DNA of 64,000 nucleotides from an uncultured Nitrospina sp. Lineage in GTDB: Bacteria; Nitrospinota; Nitrospinia; Nitrospinales; VA-1. Below the pieces are notes generated by a model. It was not told where the DNA came from. It saw only the letters and a list, made by a program, of their open reading frames with translations, and did not search any database. Below, piece after piece: positions 1 through 64,000 of the stretch. Each line of letters starts with the position of its first letter. The first letter of the stretch is position 1. Position numbers and translations under genes: made by a program. The DNA is taken from NCBI GenBank assembly GCA_937891765.1, contig CALAGQ010000047.1:16580-80579 (forward strand), given 5' to 3'.

Positions 1-2
1 AA

Positions 3-1208
3 GGGAAAAAGAACAGCCCGTGTTTAATTTTTATTGATGAAATAGATGCTGTGGGTCGGCATCGTGGCGCTGGTATGGGCGGCGGCCATGATGAGCGGGA
101 ACAGACTCTTAACCAGCTTCTGGTCGAGATGGATGGTTTCGAAAATAATGAGGGCGTCATCCTCATCGCCGCAACCAACCGTCCTGATGTTCTGGATCCG
201 GCTTTGTTGAGGCCGGGACGGTTTGATCGACAGGTTGTGGTCAGTCGTCCTGATGTCAAAGGCCGGGACGGAATCTTGAAAGTTCATACTGCTACGGTGC
301 CACTTACTGATGAAGTGGACTTGAAAATTATCGCCAGAGGGACTCCAGGATTTACCGGTGCGGATCTGGCTAACCTTGTTAACGAGGCGGCTCTGTTAGC
401 CGCTCGGAACGACAAGAAAGCCGTAGATATGGAAGACTTTGAGCAAGCCAAGGACAAAGTCCTGATGGGAGTAGAACGTCGGAGTATGGTTATTTCCGAG
501 AAAGAGAAAAAGACCACGGCCTATCATGAAGCGGGGCATGCTCTGGTAGCCTCTCTTTTGCCGGGAACCGATCCTATTCATAAAGTTACTATCATTCCAA
601 GAGGAAGAGCTTTGGGAGTGACGATGCAGTTGCCGATTGATGAGCAACATACGTATCAAAAAAATTATCTTTATAACACCCTTGCCATCTTGATGGGTGG
701 AAGGTGTGCGGAGGAAATTTGTCTTGGTGAAATGACCACGGGTGCTGGCAATGATATTGAAAGAGCCACAGATATGGCTCGGAAAATGGTCTGCGAATGG
801 GGCATGAGCGAAAAAATGGGGCCGCTTACCTATGGCTCCAAGGAGGAGCAGGTATTTTTGGGTAGGGACTTTTCTTCCCAGAAAAACTTCAGCGACCAGA
901 CAGCTAAACTGATAGATCAGGAAGTCAAGACGCTGGTTATGGGAGGGTACAACCGCGCCACTGAGTTATTGGGACAGAATCGTAATATCCTCGAAAATCT
1001 GGCTCAGGCTCTGCTGGAGAAGGAAACCCTGAACGCGGTGGAGGTTAAAAATATTATTGATGGAAAGAGTGATATCGATCCTGATCTTTCCGGAGGGGAA
1101 GCACAAGAGATAAAGCCTGAGGTTCCGGCTGAAAAACCGAAAGCTAAAATAGATCCTAAAGAGGGACTGCTGGGAGGCGGTGGCATGCCTGATCCCACGC
1201 CAGCCTGA
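3..1208 (+). CDS. ftsH: ATP-dependent zinc metalloprotease FtsH, C-terminal ~400 aa (5' end lies upstream of the window)
   Basis: Frame is open from position 3. Translation carries the AAA second region of homology ([15 protein letters not shown] ... [20 protein letters not shown]) and the HEAGHAL zinc motif. Stop at 1206-1208. Confidence 0.95.
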
Positions 1209-1232
1209 TCTTTACTTTAAATACTCGTTTCC

Positions 1233-1281
1233 AAAAACTCCACATTTTATCCGGCTTGATGCCGGAGTGTGGAGTTTTTGG
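1233..1281 (+). terminator. Rho-independent terminator after ftsH
   Basis: AAAAACTCCACA (1233-1244) is the exact reverse complement of TGTGGAGTTTTT (1268-1279). An inner stem TCCGGC/GCCGGA surrounds loop TTGAT, and the 3' end is T-rich. It starts 25 nt after the ftsH stop. Confidence 0.8.
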
Positions 1282-1366
1282 TTTCCACCACTAGCCACTA
1301 GGCGTGGAGCCCCGACCAACGACCGGTGGCAACTAGCAATAGCTTGTTGCGCCGAGAGAATGCTTT

Positions 1367-2197
1367 ATGATTCCATTTCGCTTTCCCCAACATAGAGAAG
1401 AAGCCTTGGTCATGGGCATTATCAATCTGTCCCCAGACTCTTTCTACGGAGAGAGTCGATGCGGAACCCTTGAGCAAGCGCTTGGTGTCGCAGAAAGAAT
1501 GATCGCTGAAGGCGCAGATATTCTCGATGTGGGTGCGGAAAGTTCGCGGCCGGGATCTGTTCCGATTTCGGAGCAGGAGGAGTTAGACCGTTTGCTTCCC
1601 ATATTGATGAAACTTATGGAAAGCACTGACATTCCTATTTCGGTAGATACCTATAAACCGGCGGTTGCCGATGGCGTTTTGCAAGCTGGAGCCAGTATCA
1701 TTAATGATATTACAGGCCTGCAACGGTTTGAGGAGATGGCCCCGACCATTTCCCGGTTTCATGCTGGAGTGATTTTGATGCATATGCAGGGCAAGCCTGA
1801 AACCATGCAGGGGAATCCACAATATGAGGATGTATTGACAGAAGTTTCTGAGTATCTGCGGCAGAGTATCGCCATTGCTGTTTCCGCCGGAATTGATCCT
1901 CAAAAAATTGCTATAGATCCCGGTATAGGATTTGGTAAAACGGACTCTCATAATCTTCTGATATTGAAAAATTTGAATCGCTTGAATGAATTGGGCAAGC
2001 CGGTACTTATAGGCGTTTCAAGAAAGTCCCTGATAGGAAATATTTTAAATGTGCCGGTTGAAGAAAGGTTGGAAGGTTCAATCTCCGCAGCCGTATTCGG
2101 GGTGACGCAGGGGGCTGCCATCATTCGCACTCATGACGTCCAGGCCACTCGCCGGGCAGTAAAAGTTGCTGAAGCAATTATGAAGGAAGAAGAATGA
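1367..2197 (+). CDS. folP: Dihydropteroate synthase
   Basis: MGIINLSPDSFYG, ILDVGAESSRPG, DTYKP, INDITG and IDPGIGFGK motifs match DHPS. The ftsH-folP order is common. Confidence 0.92.
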   Translation: MIPFRFPQHREEALVMGIINLSPDSFYGESRCGTLEQALGVAERMIAEGADILDVGAESSRPGSVPISEQEELDRLLPILMKLMESTDIPISVDTYKPAVADGVLQAGASIINDITGLQRFEEMAPTISRFHAGVILMHMQGKPETMQGNPQYEDVLTEVSEYLRQSIAIAVSAGIDPQKIAIDPGIGFGKTDSHNLLILKNLNRLNELGKPVLIGVSRKSLIGNILNVPVEERLEGSISAAVFGVTQGAAIIRTHDVQATRRAVKVAEAIMKEEE

Positions 2198-2928
2198 TCC
2201 GTTTATTTGTAAATGTGGACCATGTTGCCACCATTCGAGAAGCTAGAAAGACCATTGAGCCGAGTCCCTTAAAAGCGGCGCTGTTGGCGGAAAAAGCCGG
2301 GGCAGAGGGGATCACTATCCATTTGAGGGAAGACCGACGGCATATTCAGGATGACGATGTGCGAGTCATTCGACAAGGGGTCAGCACTCCATTGAATCTG
2401 GAAATGGCTCCTACCGAGGAGATGGTTGAACTGGCTTTGGAGATTCAGCCGTATCAGGTCTCGCTGGTTCCGGAAAAGCGTCAGGAAATCACAACCGAGG
2501 GAGGGTTGGACGTTTGCTCTCAGGAGAAGGCATTAACAGAAATTGGGGAAAAGATGCATGGCAAAGGAATTTTGTTCAGCCTGTTCATTGACCCTGATAC
2601 GAAGCAGGTGGACGCAGCACAAAGAATTAAGGCGGATAGCATAGAAATCAATACCGGTAAATACTCGGAACTTGAGTCGGCTGAAGAAGTTGAAGCGGAG
2701 CTGGAACGCATACAGAAAAGCGCTAAAAGGGCCGCCGAAAAGGGATTGAAGGTTTTTGCCGGGCATGGCTTGAATTACGAGAATGTAAAGGCTATAGCCG
2801 CAATCCCGGAAATTGAGGAACTCAATATTGGCCATTTCATAGTCGGGCAGGCGGTTTATGGCGGAATGGAAAATGCTGTGACAGAGATGATTCGCTCAAT
2901 TAAAGCGGGAAGCGTGCAGCAAGGCTGA
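2194..2928 (+). CDS. pdxJ: Pyridoxine 5'-phosphate synthase
   Basis: LFVNVDHVATIREAR ... ITIHLREDRRHIQDDDV ... AGHGLNY are typical PdxJ motifs. ATGA start/stop overlap with folP. Confidence 0.92.
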   Translation: MIRLFVNVDHVATIREARKTIEPSPLKAALLAEKAGAEGITIHLREDRRHIQDDDVRVIRQGVSTPLNLEMAPTEEMVELALEIQPYQVSLVPEKRQEITTEGGLDVCSQEKALTEIGEKMHGKGILFSLFIDPDTKQVDAAQRIKADSIEINTGKYSELESAEEVEAELERIQKSAKRAAEKGLKVFAGHGLNYENVKAIAAIPEIEELNIGHFIVGQAVYGGMENAVTEMIRSIKAGSVQQG

Positions 2929-3036
2929 ACCGGGATTTATATAGAACTCCTTGAAAATGTTGCTGTTTTGATGATTTTTTTATGAGTTTGGTATAAAACT
3001 TGCGGTATAATATTTGAAGTTAATTTTACCAAAATA

Positions 3037-3834
3037 TTGACGGATGTGGTGATGACAGATTTTAACCAGTCTTCTCAGGTTGCCCAGGATAATTTATTGA
3101 TTAGAGAGCGTGGAATTTTCAGTGCGCGGGAATACTCCCGTGTCGTGGAGACTTTTGGCCGAGTCTTGCAGTATAAAGAAACCTTCCGATTGTCTATAGA
3201 GGGGAAGCTGGCCTCCATCGGTCAACAGGTGAAGAATAATATCGAGAATCTGGAAACCCTCATGCGGAACATCGATATATATACTCAGAATATAGACAAA
3301 ATTTCCAACAACCTGGGACAACTGCAAACCGAGGAAAATTCTATTAAAGCCCGGTACGAAGAACTTTTAAACGGATCTCCGGACACAGCCCTTGTGGATG
3401 ATAGAGATAGTGGCGATCTGGATCCTGCAGGCTCCCGGGAATACCTGATACAACGGCGGCGAAGTTATCTGGAAAGTCTGGACCAGAGCTTTAAGCGTCT
3501 GGATGGAGAATTGTTTTCTATTGAAAAACTGCGTACTGAGTTGGCAAGAGCTCGTGGTGAAATTCTCGTTAAAAAAGATGAAGCTCAGAAACAAATGAGA
3601 ACTCTGGAAGAAGCCGGAGCCCGACATTTGGAGGATGTTAAGCGGATAGAAATGGAACTCGAATCATCGGTGGATGAGGAGAGACTTTTGATCAATGAGT
3701 TCAAACGTTTGGTGAATGGCGCTGAAAGAACTTTGGAGATCAGCGATGAGATAGATCATATTTTATTCACCTATCTCACTGCAGCCGAATCGAAGGACAA
3801 TGCCTCTAGAAATCCGGTCCCTGCGGCGGATTAA
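3037..3834 (+). CDS. Hypothetical coiled-coil protein (265 aa)
   Basis: Intact ORF with heptad-like, Glu/Lys/Leu-rich sequence and no recognisable catalytic motif. An alternative ATG start lies at 3052. Confidence 0.55.
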   Translation: MTDVVMTDFNQSSQVAQDNLLIRERGIFSAREYSRVVETFGRVLQYKETFRLSIEGKLASIGQQVKNNIENLETLMRNIDIYTQNIDKISNNLGQLQTEENSIKARYEELLNGSPDTALVDDRDSGDLDPAGSREYLIQRRRSYLESLDQSFKRLDGELFSIEKLRTELARARGEILVKKDEAQKQMRTLEEAGARHLEDVKRIEMELESSVDEERLLINEFKRLVNGAERTLEISDEIDHILFTYLTAAESKDNASRNPVPAAD

Positions 3835-3874
3835 CAACCCCCTGTTTGATTTTAAGATTGCTCTCAGGTTTGTA

Positions 3875-3903
3875 TTGACTTGAATTTGTAAATTTTGCAT
3901 ACT
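3875..3903 (+). promoter_or_regulatory. Candidate sigma70-type promoter upstream of gap
   Basis: TTGACT (3875-3880), 17-nt spacer, CATACT (3898-3903), about 105 nt upstream of the gap ATG. Confidence 0.4.
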
Positions 3904-4010
3904 CCCTCTATAGCTTCAGAGTGATTGAGCTTTCCTGTTGTTTTGCTATCCTCTATTAGTTTAACTCACATATTTTCAATAAGTTTTCCCTGAAAGGCTG
4001 TTAAATAAAA

Positions 4011-5015
4011 ATGACAACGAAGGTCGGCATTAATGGTTTTGGGCGCATCGGCAGGGCGGTATTGAAATGCATATTGAAGGATCCTGAATGCTCGGATTTT
4101 GAAATTGTGGCCATCAATGATTTAACGGATTCCGCTACGTTGGCGCACCTTTTTAAATATGATTCTGTTCAGGGAGTTAGCTCTGAGGAAGTGCAATCTG
4201 ATTCTGACGGATTGATCATAGGCGGGAAACATATAAAAATTATTGCTGAACGCGACCCCGCTAATTTGCCTTGGAAAAATTTGGGAGTGGATATTGTTAT
4301 TGAGTCCACAGGGTTATTCACCAAGCGTGATGCGGCAAAGAAGCATATTGAGGCGGGTGCAAAAAAAGTTATTATTTCCGCTCCGGCAACAGACCCGGAT
4401 GTGACCATCGTTTTGGGCGTGAATGAAGGAGCCTACGTTTCTTCTGAGCATCAGATTATTTCCAACGCTTCCTGCACCACAAACTGCCTGGCTCCGGTTG
4501 CTAAAGTGATGCATGAAAAATTTGGTTTTAAAAAAGGACTGATGACGACCATTCATTCGTATACGAATGACCAAAAAATTCTGGACTTGCCTCATTCCGA
4601 CCTGAGGCGGGCAAGGGCGGCGAACCTTTCAATGATTCCTACCACCACAGGTGCAGCAAAAGCGGTGGCATTAGTGCTGCCTGAAATAAAAGGCAAGCTG
4701 GATGGTATGGCCATTCGTGTTCCGACTCCTAATGTATCCCTGATCGACCTGGTGGTTGAGGTTGAGAAAAATACCAGCGCCGAGGAGGTTAATCAGGCCT
4801 TGAAGGAAGCGTCTCAAGGATATTTGAATAAGATAATGCGGTTCGAAGAAAAACCTCTGGTATCCATCGATTTTAATGGGGATTCCTGCTCGTCGATCAT
4901 TGACGGAATTTCTACCAAAGTCATCGGAGGTAATATGGTGAAAGTTTTAGCCTGGTATGACAATGAGTGGGGCTATTCCAGCAGAGTTAAAGATCTTTTG
5001 AAGTTTATTGCCTGA
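4011..5015 (+). CDS. gap: Glyceraldehyde-3-phosphate dehydrogenase (type I)
   Basis: INGFGRIGR N-terminus, active-site SNASCTTNCLAP, and WYDNEWGYS near the C-terminus. Confidence 0.95.
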   Translation: MTTKVGINGFGRIGRAVLKCILKDPECSDFEIVAINDLTDSATLAHLFKYDSVQGVSSEEVQSDSDGLIIGGKHIKIIAERDPANLPWKNLGVDIVIESTGLFTKRDAAKKHIEAGAKKVIISAPATDPDVTIVLGVNEGAYVSSEHQIISNASCTTNCLAPVAKVMHEKFGFKKGLMTTIHSYTNDQKILDLPHSDLRRARAANLSMIPTTTGAAKAVALVLPEIKGKLDGMAIRVPTPNVSLIDLVVEVEKNTSAEEVNQALKEASQGYLNKIMRFEEKPLVSIDFNGDSCSSIIDGISTKVIGGNMVKVLAWYDNEWGYSSRVKDLLKFIA

Positions 5016-5063
5016 TACCTGAAACACCCGGTTCATTTTCGAATCCCCCGTCAGGATAAAGTT

Positions 5064-5819
5064 GTGACTATCCCGCTTGTCATCGGCAACTGGAAAATGA
5101 ATATGCTGGCCTCTGAGGCCTGTGATCTGGCTCGGTCACTCGTTGACCGATTGTCAGCCGTCGAAGGAGTGGTCATTGCGCCTCCTTTTACATCGCTGTA
5201 TCCAGTTAGCCAGATTATAAAAGGCTCGAGTCTGGGTCTGGCAGGGCAAAACTTCCATTTTGAAAGCAAGGGCGCCTATACCGGCGAAGTCTCGCTTAAA
5301 ATGTTGAAGGATGTGGGATGTGGTTATGCCTTGATCGGTCATTCAGAAAGGCGCCAGCTATTCGGCGAAACGGATGAAACGGTCAACAAAAAGGTTCACC
5401 TTGCCATGCAGATGGGGATTACTGCCGTGGTTTGCGTCGGGGAGACCGGAGAGCAGAGAAAGGCTGGCGAAACCCTGAGTGTCATCGAGACCCAGTTGTC
5501 AGGCGGTCTGGCCGGGTTGTCTGGCGAGAGCATCGCCCATCTGGCAATCGCTTATGAACCGGTTTGGGCTATCGGAACGGGCCTTAATGCTACTCCGGAA
5601 CAGGCTGTTGATATCCATAAATTTATCAGAAAATTTTTGTTCGAGAGGCAGGGGTTTTCTGAAAAGATGGGTGCGAGAATCCTTTATGGCGGGAGTGTGA
5701 CCCCCGAAAACTGTGCAGAACTTTTGCGCGAAGAAGAAATAAATGGAGCGCTGGTCGGTGGGGCGAGCCTGAATTTTGAGTCATTTTATGCTATTATTAA
5801 ATCCTCCCTTGAACCGTGA
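5064..5819 (+). CDS. tpiA: Triosephosphate isomerase
   Basis: GNWKMN, IGHSERR and AYEPVWAIGTG motifs. GTG start. Confidence 0.93.
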   Translation: MTIPLVIGNWKMNMLASEACDLARSLVDRLSAVEGVVIAPPFTSLYPVSQIIKGSSLGLAGQNFHFESKGAYTGEVSLKMLKDVGCGYALIGHSERRQLFGETDETVNKKVHLAMQMGITAVVCVGETGEQRKAGETLSVIETQLSGGLAGLSGESIAHLAIAYEPVWAIGTGLNATPEQAVDIHKFIRKFLFERQGFSEKMGARILYGGSVTPENCAELLREEEINGALVGGASLNFESFYAIIKSSLEP

Positions 5820-5888
5820 CAGCTTTTTAGTCATAATCAAAAGTTCTGGGTAGATAATTTGTAACAAACTGGTAATTTTAAAAAACTG

Positions 5889-6209
5889 ATGAATACAATA
5901 ATTACAGTATTGCATGTGCTTGCGGCTTTTTGTTTGATCCTTACCGTACTTTTACAGGCAGGCAAGGGTGCGGCAATGGGTTCGGGGCTTGGTGCAGGTA
6001 GTAGCCAAACCATGTTTGGCAGTAGTGGGGCTGGAAATTTCCTTACCAAATTGACTACGGGAATCGCTATTTTATTTATGGTCACCTCCTTGACCTTGGC
6101 GACTTTTTCAAACAACAAAAAATCAAGTTCTGTTATTCAAGGTATTGAAGAGTCTCTTCCTGACAAAGCCACAGAGCCCCAGGGCTCGTCTGATAATCCT
6201 TCGAATTAG
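5889..6209 (+). CDS. secG: Preprotein translocase subunit SecG
   Basis: Two TM helices flank the Gly-rich [24 protein letters not shown] segment. It sits in the conserved tpiA-secG-tRNA-Leu context. Confidence 0.85.
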
Positions 6210-6230
6210 ACCCTTTTACACACACAGGGT

Positions 6231-6315
6231 GCCGATGTGGTGGAACTGGTAGACACGTGCGCTTGAGGGGCGTATGGAGCGATCCGTGGGAGTTCGACTC
6301 TCCCCATCGGCACCA
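6231..6315 (+). tRNA. tRNA-Leu (anticodon GAG), CCA encoded
   Basis: Hand-folded cloverleaf. Acceptor GCCGATG/CATCGGC, anticodon stem TGCGC/GCGTA with loop TTGAGGG, long variable arm, T-arm GGGAG-TTCGACT-CTCCC, then A-CCA. Confidence 0.9.
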
Positions 6316-6362
6316 ACTTTAAATATCCAAATGCTATAATTTTTTCCGATGAGTATTCATTA

Positions 6363-7406
6363 GTGGTTATTAAACGAAAATCTGCTGAAAAATCTATCGC
6401 TCCAAAAGCGGATAAACCCGCTGCTCCCCCGCGCGAGTTTTCTGAGCGTATAGCCAACTTGCTGGTTTCCTGCATCCGAGGCCTTAAAAAGTCACTACCC
6501 GTTGACGATGAATTGGCTAAAAAACTTAAGGACTTGGAAGCTGTGGTGAAAAAAGGTGTCCGGGTTAGCCCGGCTACCGAGCTGGGTAAAGATATTGAGG
6601 AATTTTTTGACAGGCAGATCATTAAGCAGCAGTTTATCGAAGAGGAAAAAGATATTGTTAAAACAATGGTCCTTGAAGTGGTGGATACCATTAAGTCGGT
6701 GATGTCCACCTCCAGTGGATTTGAAACCAACATCGCCGAATGTGTGGAAAATATAGAAAGCGCCGATAATATTCAGGATATTGTGAGGTTGAAAGATAGT
6801 TTTGTCGGAGAGATGCAGAGGGTACGGCAACATTCCCGCACGTTGCAGGATGAGTTGGAAGAACACAGAAAGAATTCCATTATTCTGGCTAAGAAACTGG
6901 AGCAGAGTGAGGCCCAGGCTCTGGTGGACCCTTTGACGAATGTGCTTAATCGAGGCGCCTACAATTTAAAGATGGGCCAGATGATCAATGAATTTAAGCG
7001 TTACAAAGAGGAGTGGGCGCTTTTGATTCTGGATATCGATCATTTTAAAATATTTAATGATGACTACGGACACCAAATAGGAGACAAGGTTTTGAAGTCG
7101 GTTGCGGGGACGGTGCGAAATGCCATACGAATCTCTGACCAGATTTTCCGGTATGGTGGGGAAGAGTTTGTCGTTCTTTTAAGCCGGGTAGATGCAAAAA
7201 TTGCCAGCCAGTTAGCAGAAAAAATCTGCCGAGAGGTTGAAAGGGATTATTTTATTGATGATGATAAAAAGCTGAAAGTCACGATCAGTATAGGGGCTGC
7301 TATTGTTGGCAAGGATGATACGGAGTTGAGCTTGTTTGAAAGGGCTGACAAAGCCATGTATAGAGCCAAAAATAATGGGCGAAATCAGGTTGTGATGGAT
7401 TTGTAA
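6363..7406 (+). CDS. Diguanylate cyclase (GGDEF domain) with a coiled-coil N-terminal region
   Basis: RYGGEEF active-site motif with an RxxD I-site (RISD) five residues upstream, plus DHFKIFNDDYGHQIGD. GTG start. Confidence 0.88.
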   Translation: MVIKRKSAEKSIAPKADKPAAPPREFSERIANLLVSCIRGLKKSLPVDDELAKKLKDLEAVVKKGVRVSPATELGKDIEEFFDRQIIKQQFIEEEKDIVKTMVLEVVDTIKSVMSTSSGFETNIAECVENIESADNIQDIVRLKDSFVGEMQRVRQHSRTLQDELEEHRKNSIILAKKLEQSEAQALVDPLTNVLNRGAYNLKMGQMINEFKRYKEEWALLILDIDHFKIFNDDYGHQIGDKVLKSVAGTVRNAIRISDQIFRYGGEEFVVLLSRVDAKIASQLAEKICREVERDYFIDDDKKLKVTISIGAAIVGKDDTELSLFERADKAMYRAKNNGRNQVVMDL

Positions 7407-7425
7407 AGTTTCGCCCTGTTTTTTT
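7377..7425 (+). terminator. Candidate intrinsic terminator at the 3' end of the GGDEF gene
   Basis: GGGCGAAA (7377-7384) pairs with TTTCGCCC (7409-7416), followed by TGTTTTTTT. The loop is large (24 nt), so confidence is moderate. Confidence 0.5.
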
Positions 7426-7456
7426 ACAGCTATTTTTTTGTTGTTCCTCATATTGA

Positions 7457-7813
7457 ATGCCTCCCACCACCTTAGAAGATTTATTTTCCTCGCCCGGCTT
7501 CCTAGCCATATTTTTTGCGTTACTCTTAACCATTGCTAATATTATTGTCGGGGTTAGTATTCTTCCCAGCGACAAGCGGAAAAAGGGCTACCGACTTCAT
7601 CGCTTGCTTTTTGGGGCGGTGATTACAAGTTATGCCTTGTTTCTGTTTCATCTTTATCAAACTGAACGAGTGTCTATTTTTGCCTATCTTGTTTTCGGGT
7701 ACCTTCTTCTTGCTGTTCCGTTCACCCGAAGGCTTAACGTGACATTGCACGCCGTTATTGCTTCTATAGGTTTGGTCCTTATTACCGTTGTTGCGGCGAT
7801 TAACTTGATATAG
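7457..7813 (+). CDS. Small integral membrane protein (118 aa, about 4 TM helices)
   Basis: Hydrophobic stretches throughout and no recognisable family motif. Confidence 0.5.
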   Translation: MPPTTLEDLFSSPGFLAIFFALLLTIANIIVGVSILPSDKRKKGYRLHRLLFGAVITSYALFLFHLYQTERVSIFAYLVFGYLLLAVPFTRRLNVTLHAVIASIGLVLITVVAAINLI

Positions 7814-7873
7814 TTGAATCTGGGTGGTGTAGACTTAATCGTTATGAACCTTCATTTTTAGTGGTCTGATTAC

Positions 7874-9202
7874 ATGGAAGAATTTGATGTGCTGGTGTTG
7901 GGGGGAGGGCTGGCCGGGGTTTCTGCCGCTCTGAGAGCCGCAGAACTGGGTGGAAACATCTGCCTGATTGAAAGAGACCCTATAGGGCAGGCGGGTTTTC
8001 AAAGAAGAAATGCGCTTTTTATTGAAAACGGCATCCTGCCTTCGATGAGTTGGGAAGACTATAAAACGATTTTAAACTCCGAAACTGAGCGATATTCTCA
8101 ATTGGCGGGAGAAAAACTAAATGCCGCCGGTGTGTCCGTTATAGAAGGGGAGGGAAGGCTTGCGAGTCCGACGGAGATCAGTGTTCAAAAGAGCGATGGT
8201 GAACATTTACTCTTAAAGGGTAGGTCGGTCATTCTGGCTTATGGTTCTGTATCCCGTTTTTCGTCGACCTTGCCTCGTGAAGATGGGATTGTCATAGACA
8301 TCGATGAGATATCAAAGCTCCCCGCGCTTCCTGAGAAAGTTCTTGTTGTAGGCGGGGGGCCCTTTGCCAGTGAGACGGCGCTGGGGCTCAATAGAAGGGG
8401 ATGCAAAGTTTTTCTTTGTTATGAAGAAAAAGAATTGTTTCCGCAAATGGATAGCGACTTCAATGTTGAGATAGAACGCCAGTTCAAAGAGAAGAAAATT
8501 AAAATCCTTCCGGGAAAAAAGTTGATTTCAATTTACAAAAATGGCGATGAACTGGAAATCACTTTGGAGACCGGTATCAAGTTCTCTGTCCATCAAATAA
8601 TTAATGCCGGTGACAGGGCCGGGATGGATGATAATGCAGTCGCTGAAAAACTGGGGGTTCGTTTAGGAGAACATCAAAAAATATTTGTTGACGATTCCAT
8701 GATGACGAGCTTGCCCGGAGTGTATGCTGTGGGAAGTAGTGCCGGCGAATTGACTAGCGATACGCTTTCCCAGGAAGAGGGCAAAGTTGCCGCGGAAAAT
8801 GCCATGGGGAAGAAAAGAATATTAAACCGGGAGTGGGTTCCACAAACTGTCCGCCTGGTTCCTGATGTGGCCTATGTGGGTTGTTCCATGAAGACGGCTC
8901 CATTTCAAGGATTTCATCCTGTCGAGGGTGTGTTCAAGGAGGATTTTACAGGCGCCGAAAATATGTCCTTTCCCAAAACCGGGGGAAAATATAAAGTTGT
9001 CGCAGATAAAAGGTCACGTCTGATTGTTGGGGTACAAATCATTTCACATCAGGCTGCTGATTGGATGCCGATACTTTTATTGTTGATTAAAAAGGGGGTC
9101 ACGGTGGGTAATCTGGCTAATTCCATCACTTCTGAGGGGTCTAAAATTAGAGGCTTGTGCGAGGCGGCCCGGAATTGTTCGAGGGCCTTGAAGTCCCCAT
9201 AA
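7874..9202 (+). CDS. FAD/NAD(P)-binding pyridine-nucleotide-disulfide-oxidoreductase-fold protein lacking the redox-active cysteine pair
   Basis: N-terminal FDVLVLGGGLAGVSAA (FAD GxGxxG), a second Rossmann motif VLVVGGGPFASE, GVYAVGS, and a C-terminal dimerisation-like domain. No CxxxxC follows the first Rossmann motif. Confidence 0.75.
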   Translation: MEEFDVLVLGGGLAGVSAALRAAELGGNICLIERDPIGQAGFQRRNALFIENGILPSMSWEDYKTILNSETERYSQLAGEKLNAAGVSVIEGEGRLASPTEISVQKSDGEHLLLKGRSVILAYGSVSRFSSTLPREDGIVIDIDEISKLPALPEKVLVVGGGPFASETALGLNRRGCKVFLCYEEKELFPQMDSDFNVEIERQFKEKKIKILPGKKLISIYKNGDELEITLETGIKFSVHQIINAGDRAGMDDNAVAEKLGVRLGEHQKIFVDDSMMTSLPGVYAVGSSAGELTSDTLSQEEGKVAAENAMGKKRILNREWVPQTVRLVPDVAYVGCSMKTAPFQGFHPVEGVFKEDFTGAENMSFPKTGGKYKVVADKRSRLIVGVQIISHQAADWMPILLLLIKKGVTVGNLANSITSEGSKIRGLCEAARNCSRALKSP

Positions 9203-9349
9203 AAAAGGTGGTTTCAGGCCAATTACTTCTTGCCTTGACTCGATATTTTAATTATGTTAAAAACCAACACTTTGACAGTCTGTTCCGGGTTGTCAACCGG
9301 GTCTTAAAAAGTCACTGATGTCCTTATAAAATTAGGTATTATTGAGCTT

Positions 9350-9898
9350 ATGGCTGAGGCAGAGACGAAAGAAAAATCAGCATCCAAGGATGCTAAGGAA
9401 GATGAGGCGCAAAACACCATCTGGTCGCGTCGGGAATTTTTCTCGCTGGCGGGTTGGGCTGCGTTCTTAGGTTCCCTTGGGTTGTCCTCCCTGTATTTTG
9501 CGCGACTGCTTTTCCCGCGTGTCCTTTTTGAGCCTTCCCCGATATTCAAGGCGGGAAATCCCAGTGACTACACAGTCGGTGAAGTCAGCACCAAATTCGT
9601 TAAAGACCAGCGTGTTTGGATTGTTCGGGACTTGGAGGGTATTTATGTCATTTTTGCATTATGCACGCATTTGGGATGCACTCCCCGTTGGCTGAAAACA
9701 GAAAGTAAATACAAATGCCCCTGTCACGGTAGTGGTTTTACCAAGCAAGGGATTAACTTTGAAGGCCCGGCCCCGCGGGCTTTAGAGAGACTAAAGGTTG
9801 CTCTGGCTCCGGATGGGCAGATCATCGTTGATAAAAGTAAGAAATTTCTTTTTGAGAAGGATGAGTGGGGCAAACCAGGGGCGAAACTTTTTGTTTGA
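9350..9898 (+). CDS. Rieske [2Fe-2S] subunit of a cytochrome b6f/bc-type complex, with Tat signal
   Basis: Twin-arginine motif SRREFF followed by a TM helix. Cluster ligand boxes CTHLGC and CPCHGS. Confidence 0.9.
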   Translation: MAEAETKEKSASKDAKEDEAQNTIWSRREFFSLAGWAAFLGSLGLSSLYFARLLFPRVLFEPSPIFKAGNPSDYTVGEVSTKFVKDQRVWIVRDLEGIYVIFALCTHLGCTPRWLKTESKYKCPCHGSGFTKQGINFEGPAPRALERLKVALAPDGQIIVDKSKKFLFEKDEWGKPGAKLFV

Positions 9899-9912
9899 TG
9901 GAGGATTGAGTT

Positions 9913-10743
9913 TTGGCAAGTAATTCACCACAGATTCCGAGCATCGCGGAATTGATGGATAAAATTAAAAGTGGCAAGATATTCACTGAAATTGCCAAAG
10001 AGATTACAGAGTCACAGATCTGGACTTCTAGCTTCCGGCATGGTTATGCGGACACACCTCGAAACCGTGTTCTGCAGATCGCCAGTAATGTCTGGCTGCA
10101 TCTTCATCCTGTAAAGATTCATCGTCACGCCCTGCGAATCAAATTCACATGGTGCATGGGGGGGATCACTTTTCTTCTGTTTCTCTCCACCGTCGTGACC
10201 GGGGTTATCCTGATGTTCTATTACCGTCCTGTTGGGGAATACGCCTATTACGATATGAAGTATTTGCAATACGACGTTCCCTTCGGCATGCTCATGAGAA
10301 ATATGCATCGTTGGGCGGCTCATGCCATGGTTATCACCGTGTGGTTGCATATGTTTCGGGTCTTTTTAACCGGTTCGTATAAACCGCCGAGAGAGTTTAA
10401 CTGGGTCATTGGGGTATTTCTGGTTACGTTCACGCTGCTCCTCAGTTTTACCGGTTATCTCCTGCCTTGGGATCAATTGGCGATGTGGGCGGTCACCGTA
10501 GGCACCAACATGGCTCGTGCGACTCCGTTTCTGGGAAATGAAGGTCCGTTTGCAGAATTTGTCGGAGCGACTCCAAGGTATGACGCTCGTTCCTTATTGA
10601 TCGGGGGTAGCGTGGTCGGTCCTCCTGCTCTATTACGGTTTTACGTGTTGCATTGTATATTTATTCCTTTGATAGCCGGGGCCTTGATGATTGTGCATTT
10701 CTGGCGAATCCGTAAGGATGGTGGAATTTCCGGCCCTCTTTAG
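9913..10743 (+). CDS. Cytochrome b, b6-type (PetB-like, split form)
   Basis: WCMGGITF...[23 protein letters not shown] (His spacing 14), [17 protein letters not shown] (His spacing 15), PREFNW, and a GISGPL C-terminus as in cytochrome b6. TTG start. Confidence 0.9.
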
Positions 10744-10772
10744 GGCAGGTTTATATAAGGGGATAGGAAAAA

Positions 10773-11534
10773 ATGGCTCAGGCTGCAGCAGCACCCAAGA
10801 AAAAGATAGAAGCAGTTCCAGATAAGCTCCACGTGTGGCCCTATCTGGTCCGACTGGAGTTCCTTTGCGCTATTGTCACCATAGTGGCTCTTACGGTTTG
10901 GTCCATTGTTATTGATGCGCCGTTGGAAGAAGCGGCCAACCCTACCAAAACCCCAAACCCATCTAAAGCGCCTTGGTATTTTCTTGGGCTTCAGGACATT
11001 CTGGTTTATTTCGACCCATGGTTTGCGGGTGTTGTGGCTCCCGTCCTTATCATTGTTGGACTGATGCTGATTCCTTATCTGGATGTGAATCCTAAAGGGA
11101 ACGGGTATTACACCTATCATGAAAGAAAAGTAGCGATATGGGTTTACTGCTTTGGTTTTCTGGTGCTCTGGATCGCTTTGATCATTATGGGGGTTTTCTT
11201 GCGAGGACCGGGTTGGAATTTGTTCATGCCCTGGCAGTATTGGGACCCACATAAGGTCGTGGCCCTAACCAGTGTGGATCTGCCCTATGCGTTTGGTGTG
11301 CGGACCTACAATGGGGCCATGTTGTTTGGGGGAATGGTGCTATCGGCGTATTTTGCGATAGGCACGGCAGTCTATTTTTTCATGGAACGCAAGGCACTCA
11401 AGAGCGTCGGGTTCGTGAGAATGTTCATAAAGATTCAGCTACTCCTGATTATGGTTGGCATGGTCATCAAAATTGTTCTCAGGCTGGGTTTCAATATCAA
11501 GTATGTACTGGTGACACCCTGGTTTAATATTTAA
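10773..11534 (+). CDS. Cytochrome b C-terminal part / subunit IV homologue (PetD-like) with extra C-terminal TM helices
   Basis: The PWYFLGLQDIL motif corresponds to PEWYF of PetD and the cytochrome b C-terminal half. At 253 aa it is about 90 aa longer than PetD, with additional hydrophobic helices. Confidence 0.85.
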   Translation: MAQAAAAPKKKIEAVPDKLHVWPYLVRLEFLCAIVTIVALTVWSIVIDAPLEEAANPTKTPNPSKAPWYFLGLQDILVYFDPWFAGVVAPVLIIVGLMLIPYLDVNPKGNGYYTYHERKVAIWVYCFGFLVLWIALIIMGVFLRGPGWNLFMPWQYWDPHKVVALTSVDLPYAFGVRTYNGAMLFGGMVLSAYFAIGTAVYFFMERKALKSVGFVRMFIKIQLLLIMVGMVIKIVLRLGFNIKYVLVTPWFNI

Positions 11535-11557
11535 TAGCTTCAAGATCGAGAAATACA

Positions 11558-14254
11558 TTGGCAGAAGAAGAGCAAAAAAAAGAATTCAAAGAAGGGGAGT
11601 TTGACGAGCATACCTCGTACAGTTTCCTCTTTTTTCTGGTTTCAGCGGTAACGCTTTTTGTCACGCTTTGGGCGTTCTGGGACGACGAATACGCACGCCG
11701 AGGATTCAAGACTTATCAGGATCAGTATTTCAAGGAGCAGTTTGCCGTAGCGGAAGGTAAATGGAAAGCGGTCAACACTGAAATCGCCGAGACTGAGAAA
11801 CAGATCCGGGAAGGCCTGCAAAAAACTGAAAGTGAGTTGGAGTCTTCGGATGCCTATCTGGAATTGGTTGAAGAAGTTCGTCTCAAACAGGTGGCGGTTG
11901 ATGAGCAGAAAGAGCAGAAGAAATTCGCCGGTAGCCGGGTTGATGAGGCTTATTACTGGTATAAAAAGGCCATGCACGAAGGGGAAAATTATGATGTGCA
12001 ATTAGCGACCCATAATGCTGGGCAAGCTGAAGTGGCCTCTTTTGATCCAGTCATCGCAGAAAAAGAAGGGATATTACAAGAAGCAGAAAATAGATTATTG
12101 GAGGTGAAGTCCGGCTATATCAAATTGGAAAAAGATATGGCTAAACTAGTCATGAACAGGACTCAGCATGAGCTGACGATGGATTATTACAAGCCGTTTC
12201 CTTTTTTCTGGCGTCCTGCTGAAATCCTTCAAACCGTTATTCCGGGATTTGGTAAAAATAGTTTCAAAGAAATTATTTACCGGGTAGACCGGTGTATGAC
12301 CTGCCATATTTCATATCAGGACGAACATTACAAGGATTTTGCGCAGCCCTTAAAGACCCATCCGGATCTTGAAATTCTAATTAAGAAGCATCCTCCTGGA
12401 GTGACGGGGTGTACCTGGTGTCACTTGGGGCAGGGAACAGTTACAGCTCCGGCTGAGCACGCTCATGGTTCGCACCATGAGACGGATCAGACGGTTGAAG
12501 TTAATGAGCCCATCCTCCATGGCAAGCTCCAGCAGGCAACGTGCAGAAACTGTCACGCCGAAGTCGTCGATCTGGAAGGGGCTCCGATCTTGTCGAAGGG
12601 CAAAAGACTCTTTCTTAAATTGGGATGTCATGGTTGTCATTTAGCCGATGGTTATTCTAATGAGGCCAAGGTGGGTCCCCGGCTTTTGCGGATTGCCAGC
12701 AAGGTTAATCCGAGTTGGTTGTACCGTTGGATCAAAAATCCCAAAGAATATCTTCCCAAAACCCGAATGCCTGATTTTGGGTTTAACGAGAAAGACTTGA
12801 TGGGGGCCACGGCATATCTTTTAGCTTCTTCTGAGAAAAATTATGAGTTGCCCGCCAAGTTTGAATCCGGCGATGAGGATAAGGGCAAGAAATTATTCGA
12901 ATCTGTGGGTTGTCAGGGATGTCATCAACTCAATGGTAAAGGAGAAACCTTTGGTCCTGATCTGAGCCGAATTGGCAATAAGGTCAATGCCGATTGGTTG
13001 GTAACCTGGATCAGCCATCCTCACAGTTATAACGAAAAGAGCAAAATGCCTGATCTTAGACTGGATGAAGAACAGGCATCTGATATAGCCTCCTATCTCA
13101 TTCAGTTTGGCAAAGAAGAAGTGATCCCCGGACTTGAAGCAAAACTGCAAGATCCTGCGTTGATCAAACACGGGGAGACCATAGTTCGTCGTAGAGGTTG
13201 TTTTGCCTGCCATGACATTAAGGGAATGGAGAAGGAAGGCCGAATCGCGCCGGAGCTATCCTCCTTTGGCAGAAAAATGGTTGTGGAACTAGAATTTGGT
13301 GACTCACATATTCCGCATACTTGGGAATCTTGGGTTAAAACCAAATTGAAAAAACCGAACTCTTTCAGGACCGAGCGTGTTTTAGACAAAATGCCCAATT
13401 TCCACCTCGCACCGGATGAAATTGATGCCTTGGTTGTATTGCTGAAGGGTTTTAATGGATCAAATATTCCTCCGAATTACCGACGGATTCTCACAGATAA
13501 AGAGCAAACGATTGAAGCCGGGCGTCGCCTGGTCACCAAATATAATTGTAAGGCTTGCCATAATGTTGAAGGCGAAGGCGGGCACATACAGAAATATCTC
13601 ACGGCAACAGCTCAGTATCCTCCTCCACTGGATATGGGAGATTATCATGTGGGGGAACGGCTCAAAGCTTCCTGGTTGTTCTCTTTTCTGAAAGAGCCGA
13701 CACCTGTTAGAACCTGGATCAAGGTAAAGATGCCCACTTTCTTTTTCACCGATAAAGAAGTGAGGGATTTGACGGCCTACTTTGAAGCGTTATCTCCAAG
13801 TAGTGGCTATGAGGCGGGTATCCACCAAAGTAAAGATAGTGCTGTTGCACAAAAAGGCGCTGAAATGGTCAGCTATATGGACTGCGGACGTTGCCATGAT
13901 GATGGGCAAAAAGGAATTGAATTCTCATTGGCCAGTCAAAGGCTGCGACAGGATTGGATACCAAAATGGCTCAAAGACACCCGCACTCTGATCCCTTGGA
14001 CCCCGATGCCTTCTCATTGGGTTAAGGATGGCGATAAATATAAAATACCGACCAAATACAGTGAGATCAAAACGGTGGGTGATGTAGACACCCAGGTGAA
14101 TACGTTGAAAGACTTGATCGTTGCCTACAACACCGCTGAGCTGGACTTTGATGTGAGCTTGGGAGATGGCGGGGGTGAAGAAGAGGCTGCTGGTGAAGAA
14201 CGTGCTGCTGAAGAGGGTGGAGATGACGAAGAGGAAGAGGAAGAAGACAAATAG
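11558..14254 (+). CDS. Membrane-anchored octahaem c-type cytochrome (898 aa)
   Basis: Eight CxxCH motifs: CMTCH, CTWCH, CRNCH, CHGCH, CQGCH, CFACH, CKACH, CGRCH. The last five are each followed by an xMP motif, as in class I cytochrome c domains. It also has an N-terminal TM helix, a long coiled-coil region and an acidic tail DDEEEEEEDK. TTG start. Confidence 0.88.
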   Translation: MAEEEQKKEFKEGEFDEHTSYSFLFFLVSAVTLFVTLWAFWDDEYARRGFKTYQDQYFKEQFAVAEGKWKAVNTEIAETEKQIREGLQKTESELESSDAYLELVEEVRLKQVAVDEQKEQKKFAGSRVDEAYYWYKKAMHEGENYDVQLATHNAGQAEVASFDPVIAEKEGILQEAENRLLEVKSGYIKLEKDMAKLVMNRTQHELTMDYYKPFPFFWRPAEILQTVIPGFGKNSFKEIIYRVDRCMTCHISYQDEHYKDFAQPLKTHPDLEILIKKHPPGVTGCTWCHLGQGTVTAPAEHAHGSHHETDQTVEVNEPILHGKLQQATCRNCHAEVVDLEGAPILSKGKRLFLKLGCHGCHLADGYSNEAKVGPRLLRIASKVNPSWLYRWIKNPKEYLPKTRMPDFGFNEKDLMGATAYLLASSEKNYELPAKFESGDEDKGKKLFESVGCQGCHQLNGKGETFGPDLSRIGNKVNADWLVTWISHPHSYNEKSKMPDLRLDEEQASDIASYLIQFGKEEVIPGLEAKLQDPALIKHGETIVRRRGCFACHDIKGMEKEGRIAPELSSFGRKMVVELEFGDSHIPHTWESWVKTKLKKPNSFRTERVLDKMPNFHLAPDEIDALVVLLKGFNGSNIPPNYRRILTDKEQTIEAGRRLVTKYNCKACHNVEGEGGHIQKYLTATAQYPPPLDMGDYHVGERLKASWLFSFLKEPTPVRTWIKVKMPTFFFTDKEVRDLTAYFEALSPSSGYEAGIHQSKDSAVAQKGAEMVSYMDCGRCHDDGQKGIEFSLASQRLRQDWIPKWLKDTRTLIPWTPMPSHWVKDGDKYKIPTKYSEIKTVGDVDTQVNTLKDLIVAYNTAELDFDVSLGDGGGEEEAAGEERAAEEGGDDEEEEEEDK

Positions 14255-14315
14255 AATTGCTCCATCCGTCTAAAATGTAATATGATTAATCATTAACGCT
14301 AACAGAGCTCATAAA

Positions 14316-14498
14316 ATGGAAAACTCAGGACTCGAAAACTTTCTTTTAATCGCGACCAAGCCGGATAATATCCCCATCGGAACTATGCTACTGTTTGTGG
14401 CTTGGGTGTTCTGGGTTGCAGTTAGCCAGATGATCAAAAACGACCGCTGGATAAAAGAAGGTAAAAAAGAAAAAATTTGGGATGAAATGATAAAATAA
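14316..14498 (+). CDS. Small single-pass membrane protein (60 aa), hypothetical
   Basis: One hydrophobic helix (MLLFVAWVFWVAV) and a Lys-rich tail. It abuts the next ORF with no gap. Confidence 0.4.
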   Translation: MENSGLENFLLIATKPDNIPIGTMLLFVAWVFWVAVSQMIKNDRWIKEGKKEKIWDEMIK

Positions 14499-15014
14499 GT
14501 GGCCATCTTCGGGATTATATTCGTTGCATTTTTTATAGGTATTATCCTGATTTTTTTCTTGAAGAAAACCTCACCTCCCGCTCCGCAAGAGCAGATTCAT
14601 TTCGACAGTCCCTCAGATGTCCCCTTCTACCTCAACGATAGAGACGCCTTCAAATCGAAGTGTATCGAATTTCTGGAAAAATTTAATCTTGAGTATGTTC
14701 ACTCTGTCTGGGCAGACGATCATGAGCTGGAACTTGCCTTGAATGATGAGACGCCTGTCGTCGGCGGCAGTTATATTGCCCTCTGCATTATTGATCCTCC
14801 AGGAAAAACGGTTAATGAAATGAAAGTTAGGGGTTTTTTAGATACGGTGAAGGGGGAGGGTGCGTCGCGGGGAATTTTGATCACCACCGGATACTTTACC
14901 AATGAAGCGATTAACTCAATTGAAGATGAGCCGGTCGAACTGGTGAATGTGGTTTCATTTTTATCCTACCTGAAGAAGTTTGGTATTTACGAATATATAC
15001 CTGATCCATCCTGA
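14499..15014 (+). CDS. Membrane-anchored protein with an Mrr-like restriction-endonuclease-fold domain (catalytic lysine motif not conserved)
   Basis: N-terminal TM helix, then a pattern resembling Mrr_cat (FLEKFNLEY...DDHELE...IALCI...VRGFLDTV...ASRGILITTGYFTNEA). The position of the usual QxK reads ALC. GTG start. Confidence 0.5.
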   Translation: MAIFGIIFVAFFIGIILIFFLKKTSPPAPQEQIHFDSPSDVPFYLNDRDAFKSKCIEFLEKFNLEYVHSVWADDHELELALNDETPVVGGSYIALCIIDPPGKTVNEMKVRGFLDTVKGEGASRGILITTGYFTNEAINSIEDEPVELVNVVSFLSYLKKFGIYEYIPDPS

Positions 15015-15071
15015 CCGGCGTACCGCCGGGGGCAGATTGTAATAGCTTTTGACTGCCTCGCTAGAGGTGCC

Positions 15072-15959
15072 TTGTGTTATTATCGAGCCATGAAAATAAA
15101 TGAAAAGCTAAACTCATCATCCCCGGTTTTTTCTTATGAATTTTTCCCTCCGAAGGATTCCGATGGCTTTACAGCTTTATTCGAAACGATTGGCCAGTTA
15201 AAGCCTTCTGCGCCAGGCTTTGTGTCGGTGACATACGGGGCAGGCGGGAGTACGCGGGCTAAAACCGTTGATCTGGTTGGAAAGATAAAAAATGATATAG
15301 GTATTGAAAGCATGGCCCACCTGACCTGCGTTGGGCATGACCAGCAGGAGATCCGTTCGGTGCTTGAAAGTTTGCAGGCTCAAAATATTGAGAATGTTCT
15401 TGCGTTGAGGGGCGACCCCCCACAGGGCGAGGAAAAATTTGTAAAAACAGAAGGCGGCTTTGAATATGGCAATGAGCTTGTGGCCTTCATGAAAAAAAAT
15501 TTTTCATTTTGCATTGGCGCGGCCTGTTACCCTGAAGGGCATGTGGAATGTAAGGATCTTGATAAGGATATAGAAAATTTAAAACGAAAAGTGGACAGTG
15601 GGGTGGATTTCCTGGTTACCCAGTTGTTTTTTGATAACCGCTACTATTTTGAATTTTTGGATAGAGCGCAAAAGAAAAATATCAATGTTCCTGTGGTTCC
15701 TGGAATCATGCCTATTTTGAATCTCAAGCAGATACAGCGATTTACCAAAATGTGTGGGGCGACTCTTTCCCCAGCCTTACTGGCTAAATTTGAAGGGGTT
15801 CAGGATAATAATGAAAAGGTTCGGCAGATCGGTATTGAGCATGCTATTGAACAGTGCCGGGAATTGTTGCAGAACAAGGCCCCGGGTATTCACTTTTATA
15901 CTTTAAACCGATCTAAGGCAACACTTGCCATATTGGGAGCACTTAGAGAATTCGCGTGA
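15072..15959 (+). CDS. metF: 5,10-methylenetetrahydrofolate reductase
   Basis: SYEFFPPK, VSVTYGAGGSTR, HLTC, ALRGDPP and TQLFFD motifs. The start may be the ATG at 15090. Confidence 0.9.
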   Translation: MCYYRAMKINEKLNSSSPVFSYEFFPPKDSDGFTALFETIGQLKPSAPGFVSVTYGAGGSTRAKTVDLVGKIKNDIGIESMAHLTCVGHDQQEIRSVLESLQAQNIENVLALRGDPPQGEEKFVKTEGGFEYGNELVAFMKKNFSFCIGAACYPEGHVECKDLDKDIENLKRKVDSGVDFLVTQLFFDNRYYFEFLDRAQKKNINVPVVPGIMPILNLKQIQRFTKMCGATLSPALLAKFEGVQDNNEKVRQIGIEHAIEQCRELLQNKAPGIHFYTLNRSKATLAILGALREFA

Positions 15960-16738
15960 GTTTCCCGAAGCTTACTTATATCGCTGGGTTATTGCAGCGC
16001 CTGTGCGTGGGCGTCCTTTTTATTGTCTGCGCTCAACCCGTTTCGGGACAGGAATCCAGTATAACTGAAGGTATGGTTCTGATCCCCGGGGGCACGTTCA
16101 AAAGAGGTTGTGACCGTTTCGGACCGCAACACGGAGCCCCGGAGCAGAAGGTTCACCTGGATGCGTTTTGGATCGATAAGTTTGAAGTCACCAACGAAAA
16201 ATTTGAAAAATTATTCGAAGAACATTATCTGCGCCGCAGTATTTTTTCTGACTGCGACAACTGCCCGGTTTCAAAACTCAATTGGTATGAAGCTGCGGAC
16301 TATTGCCACTTGATTGGTAAGGCGCTTCCCAGTGAAGCTCAGTGGGAAAGAGCCGCAGGCAACGGTGATGGTTGTCACTTTCCCTGGGGTGAGGGGTTCG
16401 ATCTTATGAATCCTCCTGCCAGAGGTGGATTGAAGTTGAACGATAAGGCTTCCCCGGTCGGGTCTTTTCCTGCCAATTCGGGCGGACTTCATGACATGGG
16501 TGGAAATGTCTGGGAATGGGTTGCGGATTGGTTCTCGGTCAAGTTTTATTATGCCGATATCCTGCATAATCCCAGAGGACCAACACGAGGCATTATGAAA
16601 GTTAGAAGAGGCGGCTCGTGGTCAGATTCGGTGGTTGCGATGGCATCGGGATATCGGGACTGGAGCTATCCTTTATCGCGGGGTTTTAATGATATTGGTT
16701 TTCGCTGCGCCCTCAACTTAAAGCCCAAGAGAGATTGA
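15956..16738 (+). CDS. Secreted SUMF1/FGE-sulfatase-domain protein (lacks the FGE catalytic Cys pair)
   Basis: Signal peptide, then GGTFKRG, FWIDKFEVTN, NWYEAADYC, LPSEAQWE, GNVWEWVADW, RGGSWSD and FRCA motifs of the FGE-sulfatase fold. There are no cysteines after RGGSW. Confidence 0.8.
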   Translation: MSFPKLTYIAGLLQRLCVGVLFIVCAQPVSGQESSITEGMVLIPGGTFKRGCDRFGPQHGAPEQKVHLDAFWIDKFEVTNEKFEKLFEEHYLRRSIFSDCDNCPVSKLNWYEAADYCHLIGKALPSEAQWERAAGNGDGCHFPWGEGFDLMNPPARGGLKLNDKASPVGSFPANSGGLHDMGGNVWEWVADWFSVKFYYADILHNPRGPTRGIMKVRRGGSWSDSVVAMASGYRDWSYPLSRGFNDIGFRCALNLKPKRD

Positions 16739-17469
16739 ATATGGTTACCCAGGTCAAGTTGGATTATATTAATCGGGTTATCGATGAAAGCCTTGATGGC
16801 GAGGCATTGGAATTGAATGGCAAGTTTATTGGCGATGAGGGGATCGAAGCCCTGGTTCAAACCAAACGGATCTTTGAGGTGGAGAACCTCGACCTTTCCC
16901 GAAATAAACTGACTTGGCGCGGTGCTCACCATTTGTTTCATTGTCACCAGTTTAAAAATTTGAAGCGGTTGTATCTTGGAGAAAATAATATTTCGGATAA
17001 AGGGGTTATGGAGTTGCCGTCGGCTGATTTTGCGGAAAATCTCTCTCTCCTCGATTTACGCTATAACAATATTGGGCCCGAAGGTGGGTTGGCCGTTGTT
17101 CAATCGGAGAAATTCAGAAAACTGCAGGTATTAATTTTTCAGGAAAATCCTGTCGGGGATGAAACTCTGATAACACTGGCGAAGGCGCCAACCTTTGCCA
17201 ATCTGAGAAAATTAAATTTTTATCGGACGGATATTACCCCGAAGGGTATTAAGGTTCTGGCTAAATCGAAAGTGTTGCAAAGGGTTAAACATTTCAACTT
17301 GGCGCGAAATTATCTGCATTTGGAGTCGGCCAAACTTCTTGCCAACACTAAAACCTTGACCAATATTGAAAGCCTCTTGTTGTTCGACACGGGAATAGGG
17401 GATGCCGGGGTCAAGGCGATCATGGAATCTGAATCTTTTTCGAAATTGAAAACTTTACGTGTGACGTGA
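16735..17469 (+). CDS. Leucine-rich-repeat protein, ribonuclease-inhibitor (RNI) type, 244 aa
   Basis: Repeats of about 28 residues of the form L..L.L..N.IGDEG...L. No signal peptide. ATGA overlap with the upstream FGE-like gene. Confidence 0.8.
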   Translation: MNMVTQVKLDYINRVIDESLDGEALELNGKFIGDEGIEALVQTKRIFEVENLDLSRNKLTWRGAHHLFHCHQFKNLKRLYLGENNISDKGVMELPSADFAENLSLLDLRYNNIGPEGGLAVVQSEKFRKLQVLIFQENPVGDETLITLAKAPTFANLRKLNFYRTDITPKGIKVLAKSKVLQRVKHFNLARNYLHLESAKLLANTKTLTNIESLLLFDTGIGDAGVKAIMESESFSKLKTLRVT

Positions 17470-17478
17470 ACATTAGCT

Positions 17479-18164
17479 TCAGCAGTAACGGTCGTTCAGC
17501 CAGGGTTCCGCAGTGTTGGAATAGCCTCTTTTTCCCCAAAACCCCAGTTCATCGCTATCTCGAAAAATGATCTCGCCGATCCACTTGGCCCCTTTCCATG
17601 CGTAGAGTTGTGGGGTGATCATCCGCACAGGACCTCCATGTTCCCTGACAAGGGGTTGGTTTTCCCATTCATGGACCAACAGGACATCGTATTTCATGGC
17701 TTCTTCCAGTGGTAAATTCGTTGAGTATCCGTCCAAGCCTTGATATAGACAAACTTGGCGCTGGGGAGCACCTCGCAATGTTTGGCGATATCGGAGAATT
17801 TTACACCTTTCCAATTATTGTTCAGTCGACTCCAAGTGGTGACGCAATGAAAGTCGGAAATGTCCGTGGTTTGCGGTAATTTGAGAAACTCCTCCCAATC
17901 GAAGGTCTTCACAGTCTTGACCAAACCTGAAACAGTCAGATTCCATGAGAATTCATCCAGCTCGGGGGTCACCCCCAGATCCAGCACCGGCCAGGTTTCG
18001 ACTACACTTTGACCCGGCGGAACTGTCGGATTTCCATCACGGTTAAGATCTCCATGGCCTTGAGGAAATTCCCCTTTTAGCGCCTGCTTCTCTAGAAAAG
18101 CCTTACGGTATTCAATCAGCCGCTCCCGACTCTTTATTTTTTTTGAATTTGGATCGTATGACAT
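17479..18164 (-). pseudogene. Sulfite-oxidase-family molybdopterin oxidoreductase (YuiH-like), split by a frameshift near 17745
   Basis: Two overlapping minus-strand ORFs in different frames, 17694-18164 (...DFHCVTTWSRL...AKFVYI) and 17479-17814 (QGLDGYSTNLPLEE...REHGGPVRMITPQLYAWKGAKW...). Together they make one contiguous Mo-domain sequence if the frame shifts by -1. Confidence 0.7.
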
Positions 18165-18424
18165 GGATTTTTGGAGTTATTGCCTAAGTTAATAATTAAA
18201 GGAATAAAATTGATTTCTATGTTCTATTTTTGATGATTTTTATTTGAATTATTCGTTAATAAGATGAAATTCTTACCGGTTGGTTACAAATTAATTTTCT
18301 GGGTTCCCGCATAGCCTGTTTTCTGGTATTCCCCCCGGTTCCAAAGCCATAAATAATAAGGGTTAAGTCATTCTCCCGTTTCACCGAAAAAGGAAAGGAC
18401 AGTCTTTTATTCTCTGGAGCTTCC

Positions 18425-21400
18425 TTGCCCATGAAATTGAAAATCCTTTCATTTAATTGGCACGAACCTTATCTGTGCCTGCTGGCGCGGACAGGCCATG
18501 AATTCCTCATCGTTGAGCCTGAAATTGCTCCCGGCCACTACCGCCGCTGGGATGAGAATATGCGTCCTGTTCCACAAAACGTACGCCTTATCTCCCAAAA
18601 AATAGCTGAGGAAATGCTGGAACTGGGCGAACTCGACCTCATTATCGCACACAACATTAAAGATTTAATAGTGGTGAAGGACTACTCCCTCCCCAAGATT
18701 GCTGTATTTCACAACTGCCTGACCACTGAAATCAAGTTGGGCAAAGACAAGGTGAACCGGAAAGAGTATCTGGACCAAGTGGATTTTCTTCTAAAGGACG
18801 TCCACAAAGTTTTTATCTCTGAGAAAAAGCGACAGGACTGGGGATTGACCGGCGAATTGATTCGGCCTGGACTGGATGTCTCGGAATATGGCGGCTACCT
18901 CGGTGACAGGGAGACGGTTCTGCAAGTCGGCAACCTTCTTCAGGAACGGGATTTGATGATGGGTTATTCCATCAGTCAACAAATCGTGGGATGCCATCCT
19001 TTGACGACCTTGGGTCTCAACCCTAATATTCCTGGCTCGCGATTGTCTGAAGGATTTCAGGATCTATTGGAAAATTTCAGGGGATCCAGGGTATTCATCA
19101 ATACCACGGTGGACGAATATGAGGATGGATATAATTTGAGTATGCTTGAAGCCATGGCTACCGGAATGCCGGTGGTCAGCTCATGGAACAAATCTTCACC
19201 CATTGAAGATGGTAAAAATGGTTATATCTCGAAAGACCTCGACTATTTAAATCAGCGCATTGAATCTCTTTTAAAGAACCCGGAAGAGGCCAGGAGGTTA
19301 GGGGAACAAGCGCAAAAAACTGTCCAGGAAAAATTTCCGTTAAACCGGTTTCTTCAGTCCTGGCAGAAGGCGATTGAAAAATCGGTTCTAGATTTTTTGC
19401 ATCGAACCGGAATCAACCTACAAAAAGAGGCCATCCCGTTTCAGGAAAAAATCCGCAAAAATATTTTGATGGATTTTGTGTCCTATCCCGCTACCACCGC
19501 GCATTATCTGGAAAGAGCTTTCCGGCAAAACCACAATGTCGTTACATGCGGTGCTCAGATTAGTGAAGAAGCCATCAAACTTTGGAACCTTGAAGCCCTG
19601 AATTGGGAAATCACCCCACAGGATATATACAGAGGGAATGCGGATTCATTGAAAGAGGTCATGGAAGGACTACCCGATGGATGGCAGCCTGATTTTTATT
19701 TATGGGTCGAGACGGGTTTGAGCGATATTCCGGTAGACCTGAAAGAACATGCATTGCCCAAGGTTTGTTATCTCATAGACACTCATATAGATTTTGACCG
19801 GCATCTTAAAATAGCCAAAAATTTCGATTTTGTCTTTCTCGCGCAAAAAGCGTATGTACAAACCATGACGCAGGCGGGGATCAAAAATGTCATGTGGCTA
19901 CCTCTGGCTTGCGATACGGAAATACATGGAAAGGTGACGGTCTCAAAGCAATGTGATGTGGGTTTTGTCGGTTCCATTTCTTCAACGCGGGACCGCCGCA
20001 GAAATCTCCTGGATAAAATAGAAAAACAGTTTGATCTGGATTGCCAGAGAAAATTCATGGATGAGATGGCAGAGCATTTCAGTAAGTCCCGTATCGTTTT
20101 TAACAATGCCATCAATAATGATCTCAATATGCGGGTGTTCGAGGCTTTATGCAGCGGCAGTATGCTGGTCACCGACCCTGCGCCCGGTAGTGGCTTGGAA
20201 GAACTCTTCAAGGATAAAGAGCATTTGGTCATTTATGACGACGAAAACCTTGAAGCAACCATTTCTCATTACCTTGAGAATGCGTCGGAGAGGGAAAAGA
20301 TTGCCAGTGCCGGGAGGAAAGAGGTGCTGGCCAGACATACTTATGTGCATCGCGCGGAATCGATTATTCAAGTCCTAAACGAAAAAATTGGCAATATTGA
20401 GGAAAAGAAGTCTGCCTGCATGAATGAAAAATCGTCGAGTGAAAAATCTCCCTCTTATTATGAAAATGTCAGAAATGATTTGATTCCCCTCATTCCAAGT
20501 GATGCGAAATGCATTTTAGAAGTGGGTTGCGCGGCGGGAATGACAGGGCGGGAACTCAAAAAACGTTCCGGTGCCTTTGTAGCAGGAATAGAGTTGAATG
20601 CCCAGGCCGCCGAAGCTGCTAAAAAAGTTCTTGATGATGTGCTGCAAGGTAGTATTGAAACGATTGATTTGCCTTACAGCGATGGCTCCTTTGACTGCAT
20701 TTTGTTTGCGGACGTTCTGGAACATTTAGTCGATCCTCTTTCTGCCTTGCTGAAAGTCCGGCGTTTACTGAAAAAAGGAGGAACCGTTGTGGCCAGTATT
20801 CCTAATGTCCAGTTTCATGGAGTGATCCATCAATTGATTGAAGGCAACTGGACTTATGAGAAAGAAGGAATTCTTGATGAAACCCATCTCCGCTTCTTCA
20901 CCTATAAGGAAATCGTGAAACTATTTTCCAAGGCAGGTTATTCCATTCAGGCCGTTGAAGAGGTTCTAGACCCGCAATATGAAAAGTTTTCTTTGGCAAA
21001 TTCCACAGCCCTTAACTTTGGCAGGACGCAGGTCAAGGATTTAACTCCTGAAGAGATTAAACGATTTTTTGTATTTCAATATCAAGTCATTGCAAGCCCG
21101 ATAAATGCTAACAAAAATGAGGGACACGACATGTTTGAAGATGGCGATACCGATTTAAAGATTGATCATTTGTTGTTGGAAGCTTCAGAGGTATCGAACT
21201 CGGGGGATTTTGAGATCGCTTTAAAGCTTTTTGGTGAAATCATTAAAATATCTCCTGATAACGTTCAGGCTTTGATTGGCATGGGTGATTGCTATATGAA
21301 GCTTCAACTTCCTGACAAGGCCGAGACCTGCTTTGATCAAGCCTGTTTGAAGCAACCTGATAATTCCAGAGGCTGGTTAGGCTCGGGGTTGCTGGCGCTC

Positions 21401-21829
21401 CACAGAAACGATAGCAAAAGGGCAGATGTTTGTTTTAACAAATCGCTGGAACATGATCCCGATAACGATAAAGCCTATTGTGGCCTTGGCATGGCAAGGA
21501 TTAACAGGAAGGATTTGGACGGAGCGGTGGATTACTTCTGCAGGGCTCTGGACGCAAATCCTGAAAACCTTTCTGCTTGCAAATTCCTTTTGGAGCTCTC
21601 CTATAAACTGGAACAGTATGAGAAAATTGAGATGCATTTAAATAAATTCATGGAACTTCATCCCGCTAACCTGAGTATGCGGTTTGGGTTGGCCGGTGTT
21701 CAGTACAAAAGTGGAAAGTTTGAGGACTCGATCAAGAGCCTGGAACATATCCTCGCTCTCGACCCGGAACATGAGGCTGCCAGGGAAATGATGGAGAGTG
21801 TACGGTCTGATGTGGTGTTAAGTAAATAA
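18425..21829 (+). CDS. Multidomain protein (1134 aa): GT1/GT4-like glycosyltransferase + CgeB-like glycosyltransferase module + class I SAM methyltransferase + TPR repeats
   Basis: GT1 signature EYEDGYNLSMLEAMATGMPVV; CgeB-like block CDVGFVGS...NMRVFEALCSGSMLVTD; methyltransferase motif I ILEVGCAAG with FDCILFADVLEHL; a C-terminal run of 34-residue TPR-like repeats. Start is TTG 18425 or ATG 18431. Confidence 0.7.
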   Translation: MPMKLKILSFNWHEPYLCLLARTGHEFLIVEPEIAPGHYRRWDENMRPVPQNVRLISQKIAEEMLELGELDLIIAHNIKDLIVVKDYSLPKIAVFHNCLTTEIKLGKDKVNRKEYLDQVDFLLKDVHKVFISEKKRQDWGLTGELIRPGLDVSEYGGYLGDRETVLQVGNLLQERDLMMGYSISQQIVGCHPLTTLGLNPNIPGSRLSEGFQDLLENFRGSRVFINTTVDEYEDGYNLSMLEAMATGMPVVSSWNKSSPIEDGKNGYISKDLDYLNQRIESLLKNPEEARRLGEQAQKTVQEKFPLNRFLQSWQKAIEKSVLDFLHRTGINLQKEAIPFQEKIRKNILMDFVSYPATTAHYLERAFRQNHNVVTCGAQISEEAIKLWNLEALNWEITPQDIYRGNADSLKEVMEGLPDGWQPDFYLWVETGLSDIPVDLKEHALPKVCYLIDTHIDFDRHLKIAKNFDFVFLAQKAYVQTMTQAGIKNVMWLPLACDTEIHGKVTVSKQCDVGFVGSISSTRDRRRNLLDKIEKQFDLDCQRKFMDEMAEHFSKSRIVFNNAINNDLNMRVFEALCSGSMLVTDPAPGSGLEELFKDKEHLVIYDDENLEATISHYLENASEREKIASAGRKEVLARHTYVHRAESIIQVLNEKIGNIEEKKSACMNEKSSSEKSPSYYENVRNDLIPLIPSDAKCILEVGCAAGMTGRELKKRSGAFVAGIELNAQAAEAAKKVLDDVLQGSIETIDLPYSDGSFDCILFADVLEHLVDPLSALLKVRRLLKKGGTVVASIPNVQFHGVIHQLIEGNWTYEKEGILDETHLRFFTYKEIVKLFSKAGYSIQAVEEVLDPQYEKFSLANSTALNFGRTQVKDLTPEEIKRFFVFQYQVIASPINANKNEGHDMFEDGDTDLKIDHLLLEASEVSNSGDFEIALKLFGEIIKISPDNVQALIGMGDCYMKLQLPDKAETCFDQACLKQPDNSRGWLGSGLLALHRNDSKRADVCFNKSLEHDPDNDKAYCGLGMARINRKDLDGAVDYFCRALDANPENLSACKFLLELSYKLEQYEKIEMHLNKFMELHPANLSMRFGLAGVQYKSGKFEDSIKSLEHILALDPEHEAAREMMESVRSDVVLSK

Positions 21830-21831
21830 CA

Positions 21832-23616
21832 ATGGATTTCTTCGATCAAAATCTAAAGCATCTGCGGGAATACGATCCGGAACTTGCGGAACGTGTTGCC
21901 CTGCAACCTTTTCCTGAGAATGTTAACGTCATTTCAGCAAAGGATGGGTTTCCTGTTCCCAAAATTGCTGGAGTTACTTTGCACAGTCAATACCGTCCCT
22001 TAGAGGAAGGGCAAAAAACGACAGCGGATTTTGTTCTCAACCCGGAACGCAAAACGGTGGTTTATGGTTTGGGCTTTGGTTATCACATTCAGGCCTTGCT
22101 CCAGAAATGTCCGGGGGAGTTGATCGTCGTAGAGCCTTTGATGACTCTGTTCAGGGCCTATATGACATGCATAGACATACGGCCTTTTTTGTCACAGGTG
22201 CGTTTCAGGATTGGAGAAACGCCTGCCTGCCTGCTTGCCCGGCTGGAACCGGATTGCTGGAATGTTTTTAAACATTCTCCTTCCATAAGAATTGGTGAGA
22301 CCTACTACAATAGGCTGGATGAGGGTCTGGTGATAAGAGGCCTGCTCCAGCAACGCACTCTCAGAGTGATGATTGTCAATCCCATGTATGGCGGCTCTTT
22401 GCCAACGGCGCATCACTGTGCCGGGGCTTTGAAGAATATGGGGCATGAGGTCGCCACCGTAGATTGCGAAGCGTTTGAGCAAGGTTTTTTTTCGTTAAAG
22501 AAAGTGACGCGCCATCCAGAAAACTCTGAGATTCTTTCCCGTAATTTTATGAACTTCATGGGTGAAATAGCAGCTGCTAAGGCCGCAGAATTTCAACCGG
22601 ATCTGGTTCTGGCGCTTGCCCAGGCACCACTTACACCTGATGCGATTCAAAAACTGAGAGCGTTACAAGTTCCCGTTGTTTTCTGGTTCGTGGAAGATTT
22701 CAGGACTTTGCCGTATTGGAATGAGATAGCGACTTCTTATGATCATATTTTTACTTTGCAAGGCGGAGAGTTTCATGACGCATTGCGATCCAAAGGAGTG
22801 CGAGACTGCTACTACCTACCGCAGGCTTGTTTCCCGGATGCCCATAAGCCGTTGGAGGGCATGGGGAAGGATTATCAGGCCGATATTTCATTCATGGGAG
22901 CGGCTTATCATAATCGTGTGCAGTCTTTTCCCCGGTTGATGGATCTTGATTTCAAGATATGGGGAGAAGGTTGGAATCTGGAAACGCCATTAGGCCGACA
23001 GGTGCAAAATAATAATAAACGGGTATCAACAGAAGAAACCGTTAAAATTTATAACGCCGCTAAAATTAATTTGAATCTGCATTCTTCCACCTACCATTAT
23101 GGAATTAATCCAGATGGTGATTTTGTGAATCCACGGACTTTTGAGATTTCTGCCTGCCGGGGATTTCAACTGGTGGATAACCGGAAAGACTTGTCACGCA
23201 TGTTCAAAGTGGGCGAAGAGATAATTGCTTTCGACACTCTGGATCAAATGCGCGAGCAAATTGATTATTATCTTGCCCGACCTGAGGAAAGAAATACAAT
23301 TGCTTTAAAATCCTACCAGCGTGTTCTGAAGGAGCACACTATGGAGCATCGTATGCAGGAGTTATTGCTGCATATTTTTCTGGACCGCAAGCCTGCTCTT
23401 GAATCCATGGAAGCCATCGAGAGAGATCCGTTGGATTATTGCATCGGACAAGCAGGTGAAAGTACAGAACTGGGTCAATACTTACAACAGTTCAGAGGCC
23501 AGCATCCTTTTTCCTTGAAGACGGTAGTTGATCATATCCATGCGGGAGAAGGGGCGTTGGACAATAATGAGTCTTTATTTTTGATGATGAATCAGATTTT
23601 AAAGGAGAATGTCTGA
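21832..23616 (+). CDS. Maf-like N-terminal domain fused to a CgeB-like glycosyltransferase module (594 aa)
   Basis: The N-terminus (FDQNLKHLREYDPELAERV ... VVYGLGFGYHIQALL) resembles motility-accessory-factor/DUF115-type proteins. The C-terminal block (ISFMGAAY...NPRTFEISACRGFQLVD) is paralogous to the central module of the preceding gene. Confidence 0.55.
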   Translation: MDFFDQNLKHLREYDPELAERVALQPFPENVNVISAKDGFPVPKIAGVTLHSQYRPLEEGQKTTADFVLNPERKTVVYGLGFGYHIQALLQKCPGELIVVEPLMTLFRAYMTCIDIRPFLSQVRFRIGETPACLLARLEPDCWNVFKHSPSIRIGETYYNRLDEGLVIRGLLQQRTLRVMIVNPMYGGSLPTAHHCAGALKNMGHEVATVDCEAFEQGFFSLKKVTRHPENSEILSRNFMNFMGEIAAAKAAEFQPDLVLALAQAPLTPDAIQKLRALQVPVVFWFVEDFRTLPYWNEIATSYDHIFTLQGGEFHDALRSKGVRDCYYLPQACFPDAHKPLEGMGKDYQADISFMGAAYHNRVQSFPRLMDLDFKIWGEGWNLETPLGRQVQNNNKRVSTEETVKIYNAAKINLNLHSSTYHYGINPDGDFVNPRTFEISACRGFQLVDNRKDLSRMFKVGEEIIAFDTLDQMREQIDYYLARPEERNTIALKSYQRVLKEHTMEHRMQELLLHIFLDRKPALESMEAIERDPLDYCIGQAGESTELGQYLQQFRGQHPFSLKTVVDHIHAGEGALDNNESLFLMMNQILKENV

Positions 23617-23618
23617 TC

Positions 23619-25352
23619 GTGGCTGAAAATATTTTAATACTCAGTATGACCCGAATGGGAGATATGATTCAGACGACTCCCCTGATTAGAGGATTGAAGG
23701 AAAAGTATCCTGAATCAAAAATAACTCTTTTGGTTACCAGCGATTTTGCCAGCGCTGTACCTCTTATACCGAATGTGGATGATTCAATCGTTCTCAACTT
23801 CAAGCAGTTTGATATAAGTGAGAACTGGGAAGACCAATCGTGGATAAAGGTATATCGGTATCTTGAAGAGTCTTTGGATGATATCAGGGGCAGGAACTAT
23901 GATCTGCTTGTGAATTTGAGTCACTCAAAATTCAGCGCTCTCATGGTGCGCTACTTGGATATCAAAAATGTCATTGGTTTTCATTGCAATGAGTTTGGTG
24001 ATCGTATGACAGGGCATCCCTGGATGCAGTATTTTGGGGTGGAGGTTTTTAATCGTACTTATAATGAATTTAACCTTGTTGAGATTTTTTCCGGTAGTGC
24101 CGGGATTAATGTAAAGGGTCGTTCCATTGAAGTGCTGCGACCACAAAACCAGCCTTCATTCGACACTGAGTGGCCTTCAAATTGTGAGGATGTTTTGATC
24201 GGATTTCAGGCGGGCTCCAGTCTGGAGGACCGAAGGTGGCCTGCTCAAGCTTTTGCAAATCTTGCAGATATGCTGATCGAAAAAACCAATGCCAGAATTC
24301 TCATCTTTGGTGTGGAATCTGAAAATAAGGTGGCTGAGGATATTATCAGTCTGGTGCGAAATAAGGACCGAATATCGAACTTTGCTGGTAAAACCAGTCT
24401 CGGCGAATTGTCTCAGCTGTTGGAGAAATGTGAATATCTGGTTACCAATGATACCGGGACGATGCACTTGGCTGCGGCGCTAGGAACAAAAATTGTCGGG
24501 CTCTTTTTTGCTCATGCGCATCCTTATGAAACAGCACCGTTTTCTCCTGGGCATTTAATTTTTCAGGCAGGAATTTCCTGCGCACCATGTAGTTATGGAG
24601 TCCACTGTAACAATATTGTTTGTGTAGAAAAGGTTCGCCCACAACATCTCTTCTCAGCGATTGAAGGGCATATCAAAACCCAGTCGTGGAGTCTTCCTGA
24701 AACGATCACCTCGGACTCTGAGGTGAATGTTTATGAAACAGCGATTGGCTTTGACATGAATTTTAGATTGCGGCCCCTTGTCAGGTGTGGGCTTAGGGTG
24801 AATGATTTGCTCCGGTCGGCTTATGGTCTTTTATGGAGAGCGAGTCTTGACGATAAAAAGGTAATTCCAGGCAATGATTTTCTCGGTGTCTGCGAAGACT
24901 TGTCACAGGAATACGATTGTTCTGATATTGAAGCGCTTGCAGAACAACTGGAAAAAAAATATTTGATATTGGACGCTATCTCGAAGCTGGCCCATGCGGG
25001 ACAGAGGCTCTGCGGAAAAATTATTAAAGGGGCATCGGGCCGCAAAGGGAGTTCTCCCAAAATTGGCCGGTTCGGCGAGGACATCACGAACGTGGATAAG
25101 GAAATTGAAGTGCTGGGGTTCAGTAATCCTGAAGTGAAGCCCCTGACCGATATGTTCAGCAAAAGAAAAGAAAATGTGGGGGGTGACAATATATGCCTTT
25201 TGGCGATTGAAACTCGAAAGTGTTATATCGATCTGATCAACGAAAGTGAAAAACTGCAGGAAATTTTAAAAAGCTGCGAGGGAAAATTGTCTGCCTTGCA
25301 ACCGGGCTATATTTCACATAGCTCCATCAATGTGGCGGTTCCTGGAAGGTAG
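23619..25352 (+). CDS. Glycosyltransferase family 9 (heptosyltransferase-like) with a ~230-aa C-terminal extension
   Basis: ILILSMTRMGDMIQTTPLIRGLKEKYPESKITLLV and NDTGTMHLAAALGTKIVGLF are typical GT9 motifs. At 577 aa it is well above the ~340 aa usual for the family. GTG start. Confidence 0.7.
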   Translation: MAENILILSMTRMGDMIQTTPLIRGLKEKYPESKITLLVTSDFASAVPLIPNVDDSIVLNFKQFDISENWEDQSWIKVYRYLEESLDDIRGRNYDLLVNLSHSKFSALMVRYLDIKNVIGFHCNEFGDRMTGHPWMQYFGVEVFNRTYNEFNLVEIFSGSAGINVKGRSIEVLRPQNQPSFDTEWPSNCEDVLIGFQAGSSLEDRRWPAQAFANLADMLIEKTNARILIFGVESENKVAEDIISLVRNKDRISNFAGKTSLGELSQLLEKCEYLVTNDTGTMHLAAALGTKIVGLFFAHAHPYETAPFSPGHLIFQAGISCAPCSYGVHCNNIVCVEKVRPQHLFSAIEGHIKTQSWSLPETITSDSEVNVYETAIGFDMNFRLRPLVRCGLRVNDLLRSAYGLLWRASLDDKKVIPGNDFLGVCEDLSQEYDCSDIEALAEQLEKKYLILDAISKLAHAGQRLCGKIIKGASGRKGSSPKIGRFGEDITNVDKEIEVLGFSNPEVKPLTDMFSKRKENVGGDNICLLAIETRKCYIDLINESEKLQEILKSCEGKLSALQPGYISHSSINVAVPGR

Positions 25353-26866
25353 GAAGCCATATCCCCTTTTGCTTTTCCTTTTAAGAACCCTTGAATGAAC
25401 TCCAGAGAAGCTCCTCCGCCAGTGGATACGAAGAAATTGCTGGAAAAATAATTCCATAATTGGTAAGAATCATTTTCAAGAAAGTCGATGGATATCTGGT
25501 TTCGATTTATGGTTGAGGGGAACTGTTTCTCAATCTGAACCTTGATCATTTTTTTCAATTCGGTGATTCCTATTTTGTTCAGGATCGCGGCAGAATCTCC
25601 CCCGCCAATAACCACAGATAGTTTGGAATCAGTCAGGGACATTTGAAAAAGCAATTTGGCTAACTCCAGAGAGCCTTCTGCGTAATAGGTGCATGCCGGA
25701 TGGTCGTAGGCACCCAAAGGCCCGTTCCAGAATACGTTTTTGATATCTTTGAAAAGCTCTTCAAATTGGCTGATGGTTTTTTCGCCTAAATCAAGCTGGA
25801 GCTCTTTTGAGAAGTCGGGAGAAGTTTTATTTTCAAAAATAGTGCTCTGATAATCAGTGACAACTTTGTAGTCTTGAGGAAGGAGTAGACTGACCTTGTT
25901 GACTTCTGCAAGCTCAATGATTTCTTCGGCCAGGTTGATTTCGTGCAGGAGTTCTTCGTTTTCGGCTTCCTTCTGGCTTAGTAATTTTGCAGGCAATGTT
26001 TCATTTCGAAAAGGTTGTAGTAATTCCTTTTGTTGCTGGGCCAAAAGGAAAGCGTTGGCCATTTTGCCTCCGATTAAAATACTTTTGACTCCTGTCAAGA
26101 CGAACTGTTTTAAAATCTCAATTTTGTCAGATATTTTTGCACCACCGGCCACGACTAGAGTTTTTCTAGGCTGAGCCAGTATTCTGCCGGCAAATTTTCC
26201 AATACGGCTGATTTCTTCATAGAGAAGAACACCGGCAACCACCAGTTTCCCTTCCTGCCGCATCAATTGAGGTAAAAGTTTGATGCTTTTTGTAACGCGG
26301 TGACTGCAACCGAATGCGCAATTGATATAGACATCAGCGACATCTGCCAATTTGGTGATGAATTCGGTGCGGAACATATCCGTGTTTGTTGGATCCAGAA
26401 GATAACGCAAATTGGGAAGAAATTTGATTCCTCCCGGCGGCAGGCGCTTGTGTGAAACGATTTCCAGAGAATGTTGCATGTGGGAATCAATCGTTTCAGG
26501 GGGGAAGATGGTGTAGGTGTCTCCATAAACTCTTCGGATCAAAGTGTCGAAGTGAGAAGAAACAAACTGGATGTTGAAGATGCCGTCCCAGCCAGAATGA
26601 TCTTTCGTTTTGTGAGGCCGACCGAGGTGTGATCCAATGATGATCCGGCAGTCTCCTTCCGTCAACTCGTGGATCTTCCTGAATGTGAGATCCAGAAAAC
26701 GCCGGATTCGGGTATCGTCTGCGACCCGGAATCCTTTTGCAGTAGATCGCAGGGGAACGTTGAAATCGCACCGGATAAAAATGGTCTTGCCCCTTAAATC
26801 GGACGGTTTTAACGATCCCAGTTGGGTCATTCCGATCGAATTGCTTGAGTTTGAGACGGCCATCAT
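25307..26866 (-). CDS. pgk: Phosphoglycerate kinase homologue, unusually long (519 aa) with several insertions
   Basis: PGK motifs are present: IFIRCDFNVP, GSHLGRP, NCAFGCSHR, VVAGGAKISDKI, FWNGPLGAY, VIGGGDSAA, VSTGGGASLEF. They are separated by segments absent from ~395-aa PGKs. Confidence 0.75.
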   Translation of the reverse strand: MMAVSNSSNSIGMTQLGSLKPSDLRGKTIFIRCDFNVPLRSTAKGFRVADDTRIRRFLDLTFRKIHELTEGDCRIIIGSHLGRPHKTKDHSGWDGIFNIQFVSSHFDTLIRRVYGDTYTIFPPETIDSHMQHSLEIVSHKRLPPGGIKFLPNLRYLLDPTNTDMFRTEFITKLADVADVYINCAFGCSHRVTKSIKLLPQLMRQEGKLVVAGVLLYEEISRIGKFAGRILAQPRKTLVVAGGAKISDKIEILKQFVLTGVKSILIGGKMANAFLLAQQQKELLQPFRNETLPAKLLSQKEAENEELLHEINLAEEIIELAEVNKVSLLLPQDYKVVTDYQSTIFENKTSPDFSKELQLDLGEKTISQFEELFKDIKNVFWNGPLGAYDHPACTYYAEGSLELAKLLFQMSLTDSKLSVVIGGGDSAAILNKIGITELKKMIKVQIEKQFPSTINRNQISIDFLENDSYQLWNYFSSNFFVSTGGGASLEFIQGFLKGKAKGDMASYLPGTATLMELCEI

Positions 26867-27362
26867 AAGTCCCTGTTTTAGTGAAGCGTGGAAGGTTGAA
26901 AATCGGTTGTTTTTGCTTATAAATGCGTCAATCTTACTATATTGTTTTTATCGGGATAATTCGTTTATTCAACAATAATATTTTCATTCTTTCGGATAAG
27001 AATGGTATGATTAAGTCGGATATAAAAGTACCCAGATTTAGAAATCAATAATTTGTGCCGGAATTAACCGGCTTTAGTGATAAGTGAGTTTCGATTGTTC
27101 CCCTTTCTAAAGGAATTTATACCAAAAAAAAGATTTATGGTTTTTATCGAAATTTATAAAGAATTTAAATAACATTTTTATAGACTTTCCGACAGGAAAA
27201 ACCAACCCTAAAACACAGATTCCTTCTTTCCTCACCTAAGAAAAGATACCCTGTGATCCCGACCGGCAAAAAAATAAAGTTTGCATTTAATTATTTGAAT
27301 TATAAAGGTTAATTTCCCATATATCAACCTTTTGAATGCTTGCCCGGCCTTGAAACCTACCG

Positions 27363-29414
27363 TTGGTGGTTCCTGCAAAAAAAAGTCAGGAAGAAGTTCT
27401 AATGAAAAAAAGTGAAACCGCGAAAAAAGTAATGCTGATCAATGCTCAGCATCCTGAAGAATGCCGGGCTGTTGTTCTGGACAACAATGTTATCGATGAC
27501 TACATCGTCGAGCATTCCTCCCGGGAACAAATTAAAGGAAATATTTATTTAGCAGTGATCAACCGGGTCGAGCCTTCCATTGAAGCGGCTTTTGTCGATT
27601 TTGGTGGCAAGAAGTATGGTTTCTTACCCTTCAAGGATGTTTTGCGTGAGTCCTATGTCCACACTGGCGAAAAAAAGGCGAAAGTGCGGATTCAGGATGT
27701 CCTGATTCGTGGACAGCGTATTGTGGTTCAGGTCCAGAAAGAGAGTAGGGATAACAAAGGCCCTTCACTGACCAATGCGATGAGTTTGGCGGGCAGGTTT
27801 CTGGTTTTGATGCAGGGACAAGGAAGCGCGGTATCTCGCAAAATTGAGGATGAGGCTGAAAGAAAAAAACTCAAGGACATAGTTGCCGATTTGGATTTGC
27901 CGGAACATCTGGGAGTGATCATTCGTACCGCCGGTGTAGGACAGACCAAGGTCGAATTGCAGAAAGATATGCAGATGTTGCTGAAAATCTGGAACAAAAT
28001 TGAAGACGCAAAGAAAAATGAATCTACACCGGGACCTTTTCTAATTTATCAAGAGCCGGATTTGGTAGTCAGGACAGTCCGAGACCATTTCAGCAGTGAT
28101 ACCTCGCAGATCATCGTGGATAACGTGGATGCCTATAAAGCTTTGAAGGATTTTATAAAGCTGGTGATGCCCCGTAACCGAAATCTGGTTAAGCTCTATA
28201 AAGAAACGAAGCCTCTTTTCTCTGAATACAATGTTGAGGAACAGATTGAATCGATTTACCAGCGCACGGTTTTTCTGCCTTCGGGTGGTTCCATTGTTAT
28301 TGATATTGGAGAGGCGATGGTTTCTATCGACGTCAACTCTGGTAAAACCAAAGGTGGCCTGGATCTGGAAGAAACAGCAGTGACGACGAATCTTGAAGCG
28401 GCCAAGGAAGTTGCCCGACAACTCAGGTTGAGGGATCTGGGCGGACTGATTGTCATTGACTTCATCGATATGTTCCAGAAAAAGAACAAGGCCGCTGTTG
28501 AGAAAATGATGAAGCAATCGTGTAAGACAGACAAGGCGCGAATCAACATTGCTAGAATTTCCAAGTTTGGTTTGCTCGAAATGTCCCGGCAACGAATTTC
28601 ACCCCCGGTCAAGGAAGGGGTTTTTGCACAATGCGGGCATTGCGGGGGGTCAGGGTTGGTGCGTTCGGTGGGCTCTGTAATTCTGAATGTTCTACGGAAA
28701 ATTCATGAGATTATTGCAGTAGGAAAAGTAAAAGTCCTTACTCTGGAAGTATCCCCGGAAATTTCCAATTATATTTTGAATCATAAGCTCAACGTTCTGG
28801 CAGATTTAAAAGCGAAGCATTTGGTCGATTTTCGATTTGAGATCAAAGAGGGTTTGGCTTATGAAAATTTCAAATATACGGTGTCTGAAGTCTGGGAGAC
28901 TGTGGGTGAGTTGGATACAAAGCTTATCGACAAGCCTGTAGAGTCGTCTCCTGAATCCAACGATTCGGATAGACCGGCTCGACCCGCTAGACCGACCAGA
29001 CCTCCAAGGTCGGGCAGACCCGCTAGACCTGCCAGATCGACCAGGCCTGTTGCTAAAGTTGAAGGCGAGGTGGAAGAGGCGGAAAAGACGGAGTCCGAAG
29101 ATGCCACGCCCAACACTGAAAGAAAATCTGCTCAACGAAGACCTTCTACTCGGCGGGGACCTCAGAGGGGAAGACGTCGACGGTCCAGTCACGCCACAAG
29201 AAAGGTCGAGGGGACATCGGTCGAGGGAGCGTCGGTTGAGGGGGCTACTTCAGAACAGAAGAGCGAGGCGGGAAATAATAATTTTTCAAAAAGTGATATT
29301 CCCGGCGATATTCAATCGCCCATGCCTCCTTTGCCGAGGCCTTTTGTGAGGGAAAGTCCAGAGCCCCCTGTATCTAACGAACCGGCTTCTCCACCCGATG
29401 TGGCAGGGGACTGA
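27363..29414 (+). CDS. rne: Ribonuclease E/G family endoribonuclease with an Arg/Pro-rich C-terminal tail
   Basis: N-terminal S1 domain (GNIYLAVINRVEPSIEAAFVDFG), DNase-I-like region IDVNSGK and the Zn-link CGHCGG. The likely true start is ATG 27402 (MKKSETAKKVMLIN). Confidence 0.88.
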   Translation: MVVPAKKSQEEVLMKKSETAKKVMLINAQHPEECRAVVLDNNVIDDYIVEHSSREQIKGNIYLAVINRVEPSIEAAFVDFGGKKYGFLPFKDVLRESYVHTGEKKAKVRIQDVLIRGQRIVVQVQKESRDNKGPSLTNAMSLAGRFLVLMQGQGSAVSRKIEDEAERKKLKDIVADLDLPEHLGVIIRTAGVGQTKVELQKDMQMLLKIWNKIEDAKKNESTPGPFLIYQEPDLVVRTVRDHFSSDTSQIIVDNVDAYKALKDFIKLVMPRNRNLVKLYKETKPLFSEYNVEEQIESIYQRTVFLPSGGSIVIDIGEAMVSIDVNSGKTKGGLDLEETAVTTNLEAAKEVARQLRLRDLGGLIVIDFIDMFQKKNKAAVEKMMKQSCKTDKARINIARISKFGLLEMSRQRISPPVKEGVFAQCGHCGGSGLVRSVGSVILNVLRKIHEIIAVGKVKVLTLEVSPEISNYILNHKLNVLADLKAKHLVDFRFEIKEGLAYENFKYTVSEVWETVGELDTKLIDKPVESSPESNDSDRPARPARPTRPPRSGRPARPARSTRPVAKVEGEVEEAEKTESEDATPNTERKSAQRRPSTRRGPQRGRRRRSSHATRKVEGTSVEGASVEGATSEQKSEAGNNNFSKSDIPGDIQSPMPPLPRPFVRESPEPPVSNEPASPPDVAGD

Positions 29415-29461
29415 GCTTATTCAGCCACAACAAATTATTGTTTGCTAAATAGAGCTATTGC

Positions 29462-30202
29462 TCACTGGCCTCGCACCGAACGAGCGCAACGGAAACCGGT
29501 ATCCCAGAACCTCATTTCAGGCGGTAAAATATTTCGGTGGGGAAGCATTGTGAACTCTTTCATGAAACCGTGCTCGCGTTTATTAATGGAACCTCCACGG
29601 GTGACTTTGAACTTTTTCCCATAATTTTTATCCTGATGGGTGGAATTTGGGTAGGGTTGGTACCAGCTTGAAGTCCATTCTGAGACATTGCCGTTCATTC
29701 CCCAAATGCGATAGCTGCTGACATCCCCCTCAAGAGAATTTACCGGCAGGACTTGTTTGCCGAAATTAGCGGAGCCCTTTTCGAAATCGTTACCCCATAC
29801 GAAAAGGCGATTGTCGCTACCGCGAGCCGCCTTTTCCCATTCGTATTCTGTTGGCAGGCGTTTGCCGACCCAATGGCAATAGGCTTCGGCTTCATGCCAA
29901 CTGACTCCGCTGATCGCTAGATTCAATTGCCGGGTTGAATATTTAGCCTGAGGCTTGAACTTCATAAACTCTTCATAGGTCACTTCAAATTGATCCATAT
30001 AGAAGGCCTTTAAAAAATACTGCTGCTCGGGTTGGGCGTTGAGAGAGGCTGTTTTGTCTGACATGAACTGAAGGAGACTGCTTTGAGGATTAAGGCCAAG
30101 AGTAAATTTGCCTTCGGGAATAAGAATCATCCCGGCATGTTTCTCGCTCTCGCAAGAAACAAGAAATATTGTAGCGAGTAGAATGGGAAGTAGTTTATTC
30201 AA
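29462..30202 (-). CDS. Lipoprotein with a SUMF1/FGE-sulfatase domain (no FGE catalytic cysteines)
   Basis: Lipobox FLVSC, then FYMDQFEVTYEEF, SWHEAEAYC, LPTEYEWEKAA, GNVSEWT, TRGGS and FRCA. Confidence 0.78.
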   Translation of the reverse strand: MNKLLPILLATIFLVSCESEKHAGMILIPEGKFTLGLNPQSSLLQFMSDKTASLNAQPEQQYFLKAFYMDQFEVTYEEFMKFKPQAKYSTRQLNLAISGVSWHEAEAYCHWVGKRLPTEYEWEKAARGSDNRLFVWGNDFEKGSANFGKQVLPVNSLEGDVSSYRIWGMNGNVSEWTSSWYQPYPNSTHQDKNYGKKFKVTRGGSINKREHGFMKEFTMLPHRNILPPEMRFWDTGFRCARSVRGQ

Positions 30203-30910
30203 TTATTTTTCTATAGACTGGGTGTTCTTAACAAGACGGGTGTCTGGAAATGTTTTAGAACCGGGTTCAGCCAGAATATATTCAATCGTTAGGCAGGCCG
30301 CTTCCTCCCGGGTGCACATCATGGAGCGGCATTCCTGGTCTTTTTGGCCGCAGTAGTAGTTCAGGATCCTCATTTTCATGAAGGTGCCATTATTTAATTT
30401 TAGAGCATAAACGTTTCGCTTGGATTCGATGTTGTGGGTTCTTGTGCGGTAATTGTACCAGCCCGCCAATTCCTTGTTGATCAAATTGCCAAGTGAACGG
30501 TGGTCCTGAGCATAGCCGATTTCGGGAGCTGCTCTAATATCATCAAAGTCGACAGGGCCAAGGTTGATGACCCCGGTTTTCCCCGATGGGTTGGTTTTCC
30601 CACCATTGGAGATAATTTTGGTTCGGCTGAATCCCAGGTCCCAAGCCGTCTGATTCAATTTGCTCGTTTCCGCGTCGGCCTCAGAAATTTTTTGGGTTTT
30701 TCCAGAACTGAAATCCACCAACAGCCATGTGTTTCTTTCTTTGGCATTAATCTTGATAATGGGATTGTTTGTGCTGATCTTTTTAATTTTTTTCGGGGGC
30801 AGAGGAACGGTTTCAAAATCTTCTATATTACCCTCCATATAATTCAGGGTGGTGTGAAACAAGAGGGTCGCCCCAAGGAGCATTAAGAATATACGTGGTG
30901 TCGGGTTCAT
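30203..30910 (-). CDS. Secreted protein, possibly HmuY-like beta-sandwich (hypothetical)
   Basis: Signal peptide. The pattern WDLGFSRTKIISNGG...GWYNY...VYALKLNNGTFMKMRILNYY resembles the HmuY family. Its stop directly abuts the start of the FGE-like lipoprotein gene. Confidence 0.45.
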   Translation of the reverse strand: MNPTPRIFLMLLGATLLFHTTLNYMEGNIEDFETVPLPPKKIKKISTNNPIIKINAKERNTWLLVDFSSGKTQKISEADAETSKLNQTAWDLGFSRTKIISNGGKTNPSGKTGVINLGPVDFDDIRAAPEIGYAQDHRSLGNLINKELAGWYNYRTRTHNIESKRNVYALKLNNGTFMKMRILNYYCGQKDQECRSMMCTREEAACLTIEYILAEPGSKTFPDTRLVKNTQSIEK

Positions 30911-31088
30911 AGGCCTATTTTAACATAGCCTCTTTCTGGCATTCCCGGCTAAACACGGAAAACCAAGGCATATTATCGATGTGCAATTATCTGCCAGAAT
31001 AATACAGCTATTTATAATAAATACAATAGGTTGTGAAAATCTTTGCTTTCACTGTTTTTTCCTATAATGTATAATTGTTTGCAGGATT

Positions 31089-31736
31089 ATGGGTTTAAAA
31101 AGGCGAATAATGAGTGACGAGAGACATTTCGGTTTTAAAAAAGCGCAAATTGAGAATTTTTTAAAAGAAGAATTTAAAAAAAAATTCAAGGGTAGCGCTA
31201 AGATTTCCCTGCGAAAAAGACAGAAATTTATAGGGGAGGTGACCCATAAGATCGCCAAGCGATTTGGCAAAGATGTCTTGGTGCTGATTGACTTCTCAAA
31301 AAATGGTTTTTGTACTGTAGTTTCCCCGGCCCAAACAGAATCAACCGAAAAAGGAAAACTGACTAAATCCTTTTCCCATCCTCAGGTATTTTATACTTCT
31401 CATTGTGTCGACCGTTTCAGCGAGAGAACGCAGTCCCTTGAAAATTGTGTTATCACGCTGGATGCATTTTTTAATGAGGCACTATCCACTTATGGAGAAA
31501 ATGAAGGGTTTCTGACTTGTCCAGACGGGGTTTTTGCTTATGAATTGATTGAAGACCGTTTGATTGTAAAAACTTATATTAATTTCGACCTTTTATCTGA
31601 CGACCAGATCAAGCAGTTTTATGGTTCGGGCATGATTTCCATGCTTCCCAGAGAATACACCACAGAGGATGTCTTCGGCGCAGATTTTATTCTTGCGGAT
31701 GAGCATGATGAGCTTTTAGGCAAACCTGGGGATTAA
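31089..31736 (+). CDS. Hypothetical protein (215 aa), Lys-rich N-terminus
   Basis: Intact ORF upstream of ftsEX with no confident family assignment. Confidence 0.5.
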   Translation: MGLKRRIMSDERHFGFKKAQIENFLKEEFKKKFKGSAKISLRKRQKFIGEVTHKIAKRFGKDVLVLIDFSKNGFCTVVSPAQTESTEKGKLTKSFSHPQVFYTSHCVDRFSERTQSLENCVITLDAFFNEALSTYGENEGFLTCPDGVFAYELIEDRLIVKTYINFDLLSDDQIKQFYGSGMISMLPREYTTEDVFGADFILADEHDELLGKPGD

Positions 31737-31814
31737 AGCCTTTAGAACGACGCCGCATTTTTTGTTTCTTCATATTTTGCCACCTGAAATTTTCACCTCA
31801 CTTTTATTCAGAGC

Positions 31815-32471
31815 ATGATCCAATTATTCAATGTTATTAAAAAATATGGCAGTGGTAGTCCTGCACTGGATGACATTTCTCTTAAAATTGAAAGAGGAGA
31901 ATTTGTGTTTTTAACCGGTCCGAGTGGGGCGGGCAAAACGACCATACTGAAAGTTCTTTTCGGATGGGAGGATTTTGAAGAGGGACAGGTTTTGGTGCAG
32001 GGGATCAATGTTGGCAAGCTGAATGCCGGGAACATGCATACCTTGAGGCGATCCATTGGGGTGATTTTTCAGGACTATAAGCTTCTCACCAATAAAACAG
32101 TTTTTGAAAATGTCGCGTTTGCTCAGGAAGTCACAAATCGTGATCGAAAAACCATCAAATTTAAAACTTGGGAAGCCTTGAAGAATGTGGGCCTGACTCC
32201 CAAAAAAGATTCTTTCCCGCCCCAGCTTTCTGGCGGAGAGCAGCAACGTGTGGCCATTGCCCGGGCAATGGTGAACGCTCCTCCGATTATTTTGGCGGAT
32301 GAACCCACCGGTAATCTGGATCAGGAAATTTCCCTTGAGATTTTAAAGCTTTTTGAGGAACTGAATCGCAATGGGGCGACCATTGTATTTGCAACTCATA
32401 GTCAGGATATTTTGAAGCTGGGCAATCATAGAGTCATTGTTCTCAGTCGCGGAAAGGTTGTCTCATCGTGA
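31815..32471 (+). CDS. ftsE: Cell-division ABC transporter ATP-binding protein FtsE
   Basis: Walker [10 protein letters not shown], signature [14 protein letters not shown], Walker [12 protein letters not shown]. It overlaps ftsX. Confidence 0.9.
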
Positions 32472-33385
32472 ACTCGGCAATCCATGCATTGTTAATTGGT
32501 TTTCGGGCAACAATTGCGAATGTTCGCGCGAATGCGCAAACCTTCCTGATTTCTGTTGTGACCATTGCTATTTCGATAGGCATTTTGGGGCTTTTCCTTA
32601 TTATATTTTTTAATTTGAATGGTTTTTTGGCGAGTTGGAATCAGCAGGTTCAATTAATTACTTACTTGAAAGACGATATTTCTCCTGCCCAAAAAAATAA
32701 TCTGGAAGACTTGTTCAAAACGAATTCGAGAGTTCAATCTACGGAAGAAGTTAGCAAAGATCAAGCCTGGCAGGAATTCAGACTAAGCCAGGCTGAGAGA
32801 TCTGGTTTAGAGCTTGACCTGGGTTTTAACCCGTTACCGGCTTCTTACAAGATCCGTTTCAAGATGTCTGATAATCGCTTATTACATATCAGCGAATTTG
32901 CAGAACAAATCCAGAATGAGCCGGGTGTGGAATCTGTGGAGTATGGCAAGAGCTGGATCTCCCGTTTTGAAAAGTTTATGGTTTTCTGCCGGGTTTTCCT
33001 TATGGCGACAGGGGCTTTGCTAAGTTTTGGATTGATCCTTATTATTTCCAATACCATCCGTCTTTCCATTTATTCCCGGCAGGATGAGATTGAGTTGATG
33101 TTGTTGATCGGCGCAACCCCGCACTTTGTCAAGATTCCTTTTTTGATGGAAGGGATGTTGCAGGGATTATGTGGTTCTCTGCTTTCCTTAGGGTTGATGG
33201 GGGTTATCTATTATTACTTAAAGAGCGAGTTCCAAACTTCCATGGAGTCCATTGCAAGAGGAATGGACTTTCAATTTATCTCCGAGCCATTTTTATTGAT
33301 TCTTGTTGGGGCGAGTGTGTTGATTGGGCTGGTTGCCAGTTATATCTCAACCTATCAATATATGCAGGTTTTGAATAAAAGATGA
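32468..33385 (+). CDS. ftsX: Cell-division permease-like protein FtsX
   Basis: Four TM helices with a large periplasmic loop, downstream of and overlapping ftsE. Confidence 0.85.
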   Translation: MNSAIHALLIGFRATIANVRANAQTFLISVVTIAISIGILGLFLIIFFNLNGFLASWNQQVQLITYLKDDISPAQKNNLEDLFKTNSRVQSTEEVSKDQAWQEFRLSQAERSGLELDLGFNPLPASYKIRFKMSDNRLLHISEFAEQIQNEPGVESVEYGKSWISRFEKFMVFCRVFLMATGALLSFGLILIISNTIRLSIYSRQDEIELMLLIGATPHFVKIPFLMEGMLQGLCGSLLSLGLMGVIYYYLKSEFQTSMESIARGMDFQFISEPFLLILVGASVLIGLVASYISTYQYMQVLNKR

Positions 33386-34581
33386 AGCGTAGACCCTTAT
33401 TCTTAGTGGTTTTTGTTTTAGCGGGGTTGTTTTTTGCTTCAACTGGATGGCCTGAAAAAATGATTGCTAAAAAGAAGAGTTCCAAGCAAATTAATGCGTT
33501 ATTGCAGGATGAACAAAAAGAATTAGAACGTCTGAGGAAAAAAATAGTCAGTCAAGACAAACTCATTTCTTCAGCAGGAAAAAAAGAAGGGCAAGTGCTA
33601 AGAAATCTGAGAAAGGTTGATAATCAAATAAAACTGAAGGAAAGAGAGCTCAAGATTCACCAGTGGAATTTTCTGATTAACAAAAAAAAACTGGCTAAGC
33701 TTGAAGAAAATCTTCGCACCAATGGGCAGAAGTTGAAAGCCCAGAAGCTGTTATTGGGAAAACGGTTTCGCCAGATTTATAAAGAGGGCCCGGCTTTTCC
33801 TCTTAGGGTTGCCTTTTCATCTGAAGATACAAGCGACTTTTTGCAGCGCCTCAAATATATGGAATTGATCGCTCAGCATGATACAAACCTGCTGGCTGAT
33901 TATAAGAATCAGCTTGAAGGCATGAAAACCGAGCGACAATCTCTTCTGTCTGTCAGAGCGAAGCTGGTGCGGCTGGAAAAAGATGCCTTGGGGAAGCGGG
34001 AGGAGTTTGAAAGTGCCAGGAAAGATAAAAATAAATATTTAAGGACAATTAAGAAAAAGAAGCAGTTTGGAATTCAAACTCGGAAGGAACTTCAAAAAGC
34101 TTCCAGTAATTTAAATCAGCTGATTGAAAAATTATTATCGAAGCTGGTATCCGGTGAAGGCCTTGACATTTTGGATAAAAAGGGCAGGTTGACTCTGCCA
34201 GTGAGGGGGAAAATTCTCAATAAATTCGGCAGGCAAAAAGATAAACAATATGGTTCGTTCATTGTGCATAATGGTATTGACATCAAAACCCGAGCCGGTA
34301 CGCCGGTGCGCTCGATTTTTAATGGCAAAGTTCTTTATACCGGCGAGCTTGAAGGCTACGGGAATCTGGTGATTATTGGACATGGAAAGGATTATCACTC
34401 TCTCTATGGTCATTTGGATAGCATTGACGCCAAGCCAAATCAGGTAGTCCAGAGTGGGGATATTATTGGTCGCAGTGGGGACACTGGGTCTCTCGTCGGG
34501 GAAACTCTTTATCTGGAAATGCGTGAAAAAGGCAAGCCTATTGAGCCCGTCCGCTGGTTCAAGACGGCTGCTATGAAATAG
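33382..34581 (+). CDS. Murein hydrolase activator / M23 peptidase with coiled-coil domain (EnvC-like)
   Basis: Signal sequence, about 230 aa of coiled coil, and a C-terminal LytM/M23 domain (HNGIDI ... YGHL ... GDTGS). It immediately follows ftsEX. Confidence 0.85.
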   Translation: MKRRPLFLVVFVLAGLFFASTGWPEKMIAKKKSSKQINALLQDEQKELERLRKKIVSQDKLISSAGKKEGQVLRNLRKVDNQIKLKERELKIHQWNFLINKKKLAKLEENLRTNGQKLKAQKLLLGKRFRQIYKEGPAFPLRVAFSSEDTSDFLQRLKYMELIAQHDTNLLADYKNQLEGMKTERQSLLSVRAKLVRLEKDALGKREEFESARKDKNKYLRTIKKKKQFGIQTRKELQKASSNLNQLIEKLLSKLVSGEGLDILDKKGRLTLPVRGKILNKFGRQKDKQYGSFIVHNGIDIKTRAGTPVRSIFNGKVLYTGELEGYGNLVIIGHGKDYHSLYGHLDSIDAKPNQVVQSGDIIGRSGDTGSLVGETLYLEMREKGKPIEPVRWFKTAAMK

Positions 34582-34669
34582 TGGGTCGTAGAGTTAAATT
34601 ATGGTTATGGATGCGCAGGGCCTGTAATTGATATATAATTGTTGTTTTACATCTTAGGGAGATACTACT

Positions 34670-36106
34670 TTGAATTTGTCACCGGTGGGTAAAGGAATAA
34701 AGGCCGGGGTTGCCCGGTTTCTGGTCATCGTTATGTTGGGAATGTTCCCCACACAGACTCTTTACGCAGAAGAAAATGTTGAAGAGCCTAAACCGGATAC
34801 TTATAACAAGCTCAAAGTGTTTTCTGAGATACTTTCCCTGATCGAATCCAATTATGTCGAGCCAGTTGAAAGCAACAACATGATTGATGGTGCCATCAAG
34901 GGAATGGTTAAAGCCCTTGATCCCCATACCAGCTATTTGCCTCCCGCGTCCTATAAGGAAATGCAGGTGGAGACAACCGGGAAGTTCGGTGGACTGGGGA
35001 TTGAGATCAGCCTTCGGGATGGTGTGCTGACCGTTGTTTCTCCGATAGAAGAAACCCCGGCTTTTAAGGTGGGTATTAAACCGGGCGATAAAATTATAAA
35101 AATAGAAGACGAATCAACCCTTGATATGACGCTTCAGGATGCGGTCTCTCGTCTCAGGGGGGAAACCGGATCGCCCGTGACTATCACGATTTTCAGGGAA
35201 TCTTTCAAGGCTCCGAAGGAATTCACCATTGTCCGGGATGTTATTAAAGTCCGCAGTGTTGTCAAAAAACTCTATAAGAAGGACATTGGTTATATCAAAA
35301 TCCGCAGTTTTTCAAAAAACACCAGTGTGGATCTGGATAAAGCCCTCGACGACCTCAGTAAAGAGGGCATCACTAAATTGATCCTTGATCTCAGGAACAA
35401 TCCGGGTGGACTGTTGAATCAGGCTGTTGAAGTGACGGATCGATTTTTGAACCGGGAAAAGCTGATCGTCTATACCAAAGGTCGTTCGGATGAGCAGAAT
35501 ATGCGCTTCACCAGCCATGATAAGGTGGCAGGCGTTTCTTATCCTCTAATCATTATGGTGAATGGCGGTAGCGCAAGTGCCTCGGAAATCGTGGCGGGAG
35601 CTTTGCAGGATTTGAATCGGGCCGTTATTCTGGGCACGCAAACTTTCGGCAAGGGGTCTGTTCAAACCATCATACCACTGAGCGATGGGTCTGCCCTGCG
35701 GTTGACCACTGCCCGTTACTACACTCCCAGTGGTCGGGTGATTCAGGAAAATGGCATTGAGCCGGATATCATTATTGAAAGAACAGCCGTCGAGGATTTG
35801 GAAAAGGAAGGCGAAAAGGAAGAAGAACCCAAAGAAAAAACCCGCCTGCGAAGGTTTTTGCGTGAAAAGGATTTAAAGAAACATTTGAAGGGTAAGAGCA
35901 GTATTGGTGATGTCGAGCAAGAAAGCGAAGTGGAAAGCACCGAGAAGGAAGAAATTGCTGAAAACATCGCCAATGAAGACCTGTTGAAGGACAACCAATT
36001 GGAACAGGCAGTTTCTCTGCTCTCGGGCTGGGAAGTTATGAAAAAAATGTTTAAAAATTTACAGGTACCCACTCCCGGCCCTGATAGCCAAATCAGTATG
36101 AAATAA
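34670..36106 (+). CDS. Carboxyl-terminal processing protease (S41 family, PDZ domain)
   Basis: GGLGIEI PDZ region, ILDLRNNPGG, NGGSASASEI (catalytic Ser) and GTQTFGKGSVQ (catalytic Lys region). TTG start. Confidence 0.88.
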   Translation: MNLSPVGKGIKAGVARFLVIVMLGMFPTQTLYAEENVEEPKPDTYNKLKVFSEILSLIESNYVEPVESNNMIDGAIKGMVKALDPHTSYLPPASYKEMQVETTGKFGGLGIEISLRDGVLTVVSPIEETPAFKVGIKPGDKIIKIEDESTLDMTLQDAVSRLRGETGSPVTITIFRESFKAPKEFTIVRDVIKVRSVVKKLYKKDIGYIKIRSFSKNTSVDLDKALDDLSKEGITKLILDLRNNPGGLLNQAVEVTDRFLNREKLIVYTKGRSDEQNMRFTSHDKVAGVSYPLIIMVNGGSASASEIVAGALQDLNRAVILGTQTFGKGSVQTIIPLSDGSALRLTTARYYTPSGRVIQENGIEPDIIIERTAVEDLEKEGEKEEEPKEKTRLRRFLREKDLKKHLKGKSSIGDVEQESEVESTEKEEIAENIANEDLLKDNQLEQAVSLLSGWEVMKKMFKNLQVPTPGPDSQISMK

Positions 36107-36158
36107 AGTTTGTTTTTTTCTCTGATTTCAGGCGATCACATTTTATTGATTCCCACCC

Positions 36159-37172
36159 ATGCTTGTTCTTGGTCTAGAAACTTCCTGCGATGAAACTGCT
36201 GCCGCTGTCTTGAAAGACGGCGATACGCTTTTATCCAATATCATCAATGACCAGAATGATATCCATTCTGAGTATGGAGGGATCGTTCCTGAGCTGGCGG
36301 GGCGTTCTCATAACGAACGGGTGCACCGGGTTATTAAGGAGGCTGTGGCTGAGGCTGGTGTGCAGTTACGGGATATCGATCTCATCGCCGTCACGATAGG
36401 GCCTGGATTGATTGGCTCATTATTGGTGGGTCTGAATACTGCAAAAGGACTTTCATACGGTTTGAAAACTCCTATGATCGGGGTGAACCATTTGGAAGGC
36501 CATCTTCTTGCCATCTTTCTGCAGAAAAAAATAGAGTTTCCTTTCATTGCGCTGGTTGTTTCCGGTGGGCATACCGACCTGTACCGGGTTTCTGATTTTG
36601 GAAAATATAAATTGCTGGGACGGACTCGTGATGATGCGGCGGGGGAGTCTTTTGACAAGGTAGGAAAAATGTTGGGTCTGCCTTATCCTGGAGGACCGGC
36701 CATTGAGAAGTTAGCGCGGAAAGGAAACGCTAAAGCTCATAAATTCCCGCGCGCCTATCTCGAAAAAGCTTCTCTGGATTTTAGTTTCAGCGGATTGAAA
36801 ACCTCGGTCCGGACCTTTCTGCAGCAAAGAGAGCAGGGCAGCCCCATAACCCTGACGGATGAAGATATTTCAGCATGCTTTCAGAATGCGGTTCTTGATG
36901 TTCTAGTCGATAAGATTATTAGCGCCTGCAAGAAAGAGAAACTAACGCGAATCGTCGTGACCGGTGGTGTGGCCTCAAACAGTGCCTTGCGCCTGGCGGT
37001 ACAAAAAGAGGCGCAAGTTTGGGGATTCGAAGCCTCTTTTCCTGATCCAATATTTTGCACCGATAATGCCGCGATGATTGCCTGTGCCGGGTATCATAAG
37101 TTTTCCCAGGATCAAAGTTCGTCGACTGACTTTATGGTGTTGGATGCAAAAGCGGGTCTTTCGGTAGAATAA
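36159..37172 (+). CDS. tsaD: tRNA N6-adenosine threonylcarbamoyltransferase TsaD
   Basis: LVLGLETSCDETAAAV, VNHLEGH, VSGGHT and GGVASN motifs. Confidence 0.93.
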   Translation: MLVLGLETSCDETAAAVLKDGDTLLSNIINDQNDIHSEYGGIVPELAGRSHNERVHRVIKEAVAEAGVQLRDIDLIAVTIGPGLIGSLLVGLNTAKGLSYGLKTPMIGVNHLEGHLLAIFLQKKIEFPFIALVVSGGHTDLYRVSDFGKYKLLGRTRDDAAGESFDKVGKMLGLPYPGGPAIEKLARKGNAKAHKFPRAYLEKASLDFSFSGLKTSVRTFLQQREQGSPITLTDEDISACFQNAVLDVLVDKIISACKKEKLTRIVVTGGVASNSALRLAVQKEAQVWGFEASFPDPIFCTDNAAMIACAGYHKFSQDQSSSTDFMVLDAKAGLSVE

Positions 37173-37196
37173 GACGCGGTCATAAAGGAAAATAGT

Positions 37197-38192
37197 ATGC
37201 GGGCTCTGGTTACAGGTGGAGGCGGGTTTCTTGGGGGCGGCATCGCTCAATCTCTCTGCGAAAAAAATCATGACGTTAAAGTTTTGGGTCGACGTCACTA
37301 TTCTCATCTTCCTAAAGCCATCAAATTATGTCAGGGCGATATTCGGGACTTTGATTTCCTTCGCAAGGAGTTTGCGGGCGTGGAAGTTGTATTTCACACT
37401 GCCGCTTTTCCCGGCATTTGGGGCCGGGCAGAGGATTTTTACAGCATCAATGTTGATGGAACCCGTAATGTGATTAAGGCCTGCCTGCTTAACGGCGTGC
37501 AAAAGCTTGTGTTCACCAGTTCTCCCAGTGTCATCTATGGGGACTCAAGTCTTGAAGGCGTGGATGAAACGGCTCCCTACCCAGAGAATTATTTGTGTGA
37601 GTATTCCCGCACCAAGGCGCTTGCCGAAAAACTCGTGACCGAAGCTAATAGTGCATATCTGGCCACGGTATCCATCAGGCCGCATCTCATCTGGGGGCCG
37701 GGAGACCCGCATTTGGTTCCCAGAATTTTAGCAAAAGCCGATAAGGGTCGGTTGCTGCGAGTGGGGCCCGGAGAAAACAAAGTGGATATTATTTATATCG
37801 ACAATGCTGTGTCCGCACACCTCAAAGCCTGTGATGCGTTGGGGGTAGGAAAGCCTCCAGCTGGGAAAGTTTATTTTATCAGCGATGGCGAACCGGTAAA
37901 TTTGTGGAACTGGATCAATGAATTGCTTAAAAAAACAGGCAGGCCTCCTGTCACCCGCAGTATCTCTTACCGAATCGCATTAAAGCTGGGTCATTTGTTG
38001 GAACGAGCATACAATTTTTTAGGGATTAAACAAGAACCTCCTATGACCCGGTTTCTGGCATCACAGTTGGCAACCTCTCATTATTTTAATATTTCCCAGG
38101 CTAAAAATGATTTTGGCTATGAACCGGTGGTGAGTCCTGAGGAGGGAATGAACCGACTCATTCAGTCTCTGTTGGTTCCCCAAGAATGTTGA
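37197..38192 (+). CDS. NAD(P)-dependent 3-beta-hydroxysteroid dehydrogenase/epimerase family protein
   Basis: VTGGGGFLGG Rossmann motif, catalytic YxxxK (YSRTK) and overall extended-SDR pattern. Confidence 0.8.
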   Translation: MRALVTGGGGFLGGGIAQSLCEKNHDVKVLGRRHYSHLPKAIKLCQGDIRDFDFLRKEFAGVEVVFHTAAFPGIWGRAEDFYSINVDGTRNVIKACLLNGVQKLVFTSSPSVIYGDSSLEGVDETAPYPENYLCEYSRTKALAEKLVTEANSAYLATVSIRPHLIWGPGDPHLVPRILAKADKGRLLRVGPGENKVDIIYIDNAVSAHLKACDALGVGKPPAGKVYFISDGEPVNLWNWINELLKKTGRPPVTRSISYRIALKLGHLLERAYNFLGIKQEPPMTRFLASQLATSHYFNISQAKNDFGYEPVVSPEEGMNRLIQSLLVPQEC

Positions 38193-38928
38193 TGCGGTGG
38201 GCCATGCAACCGGCGCCAAATCCGTTGTCGATATTCACGACAGCTATTCCAGTCGCGCAACTGTTTAGCATAGTGAGAAGGGCGGCGACGCCACCAAAGG
38301 ACGACCCATAACCGATACTGGTGGGTACTGCTATGATGGGTTTGTCCACCAGGCCCCCGACCACACTTGCCAGGGCTCCTTCCATTCCCGCCACAACAAT
38401 TACGACTCGCGCTTTCCTGATTTGCTCGAGATTGTTGAAGAGGCGGTGAATCCCTGCGACTCCCACATCAAAAAGGGTTTCTGTTTTGCTTCCCAACAAT
38501 CGAGCTGTGACGGAAGCCTCTTCTGCAATAGGGATGTCTGAGGTCCCTGCGCTGATGATGGTGATCAAACCGCTTTTTTTCCCGGACTTTTTTTTTTCAA
38601 TGACCAGGGTCTGCGCGGCTTCATTGTATTCAGAATTTTTAGGCAGAAAAGATTTTAATTTCTGAAAAATTTCTTTGGATAACTTGGTCGCCAGAACAGA
38701 GTGGCCGGCGCGATTCATACTCTGGATAATTTTCTTTATTTGAGCCACGGTTTTCCCCGGACAATAAATGACTTCGGGCATGCCGCTTCGCAGTTCGCGA
38801 TGATGGTCAACCTTGGCGAAATCCAAGTTTTCAAAGGGCAGGGTTTCAAGCTTTTTCATGGCCTGCTGGGGAGTTAGTTTTTGCTTGTGCAGGTCATTCA
38901 ATAATTTTTTCAAATCCGCGGGGTTCAT
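38158..38928 (-). CDS. larB: Nickel-pincer cofactor biosynthesis protein LarB (PurE-like NaAD carboxylase/hydrolase)
   Basis: PEVIYCPGKT, ISAGTSDIPIAEEA, DVGVAGIHRL, VVAGMEGALASVVGGLV and NIDNGFGAG motifs. Confidence 0.85.
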   Translation of the reverse strand: MNPADLKKLLNDLHKQKLTPQQAMKKLETLPFENLDFAKVDHHRELRSGMPEVIYCPGKTVAQIKKIIQSMNRAGHSVLATKLSKEIFQKLKSFLPKNSEYNEAAQTLVIEKKKSGKKSGLITIISAGTSDIPIAEEASVTARLLGSKTETLFDVGVAGIHRLFNNLEQIRKARVVIVVAGMEGALASVVGGLVDKPIIAVPTSIGYGSSFGGVAALLTMLNSCATGIAVVNIDNGFGAGCMAHRINILGEPTETE

Positions 38929-39941
38929 TCCAAACCCTTTATGCCGGCAAACTCGGTGGATATTTCAACTTTCATCAAGTCTTCCAAAGCCTGAGCGGGC
39001 GATTTGTTTTCATGAAGAACGCGGTAGGTCTCCTCCATGATTGACGCCTGGACGTTGAATTTCTTTATCAGGGAATAAGCCGATTTCACCGTCAAGACAC
39101 CTTCGGCGACCATTTTCATGTTCTCCGTAATTTCTTGCAGGGATTTACCTTGCCCCAGTTGGACTCCCAGTTGCCGGTTGCGGCTCAAGTCTCCGGTGCA
39201 AGTGAGTACAAGGTCTCCAAGACCCGTCAGGCCATAAAAGGTTTCCGGTTTGGCTCCGAGCTTCGTTCCAATCCGGCTGATCTCGACCAGTCCGCGGGTG
39301 ATCAGAGCGGCCCGGGTGTTGAATCCCAAACCCAGTCCATCGGAAATTCCCGTGGCGATAGCGATGACATTTTTCAAAGCACCGCCAATCTCCACTCCTA
39401 CTAAATCGTCGTTGGCAAACACTTTCATTTTATCGGTAGTGAAAAGCTCTTGAACTTGTCTTGCCGTTTCTAGGTTTGCTGCCGAGGCCAACAAGGCGGA
39501 AGGGACACCCTCGGCGACTTCCTTGGCAAACGTCGGGCCGGAAATGGTGGCGGTGGAAACATTTGCACCTAAAACATCCTGAATGATCTGATGGCTGGTG
39601 AAAAGGGTGTCGTTTTCTATTCCCTTACTGGCGCTGATGATGAGGCAGTCCTTTGGAATGAAAGGCTTGAGTTGCGTCAGAGTCTGGCGGATCACATGAG
39701 TAGGAACCACCAGCAGGATCAAGGACGACTGTCCGGCAGTTTGTAAAGATGAAGTAGGGTGGATATTTTCTGGTAAAGGGTGCCGCGGTAAAAACCAGAC
39801 GTTTTCCCGGCTATCGGTCATGGCCTCACACAATTCTTTTTCATACACCCAAAGAGATATATGGCGAAAATTGCTGGCTAGATGAATGGCTAATGCAGTT
39901 CCCCAACTCCCTGCGCCGATGATGGAAATTTTTTCATGCAT
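38925..39941 (-). CDS. gpsA: NAD(P)H-dependent glycerol-3-phosphate dehydrogenase
   Basis: ISIIGAGSWGTALA, SKGIE, GALKNVIAIATG and CTGDLSRN motifs. Confidence 0.93.
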   Translation of the reverse strand: MHEKISIIGAGSWGTALAIHLASNFRHISLWVYEKELCEAMTDSRENVWFLPRHPLPENIHPTSSLQTAGQSSLILLVVPTHVIRQTLTQLKPFIPKDCLIISASKGIENDTLFTSHQIIQDVLGANVSTATISGPTFAKEVAEGVPSALLASAANLETARQVQELFTTDKMKVFANDDLVGVEIGGALKNVIAIATGISDGLGLGFNTRAALITRGLVEISRIGTKLGAKPETFYGLTGLGDLVLTCTGDLSRNRQLGVQLGQGKSLQEITENMKMVAEGVLTVKSAYSLIKKFNVQASIMEETYRVLHENKSPAQALEDLMKVEISTEFAGIKGLE

Positions 39942-40126
39942 AGGTTAAAGCCCTTTTAACAAGATATCTCAGGCATTATAGCGAATTCAGCCTTGTATTG
40001 CTGAGAGAAATGGCTTGTTTGGGGTTTGCCTTTATGATTAAATGAAGTCATCAATATATAATCCAAATATAATCTAAGTTGATCGTTAATTTTTAAATAT
40101 TCCTCTATTACATCAAGGTTCACCTC

Positions 40127-40795
40127 ATGGCCAAGCGTTTAAAAGTCAGCCGAAAAGACTTATTTAAGGAAGAAGATCAATTTTTATCCGCCTCTGAAAA
40201 AGCCATGATTTTCTTTTTGGCCAACCGTTCTGCCGTTATTGGTGGGATCGTTTCCATCATCGTGGTGGGTTCTTCTTTCTTAGGCTTCAGATATTATCAG
40301 GACGCGCAGGCCATGAAGAATGAGGCGTTCTATTTTGAAATGGTGAAAATTGTTGACACTTCCAGTAGCCCCGCTTCTGACGCGAAACTGGTCTGGGGAA
40401 AAATGGGAGATAGTCCGCAAAAAGAACGGGCGTCATTATTATTGGGCGATGTCCATTTTGAAAACCAGGAGTACGATAAAGCCGAGGCGCTTTACTCAGC
40501 GGTGTTGAGTCATTCCTCCTCGGATCAAATCAATCACCAGCTGGCACAGGTTGGGTTGGCGTACAGCTATGAGTCCAGAAAAGACTATAAAAAGGCTATT
40601 GGTTTGTTTAAATCGATCATCGACGCAAATACAGGTTTCCCCTTGTTCGAAGTATATTTGAGCCTTGCAAAATGCCATGAGTTGAATAGCGATGTGTCCA
40701 ACGCATTGCTGATTTTAAGAGAAATACAGATGAAGTTTTCCGAAAATCCAAACCTGGATAAAATTGAAGACCGCATCAAACAGCTTTCTGCCTGA
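40127..40795 (+). CDS. Membrane-anchored TPR-like protein (YfgM-like architecture)
   Basis: Charged N-terminus, a single TM helix, then TPR-like helical repeats. Confidence 0.55.
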   Translation: MAKRLKVSRKDLFKEEDQFLSASEKAMIFFLANRSAVIGGIVSIIVVGSSFLGFRYYQDAQAMKNEAFYFEMVKIVDTSSSPASDAKLVWGKMGDSPQKERASLLLGDVHFENQEYDKAEALYSAVLSHSSSDQINHQLAQVGLAYSYESRKDYKKAIGLFKSIIDANTGFPLFEVYLSLAKCHELNSDVSNALLILREIQMKFSENPNLDKIEDRIKQLSA

Positions 40796-40913
40796 TTGTC
40801 TAACGGTCCACTCGCCGTGGGCACAATGAGCAAGAACTTGTTAGGCTCGTAGGAAAAGCTTTGGATAGCAAAAAGCTATTGCTATTCTCCAACGAAGGTT
40901 CTCCGCGACTTTT

Positions 40914-41984
40914 ATGCCGAAAATATCTAGAAATTTCATATTTGCTCCCCTTTTGGCTCTCCTTGTTTTATTCTACCCGGTTGATACTCTTTCCGTCCCC
41001 TTCATTTCTCAGGAAACAGAATTGGCCATGGGCAAGGGTGCCGATCAGCAAATCACACAGCAATACGGGATTTATCAAGATAAGGAACTCCAGCTATACG
41101 TCAACCGAATAGGGCAGAAACTTGTCTCTAAACTTTCTGACAGGGTTTTTTCGAGTTACTATTTTCGCATTGTGGACAGTTCGGATATCAACGCATTTGC
41201 TTTGCCCGGCGGCTATGTCTATGTGACTCTTGGCCTCATGGCCATGGTGAACAGCGAGGCAGAACTTGCCGGAATTTTAGGGCATGAGATTGGACACATC
41301 ATATTTCATCATGGTGCCAAGCAGATGGTACGGAGTATAGGTTCGCAGATTTTAGCCCTGGGAGGAGCGATTGCAAGTCCGAAGAACGCGGGGCAATGGT
41401 TGACGGTCAGCACAGCCATGTTCCAGCAAATCAATATGGGATATGGCCGGGAGGCAGAAATTGAGTCGGACGAACATGGGATATTGAATGGTATGGAAGC
41501 AGGGTACAGTCCGTTTGGGATGTCCGGGTTCCTAAAAAGCCTTAGGCGCAAGGAGATCATGTCCGGTCAATCCTATCACGCTTTTCAAGCGAGCCATCCA
41601 GATACCCGTGATCGGATTGTCAAAGCCGGACTTTTAGCCGGACGCATGAGCGATGAGCCGGAGAGCGTGAACAGCTATCGCGAGCGATATTTAAATCAAA
41701 TTCGCGGTTTGAAATATGAAGGACAAAAACATGGTGAGGATAGAAAACGTCACAAGCCTCAGTATATTGATATCTATGAAGTAAGAAAAGGCGACACGTT
41801 CCAGAGTATTGCGGAAAAAGAGTTGGGGAACAAGCGCGAGGATCTGGATATCTCTGTCATGAATGGACGAAAAGAATCCAGCCAACCCAAACCCGGCGAG
41901 TTATTGAAGATAGTGAGAAACGGAAAATTTAAAAAAGACAAATTTCTTCATATCAAACCTGACTCCACACCTGACCCGAAATAA
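40914..41984 (+). CDS. M48-family zinc metalloprotease with a C-terminal LysM-like segment
   Basis: Signal sequence, HEIGHIIFHH (HExxH) and downstream EIESDEHG. The C-terminal YEVRKGDTFQSIAEKELG resembles LysM. Confidence 0.8.
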   Translation: MPKISRNFIFAPLLALLVLFYPVDTLSVPFISQETELAMGKGADQQITQQYGIYQDKELQLYVNRIGQKLVSKLSDRVFSSYYFRIVDSSDINAFALPGGYVYVTLGLMAMVNSEAELAGILGHEIGHIIFHHGAKQMVRSIGSQILALGGAIASPKNAGQWLTVSTAMFQQINMGYGREAEIESDEHGILNGMEAGYSPFGMSGFLKSLRRKEIMSGQSYHAFQASHPDTRDRIVKAGLLAGRMSDEPESVNSYRERYLNQIRGLKYEGQKHGEDRKRHKPQYIDIYEVRKGDTFQSIAEKELGNKREDLDISVMNGRKESSQPKPGELLKIVRNGKFKKDKFLHIKPDSTPDPK

Positions 41985-41998
41985 AACGAGCATTTATC

Positions 41999-42181
41999 TT
42001 GGAAGAATTATTGCTGGATAAATCGCAGACCGTGCACCTCAAACCTGAAGGTGAAATCTGCAACCGCCTCAAGCAGGGCACCCGTGTCAAAATTATAAAA
42101 AGAAAAGGCGACTGGGTTCACATCACATGGCGCAGCGGAAAAAAGAAAGGCTGGATCTCACTAGGTGTGGGGCCAATGTGA
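41999..42181 (+). CDS. Small SH3b-like protein (60 aa)
   Basis: GTRVKIIKRKGDWVHITWRSGKKKGWIS resembles bacterial SH3 domains. TTG start; short ORF. Confidence 0.4.
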   Translation: MEELLLDKSQTVHLKPEGEICNRLKQGTRVKIIKRKGDWVHITWRSGKKKGWISLGVGPM

Positions 42182-42340
42182 TGATTTTTTCTCCATGATT
42201 ACGTTTTTACTCTCCCTAGCTGCCCTTATTGTTAAATCAGTAATCAAAGGGTAGAGGCCTTAGTAAAGGGGGCAAGTCCACTATTGACGGTAAGTTGGTA
42301 GCTTTTATTTTTTCACTCCCTAGTGGGGGCTCCTCGCATA

Positions 42341-42383
42341 AAAAAACCCCGACAGCCTTAGGCTGCCGGGGTTTTTATTTTTG
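42341..42383. terminator. Bidirectional rho-independent terminator (serves aconitase on the minus strand and the SH3b/M48 unit on the plus strand)
   Basis: AAAAAAA-CCCCGACAGCC-TTA-GGCTGCCGGGG-TTTTTATTTTT: a GC-rich 11-bp stem (one mismatch) flanked by an A-run and a T-run, 14 nt from the aconitase stop. Confidence 0.85.
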
Positions 42384-42396
42384 CGCATTACGATAA

Positions 42397-44655
42397 CTAC
42401 TTTTGCGAACCGACGTAGTTGAGAGCCGACCCAGCCTGGAACCATTTGATCTCGTCAGCGTTGAGAGTATGGTTGGCCTGAATAGAATCGCTGGATCCAT
42501 CTTCGTGTTTGATCGTCAGCGTAACCGGTTTGCCCGGAGCTATTTGATCAAGGCCTGCACAAGTGACTCTGTCTTTTGCCTGAATCTTGTCGTAGTCCGC
42601 TTTATTGGCAAACGTGAGAGGCAGGACGGCCTGCTTTTTCAAGTTGGCTTCAAAGATGCGGGCGTAGGAGTTCGAAACAAATGCGCGGCACCCCATATGG
42701 CGTGGCTCCATAGCCGCATGTTCACGACTGGAACCCTCACCTACATTTTCATCAGCAAAGGCCACCCAACCTAATCCAGAATCTTTCAGGTTGCGGGCGA
42801 TTTTGTTGAGTTCCTGATCTTTCTCTCCGGTTACCGGATTATTGCCTTGTCCGGTCTCTGGATGAAAAGCGTTGGTTGCACCGAGGAACATATTGTTGCT
42901 GATATTGTCCAGATGTCCGCGGAATTTGAGCCACGGACCTGCTTGGGAAATATGGTCGGTGGTACATTTGCCACTGGCCTTGAACAATACGGGAAGGTCT
43001 TGATAGTCCTTGACCGGGTCCTGTTTTGGAAAAGGATCGAGAATCGCCAGTCGTTCACTGGTCGGGTCGACGACGACTTCGCCTGACATGGTCGGGGCTT
43101 CATAACCCGCATCTTGTGGGGTGTACCCATTGGGCGGAAGAACTTCTCCCTCCGGCGGTTGAAATTTAAAATCGTTGCCGTCCTTGTCCTTCAAGGTGTC
43201 CGTTAACGGGTTAAATTTCATGGAACCGGCAAATGCCATTGCTACTACAAGTTCCGGGCTGCTGATGAATCCCAAAGTTTCCGGGTTGCCATCGTTACGC
43301 TTGGCGAAGTTGCGGTTGTAGGATGTGAGGATGCTGTTTTTATCCCCTTTCTTCATGTCGTCCCGTTTCCATTGTCCGATGCAGGGGCCACAGGCATTAG
43401 CCAGAACCGTTGCTCCAACATCTTCAAACTCTTGAAGGATGCCGTCACGCTTGATGGTCTGGTAAATGGTTTCTGATCCCGGGGTGACCATCAAGTTGGA
43501 TTGGGATTTAAGACCAGCCGCTTTGGCTTGTCGGACAAGGCTGACTGCACGGGTCATGTCTTCATAACTGGAATTCGTGCAGGAACCGATCAACGCGGCG
43601 GAAAGTTTTTCCGGGTAGTTTTTTTCATCGACTTCCGCGCTCATTGCAGATACCGGTCGGCCCAGATCCGGCGTATGCGGGCCAACGATATGGGGCTCTA
43701 GGGTGCTGAGATCGATTTCATAATATTCATCGTAGTATTTTTTCGGGTCCGCTTCTACAGAAGGATCAGACCGTAAATGATCGGCGTATTGTTTGCACAG
43801 GTCGGCAATGGGGCCACGGTCTGTAGCGCGTAGATATGGATCCATCATATCGTCATAACCGAAGGTGGATGTCGTGGCACCAATTTCTGCGCCCATATTG
43901 GTGATGGTGCCTTTGCCGGTGGCGCTCATGCTTCGGGCTCCTTCGCCAAAGTACTCGACGATTTTTCCGGTTCCACCATTAACGGTCAGCATGGTAGCTA
44001 CTTTCAGGATGACATCCTTCGATGCTGTCCAGCCGCTCAGTTTGCCGGTCAATTTAATACCCACCAGTTTTGGCATTTTGGTCATGAAAGGCTGGCTGGT
44101 CATGACATCGACCGCATCGGCACCACCCACGCCAATGGCGATGGTGCCCATGCCGCCGGCATTAGGGGTGTGAGAGTCGGTTCCAATCATCATGGTTCCG
44201 GGACAGGCATAGTTCTCATAAACCACCTGATGGATGATTCCCGAACCCGGCTTCCAGAATCCCATGCCATATTTCATCGCGGCGGAACGCAAAAAGTCGT
44301 ACACTTCCTTGTTGGTCTTTTCTGCCGCTACAAGGTCTGCCATGGCTCCTGTGTAAGCTTGGATCAAATGATCACAGTGTACAGTGGTGGGAACAGCTAC
44401 CTTGGGCATTTTGGCCGAGATAAACTGGAGAATGGCCATCTGCGCAGTCGCATCCTGCATGGCCACCCGGTCGGGACTAAGAAAAATATCGGAAACACCA
44501 CGCTCTAGTTTAGAATAGTCAGTGTTGGGATCCATATGGGTGAAAAGGATTTTTTCGACAATGGTGAGATCCCGGCCCAGGTTTTTGCGGGCGGCATCAC
44601 AAATGCTTGCGTAGGACTTAAACAGCTTTTCAATTGGGGCAATTTCCATTAGCAT
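42397..44655 (-). CDS. acn: Aconitate hydratase, ~750-aa (mitochondrial-like) type
   Basis: Aconitase motifs: IGTDSHT, the GSCTNSS and NACGPCIGQW cluster-ligand regions, and a swivel domain at the C-terminus. At 752 aa it is shorter than AcnA or AcnB. Confidence 0.92.
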   Translation of the reverse strand: MLMEIAPIEKLFKSYASICDAARKNLGRDLTIVEKILFTHMDPNTDYSKLERGVSDIFLSPDRVAMQDATAQMAILQFISAKMPKVAVPTTVHCDHLIQAYTGAMADLVAAEKTNKEVYDFLRSAAMKYGMGFWKPGSGIIHQVVYENYACPGTMMIGTDSHTPNAGGMGTIAIGVGGADAVDVMTSQPFMTKMPKLVGIKLTGKLSGWTASKDVILKVATMLTVNGGTGKIVEYFGEGARSMSATGKGTITNMGAEIGATTSTFGYDDMMDPYLRATDRGPIADLCKQYADHLRSDPSVEADPKKYYDEYYEIDLSTLEPHIVGPHTPDLGRPVSAMSAEVDEKNYPEKLSAALIGSCTNSSYEDMTRAVSLVRQAKAAGLKSQSNLMVTPGSETIYQTIKRDGILQEFEDVGATVLANACGPCIGQWKRDDMKKGDKNSILTSYNRNFAKRNDGNPETLGFISSPELVVAMAFAGSMKFNPLTDTLKDKDGNDFKFQPPEGEVLPPNGYTPQDAGYEAPTMSGEVVVDPTSERLAILDPFPKQDPVKDYQDLPVLFKASGKCTTDHISQAGPWLKFRGHLDNISNNMFLGATNAFHPETGQGNNPVTGEKDQELNKIARNLKDSGLGWVAFADENVGEGSSREHAAMEPRHMGCRAFVSNSYARIFEANLKKQAVLPLTFANKADYDKIQAKDRVTCAGLDQIAPGKPVTLTIKHEDGSSDSIQANHTLNADEIKWFQAGSALNYVGSQK

Positions 44656-44855
44656 GAGACTTCACCTTATTTTAAGATAGGGTTACAAATAAAAGACCAC
44701 GGGTTGCCGGGCCAAATTTTAGTATTATAAAGAACCGCTTTTCGAGGCGCATATTTTGGCATGGATTCAAACAGATTTCAATTTATTTCAAAACCATGCC
44801 CAGCAATGGTGTGCTGCTAAATAATTCAACTATTTATGAGATTAGCCACTAGCTC

Positions 44856-45632
44856 TTGCCAGTAAGGTTTATGTCTTCAATTTTCGACTCACAGGCTTTC
44901 AACGCGAATCTGTTTTTTCCCCGTCAGGATACCGCTCCCACACCCGAAGATTCCGAGGATATTCAGGTGCAGGTCGCACCGGAAACGACGGTCCATGTCC
45001 GCCGCCATCCATCGGCCGAGGCCCGCTTCAGTTTGTTGTTCTTTCACGGCAATGGCGAAATTGTCTCGGACTACGACAACCTGGCAGCACATTTCAGCGT
45101 TATGGGAGCGGAGTTGATCGTCGCCGATTTTCGCGGTTATGGCAGGAGTACCGGGTTCCCGACGCTAAGAAACTCACTGGAAGATGCTCATAAAATTTTT
45201 GAGCAACTGAAATCAACCGGCAAGTTTAGGGAAAAAGTCTGTATCATGGGGCGATCCTTGGGTAGCGCACCAACGCTGGAACTTTGTGCCAAACGTTCGG
45301 ATGTGGCCGGTTGTGTTCTCGAAAGCGGTTATGCCGACCCGATTCCTCTGGTAGAGCGGCGAGGGTTAAGAATCGATAAGACCACACCCGAAGAAGACGC
45401 ACTTTTTAACAACAGCGAGAAGATCCGCTCGGTGCAGTGTCCGCTTCTCATCATGCATGGGGCCGATGATTTTTTGATCGCTCCGCATGAGGCCAAATTG
45501 AATTACGATAATGCCGGGTCTGAAATAAAGCATCTGGAAATTTTGGAAGGGGTAGGGCATAACGATATGATGATGTCGGGTTCTTATTTCACCAGCTTAA
45601 AACAGTTTTTTGATATTTGGAGTTCATTGTGA
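44856..45632 (+). CDS. Alpha/beta hydrolase (Bem46/ABHD13-like pattern)
   Basis: FFHGNGE, nucleophile elbow GRSLGS, HGADDFLI and GVGHND (Ser-Asp-His triad pattern). Confidence 0.78.
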   Translation: MPVRFMSSIFDSQAFNANLFFPRQDTAPTPEDSEDIQVQVAPETTVHVRRHPSAEARFSLLFFHGNGEIVSDYDNLAAHFSVMGAELIVADFRGYGRSTGFPTLRNSLEDAHKIFEQLKSTGKFREKVCIMGRSLGSAPTLELCAKRSDVAGCVLESGYADPIPLVERRGLRIDKTTPEEDALFNNSEKIRSVQCPLLIMHGADDFLIAPHEAKLNYDNAGSEIKHLEILEGVGHNDMMMSGSYFTSLKQFFDIWSSL

Positions 45633-46822
45633 AAAAATATTACAACATCGAGGGACTGATCCGGAACGGATTCAAATTGAGCCGTGACTATGAAGCCCTC
45701 GATTTCAGTCACGCCAAGTTCGGCGATGACGCGGTGCAGGCGCTGGTCAAATCACGATCCATCAAGCAGTTGCGAAGGTTGACCATCAGCGGAAAAAAAT
45801 TGACTGCGCTTTCGGCTCAGGCATTAGCCCAGTCCAATAGTATGCCTAATCTGGAATCCCTGAAACTGTATAAAAATAATATTGGCGATGAGGGCATGAA
45901 ATATTTCGCCGAATCCGACAAACTGCCTCGCCTTAAATCCTTTCGGCTGGCGTGGAATGACATTGGACCCGAAGGGGCCAAGCATCTGGCTGAATCTCCT
46001 AATTTTGAAGCGCTGACTTCTTTGGCGCTGTCGGAAAACCGCATCGGTGATGAAGGGTTGAAGTATCTGGCGGAGTCCAAGAACTTGAGCAGTCTTGAGC
46101 TTATAGATCTCAGAAAAAACCAGATCACCGATGAAGGGGCCAAGGCCCTGGCCAAAAGCAAATACCTGCCAAAACTGCAGACGATAGATCTTTCCGCCAA
46201 CGCCTTAACTCAGGAGGGCCTGAACGCTCTGGCCGAATTTAAAATCTTCAACCTCATCCGTGCTCGAATCGGCGAAGAGGGCACCAAACTCGACCTCAGC
46301 AATCTGCATATTGGCGATGTGGAATGCAAATGTATCGCTGAATGTGAAGAGTTGAAAGACCTGACCCACCTATATTTGGAGCTTAATAAAATCACCGGGA
46401 AAGGCATGGAGCTTCTTGCGGGTAGTGAACATTTGAAAAACCTGACCCTGCTGTCTCTCGACCGTAATAAAATCGGCGATGAAGGATTCATACACATTCT
46501 TAAATCAGAATCCTTGCAGAACCTTCAGGTGCTGATGGTGGAAAATAACGGCATCACCGATGAAGGCCTCAAAGCCCTCTGTGAAGAGGCGTGCATGACC
46601 TACCTGCTACGTCTCTACATAGAAGAAAACGAAACTACCGAAGAAGGTTTTGAACTTTTGGCCGACCCCGAACATTTGCAACAACTCGAATACCCCGAGT
46701 TCGAGCGCGAAGAAGAAATGGAAGAAGAGGAAGAAGAGGAAGAAGAATTCGAAGATGTCGAAGACATCGAAGAAATCGAGGAGGAAGAAGACCTCGACGA
46801 AACCGAATACGAAAGCCAATAG
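45617..46822 (+). CDS. Leucine-rich-repeat protein, RNI type, with poly-Glu C-terminal tail (about 400 aa)
   Basis: About ten ~28-residue repeats (L..L.L..N.IGDEG.K.LAES..L). The acidic tail is EEEMEEEEEEEEEFEDVEDIEEIEEEED. The likely start is GTG 45629, overlapping the hydrolase TGA stop (GTGA). Confidence 0.82.
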   Translation: MEFIVKKYYNIEGLIRNGFKLSRDYEALDFSHAKFGDDAVQALVKSRSIKQLRRLTISGKKLTALSAQALAQSNSMPNLESLKLYKNNIGDEGMKYFAESDKLPRLKSFRLAWNDIGPEGAKHLAESPNFEALTSLALSENRIGDEGLKYLAESKNLSSLELIDLRKNQITDEGAKALAKSKYLPKLQTIDLSANALTQEGLNALAEFKIFNLIRARIGEEGTKLDLSNLHIGDVECKCIAECEELKDLTHLYLELNKITGKGMELLAGSEHLKNLTLLSLDRNKIGDEGFIHILKSESLQNLQVLMVENNGITDEGLKALCEEACMTYLLRLYIEENETTEEGFELLADPEHLQQLEYPEFEREEEMEEEEEEEEEFEDVEDIEEIEEEEDLDETEYESQ

Positions 46823-46901
46823 CCGGCGAGCCGCCGGTGGCAAAAGGCAACGACATTACTCCCCTTAATGGGGCTTGACCAATGGGCTGCACGCCGAGTG
46901 G

Positions 46902-47465
46902 TTACCAGGAGGTGCGCCAGAGTTCTGCAGAAGATTTCATTTTGAAGAGTTCGTTGACCTTCTCGGTGAAATTTTTATCGGTGAACGTTTTGGTGTATTC
47001 GTCCCCGGTGGTTCTGTAAGGATTCCATGACAGTGCCAGCCGCTCGATGAACATTTCTTCCAGTGGAACGTAGGTGATTTTTTTGATGATGCTGGTTTCT
47101 AACTCAACGAGGATCGCAACCATATTGTATTCATCTTTTCCATACAGCGCTTCGATGAATCCCGGTGCTTCCTTTTCCTGCTGAGCCGGATTGCACGGCG
47201 TCTCCAGCAACCAGTCTTCACCACCGATGGCAAAAATAGGGATGGAGGGAAACTCCGACTCCACCACCAGTTTGGCTTTCCACTCCCCGTCGAAGGCCTT
47301 GATCTGCGCTTCGGAAGGGCTGGGTACAGCGGCGATCAGCAGCATGTCGCCATTGGGAGAAAAGGAAAGTCCGCCGCCATGGCCCGCAATGGGTAAAGGG
47401 CAGGGCTGGCCTTCTTGAAAACTTACAGTCTCATCCATTTCAGTCATAGTGATATTCGAATTCAA
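46902..47465 (-). CDS. Hypothetical protein (187 aa)
   Basis: Intact ORF with coding-like composition and no recognisable motif. Confidence 0.5.
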   Translation of the reverse strand: MNSNITMTEMDETVSFQEGQPCPLPIAGHGGGLSFSPNGDMLLIAAVPSPSEAQIKAFDGEWKAKLVVESEFPSIPIFAIGGEDWLLETPCNPAQQEKEAPGFIEALYGKDEYNMVAILVELETSIIKKITYVPLEEMFIERLALSWNPYRTTGDEYTKTFTDKNFTEKVNELFKMKSSAELWRTSW

Positions 47466-47713
47466 GGTTGAAAAAGACTATTTTGTTGAAGTTGAGCGCA
47501 GTTGTCAAGTCCACCACTACCCGTGGAGGGAGCTTTCTCCAAACAGGCAGAATTTTTAGTTCAGGTTCGATGGGTCTTCATTTGATTCCACCCATTTATG
47601 ATGCACAAGGAATAAAAAGGGTTCAATCCATCTCCATTCATTAAACCGGTTGAGTTCTGGTTGCGGTTCGGTTAGTCTTACCGGTTTAAATCCTTTTAAG
47701 TATAAAGAACTTC

Positions 47714-49102
47714 ATGATTGCGACCCTGATTTCCCACGCCTGCATACTGATCCAATCGCGCGATACTACTATATTGACCGACCCGGTGTTTTTTGATTAT
47801 TTATGGGAGGAATGCAATATCCAGTGCCCAAGCATTGATCTTGATAAGGCCAAGCTCCCAAAAGTCGATATTTTAAATATTTCGCACCGGCATCAGGACC
47901 ATTTTGATATTCGAACTCTTGCCTATCTGGCGGGAGATGCGGGCATTTTGGCTCCGGACGCTGTGGTGCTGGCCCCGCGTGATGAGATTCTGCTTGAAGT
48001 TCTGCGCGAACTGGAATTTAAAAACGTAACCGTGGTGGAAGACTTTAAATCTCTGGAGATCAAGGGACTGACGTTGACGCCCACACCTTCGCTGAACAAG
48101 CAGGACTATTTCCCGGAACACGGTTTGCTGGTTCATGATGGTGAAGTGACGCTGTGGAACCAGGTCGATACCATCGTGTCGCCGGATGTCATCAAGTATA
48201 TGCATAGCTTGTACGGGCAGTTGGATTTCGCGCATGTTCGTTATCTTCCTCTGCTGGAAGGAAATTTTTCGTTTCATAATCCATTAGAGTTACCGATGGA
48301 GGAGTACAGTTCTTTTCTTAAGGTGGCTGCTGCCTGCAGGCCGAAGTTTGCTGTCCCCGGTTCTGCAGGATTCAAATACCGCGACGAGTTTGGGTTTCTC
48401 AATCAATATTCTTTTCCCACCACGCAAGAACAGTTTTTAAGAGATCTGAAAGATTTTTGTCCGGATATAAAAAGTAGCGTGTTTTATCCCGGTGACCGGG
48501 CTGTTATTACTAAAGAGGGTGTGGAGATTCAACAAGCTGCTTCGGACTTTGTTAAAATTAAAGTAAATGATGGGCATAAAGTGGAGTTCAAGCCCGTGGC
48601 CGAGGTCCCACCTATCCGCACCCGCACTGAAGATAAAGCCGAGCATGAAAAACAGTGGCAGGAGGTTGTTGATTTTATCGAGAACCGGTTTGTTTCAGCA
48701 CTGGTTGAGAAAAAAGCTGTGCAAAGCTGGGTGGACTGGAAAGTGGCCTATCAACTGGAAGTGTTCAGTCAGAACGGATCGGAAATTTGGTGCCTGGATT
48801 TTGCCGGGGAAGATGCGGATATCATTAAGGGGCGTATCGGGAAAATCAATCTCTATGAAGGCATTGCCTGTTCTGAACTTTATAGCCTGATTCAAAATGA
48901 AACCAGTTGGGACTTTGTCGGCATCAACGGGCAGTATCGTACGTTCAAAGATATTTACCGGGTTCGCATGGGAGAGTTTGAACACTGGACCAAGACGGAC
49001 AAAAAGTTTCCTCAGCCGCTGACCGAAGTGTTTCCTGCAGGGAAAGAGATGGATCGAACAAAATTTCTGCGCGATGTGAAACGCTGGAAAGGAAAGGCTT
49101 AA
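47714..49102 (+). CDS. Metallo-beta-lactamase-fold hydrolase with a ~200-aa C-terminal extension
   Basis: ILTDPVF and ISHRHQDHFD (HxHxDH) motifs. The C-terminal half is of unknown family. Confidence 0.72.
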   Translation: MIATLISHACILIQSRDTTILTDPVFFDYLWEECNIQCPSIDLDKAKLPKVDILNISHRHQDHFDIRTLAYLAGDAGILAPDAVVLAPRDEILLEVLRELEFKNVTVVEDFKSLEIKGLTLTPTPSLNKQDYFPEHGLLVHDGEVTLWNQVDTIVSPDVIKYMHSLYGQLDFAHVRYLPLLEGNFSFHNPLELPMEEYSSFLKVAAACRPKFAVPGSAGFKYRDEFGFLNQYSFPTTQEQFLRDLKDFCPDIKSSVFYPGDRAVITKEGVEIQQAASDFVKIKVNDGHKVEFKPVAEVPPIRTRTEDKAEHEKQWQEVVDFIENRFVSALVEKKAVQSWVDWKVAYQLEVFSQNGSEIWCLDFAGEDADIIKGRIGKINLYEGIACSELYSLIQNETSWDFVGINGQYRTFKDIYRVRMGEFEHWTKTDKKFPQPLTEVFPAGKEMDRTKFLRDVKRWKGKA

Positions 49103-49186
49103 ACCTGCTAGAATAGCCATTGACAGGGTAGGGGCGAGGGGGTAAAATCCTAATCTTCTAAATAACAAGTAGTTATAAAGTAGCGT

Positions 49187-49263
49187 GGCGGTGTAGCTCA
49201 GGTGGTTAGAGCATACGGCTCATATCCGTAGTGTCGGCGGTTCAACTCCGTCCACCGCTACCA
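49187..49263 (+). tRNA. tRNA with anticodon CAT (elongator Met, or Ile2 if lysidine-modified), CCA encoded
   Basis: Hand-folded cloverleaf. Acceptor GGCGGTG/CACCGCT (G1-U72 wobble), D-arm GCTC-AGGTGGTTA-GAGC, anticodon arm TACGG-CTCATAT-CCGTA, T-arm GGCGG-TTCAACT-CCGTC. Confidence 0.85.
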
Positions 49264-49751
49264 ACTTTATATAAGTAAGTAAAGGGATTACGGGATTGCC
49301 CGTGGTTCCTTTTTTTGTTGGAAGTGGTCAATTGCCCGAGTTCTTAAATTTATGCTTAATATTATTGGACAAAAAGTATGTAAAACTGGAAGGAATCAAA
49401 AAGGAGGATTAATGAGAACGGTAAGTTTTCCTGAATTAACTTTTCACCCCGTATAATAAAAAACAGAAAGGCTGTGATTTTGATGGGTCTGACGGGGATC
49501 TAGATTATTTCGATAATCTTTAACAGAAAAAAGTGCCATGCAAAATAAAAATGATGGTAACCAACTATGCCGGAGCCTTCGGGTTTTTTATTGAGGAATA
49601 TATGTGCCTTCCTTCTTCAAGTTTGCTGAAAGGATAGAGGGTGATACTCATTGAATAAAAATTTGCCCAGTAAAGTATGCCCCCAGGCCAAATAATATAT
49701 ATGAGGCAACAACGAGCACTACAGAAACAATCCTTCCAATATTTTCCACCT
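49264..49751. mobile_element. Possible decayed integrative-element remnant bounded by tRNA 3'-end direct repeats
   Basis: A 488-bp AT-rich segment with no ORF of 60 aa or more lies between the tRNA(CAT) 3' end and a second copy of its last 35 nt. Confidence 0.35.
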
Positions 49752-49786
49752 TAGTGTCGGGGGTTCAACTCCCTCCACCGCTACCA
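49752..49786 (+). repeat. Direct repeat of the 3' 35 nt of tRNA(CAT) (att-like)
   Basis: TAGTGTCGGGGGTTCAACTCCCTCCACCGCTACCA here versus TAGTGTCGGCGGTTCAACTCCGTCCACCGCTACCA at 49229-49263. Identity is 33/35, and the two differences are compensatory in the T-stem. Confidence 0.8.
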
Positions 49787-49799
49787 TTTTTCAGTGTTT

Positions 49800-50570
49800 T
49801 TAAAATTTATAAGTCACTCCAACACCAAATTGGAACTGATGTTCAGACCCTAAAGTTCTAACCAGCGGACTCCTGGCGGCATCAGCAACCAATAGTTGGT
49901 ATCCAACAACGCCTTTCAAACTCCAATGTCGATCAATCCTTCGAGAAATATTTGTAACCAATGCTAAATCCTTCAAGCCACCTTCGCCGTCAAATTTTGT
50001 AATTCCCGATCGTATGGATTGGGCTGAAGTGATACCAAAGTAGGATTGTATGTAGTTGTCATCTGCGAAGGTCATGCTTGCCTTAACGTTCCAATCCACA
50101 TCCGTGTGGCGACCAAAGGAATAGCCGGCTCCAACAATTAGCAAAGTTCCGTCATGATTCCCTGAAATGTCAGTTTGGAGTTGGAGTGAGAGTGAGTACC
50201 TCTCCAATTCAAGCTTCGCAAAAATACGTCCATCAATTCCGCCATCAATATCGCCAAGCCCAGTTAGTATTGGGGAATCATCTTCATTCCTGGCCTCGTA
50301 ATAGCCCAATGATCCCCCAAACTCCAGATCACTATTATTCATAAGATAGACACCTAAACCTCTTTCAACATTTAAGAAAACCGATTTCCCCATGGAAATG
50401 TCGATGAGAGGCAAGATATCGAATTCGCTCGTATCGGCACCCTCATAATCGGGCCTGCTTAATGCAATGCCACCTAGCGATACTGAAAAATCGTCGGCCC
50501 TCAGAACCTCCGGTGAAATGGAGGAAAATATCAATAGTAATATTAATAGAGCTTGTTTCATGCTGTCCAA
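49800..50570 (-). CDS. MipA/OmpV-family outer-membrane beta-barrel protein
   Basis: Signal peptide, alternating beta-strand pattern, PDYEG motif near the N-terminus, and a C-terminal GVGVTYKF. Confidence 0.72.
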   Translation of the reverse strand: MDSMKQALLILLLIFSSISPEVLRADDFSVSLGGIALSRPDYEGADTSEFDILPLIDISMGKSVFLNVERGLGVYLMNNSDLEFGGSLGYYEARNEDDSPILTGLGDIDGGIDGRIFAKLELERYSLSLQLQTDISGNHDGTLLIVGAGYSFGRHTDVDWNVKASMTFADDNYIQSYFGITSAQSIRSGITKFDGEGGLKDLALVTNISRRIDRHWSLKGVVGYQLLVADAARSPLVRTLGSEHQFQFGVGVTYKF

Positions 50571-50692
50571 ATCCCCGTTATATTTATATCTTCTCTATTA
50601 TAGAGCGAACCTTGTTTCCTTATCGTTTGCATATCCGAAAACTAAAAAATATTTGACGATTATTTAATAAACTATTGGTGATCGATAAATTG

Positions 50693-50721
50693 TGGACAAT
50701 GTCGCGGTATTAAGTTAAAGT
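50693..50721 (+). promoter_or_regulatory. Candidate sigma70-type promoter for the bfd-like gene
   Basis: TGGACA (50693-50698), 17-nt spacer, TAAAGT (50716-50721). Confidence 0.35.
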
Positions 50722-50740
50722 AATGAGAATCGTTCTCATT
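50722..50740. promoter_or_regulatory. Fur-family (Fur/Zur/Nur-like) operator candidate
   Basis: AATGAGAA-TCG-TTCTCATT is a perfect 8-bp inverted repeat. The core TGAGAAT-C-GTTCTCA resembles the 7-1-7 Fur motif TGATAAT-N-ATTATCA. It lies just downstream of the candidate -10 and 26 nt upstream of the bfd-like ATG. Confidence 0.5.
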
Positions 50741-50765
50741 CTAGGGTCTTTATTGCTTTGAATTC

Positions 50766-51050
50766 ATGAATCTTCCTCCCAGTGTTGAAATCGACGAAGT
50801 CATCTGTCAATGCTATCAGGTCACTGAAAGCGCCATCCGCAATTCCATCTCCGAAGGCAAACTAAAGGATATTGATTCCGTCACAACGGCTTGTGGAGCC
50901 GGTGGGGGGTGCCATTCCTGCCATATTCTTATTCAGCTTTTCATCGACCAGCATCAGGAAAAACACACAGCCATGGAGGATCTGGTCCACGATCACGCGC
51001 AGAAGGTGAAAAAGAAGGGTATTCTGAGCCGCTTCTTCAAGAGGTTCTAG
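50766..51050 (+). CDS. BFD-like [2Fe-2S]-binding domain protein (bacterioferritin-associated-ferredoxin-like)
   Basis: Cys pattern CQC ... (about 33 aa) ... CGAGGGCHSC, matching the BFD-like C-x-C...C-x2-C arrangement. 94 aa. Confidence 0.7.
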   Translation: MNLPPSVEIDEVICQCYQVTESAIRNSISEGKLKDIDSVTTACGAGGGCHSCHILIQLFIDQHQEKHTAMEDLVHDHAQKVKKKGILSRFFKRF

Positions 51051-51178
51051 TCAGCGGACAGCACTTCCCGGGGCGCGAACTGCTTTCCTATCTCTGTTTG
51101 TTCTTTCCAAACTCCGATCCTTTTGATAGTTTAATTCCCAGAGTCGGATTTTTTATAATCTACAACTCCCTAATTAAA

Positions 51179-51730
51179 ATGAAACCAGAAAATTTTGTTT
51201 TATACAGTGGTGGTGCTCAGGGTGCGGAGACCGAGTTCGGTAAACAGGCGGAGAAGACGGGTGTGCAGGAAGTGACCCTGACTTTTGAGGGCCATAAAAT
51301 TTTCCGGGAACGTGGGGTGAGGGTATTGACCACCGATGAGCTACTGAAAGGCGATGTGAGTCTGGCTTATATTGCCAAGTTGATGAATCGCAAATTTAAT
51401 ACCGGCAAGTTATTCAAAAAAGTTCTGCAGAGTATCTGGCATCAGATCAATTGCGCCGAAGAGGTGTTTGTGGTGGGTAAAATTCTCGATGACAATACCG
51501 TCAAGGGCGGTACCGGTTGGGGCGCGGAATTCAGCAAGCTGTGTAACAAGACTCTACATGTTTTTGATCAGGAGCAAGACTCATGGTTCAAGTGGAGTAC
51601 AGATTCCTGGAAAAAAGAAAAACAGCCTAAAATAAAATGCAAAAACTTTGCCGGAACCGGGACCCGGTTTTTGAATGGGAATGGTAAAAAAGCTATCAAA
51701 GATTTGTTCGACGCCTCCTTCAAAAAATAA
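51179..51730 (+). CDS. Hypothetical Rossmann-like protein (possible SLOG/DprA-LOG superfamily)
   Basis: The ATG at 51179 gives MKPENFVLYSGGAQGAETEFGKQAEK..., where SGGAxGxE/D resembles SLOG-type nucleotide-binding folds. The longer ORF from 50891 overlaps the bfd-like gene and looks non-coding in its first ~96 codons. Confidence 0.4.
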   Translation: MKPENFVLYSGGAQGAETEFGKQAEKTGVQEVTLTFEGHKIFRERGVRVLTTDELLKGDVSLAYIAKLMNRKFNTGKLFKKVLQSIWHQINCAEEVFVVGKILDDNTVKGGTGWGAEFSKLCNKTLHVFDQEQDSWFKWSTDSWKKEKQPKIKCKNFAGTGTRFLNGNGKKAIKDLFDASFKK

Positions 51731-51736
51731 ATCACA

Positions 51737-52942
51737 TTGAAATCTCTCCGTGTCGCTTATTTTGATTGTTATTCCGGTATCAGCGGTGACATGATTCTGG
51801 GAGCCTTGATCGATCTGGGAGTGGATCCTGCAAAAGTCCGCAAGGCCCTCGTGACTCTTGATCTTAAGGGATACAAATTCCAAACTCGAAAGGTTCAGCG
51901 CGGCCTGATCTCAGGCACCAAGGCCCAGGTCAACGTAGAAAAGCACCCCCACCAAAAGGCCCGGAAATATTCTGACATTAAAAAATTGCTTGCCAACTCG
52001 GACCTGTCTGCGACTTCAAAAAAAAACGCCCAGGAAATTTTTAGACGTATTGCCCAAGTGGAAGCGGCGGTCCATAAAACAACCATAGAGAAAATTCACT
52101 TCCATGAAGTTGGGGCGGTGGATTCGATTGTGGATATTGTTGGCGGCGTGGTCGCCATTGAATCTTTAAAGCTTGACAGGGTTTATGCCTCGCCCCTCAA
52201 TGTCGGTGAAGGGTTTGTTCAATGCGCTCATGGGTACCTGCCTGTTCCCGCTCCCGCTACGTTGAAACTTCTGAAGGGGATTCCTATTTTCTCCAGCGGG
52301 ATTAAAAAAGAGCTGACCACGCCTACAGGTGCGGCCATGATCGGCTTTTATGCCGATCATTTCGGAACCCTTCCCGCTATGAAAATCATCGATGATGGCT
52401 ATGGGGCAGGGGACCACATTATTCCGGAGATGCCCAATATGCTCAGGGTTATTTTGGGCGATATGTGTGAGGAGCCGGGTGAGGAGCTTGTGATGATCGA
52501 AACCAATATTGATGACATGAATCCGGAACTTTATGAAGAGGCCATAGACTCTTTATTTAAAGCAGGGGCATTGGATGTTTTTTTGAGTCCGATCATCATG
52601 AAGAAGGGTCGCCCCGCCAACAAAATTTCGGTTCTCTCGAGCGAGAGTGATAGACAGGCCTTGAGCGAAATACTGCTGCAGGAAACGTCGAGCTTTGGAG
52701 TTCGTTATTACAAGGTTGGAAGGACGGTTTTAGAGCGTGAAATGAAAACCGTTAAGACCTCATGGGGTCCCATCAAAATAAAAATTGGTAAATTAAATGG
52801 AAAGGTCGTGCAAGCCTCTCCCGAGTACGAAGATTGCAAAAGACTGTCTATTAAAGAAAAAATCTCTGTTGTTATTGTCTATAATGAAGTCCACTGCCAG
52901 GCAAGAAAGCTAATTTCCTGGCCAAAATTATCCCTCAAGTAA
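51737..52942 (+). CDS. larC: Nickel insertion protein LarC (DUF111 family)
   Basis: YFDCYSGISGDMILGALIDLG, FHEVGAVDSIVDIVG and TPTGAA motifs. TTG start. Confidence 0.85.
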   Translation: MKSLRVAYFDCYSGISGDMILGALIDLGVDPAKVRKALVTLDLKGYKFQTRKVQRGLISGTKAQVNVEKHPHQKARKYSDIKKLLANSDLSATSKKNAQEIFRRIAQVEAAVHKTTIEKIHFHEVGAVDSIVDIVGGVVAIESLKLDRVYASPLNVGEGFVQCAHGYLPVPAPATLKLLKGIPIFSSGIKKELTTPTGAAMIGFYADHFGTLPAMKIIDDGYGAGDHIIPEMPNMLRVILGDMCEEPGEELVMIETNIDDMNPELYEEAIDSLFKAGALDVFLSPIIMKKGRPANKISVLSSESDRQALSEILLQETSSFGVRYYKVGRTVLEREMKTVKTSWGPIKIKIGKLNGKVVQASPEYEDCKRLSIKEKISVVIVYNEVHCQARKLISWPKLSLK

Positions 52943-52995
52943 TAATATAAACCTTAACTGGTCAGCAAGTTTAAAGTTTAAGAAGATTAACTTTT

Positions 52996-54231
52996 TTAGA
53001 ATGCCAGCACGATCCCAAGTACCCCGGTATGGGTCTTTTCAGGCCTCGGGGTGCTGGTTTCTTCCAGATCTGCCGTGACTTCGGCCATGAGCTTGAAGTT
53101 TCTGGCCAGCCAGTAGGAAAAGTTTATCGTGAAGGTGCTGGCATCCAGCGCCCGGTTGCCATTAACTTTGACCTTGTTGTAAAGCAGGGATGCAATCCAG
53201 TTATCCATGAAGGGATAGGTGACGCCCAAGAACCCTCCCCATGATTTAATTGTTAGAGAACCTCCTGCAGTGGAAAAACCAGGGTTGGAATCTTCTCCAT
53301 AAAGAACATTTCCCCAAAAAGAGAAGGTGTCGGCGATCATAAATTCAAAGTCAGGGCCGACTCGGAAAAATTCATTTCTTATATTGCCAGAATTTTGTTC
53401 CCGCCCGGAGTAGCCGTAGAAACCTATCTTATCCCCATTAAAATCAAAAGACAGTTTTCCATAAAAGTTTTTAAATTCATCCGAGTCGAAATTGCGATCA
53501 CTGTCGGCAACGCCGATTCCATTGCCATTGGTGACAGCGCCCGCAACTCCCATTCCGATAGAATCGGTCAAATCAAAGTTATAGGACACTTCGACAATGC
53601 GGTCATAAGTGAGGCGAAAATTGCTGTTACTAACAGCTGTTGTGTAATACGTAAAGTCCTGAAAGGTTAACCGCTGCTCGCGGGGAAACAAGATGTCTGA
53701 GGCTTGAAACTGACCAACCCTCATATCCAGATCAACATCTTTATAACCATCGTTAAAAAGAATGAATGCATCTTCGATACCGGTTATGTCTCCGCGCTCA
53801 TCAACGAAGAAATAAAAATAATAACTAATATCTTTCTTAATAGGTGCGCTGGATAAAAGTTTTATCGAAAAAGGAGCTTGAAAGTCGTTGGTGACTTTTT
53901 TGTCACTGCGTGCCCGAAAAAATGTATCGACCCGGATAGCAAGAGGAAGCCGGTCGAGCAGTAGGAGATCTTCATCTCCGGTATCGACCACTTGGTCTTT
54001 AAGGTCCGCACCTGGCAGTTGGTAACCATTACGAATAAAAGCTTCACCAAATCCATTTAGCTTTGGGAATCCAATATGGCAGGTGACACAACTTAGTTTG
54101 TGGCGCCGGGCGAAAGCGGGAATGGCGTGAGCCGATTCAACAGAAATTGTCGAGATTAAAAGAAATGCCGTGAACAAATAAACAAAGCTGAGTACGCTTG
54201 ATGATAGGGGTGGAGAGGATTTGGAATTCAT
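52996..54231 (-). CDS. Outer-membrane beta-barrel protein with an N-terminal CxxCH haem-c motif
   Basis: Signal peptide (…VESAHA), then IPAFARRHKLSCVTCHIGFPKLNGFGEAF, followed by about 330 aa of alternating beta-strand-like sequence ending in LGIVLAF (aromatic terminus). Confidence 0.65.
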   Translation of the reverse strand: MNSKSSPPLSSSVLSFVYLFTAFLLISTISVESAHAIPAFARRHKLSCVTCHIGFPKLNGFGEAFIRNGYQLPGADLKDQVVDTGDEDLLLLDRLPLAIRVDTFFRARSDKKVTNDFQAPFSIKLLSSAPIKKDISYYFYFFVDERGDITGIEDAFILFNDGYKDVDLDMRVGQFQASDILFPREQRLTFQDFTYYTTAVSNSNFRLTYDRIVEVSYNFDLTDSIGMGVAGAVTNGNGIGVADSDRNFDSDEFKNFYGKLSFDFNGDKIGFYGYSGREQNSGNIRNEFFRVGPDFEFMIADTFSFWGNVLYGEDSNPGFSTAGGSLTIKSWGGFLGVTYPFMDNWIASLLYNKVKVNGNRALDASTFTINFSYWLARNFKLMAEVTADLEETSTPRPEKTHTGVLGIVLAF

Positions 54232-54462
54232 GCATACTCCTTTTTGTTATTTTTAATGTCTCTTAGCACTAGATATACTGAATGGAAAGAATATTCCCGT
54301 TCGTATATTCTTTTTAAAGCAAATTGAGTGCAGAGGGAAATTAAATTGTTAGCAGACTCATGTGTTGGCTGCTAAATGTGCCTCTAAGTGACTTTAAACA
54401 TTGAAATTATTTCATTTTATGCAACTCTGTAGGGGTGCAAATCTTTCTGACGGGAGGTTCTT

Positions 54463-55116
54463 ATGCCAGTTCAATTCACCCAGATTAACTCTTTAGAAAC
54501 GGACACTACGGAGTCTTTTTTTTCGGACCATTTTCTGAGGGCTCGGATCAATGACAACAAGCCTTCAAATAATGATTACGATCCTATTTTTGAGGAAGGA
54601 CGAAGCGAAGGCTGGGTTCAATCGCATGGAAAGGAGATCAAGGAGAATGATCTGAAGTATGAAGAAGATGTCAATCAATACATCAGCTTGGTACTTGCCG
54701 AAATGGTGAACCCAAAATCGACGGTTCTGGCCCGAGAATATCTGGTGGGTACCGATTCCGATGCGGGTCAAATTGCCATTGACCTGAAACTGCAATCACA
54801 GAAATACCAGGTTTTCAGGATCAATGCCGACTTCCTCCTTTTTCACTTGGGGTTGTTCAGTTCGGAGACCAATATTTTGGGTGACAAATATTTTGATAAG
54901 GGAGGGTCGTATTACAACGCCGCGGCCTGTAGTTTGAGGAATGCCCGGGGAGGGCGCTCGGGATTGTCCGATGTATTGGAAAAACTTTCCTTGCAGTTTG
55001 GGAAGTATGTGGAAATTTTAAGATATATGAAAAACCAATCCTCAAACTATTTCAGCTTTCATTTCAAGTTTTCTGAAGAAGAATTAGCCCGGTTTCATAA
55101 ACAACCGCTCCAGTAA
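54463..55116 (+). CDS. Hypothetical cytoplasmic protein (217 aa)
   Basis: Intact ORF with no recognisable motif. Confidence 0.45.
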   Translation: MPVQFTQINSLETDTTESFFSDHFLRARINDNKPSNNDYDPIFEEGRSEGWVQSHGKEIKENDLKYEEDVNQYISLVLAEMVNPKSTVLAREYLVGTDSDAGQIAIDLKLQSQKYQVFRINADFLLFHLGLFSSETNILGDKYFDKGGSYYNAAACSLRNARGGRSGLSDVLEKLSLQFGKYVEILRYMKNQSSNYFSFHFKFSEEELARFHKQPLQ

Positions 55117-55244
55117 TTCTTGACGAATATGGGCTGCCAACTCGTAATTTGACTGACAATTGGGGAATAAAGTATTGACAATTATGATCTATAACTCCTA
55201 ATATTACTATTTCAATAGCATTAAAGAGCAATTAAAGACGAATT

Positions 55245-55691
55245 TTGACCATGTTATTCAAAAGAAATATGTTGATTGCGGTTTTGGTGTGGGCTCTTTT
55301 GGTCACCACCAATGCGTTGGCTCATCCCCATCATCACGGGGATCATCTGAATCAGCATGGGGATCACCAGCATCAGCAAAATTCCGTAGTCTCGCCTTTT
55401 GATGGTCCGAAAGGAGTTCAATCTTTACACTGTCTCCTGAGAGGCCACAGTCATCAGGTATTTTGTCCTCATTTAAAACCTGATAGTGCTCAGAACACCA
55501 ATATTGCCACAGATTGTGGCGGTAAAACTTCAGGCTCGATCCCCAATAGCACATTCTTTAGCAGTGAATTTGCGGAAATAAATTGTCTTTCCCTGATTCC
55601 TCATTCGCCGGGCAAAAAGCTGGCACCTTCAATAGTTCGTCTCTATCATCGTTGTACCGATCCACTAGATCCTCCTCCTCGATTTATCTGA
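55245..55691 (+). CDS. Secreted His/Cys-rich putative metal-binding protein (148 aa)
   Basis: Signal peptide, then HPHHHGDHLNQHGDHQHQQ and SLHCLLRGHSHQVFCPH. Start is TTG 55245 or ATG 55251. Confidence 0.55.
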   Translation: MTMLFKRNMLIAVLVWALLVTTNALAHPHHHGDHLNQHGDHQHQQNSVVSPFDGPKGVQSLHCLLRGHSHQVFCPHLKPDSAQNTNIATDCGGKTSGSIPNSTFFSSEFAEINCLSLIPHSPGKKLAPSIVRLYHRCTDPLDPPPRFI

Positions 55692-55847
55692 TTATATTCC
55701 CCTGGTTTTAAAACTTCAGGTCGGTGTGTGATCCTTTTTTCAGGGACTATGCGCAATTTGGGTTTTTCTTTTTGCGTGTCCTTGAAATAAGAGAATCCCT
55801 TTTGCTTCCGACCAACTAAAAATAATTGATATTTCGAGGGAGCGGCA

Positions 55848-56861
55848 ATGTTGAGTAGTTCTAAAGTAAAAACCATTTATGCAGTATTTTTATCCATTGT
55901 ATGCCTGTTGAGTTTCAATCCAATTGTTGAGGCGGCTTGCGGAGGAGCCAACTGTTCTCTGCTTACAGGATCTCAAGATGGTGTGTTGGGTAAGGACAGG
56001 TTTGTCATGGACTTGTCTTATCGATATGTCCTGTCGGAAAATCCACACCGTGGTTCGGATAGCACAAATCAAGCATTGGTTCCAAAAGTGAATTTTGAAA
56101 CAAGAGCGCTTGAGCTGGGTCATCATAATGAAATAAGAACGATAAACAAGCTCGCCCAGTTCGATATCAGCTATGGTGTGACAGATAAATTAACTCTTTC
56201 GATGAACATGCCCTTTTTCAATGACCGTTATCACGAACATTTTGATGGGATAGAAAATGTCGGAGATACCGGGACATTTAACAATACAGACGGGACAACT
56301 GGGTTTGGTGATGTCACTTTAATTGCTAAATATGCTTTGTGGCAAACAACGAAGCACATGTTTGTCGGTGGAGTCGGGATAAAATTTGCGACAGGAGACT
56401 ATAAATTAAAAGATACGTCCGGGAGTATCAACGAACCCACATTGATGCCGGGTACGGGTTCTTACGATGCAATTCTTTCGGGAATTTATAATTACTCCGC
56501 TATTCCTAATAAGTTAAACATTTTCACATCTGTGTCGCACAGGTTTGCAACAGAAAATGATCTGGATTATCAGTTTGGAGATACCACACTCATTGATGCA
56601 GGCGTCGGTTATGTGCTGACAAAAAAAGTTAGTGTAAGCGGTCAGGTGAATATGAGGATTTCCGGACGGGACCAGTTTATTGATGCAAATGTGCCAAGCA
56701 CAGGTGGCGAATTTATTTTTATTACACCGGGAGTCAGACTTGCTGTGTATGATGATGTTTCTATTTATTCGCATGTTCAGCTACCCATATACCAGAGAGT
56801 CAATGATGTGAACCTGGTAGAGGATTATGGAGTTATGCTGGGCGCTTCCTATAATTTTTAA
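55848..56861 (+). CDS. Outer-membrane beta-barrel protein (MetA-pathway/transporter-like family pattern)
   Basis: Signal peptide, a CGGANC pair directly after the predicted cleavage site, alternating beta-strand pattern, and C-terminal GASYNF. Confidence 0.6.
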   Translation: MLSSSKVKTIYAVFLSIVCLLSFNPIVEAACGGANCSLLTGSQDGVLGKDRFVMDLSYRYVLSENPHRGSDSTNQALVPKVNFETRALELGHHNEIRTINKLAQFDISYGVTDKLTLSMNMPFFNDRYHEHFDGIENVGDTGTFNNTDGTTGFGDVTLIAKYALWQTTKHMFVGGVGIKFATGDYKLKDTSGSINEPTLMPGTGSYDAILSGIYNYSAIPNKLNIFTSVSHRFATENDLDYQFGDTTLIDAGVGYVLTKKVSVSGQVNMRISGRDQFIDANVPSTGGEFIFITPGVRLAVYDDVSIYSHVQLPIYQRVNDVNLVEDYGVMLGASYNF

Positions 56862-56873
56862 ATTTTTAGAAAT

Positions 56874-57377
56874 ATGCGATTACCTTTAGTCATACTTTTT
56901 AGTTTCTTTTTGTCGGGCATGGCTGGTTCCCCTCCCTTTGTGGGAGGGGAGGCCCCAATGTTTGAATTAAAGACCCTAAATGGTAAGGTCCTTAAGCTGT
57001 CTGATTTAAAGGGTAAAACTGTTGTCCTAAACTTTTGGGCTACATGGTGTGTGCCATGTATTAAAGAAATGTCAGTTTTGAACAATGCATACTCTTCATT
57101 TAAGAACAGAGATGTTGAGATAGTAGCCATTAATTTCGCAGAATCTAGAGAAAAAGTGGAAGAGTTCACATCCGAACATCGTTTGAACTTCCCTGTTTTA
57201 TTGGATAACTATGGTGATACATCACAAGATTATAAAATTAGAGGTCTGCCTGTGACGTATTTCATCACTCCCGACGGTATCGTAGGTGATGAAATAGTGG
57301 GTGGTTTAACCCTGGAACTGATTGAAGAAAAGCTCGATCAATTAGCGCACCTGTTGCAACTCAAAGCGCAATATTGA
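56874..57377 (+). CDS. Periplasmic thiol:disulfide oxidoreductase, TlpA/ResA-like thioredoxin fold
   Basis: Signal sequence, NFWATWCVPC (CxxC) and RGLPVTYFI (cis-Pro loop). Confidence 0.85.
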   Translation: MRLPLVILFSFFLSGMAGSPPFVGGEAPMFELKTLNGKVLKLSDLKGKTVVLNFWATWCVPCIKEMSVLNNAYSSFKNRDVEIVAINFAESREKVEEFTSEHRLNFPVLLDNYGDTSQDYKIRGLPVTYFITPDGIVGDEIVGGLTLELIEEKLDQLAHLLQLKAQY

Positions 57378-57448
57378 GATCTGATTAAAGTGACCGCTGG
57401 CAGGCTGTTGAAAAACCTGATGGTTTGGAAGAAATGAAGGCGGAAAAC

Positions 57449-57748
57449 TTATCGACCCTGTTTGTTCATGTATTCGTCAAAGTGCTTCTGATACATGATG
57501 TCCCATTCTGGCGAGCCTTCACGGGGCGCATTGGCATAGGTGTTTAAGATGCGGCGGGATTCTGCGTCGGCCTTGTCATCAAGCTGGAGAATGTCGGTCA
57601 TCACCCTGGTGATTTCCAGGCGAACGTCATTGAGGTCGACTTTATAATCCAGTTCATCGCGTTTGGCAAAATCCTGAACGATGAGACTGCTGATATGGTT
57701 GATTTTATCTCTGCTGATTTTCATATTAAAGAATAATTCCTCGCTCAC
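57449..57748 (-). CDS. DUF507-like small protein (paralogue 2)
   Basis: About 90 aa, acidic and helical, similar in layout to the upstream paralogue. The likely start is ATG 57724, overlapping the upstream stop. Confidence 0.5.
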   Translation of the reverse strand: MSEELFFNMKISRDKINHISSLIVQDFAKRDELDYKVDLNDVRLEITRVMTDILQLDDKADAESRRILNTYANAPREGSPEWDIMYQKHFDEYMNKQGR

Positions 57749-58007
57749 GTACTAGTTTAGATTTCACCATCTGGAATACCCGCCCGTAATCCATCATATC
57801 TCTTTCGTACTCATCGGTTTTGGATTCTAGCAAGGCCTTCACTTCCTCGTTGAGATGGTCTTCCACCATGAGGTCTTCGGTCATAATTTCATTGATGACG
57901 GATTGCAGTTTTTCCGGGGTTTCTTCCCAGACAATCAGATCTTTGTCGATCAAGGATTTGACAATTTTTTTGGCGAGAAGTTCGGTAAGTTCTTTAGGAA
58001 TACGCAT
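57726..58007 (-). CDS. DUF507-like small protein (paralogue 1)
   Basis: MRIPKELTELLAKKIVKSLIDKDLI...; the pattern recalls the DUF507 family. Tandem with the paralogue above. Confidence 0.5.
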   Translation of the reverse strand: MRIPKELTELLAKKIVKSLIDKDLIVWEETPEKLQSVINEIMTEDLMVEDHLNEEVKALLESKTDEYERDMMDYGRVFQMVKSKLVRERGIIL

Positions 58008-58042
58008 TATTTAGACAATCAGATTTTAATTTTATTATAAAG

Positions 58043-58115
58043 AGCGGGAGACGGGATTCGAACCCGCGACATTCAGCTTGGGAAGCTGACACTCTACCAA
58101 CTGAGCTACTCCCGC
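58043..58115 (-). tRNA. tRNA-Gly (anticodon CCC), CCA not encoded
   Basis: The reverse complement folds as GCGGGAG-TA-GCTC-AGTTGGTA-GAGT-G-TCAGC-TTCCCAA-GCTGA-ATGTC-GCGGG-TTCGAAT-CCCGT-CTCCCGC-T. Confidence 0.9.
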
Positions 58116-58127
58116 CTGATCGATCAA

Positions 58128-58310
58128 TCAGAGCTTTTCACCCAGAATTAAAAAACAGTTTGTATCGGTCACTTGTATGTCTATGATCGGAATTTTCTGC
58201 TCACGCATCTCGTGAATGACCTTGTTAACCATGATATCAATTGCCGCAGCGCCTTCTTCGGCAATATCAAGGACTCTGACACCTTTGACTATTTGGTTAT
58301 TAAGTGACAT
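58128..58310 (-). CDS. Small hypothetical protein (60 aa)
   Basis: Short ORF just upstream of tRNA-Gly on the same strand, with no motif recognised. Confidence 0.3.
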   Translation of the reverse strand: MSLNNQIVKGVRVLDIAEEGAAAIDIMVNKVIHEMREQKIPIIDIQVTDTNCFLILGEKL

Positions 58311-58613
58311 TCAATTAAAAAATCGACCCGGCTGCCTGCTTGTCCATAGACTATTTCCCCTTGAATTTAAAGGGGAAACAAGTTTTACGTGGTGACCAAA
58401 TTTTTAGGCATTATCCACTATTTGTGGCTTGTAATCAATATTAATTGGGAAATCTGCATAAAAATAGAAACAATTCTTAATATAGAGCGGGTCGTCAACC
58501 ATGTAGACACGCCGGGTTGCAATTTTGAGATTTTTGTTGAAGAAAGGTTATTGAAATTATTCTATCAATTGAGTAAGATGACAAACTAAAATAACTCATG
58601 AAAACACAAAAAG

Positions 58614-59552
58614 TTGCGGGGACGTGGCGATTTTCCAGGTTCCCACTTTTTGTTTGGATTCTGGCTCAAAAACGCTCCAGCGAGGGAATTTGTGGTTAAA
58701 GAAATAGATTTTAAAGAAAAAATACCGATCACCCATCACCTGATAGAGCTTAAAAACCGGTTGATACAGGTGACCATAGTTGTCGCGATATTTTTTGGCG
58801 TCTGCTTTTATTTTGTGGACTTTCTCCTGCTATGGCTGGAAGACCCTCTGCCCAAACAATATAACGACCTTACTTTTATAACCCCTACGGAACCCTTTTT
58901 TACTGCGATGAAGGTCTCCTTCATGGGGTCCATGTTCATTTCCATGCCATGGATTTTATATCATATCTGGGGGTTCATCGCTCCCGGTTTGAAGGTTAAG
59001 GAAAAAAAGATCACCGCACTATTTGTTACCTTCGGAACATTGTTCTTCCTCTTCGGTGGATTGTTTTGTTATTTCCTGGTCGTTCCTCTGGGATTGAAGT
59101 TCCTACTGAATTACGGCACGACCTGGTGGAAAATGCAGGTCACCATTGGTTTTTATTTCTCCTTTGTGGTGAAGATGATTTTGGCTTTTGCCTTTGCGTT
59201 TCAAACCCCTCTCATCATGGTCTTGTTGACCAAGTTCGGGGTGGTCAATACCATCAAGATGAAGCTCTACCGCAAATGGGCATTTCTAGGTACGTTTGCT
59301 CTGGCCGCAGTTTTAACCCCACCTGACATTATCACCCAGGTGTTATTGGCTTTCCCGCTTTATGGTTTGTATGAGTTTGGTGTGATTGTGTCCCGGTTCT
59401 TCGAGGACCCCAAAAATCGGGAGCTGGCATTCAAGCAAATGAAAGCGGAGGCGGCTGCAAGGAACGCTGCCAAAGAAGCGGCTCAAAGGGCGGCGGCGGC
59501 CAGTAAGGCAGCCAGTAAGGGAGCCACGAAGAAAACCGGCAAAGCTTCCTGA
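58614..59552 (+). CDS. tatC: Twin-arginine translocase subunit TatC (start uncertain)
   Basis: HLIELKNRLI, six TM helices, and PPDIITQ near the C-terminus. The likely true start is GTG 58692 (VVKEIDFKEK...). It has an Ala/Lys-rich C-terminal tail. Confidence 0.85.
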   Translation: MRGRGDFPGSHFLFGFWLKNAPAREFVVKEIDFKEKIPITHHLIELKNRLIQVTIVVAIFFGVCFYFVDFLLLWLEDPLPKQYNDLTFITPTEPFFTAMKVSFMGSMFISMPWILYHIWGFIAPGLKVKEKKITALFVTFGTLFFLFGGLFCYFLVVPLGLKFLLNYGTTWWKMQVTIGFYFSFVVKMILAFAFAFQTPLIMVLLTKFGVVNTIKMKLYRKWAFLGTFALAAVLTPPDIITQVLLAFPLYGLYEFGVIVSRFFEDPKNRELAFKQMKAEAAARNAAKEAAQRAAAASKAASKGATKKTGKAS

Positions 59553-59560
59553 TCTTCCGA

Positions 59561-60214
59561 TCAAACAAAAAATACTAGAACGGAAATTAAACGTGGGTAG
59601 TGAAACACGATTAAAATTTCTGCAATAGTGAAACCTGCATGCACCAGAATCGGAGCTATTATTGAGCCTGTAGCTCTTAATAATCCCGCCGATATCATCC
59701 CCAGAAACAAATTCCCTAAACTTGCTTTGAAATGGAACAGGCTGTATAGCAAGCCACCAGCAATAATAACTTGTCCTGTATGTTGTTTCTTAAGTAAATT
59801 ATTGACAACCAGACCCATCACGAACACCTGATCGAGAAAGGGAACGATGAGGGCGGTGAAAATGTTTCCAGTGATAGAGTTGTTGAATCCCGTTTCCTCG
59901 GGAACTCTTAAGTCCGCTCCCGCGAACAATTCTGCTTGTGATAACCCTGCCTTGACCAGTAAGCCGTCCAATAAGATCACACCAATAACAGGAAGCGTTC
60001 CCAATAGAGCGCCTATTGCGATTGTTTTGCCGCCATTGTTAAAGCCTAGTTGTTGCAGGGACACGCGATTTAAGGCAAGAACGAGTGCCAGGGCCGCGGT
60101 AAAATAAAAGATGTACCAGAACTCATAAATAAATGGGTTGCCTGAAAAAGCCAGATGGACCGCTGGGGAAAAAAGCAGAAAATAGAGGACTAAAATGGGA
60201 GTGAGAATTTTCAC
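59561..60214 (-). CDS. Polytopic membrane protein, CPBP (CAAX protease)-like but with a non-canonical motif 1
   Basis: Seven or eight TM helices. LYSLFHF and ILVHAGF resemble CPBP motifs 2 and 3, while the usual EExxxR position reads LDQVFVMG. Confidence 0.4.
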   Translation of the reverse strand: MKILTPILVLYFLLFSPAVHLAFSGNPFIYEFWYIFYFTAALALVLALNRVSLQQLGFNNGGKTIAIGALLGTLPVIGVILLDGLLVKAGLSQAELFAGADLRVPEETGFNNSITGNIFTALIVPFLDQVFVMGLVVNNLLKKQHTGQVIIAGGLLYSLFHFKASLGNLFLGMISAGLLRATGSIIAPILVHAGFTIAEILIVFHYPRLISVLVFFV

Positions 60215-60260
60215 GCTATAAGGTCAATATTTGAGATTTGGGCGGCTCAGGATTCGAGGG

Positions 60261-60512
60261 TCAGAATTTCTTTTTTGGCTGGGGTTTTGCTGGTTTAGCC
60301 AGACCGGAAATATGCACTGAAGATGCTGTTTCCGACATTTGACCGCTGATATGTTTTTCCGGATTGAGCGGGGTGGCTAAGCCAGAGATATGGATGGAAT
60401 TCTTATTATCCTCAGAATAAAGCTCATCCTGCAAAAGCGCGGCATTGAGATAGAACCCCCCGAATATGAGGGCGGAAAGTATGCAGGACTCAAGAAATAC
60501 GTTTTTCCACAT
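60261..60512 (-). CDS. Small membrane-anchored protein with an HISGLA repeat (83 aa)
   Basis: N-terminal TM helix. HISGLATP / HISGQM / HISGLAKP are repeated and the C-terminus is Lys/Pro-rich. Confidence 0.35.
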   Translation of the reverse strand: MWKNVFLESCILSALIFGGFYLNAALLQDELYSEDNKNSIHISGLATPLNPEKHISGQMSETASSVHISGLAKPAKPQPKKKF

Positions 60513-60596
60513 AACAGGCTGGTTAAATTGGTGATATACCCCTTATATCTTAAAATGTTTTACCGGCAATTACAACTTAATAGCCAACCTGTCTGG

Positions 60597-60625
60597 TTGA
60601 CAAAACCTGTTTCTTTATTTAGTAT
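60597..60625 (+). promoter_or_regulatory. Candidate sigma70-type promoter for rpiB-glyA-nrdR
   Basis: TTGACA (60597-60602), 17-nt spacer, TAGTAT (60620-60625), about 100 nt upstream of the rpiB ATG. Confidence 0.45.
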
Positions 60626-60727
60626 CGCGTTTGAGTTAAACTATCCGTAGCCTCCCACCCAGGCGACTATTTCATCATTCAGCATTCTCCTCAATGTAGA
60701 TAGGGCAATATTTAACCGGAAAATATC

Positions 60728-61192
60728 ATGAAAAAAATTGCTATAGCTTCCGATCATGGCGGATTCGACCTTAAGGAAAGTGTCATCGCCCATCTGTTAA
60801 ATACCGGTTGGGAAGTGGATGACCTCGGCCCGCATAACGAGGAGTCTGTGGATTATCCCGACTACGGCATTAAGCTTGCCGAAGCGGTGGCGGAGAAAAA
60901 AGTGCAACGCGGGATCGTGATCTGCGGCACGGGAATCGGCATGTCCATTGTGGTCAACCGTTATCCGGGAATTCGTGGAACGCTGTGTTCAGACCTGTTC
61001 ACCGCTAAATTATGCCGCGAGCACAATGACTCAAATATCCTGATCATGGGGGGTAGGGTGATTGGTAAGGGGCTGGCCGCTGAAATTGTCAGTACTTGGC
61101 TCAACACGCCGTTTGAAGGGGGACGCCACCAAAGGCGGCTCGATAAAATCAATCAAATAGATGCTTCTATAAAATCCAAAGAAAATCTTTAA
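60728..61192 (+). CDS. rpiB: Ribose-5-phosphate isomerase B
   Basis: [25 protein letters not shown] and [12 protein letters not shown] motifs. Confidence 0.92.
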
Positions 61193-61211
61193 TCCTAAGG
61201 AGATATTCAAA

Positions 61212-62459
61212 TTGTCACTTGCCGATTTTGATCCGGAGATCGCTCAATCCATTAAAGATGAAACCGAGCGGGAAAATAATACCCTCGAGATGATCGCCTC
61301 TGAAAATTTTGTGAGCCCTGAAGTGCAGGAAGCTCAAGGCTCGGTCATGACTAATAAATATGCCGAAGGCTACCCAGGCAAACGTTATTACGGCGGCTGT
61401 GAGTTCGTGGATATCGCTGAAAACCTCGCCATTGAGCGAGCCAAAAAAATATTCTCTGCCGAGCACGCTAATGTCCAACCTCACTCGGGCTCGCAAGCCA
61501 ATATGGCGGTTTATCATACGGTCCTTCAGCCGGGAGATACGATCCTGGGAATGAACCTGTCCCACGGTGGGCACCTGACCCACGGTTGCCCGGTGAACTT
61601 TTCCGGCTATACCTATAACGTTGTGGCCTATGGTGTGAATCAGGAAACCGAGCAGATTGACTATGACGAGGTCCACAAACTGGCCGTCGAGAACAAACCC
61701 AAAATGATCATCGTGGGTGGTAGCGCCTACCCAAGAGTGATTGATGCTGTCAGGTTCAGGGAAATCGCCGATGAGGTCGGGGCAAAAATCATGACCGATA
61801 TCGCTCATCCGGCAGGACTGGTTGCGGCGGGGCTCTATCCCTCCCCAGTGCCTTATTCAGAGTTTGTCACCACCACCACACATAAAACTTTACGCGGTCC
61901 TCGTGGCGGAATGATTTTATGTAAGGAAGAATATGCCAAAGAGGTCAACAAAAAGATTTTTCCCGGTATTCAGGGCGGACCCCTCATGCACGTTATCGCT
62001 GCAAAGGCCGTGGCCTTTAAGGAAGCGCTGAGTGCAGATTTTGTCACCTACCAGAAGCAGGTGATTGCCAACGCACAATGTCTGGCACAATTTTTAATCG
62101 ACCAGGGCTATAAAATTGTCAGTGGTGGAACCGATACCCACCTGATGCTGGTCGATTTGCGTGCCCAGGATATAACCGGCAAAGATGCCGAAGCGGCACT
62201 CGAAAAAGCCGGGATCACGGTCAATAAGAACACCGTGCCTTTTGAGACCCGCAGTCCGTTTGTGACCTCCGGAATTCGCATCGGTACCCCGGCACTGACC
62301 ACGCGGGGAATGAAAGAAAATGAAATGCACATCATCGGAGGAATGATTGTCCAGACACTGGAAAAAGTTGAAGACGATAGTCTCCACGCCGAAACACGTA
62401 AAAAAGTTCGTGAACTCTGCGACCAATTCCCACTTCATCAGGAACTCACCAATAAGTAA
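61212..62459 (+). CDS. glyA: Serine hydroxymethyltransferase
   Basis: [23 protein letters not shown] and [14 protein letters not shown] (PLP lysine). TTG start. Confidence 0.95.
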
Positions 62460-62462
62460 ACT

Positions 62463-62945
62463 ATGAAATGTCCCGGTTGCTCCGGCATGGAAAATAAAGT
62501 CATCGATTCCCGCTTGAATAAGGAGGGGACTGTTATACGCAGGCGAAGAGAATGCCTGAGTTGCGCCGACAGGTTCACCACCTACGAGAAACTGGAACGG
62601 TCTTTACCCATGCTGATTAAAAAAGACGGTCGGCGGGAAGAATTTGACCGAGACAAGATCATTGATGGGGTCAAGAAAGCCTGCCAGAAAAGACCGGTCA
62701 GCGTCAAAGACATCGAAGAACTGGTAGACCGTGTTGAGCAATACCTGCAAGAGCTTGGCGAAAAAGAAGTCTCTGCCATGAAGGTCGGCGAAAAAGTCAT
62801 CAGCGAAATGTATAACCTGGATGACGTCGCCTACGTACGTTTTGCCTCTGTCTACCGTTCCTTCAAAGACGTGAACGAGTTCATGGTCGAACTGAAAGAA
62901 GTCCTCAAAAGCAAAGAAGGCAAAACCCCCGACCACCTGCAATAG
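62463..62945 (+). CDS. nrdR: Transcriptional repressor NrdR
   Basis: N-terminal zinc ribbon MKCPGC...[12 protein letters not shown] followed by an ATP-cone. Confidence 0.93.
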
Positions 62946-63071
62946 CGGAGAACCTCTGCTTTTCCCAAAAAATCCAGCAAGAAATAATGCAGCTTTAAAT
63001 AGACTTTGCACATGAAGAAGACCTCTGCATTTTGACGCGGGATAATCTTAAGCAAAGATTTCAGAAATCAC

Positions 63072-63999
63072 TCAATCGAATTTATCAATGGAACCATCAC
63101 GGATTCCCATTTCGTAAGCTTTGGTCTCACGGAACAGAACCCCGCTTAAAAGAACCAGGCCGATAAGGTTGGGAACCGCCATCAAGGCGTTCATCGCGTC
63201 AGAAAAATTCCAGACCACTTCTAATTTTACTATGGAACCGATAAACACAAAAAGTACCCAGAGGTATCGGTAAAAATGAACCCATTTATCTCCAAAAAGG
63301 TATTCGAAACATTTTTCACCGTAATATTCCCAGGCTAAAATAGTTGAAAAAGCAAATGTGACCGCGCTCAGGGTTACAATAAAGTGACCCCAGTTTCCCG
63401 GCAGGCCCTCCGAAAAAGCCTGCAGAGTCAATGTCACCCCTGTTTCTCCCGAAACCCAAACCCCTGTAGAAGCTAACGCCAACGCGGTGAGTGAACAAAC
63501 AACCAAGGTATCCAGGAACGTTCCGCTCATAGAAACCAGCGCCTGTTTCGCCGGTTGATTGGTCTTTGCCGCCGCCGCTGCAATTGGAGCGCTTCCCATT
63601 CCAGACTCGTTTGAAAAAAGACCTCGTGCCACACCATAGCGGATTGTTCGAGCCAGGTTGGCTCCTATGAATCCCCCTGTAGCTGCTGTTCCGGTGAAGG
63701 CGTGCTCGAAGATTAACTTTATACCCACTCCCAATTGATCCAGATGAGAAAAGATAACTATCAAAGCGCCCACAAAATAGATAGCCACCATAAATGGAAC
63801 AAAATAGGAAGCGACATCGGCGATGCGTTTGATGCCTCCTATTATTACCATCCCGGTCAAAACGGACAATACAATCCCCACCAAAAATTTGCTCGTCCCC
63901 AGTGACTCAACGACTGCAGCAGCGGCGGTGTTGGCTTGAATCATATTGCCTATTCCAAAGGCCGCTAAGGCCCCAAAAATAGCAAAACATACACCAAGC
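63072..63999 (-). CDS. Alanine/glycine:cation symporter (AGCS) family transporter, C-terminal part; the frame breaks near 63960 and the gene runs off the window
   Basis: GNMIQANTAA, FSNESGMGSAPIAAAAA and other AGCS motifs. Upstream of 63944 the frame hits TAG (63966-63968), but an adjacent frame reads GLVCFAIFGALAA, which continues the family pattern. Confidence 0.75.
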   Translation of the reverse strand, partial: LGVCFAIFGALAAFGIGNMIQANTAAAAVVESLGTSKFLVGIVLSVLTGMVIIGGIKRIADVASYFVPFMVAIYFVGALIVIFSHLDQLGVGIKLIFEHAFTGTAATGGFIGANLARTIRYGVARGLFSNESGMGSAPIAAAAAKTNQPAKQALVSMSGTFLDTLVVCSLTALALASTGVWVSGETGVTLTLQAFSEGLPGNWGHFIVTLSAVTFAFSTILAWEYYGEKCFEYLFGDKWVHFYRYLWVLFVFIGSIVKLEVVWNFSDAMNALMAVPNLIGLVLLSGVLFRETKAYEMGIRDGSIDKFD

Positions 64000-64000
64000 C

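What the first reader, a model, noticed from the sequence alone, without database searches (positions are those of the whole stretch)
52996..54231. Outer-membrane beta-barrel with an N-terminal haem-c (CxxCH) motif
After a signal peptide the mature protein starts IPAFARRHKLSCVTCHIGFPKLNGFGEAFIRNGY. This is a single CxxCH in a conserved-looking segment. It is followed by about 330 residues with alternating hydrophobic periodicity, Gly/Asn/Asp-rich turns and a terminal …GIVLAF typical of OMP C-termini. A covalently haem-binding porin-like protein would be unusual. Possible roles are a haem-plugged barrel, an electron conduit across the outer membrane, or a haem/iron uptake component. From memory, similar N-terminal segments occur in unannotated proteins of other Gram-negative bacteria, but I know of no characterised member.
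Basis: partly seen in the sequence, partly recalled or inferred. Interest (0 to 1): 0.55.

Follow-up and report, generated by a model that had tools for sequence, protein, structure and literature searches.

The report
Cyc2-type cytochrome-porin fusion in Nitrospina
The gene encodes an outer-membrane barrel with one covalently bound haem at its N-terminus; it belongs to the already described Cyc2 family of iron-oxidising "fused cytochrome-porins", so it is real and well formed but not a new kind of protein.

Summary
Window 52996-54231 (minus strand) encodes an intact 411-aa protein. It has a signal peptide and a single CxxCH (C48/C51/H52, its only cysteines). AlphaFold2 predicts a 16-stranded beta-barrel (pLDDT 86) ending in ...GIVLAF.

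The claim that no characterised member exists is wrong. This is the architecture and signature of Cyc2, the fused monohaem cytochrome-porin Fe(II) oxidase of Acidithiobacillus, Mariprofundus and Leptospirillum. The published defining features are all present: signal peptide, one CXXCH, AXPXFAR[Q/K][T/Y] upstream (here AIPAFARRH; AIPAFARKY in the family consensus), PXL four residues downstream (PKL), at least 365 aa, and a 16-strand porin.

The haem module is clearly homologous (E about 1e-12) to canonical-motif proteins of Burkholderiales and Hyphomicrobiales. Barrel similarity to them is only marginal. MAGs that hold 38-43% identical relatives are already published as Cyc2 carriers, and cyc2-like genes in Nitrospinae/Nitrospinaceae were reported in 2019 and 2025.

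The most likely role is oxidation of dissolved Fe(II) inside the pore, with electrons passed to periplasmic cytochromes. Here the gene stands alone, and no Nitrospina is shown to oxidise iron, so the physiological role is inferred.

Verdict: new member of a known kind; low to moderate interest.

The parts
52996..54231 (-). Complete cyc2-like gene (411 codons plus stop)
   Evidence: ORF list. Same length as its closest homologues, 411 aa at 79-90% identity. 1975 homologues in the 90% clustered database. 4203 clusters at 50% identity match the profile at E<=1e-3.
54237..54242 (-). Shine-Dalgarno sequence AAGGAG, 7 nt upstream of the ATG
   Evidence: Read directly from the sequence. No promoter or terminator above shuffle background.
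54124..54231 (-). Signal peptide, residues 1-36, predicted cleavage after A-H-A
   Evidence: Sequence. Poorly conserved (mean column identity 0.25) except A36. The A-x-A site always lies two residues before the invariant Pro in homologues. Cleavage is inferred, not shown.
53941..54123 (-). N-terminal haem-c module, residues 37-97 (short helices, lower model confidence because haem is absent from the model)
   Evidence: Most conserved part together with loops L3 and L4. Invariant P38 C48 C51 H52 P56 G62 G69. Homologous to the module of canonical-motif proteobacterial proteins: hhalign probability about 98%, E about 1e-12.
54100..54126 (-). Cyc2 signature AXPXFAR[Q/K][T/Y]; here A36-I-P-A-F-A-R-R-H44
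   Evidence: Motif definition from Keffer 2021. The window protein has R/H at the last two positions. The family consensus is AIPAFARKY and distant representatives carry the canonical form.
54076..54090 (-). Haem-c attachment motif C48-V-T-C51-H52
   Evidence: Invariant in all full-length homologues examined. These are the only two Cys in the protein.
54058..54066 (-). PXL motif (P56-K-L58), four residues after the CxxCH
   Evidence: Keffer 2021 definition. P56 is invariant and L58 at least 90% conserved.
52999..53940 (-). 16-stranded beta-barrel porin domain, residues 98-411
   Evidence: AF2 DSSP strands. Foldseek to 16-stranded general porins. Sub-threshold Pfam Porin_4 match, E 0.003.
53608..53703 (-). 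Loop between strands 5 and 6 (the position of the constriction loop L3 in general porins), residues 177-208, carrying the subfamily motif F-P-R-E-Q-R-L-T-F-Q-D
   Evidence: Conservation map: D179 R184 E185 R187 L188 T189 D192 Y196 at least 90% conserved. This motif was the pattern that recovered 370 species genomes. A role in lining the pore or haem pocket is inferred only.
53470..53529 (-). Conserved Asn/Gly/Asp-rich loop L4, residues 235-254 (NGNGIGVADSDRNFDSDEFK), predicted extracellular
   Evidence: N235 G236 N237 G238 I239 F248 D249 K254 at least 90% conserved. Topology is inferred from a periplasmic N-terminus. A cation-capture role is speculative.
52999..53028 (-). Last strand with C-terminal beta-signal (TGVLGIVLAF, terminal Phe)
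   Evidence: Terminal F or Y in all homologues.

Best explanation
[quoted passage not shown] Proposed mechanism, with each step marked. (1) Sec export and cleavage after A36 (inferred from sequence). (2) Covalent haem attachment to C48/C51 by the periplasmic cytochrome c maturation system, with H52 as proximal ligand (inferred; shown by haem staining for other Cyc2 proteins). (3) BAM-dependent insertion using the C-terminal ...VLAF signal, giving a 16-strand barrel (barrel predicted here with high confidence). (5) Dissolved Fe2+ enters the pore, which is rich in conserved acidic residues, and reduces the haem; Fe3+ then leaves (by analogy with Cyc2PV-1 and A. ferrooxidans Cyc2). (6) The electron passes to soluble periplasmic c-type cytochromes and on to a terminal oxidase, or uphill to the bc complex (inferred). 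Such cytochromes are encoded next to the gene in several Nitrospinota relatives but not in this window. My confidence that this is a Cyc2-family fused cytochrome-porin is about 0.9. My confidence that its physiological substrate in this organism is Fe(II) is about 0.5.
For: Every feature used to define Cyc2 (Keffer 2021) is present. These are the signal peptide and single CxxCH, the AXPXFAR motif and PXL at the stated spacing, 411 aa, and a 16-strand porin fold. The CxxCH and motif are invariant across the 120 closest hits and the 35 distant full-length representatives inspected, within a family of 4203 clusters at 50% identity. The haem module is homologous to Caballeronia, Ralstonia and Methylocystis proteins carrying the exact AxPxFARQT...CxxCH...PEL motif (hhalign about 98%, E 1e-12). 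Two of these sit beside HiPIP and c-type cytochrome genes. Their orders form the network cluster directly linked to A. ferrooxidans Cyc2. Intermediates extend the alignment to 120-150 residues, and a broad profile aligns collinearly over 366 columns (99.1%, E 1e-18). MAGs holding 38-43% identical relatives (L033, L036, L039, L045) are listed by name as Cyc2-like carriers in PMC9769843. cyc2-like genes were reported in Nitrospinae/Nitrospinaceae MAGs. Relatives have adjacent electron carriers: class I cytochromes c in Nitrospinota loci L003-L006, L008 and L009, and a co-oriented 4-5-haem cytochrome directly upstream in 47 of 73 loci. There are 13 conserved acidic against 8 conserved basic residues and a mature net charge of -12, consistent with the acidic tunnel seen in Cyc2 models.
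Against: No experiment exists on this protein or on any Nitrospinota homologue. In the window the gene is solitary, with a convergent LarC gene, a divergent hypothetical gene and no partner cytochrome nearby. Synteny is kept only in the two closest MAGs. The window protein has R-H where the published motif has [Q/K][T/Y]. Barrel-only profile comparison with the proteobacterial proteins is marginal (probability 11%, P 0.003, score 29 against 10-18 for controls). I could not run the FeGenie HMMs or place the protein in the three-cluster tree. Nitrospina is known as a nitrite oxidiser, not an iron oxidiser. Keffer et al. themselves warn that many Cyc2 homologues occur in organisms not known to oxidise iron and need verification.
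Confidence: 0.62

Rival explanations
1. Same fused cytochrome-porin machine but a different extracellular electron donor, for example Mn(II) or another reduced metal or mineral-derived species, rather than Fe(II).
For: A 42% identical relative lies in a Candidatus Manganitrophaceae MAG (L073). In that family Cyc2 is a conserved candidate for Mn(II) oxidation. This subfamily has an unusually conserved barrel interior (L3 and L4 motifs), which could reflect a specific substrate. The tunnel biofilms where Nitrospinaceae cyc2 genes were reported oxidise both iron and manganese.
Against: Every Cyc2 tested so far oxidises Fe(II). Mn(II) oxidation by any Cyc2 is only a hypothesis, and the Mn(II)/Mn(III) couple is much harder to oxidise with a roughly +200 mV haem.
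Confidence: 0.12
2. The conduit runs outward: it delivers respiratory electrons from periplasmic cytochromes to an extracellular acceptor such as Fe(III), or works in both directions.
For: In the FCB-group relatives the gene is always paired with a 4-5-haem c554/NapC/c7-like cytochrome. Many of those lineages (Ignavibacteria/Melioribacter, Krumholzibacteria) are described as iron reducers or carry iron-reduction genes as well.
Against: Nitrospinota are aerobic chemolithoautotrophs with no known need for an extracellular acceptor. The window gene lacks the multihaem partner. The measured potential of Cyc2PV-1 (+208 mV) suits electron uptake from Fe(II).
Confidence: 0.1
3. A non-respiratory role at the cell surface: oxidising stray Fe(II) for detoxification, conditioning iron for uptake, or redox sensing, without energy conservation.
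For: The gene is monocistronic with no electron-transport neighbours in this genome. Neighbouring genes are metal-related but unrelated to respiration: LarC, a BFD-like [2Fe-2S] protein and a His-rich secreted protein. Cyc2 homologues are widespread in non-iron-oxidisers.
Against: Those neighbours are not conserved beyond the closest MAGs. Other Nitrospinota copies do sit next to periplasmic cytochromes c. No precedent exists for such a role.
Confidence: 0.12
4. An ordinary diffusion porin with a fortuitous CxxCH; no haem is attached.
For: Weak Pfam Porin_4 match. The fold matches general porins.
Against: The CxxCH and its flanking motif are invariant in all full-length homologues examined, within a family of thousands of clusters. 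They are the only cysteines, with a chance expectation of about 0.0013. The module is homologous to that of haem-stained, functionally tested family members as defined.
Confidence: 0.01

Closest known systems
Cyc2 fused cytochrome-porins: Cyc2PV-1 of Mariprofundus ferrooxydans (Cluster 1), Cyc2 of Acidithiobacillus ferrooxidans (Cluster 2), Cyt572 of Leptospirillum and the 2026 Thermodesulfovibrionia Cyc2 (Cluster 3)
   Same: Signal peptide, one CXXCH about 11 residues into the mature protein, the AXPXFAR... and PXL motifs, about 400 aa, a 16-strand barrel and a terminal aromatic residue. The haem module is homologous to canonical-motif members.
   Different: R-H instead of [Q/K][T/Y] at the end of the signature in this particular protein. 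It belongs to a subfamily (Nitrospinota, Nitrospirota, FCB-group phyla) whose barrel is unusually well conserved: about 40% identity across phyla, with invariant L3 and L4 motifs. The host is a presumed nitrite oxidiser. There is no adjacent cyc1-like cytochrome or oxidase operon. Cluster assignment was not determined.
Porin-cytochrome complexes MtrCAB / MtoAB / PioAB / Pcc
   Same: An outer-membrane barrel combined with c-type haem to move electrons across the outer membrane. The FCB-group relatives pair the barrel with a separate multihaem cytochrome.
   Different: Those are 26-strand barrels that sheathe a separate decahaem protein, with haems spanning the membrane. Here there are 16 strands, one haem and a single polypeptide.
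General 16-stranded diffusion porins (OmpF/OmpC/OmpK36, Omp32, OmpT/OmpU, PhoE; OprO/OprP cited for Cyc2)
   Same: Fold: Foldseek E about 1e-11, TM 0.47-0.67, with a long L3-position loop.
   Different: 10-17% identity. No porin Pfam model passes threshold. The porins have no haem module.
Cytochrome f (resemblance of the N-terminus only; from memory)
   Same: The mature N-terminus X-P-x-F-A-(R/Q)... precedes a CxxCH, and there is no conserved Met or second His for distal ligation. In cytochrome f the N-terminal amino group is the sixth haem ligand (established knowledge).
   Different: The spacing to the CxxCH differs, and a profile of the module finds no cytochrome f among PDB sequences at E up to 10. 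This is an untested analogy, not homology.

Membership tests
Cyc2 fused cytochrome-porin (definition of Keffer et al. 2021 / FeGenie) | N-terminal signal peptide | tested here: met
   Residues 1-36: a hydrophobic core followed by an A-H-A site. Judged by eye, because no SignalP tool was available.
Cyc2 fused cytochrome-porin (definition of Keffer et al. 2021 / FeGenie) | Exactly one CXXCH haem-binding motif near the N-terminus | tested here: met
   C48-V-T-C51-H52. These are the only cysteines, and the motif is invariant in homologues.
Cyc2 fused cytochrome-porin (definition of Keffer et al. 2021 / FeGenie) | AXPXFAR[Q/K][T/Y] (screen: PXFAR[Q/K][T/Y]) just upstream of the CXXCH | tested here: inconclusive
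   The window protein reads AIPAFAR-R-H, so the AXPXFAR core is met but the last two positions are R and H instead of [Q/K][T/Y]. Close homologues read ...FARKY or ...FARRY, and the family consensus is AIPAFARKY. A strict regular-expression screen would drop this protein but keep many of its orthologues.
Cyc2 fused cytochrome-porin (definition of Keffer et al. 2021 / FeGenie) | PXL motif four residues downstream of the CXXCH | tested here: met
   H52-I-G-F-P56-K-L58. P56 is invariant and L58 at least 90% conserved.
Cyc2 fused cytochrome-porin (definition of Keffer et al. 2021 / FeGenie) | Length of at least 365 aa | tested here: met
   411 aa.
Cyc2 fused cytochrome-porin (definition of Keffer et al. 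2021 / FeGenie) | 16-stranded beta-barrel porin following the cytochrome module | tested here: met
   AF2 pLDDT 86.4, 16 DSSP strands. Foldseek matches 16-strand porins at E about 1e-11.
Cyc2 fused cytochrome-porin (definition of Keffer et al. 2021 / FeGenie) | Sequence homology to recognised Cyc2 proteins (BLAST or FeGenie HMM hit; placement in Cluster 1, 2 or 3) | tested here: inconclusive
   Sequences of validated Cyc2s and the FeGenie HMMs were not available. Indirect evidence follows. The haem module is homologous to canonical-motif Burkholderiales and Hyphomicrobiales proteins (E 1e-12; broad profile E 1e-18 over 366 columns). Barrel-only similarity is marginal (P 0.003). MAGs with 38-43% identical relatives are published as Cyc2-like carriers. 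Cluster not assigned.
Cyc2 fused cytochrome-porin (definition of Keffer et al. 2021 / FeGenie) | Covalently bound haem and Fe(II) oxidase activity | not testable with these tools
   Needs expression with ccm genes, haem staining and an Fe(II) reduction assay, as done for Cyc2PV-1 and a Nitrospirota Cyc2.
Cyc2 pathway context (typical, not defining) | Adjacent periplasmic electron carrier (cyc1-like cytochrome c, HiPIP, rusticyanin) or oxidase genes | tested here: not met
   The neighbours are LarC (convergent) and an unannotated 217-aa protein (divergent). No partner homologue is nearby in the window. The feature is met in relatives L003-L006, L008, L009 and in 47 of 73 loci overall.
Porin-multihaem cytochrome complexes (MtrAB / MtoAB / PioAB) | 26-strand barrel plus a separate decahaem cytochrome threaded through it | tested here: not met
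   16 strands, a single haem motif and one polypeptide.
General Gram-negative porins (Pfam Porin_4 and relatives) | Profile match above the curated threshold | tested here: not met
   Porin_4 scores 17.9 bits against a cut-off of 27. There is no NCBIfam hit. Only the fold matches.

The most novel reading that the evidence does not exclude
The window protein represents a distinct, tightly conserved Cyc2 subfamily shared by Nitrospinota, Nitrospirota and FCB-group phyla. It shows about 40% identity across phyla, invariant L3 and L4 loop motifs, and a dedicated 4-5-haem partner in the FCB group. Its substrate or direction of electron flow might differ from classical Fe(II)-oxidising Cyc2. In Nitrospina it would then give a supposedly obligate nitrite oxidiser a second lithotrophic or extracellular electron-exchange mode. 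A side hypothesis concerns the haem ligand. The signal-peptidase site lies at a fixed distance from the CxxCH and no distal His or Met is conserved, so the free N-terminal amino group may be the sixth haem ligand, as in cytochrome f.
Probability: 0.15. Interest if true: 0.55.

Novelty: new member of a known kind. Interest (0 to 1): 0.22.

Why it matters
The finding adds little that is conceptually new. Fused cytochrome-porins are an established family with diagnostic motifs, HMMs and biochemical validation, and their presence in Nitrospinae genomes has been noted more than once. It matters modestly for two reasons. First, marine Nitrospina are treated as dedicated nitrite oxidisers, so a functional Fe(II) oxidase would widen their known energy sources and link the nitrogen and iron cycles in oxygen-poor waters and on mineral surfaces. 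Second, general annotation resources still miss this family. Pfam and NCBIfam give no above-threshold hit, and every database copy listed in the first search is either unnamed or called 'hypothetical protein'. A naive reader therefore sees it as unknown.

Tried and rejected
1. The afdb50 fold search, which would have given named UniProt Cyc2 matches, was not available.
2. I looked for reference Cyc2 sequences in paper supplements. Keffer 2021 holds none as text. The tunnel-biofilm paper's supplements do not mention cyc2. The SWIR supplement lists the bins, but its machine-read sequences are garbled and the cluster column is lost.
3. A full-text search for motif strings (FARQY and similar) returned only OCR noise and cheese papers.
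4. A profile of the 45-residue haem module searched against the 5.8-billion-protein database returned only 66 short fragments of 43-79 aa, apparently because candidates are chosen near the query length. It says nothing about family span, and one search was wasted.
5. Source names for ten distant representatives were almost all absent.
6. The cytochrome f idea found no support: a module profile finds no cytochrome f among PDB sequences up to E = 10. I kept it only as speculation.
7. Full-length homology to proteobacterial Cyc2-cluster proteins looked strong at first. The barrel-only control showed that the score comes almost entirely from the haem module.
8. I considered a functional link to the window's neighbours (LarC, the His-rich protein, the MetA-like OMP, the ResA-like thioredoxin). 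I rejected it as a conserved system because synteny stops at the two closest MAGs.
9. The promoter and terminator scans gave nothing above shuffles.
10. A PDB sequence search with the whole protein gave only a weak TodX segment match.
Full report
OBSERVATION. It has an AAGGAG ribosome-binding site 7 nt before the ATG. The N-terminus is a standard Sec signal with an A-H-A cleavage site after residue 36, so the mature protein would begin IPAFARRHKLSCVTCH... as quoted. C48 and C51 are the only cysteines in the protein. A CxxCH is expected by chance about 0.0013 times in a protein of this size and composition, and no other PxFAR...CxxCH occurs in any frame of the window. Base composition around the gene is unremarkable.

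THE BARREL. An AlphaFold2 model built on a 68-sequence alignment is confident: mean pLDDT 86.4, pTM 0.82. After a short helical N-terminal module (residues 37-97) it shows 16 long beta-strands, the last ending in the C-terminal ...GIVLAF. Foldseek against the PDB returns only classical 16-stranded general porins (OmpT/OmpU, Omp32, OmpK36, OmpF/OmpC, PhoE) at E about 1e-11 and TM up to 0.67, with 10-17% identity. No solved Cyc2 structure appeared.

THE FAMILY. Pfam gives only a sub-threshold Porin_4 match and NCBIfam nothing. This explains why every database copy is labelled hypothetical. Homologues are nevertheless abundant. There are 1975 in the 90%-clustered collection; the best are Nitrospina/Nitrospinaceae (50-90% identity), followed by Nitrospirota, KSB1 and Bacteroidota at about 40%. 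At 50% clustering, 4203 clusters match at E<=1e-3, 1799 at E<=1e-10 and 211 at E<=1e-30. A scan of one genome per species found 370 genomes with a relative. They fall in Nitrospinota, Nitrospirota including Manganitrophaceae, Calditrichota, KSB1, Ignavibacteriota, Krumholzibacteriota and Latescibacterota. The single CxxCH and its surroundings (A-x-P-x-F-A-R-[K/R/Q]-[Y/H/T]-x3-C-x-x-C-H-x3-P-x-L) are present in every full-length member I inspected, near and far.

IDENTIFICATION AS CYC2. Keffer et al. 2021 define the Cyc2 family of fused cytochrome-porins by six features. These are a signal peptide, one CXXCH, the family-specific AXPXFAR[Q/K][T/Y] motif just upstream, PXL four residues downstream, at least 365 residues, and a 16-stranded porin. 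The window protein meets all of them with one small exception: its signature ends R-H rather than [Q/K][T/Y]. Its orthologues and the family consensus read ...FARKY.

I could not obtain sequences of the biochemically validated proteins or the FeGenie HMMs, so I linked the protein to the family indirectly in three ways.

(a) tblastn on plasmid and secondary-replicon records found Caballeronia, Ralstonia, Paraburkholderia and Methylocystis genes. The three I extracted (Caballeronia, Ralstonia, Methylocystis) carry the exact canonical motif AxPxFARQT...CxxCH...PEL. Two of them lie beside HiPIP and c-type cytochrome genes. The window family profile matches their signal peptide and haem module with probability about 98% and E about 1e-12. 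Burkholderiales and Hyphomicrobiales homologues are reported as the network cluster directly connected to A. ferrooxidans Cyc2.

(b) Intermediate sequences extend the alignment to 120-150 residues. A broader profile aligns collinearly over 366 columns (99.1%, E 1e-18). A barrel-only control is marginal, however: probability 11%, P 0.003, score 29 against 10-18 for reversed or shuffled controls. Homology is therefore demonstrated for the haem module, while the barrels share architecture more than recognisable sequence. This matches the 6-16% identity reported among validated Cyc2 clusters.

(c) Four loci with 38-43% identical relatives (L033, L036, L039, L045) come from MAGs named individually as carrying cyc2-like sequences in the Southwest Indian Ridge study. 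That study also lists Nitrospinota among Cyc2-bearing phyla.

Cyc2 homologues in Nitrospinae/Nitrospinaceae were also reported in 2019 and 2025, and in Krumholzibacteria in 2021.

CONTEXT. In the window the gene is monocistronic. LarC (nickel-pincer cofactor synthesis) converges on its 3' end, and an unannotated 217-aa gene diverges from its 5' end. This arrangement is kept only in the two closest Nitrospina MAGs, L001 and L002. A copy with 81% identity (L003) already lies elsewhere. Across 73 analysable loci the recurrent neighbours are electron carriers. A co-oriented 4-5-haem cytochrome of about 450 aa (Pfam c554/NapC/c7-like) lies directly upstream in 47 loci, all outside Nitrospinota. One to three class I cytochromes c (or a four-domain one) lie beside the gene in Nitrospinota loci L003-L006, L008 and L009. 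A 250-aa secreted protein with a SHOCT-like tail lies downstream in nine other Nitrospinota loci. None of these partners has a homologue near the gene in the window. The only hit is generic cytochrome c similarity to an octahaem protein 40 kb away.

MECHANISM. Shown here: an intact gene, an invariant haem motif, a confident 16-strand barrel, and a homologous haem module. Inferred from the family's literature: covalent haem attachment in the periplasm; a position of the module at the periplasmic mouth of the barrel; entry of dissolved Fe2+ into the pore; one-electron transfer to the haem (about +208 mV in Cyc2PV-1); and hand-over to periplasmic cytochromes. Within this subfamily conservation is concentrated in four places. 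These are the haem module, strands 3-5, the loop at the L3 (constriction-loop) position carrying F-P-R-E-Q-R-L-T-F-Q-D, and an Asn/Gly/Asp-rich L4 loop. There are 13 conserved acidic against 8 conserved basic residues, and the mature net charge is -12. This agrees with the acidic tunnel to the haem described for AlphaFold models of other Cyc2 proteins. I could not inspect model coordinates, so the placement of the haem module is not tested here.

RIVALS. A different substrate cannot be excluded; Mn(II) has been proposed for Manganitrophaceae Cyc2. Outward electron flow is suggested by the multihaem partner in lineages described as iron reducers. A non-respiratory surface role would fit the solitary gene. 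A fortuitous CxxCH in an ordinary porin is excluded by conservation.

AN UNTESTED SIDE IDEA. The predicted signal-peptidase site is the first A of the AXPXFAR motif in every member, so the mature N-terminus lies a fixed 11 residues before the CxxCH. No second His or Met is conserved above 60%. This recalls cytochrome f, whose N-terminal amino group ligates the haem. A module profile finds no cytochrome f in PDB sequences, and I found no literature on the Cyc2 distal ligand. It remains speculation.

VERDICT. The novelty claim is not: this is a Cyc2-family fused cytochrome-porin, a new member of a known kind in a phylum where the family has already been noted. Interest is low to moderate. It rests on the open question of what a Cyc2 does in a nitrite oxidiser, and on the well-conserved subfamily it belongs to.

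Noticed in passing
window 9350-14254 (+): A Rieske protein (9350-9898), a split cytochrome b (9913-10743 and 10773-11534) and an 898-aa protein with eight CxxCH motifs (11558-14254) lie in a row. This looks like a bc-type complex with a large fused multihaem cytochrome c subunit, a plausible sink or relay for periplasmic electrons.
   Followed up: partly
window 55245-57377 (+): Three genes lie in a row. The first is a secreted His-rich 148-aa protein (HPHHHGDHLNQHGDHQHQQ). The second is a MetA/phenol-degradation-type outer-membrane protein with CGGANC right after its signal peptide. The third is a ResA/TlpA-like thiol-disulfide oxidoreductase, the type used in cytochrome c maturation. Only the His-rich gene is kept next to cyc2, and only in L002.
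   Followed up: partly
window 49800-52942: The neighbours on the other side are a MipA-family OMP (49800-50570, -), a small BFD-like [2Fe-2S] protein (50766-51050, +), an unannotated ORF (about 51185-51730, +) and LarC, the nickel-pincer cofactor protein (51737-52942, +). They are syntenic in L002 only.
   Followed up: partly
L025-L080 (for example L030 6330-7694, L041 6661-7977, L077 6543-7913): In 47 of 73 loci, all outside Nitrospinota (mainly FCB-group phyla), the cyc2-like gene lies directly downstream of a co-oriented 4-5-haem cytochrome of about 450 aa (c554/NapC/c7-like by Pfam). This looks like a conserved two-gene module. I did not find it described in the papers I read.
   Followed up: partly
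L007, L012-L018, L022 (for example L014 9206-9973): Nine Nitrospinota loci have a conserved gene of about 250-265 aa immediately downstream of cyc2. It encodes a secreted protein with a SHOCT-like C-terminal tail and no other family match. It has no homologue in the window.
   Followed up: partly
L016 about 8001-9185: In Nitrospina sp. SI073_bin146 the cyc2-like gene is split into two ORFs (136 aa with the CxxCH, and 222 aa). This suggests a frameshift, a pseudogene or an assembly error.
   Followed up: no
L079: A contig labelled 'archaeon' carries the multihaem-plus-cyc2 pair, followed by genes with 12 and 14 CxxCH motifs. An outer-membrane barrel in an archaeon is implausible, so this is probably a mis-binned bacterial contig.
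   Followed up: no
L003 (Nitrospina sp. SI036_bin78): The copy with 81% identity lies in a different neighbourhood from the window. An 8-haem, 488-aa protein is encoded two genes upstream on the opposite strand, and a 147-aa class I cytochrome c directly downstream. The gene's location therefore varies within the genus.
   Followed up: partly
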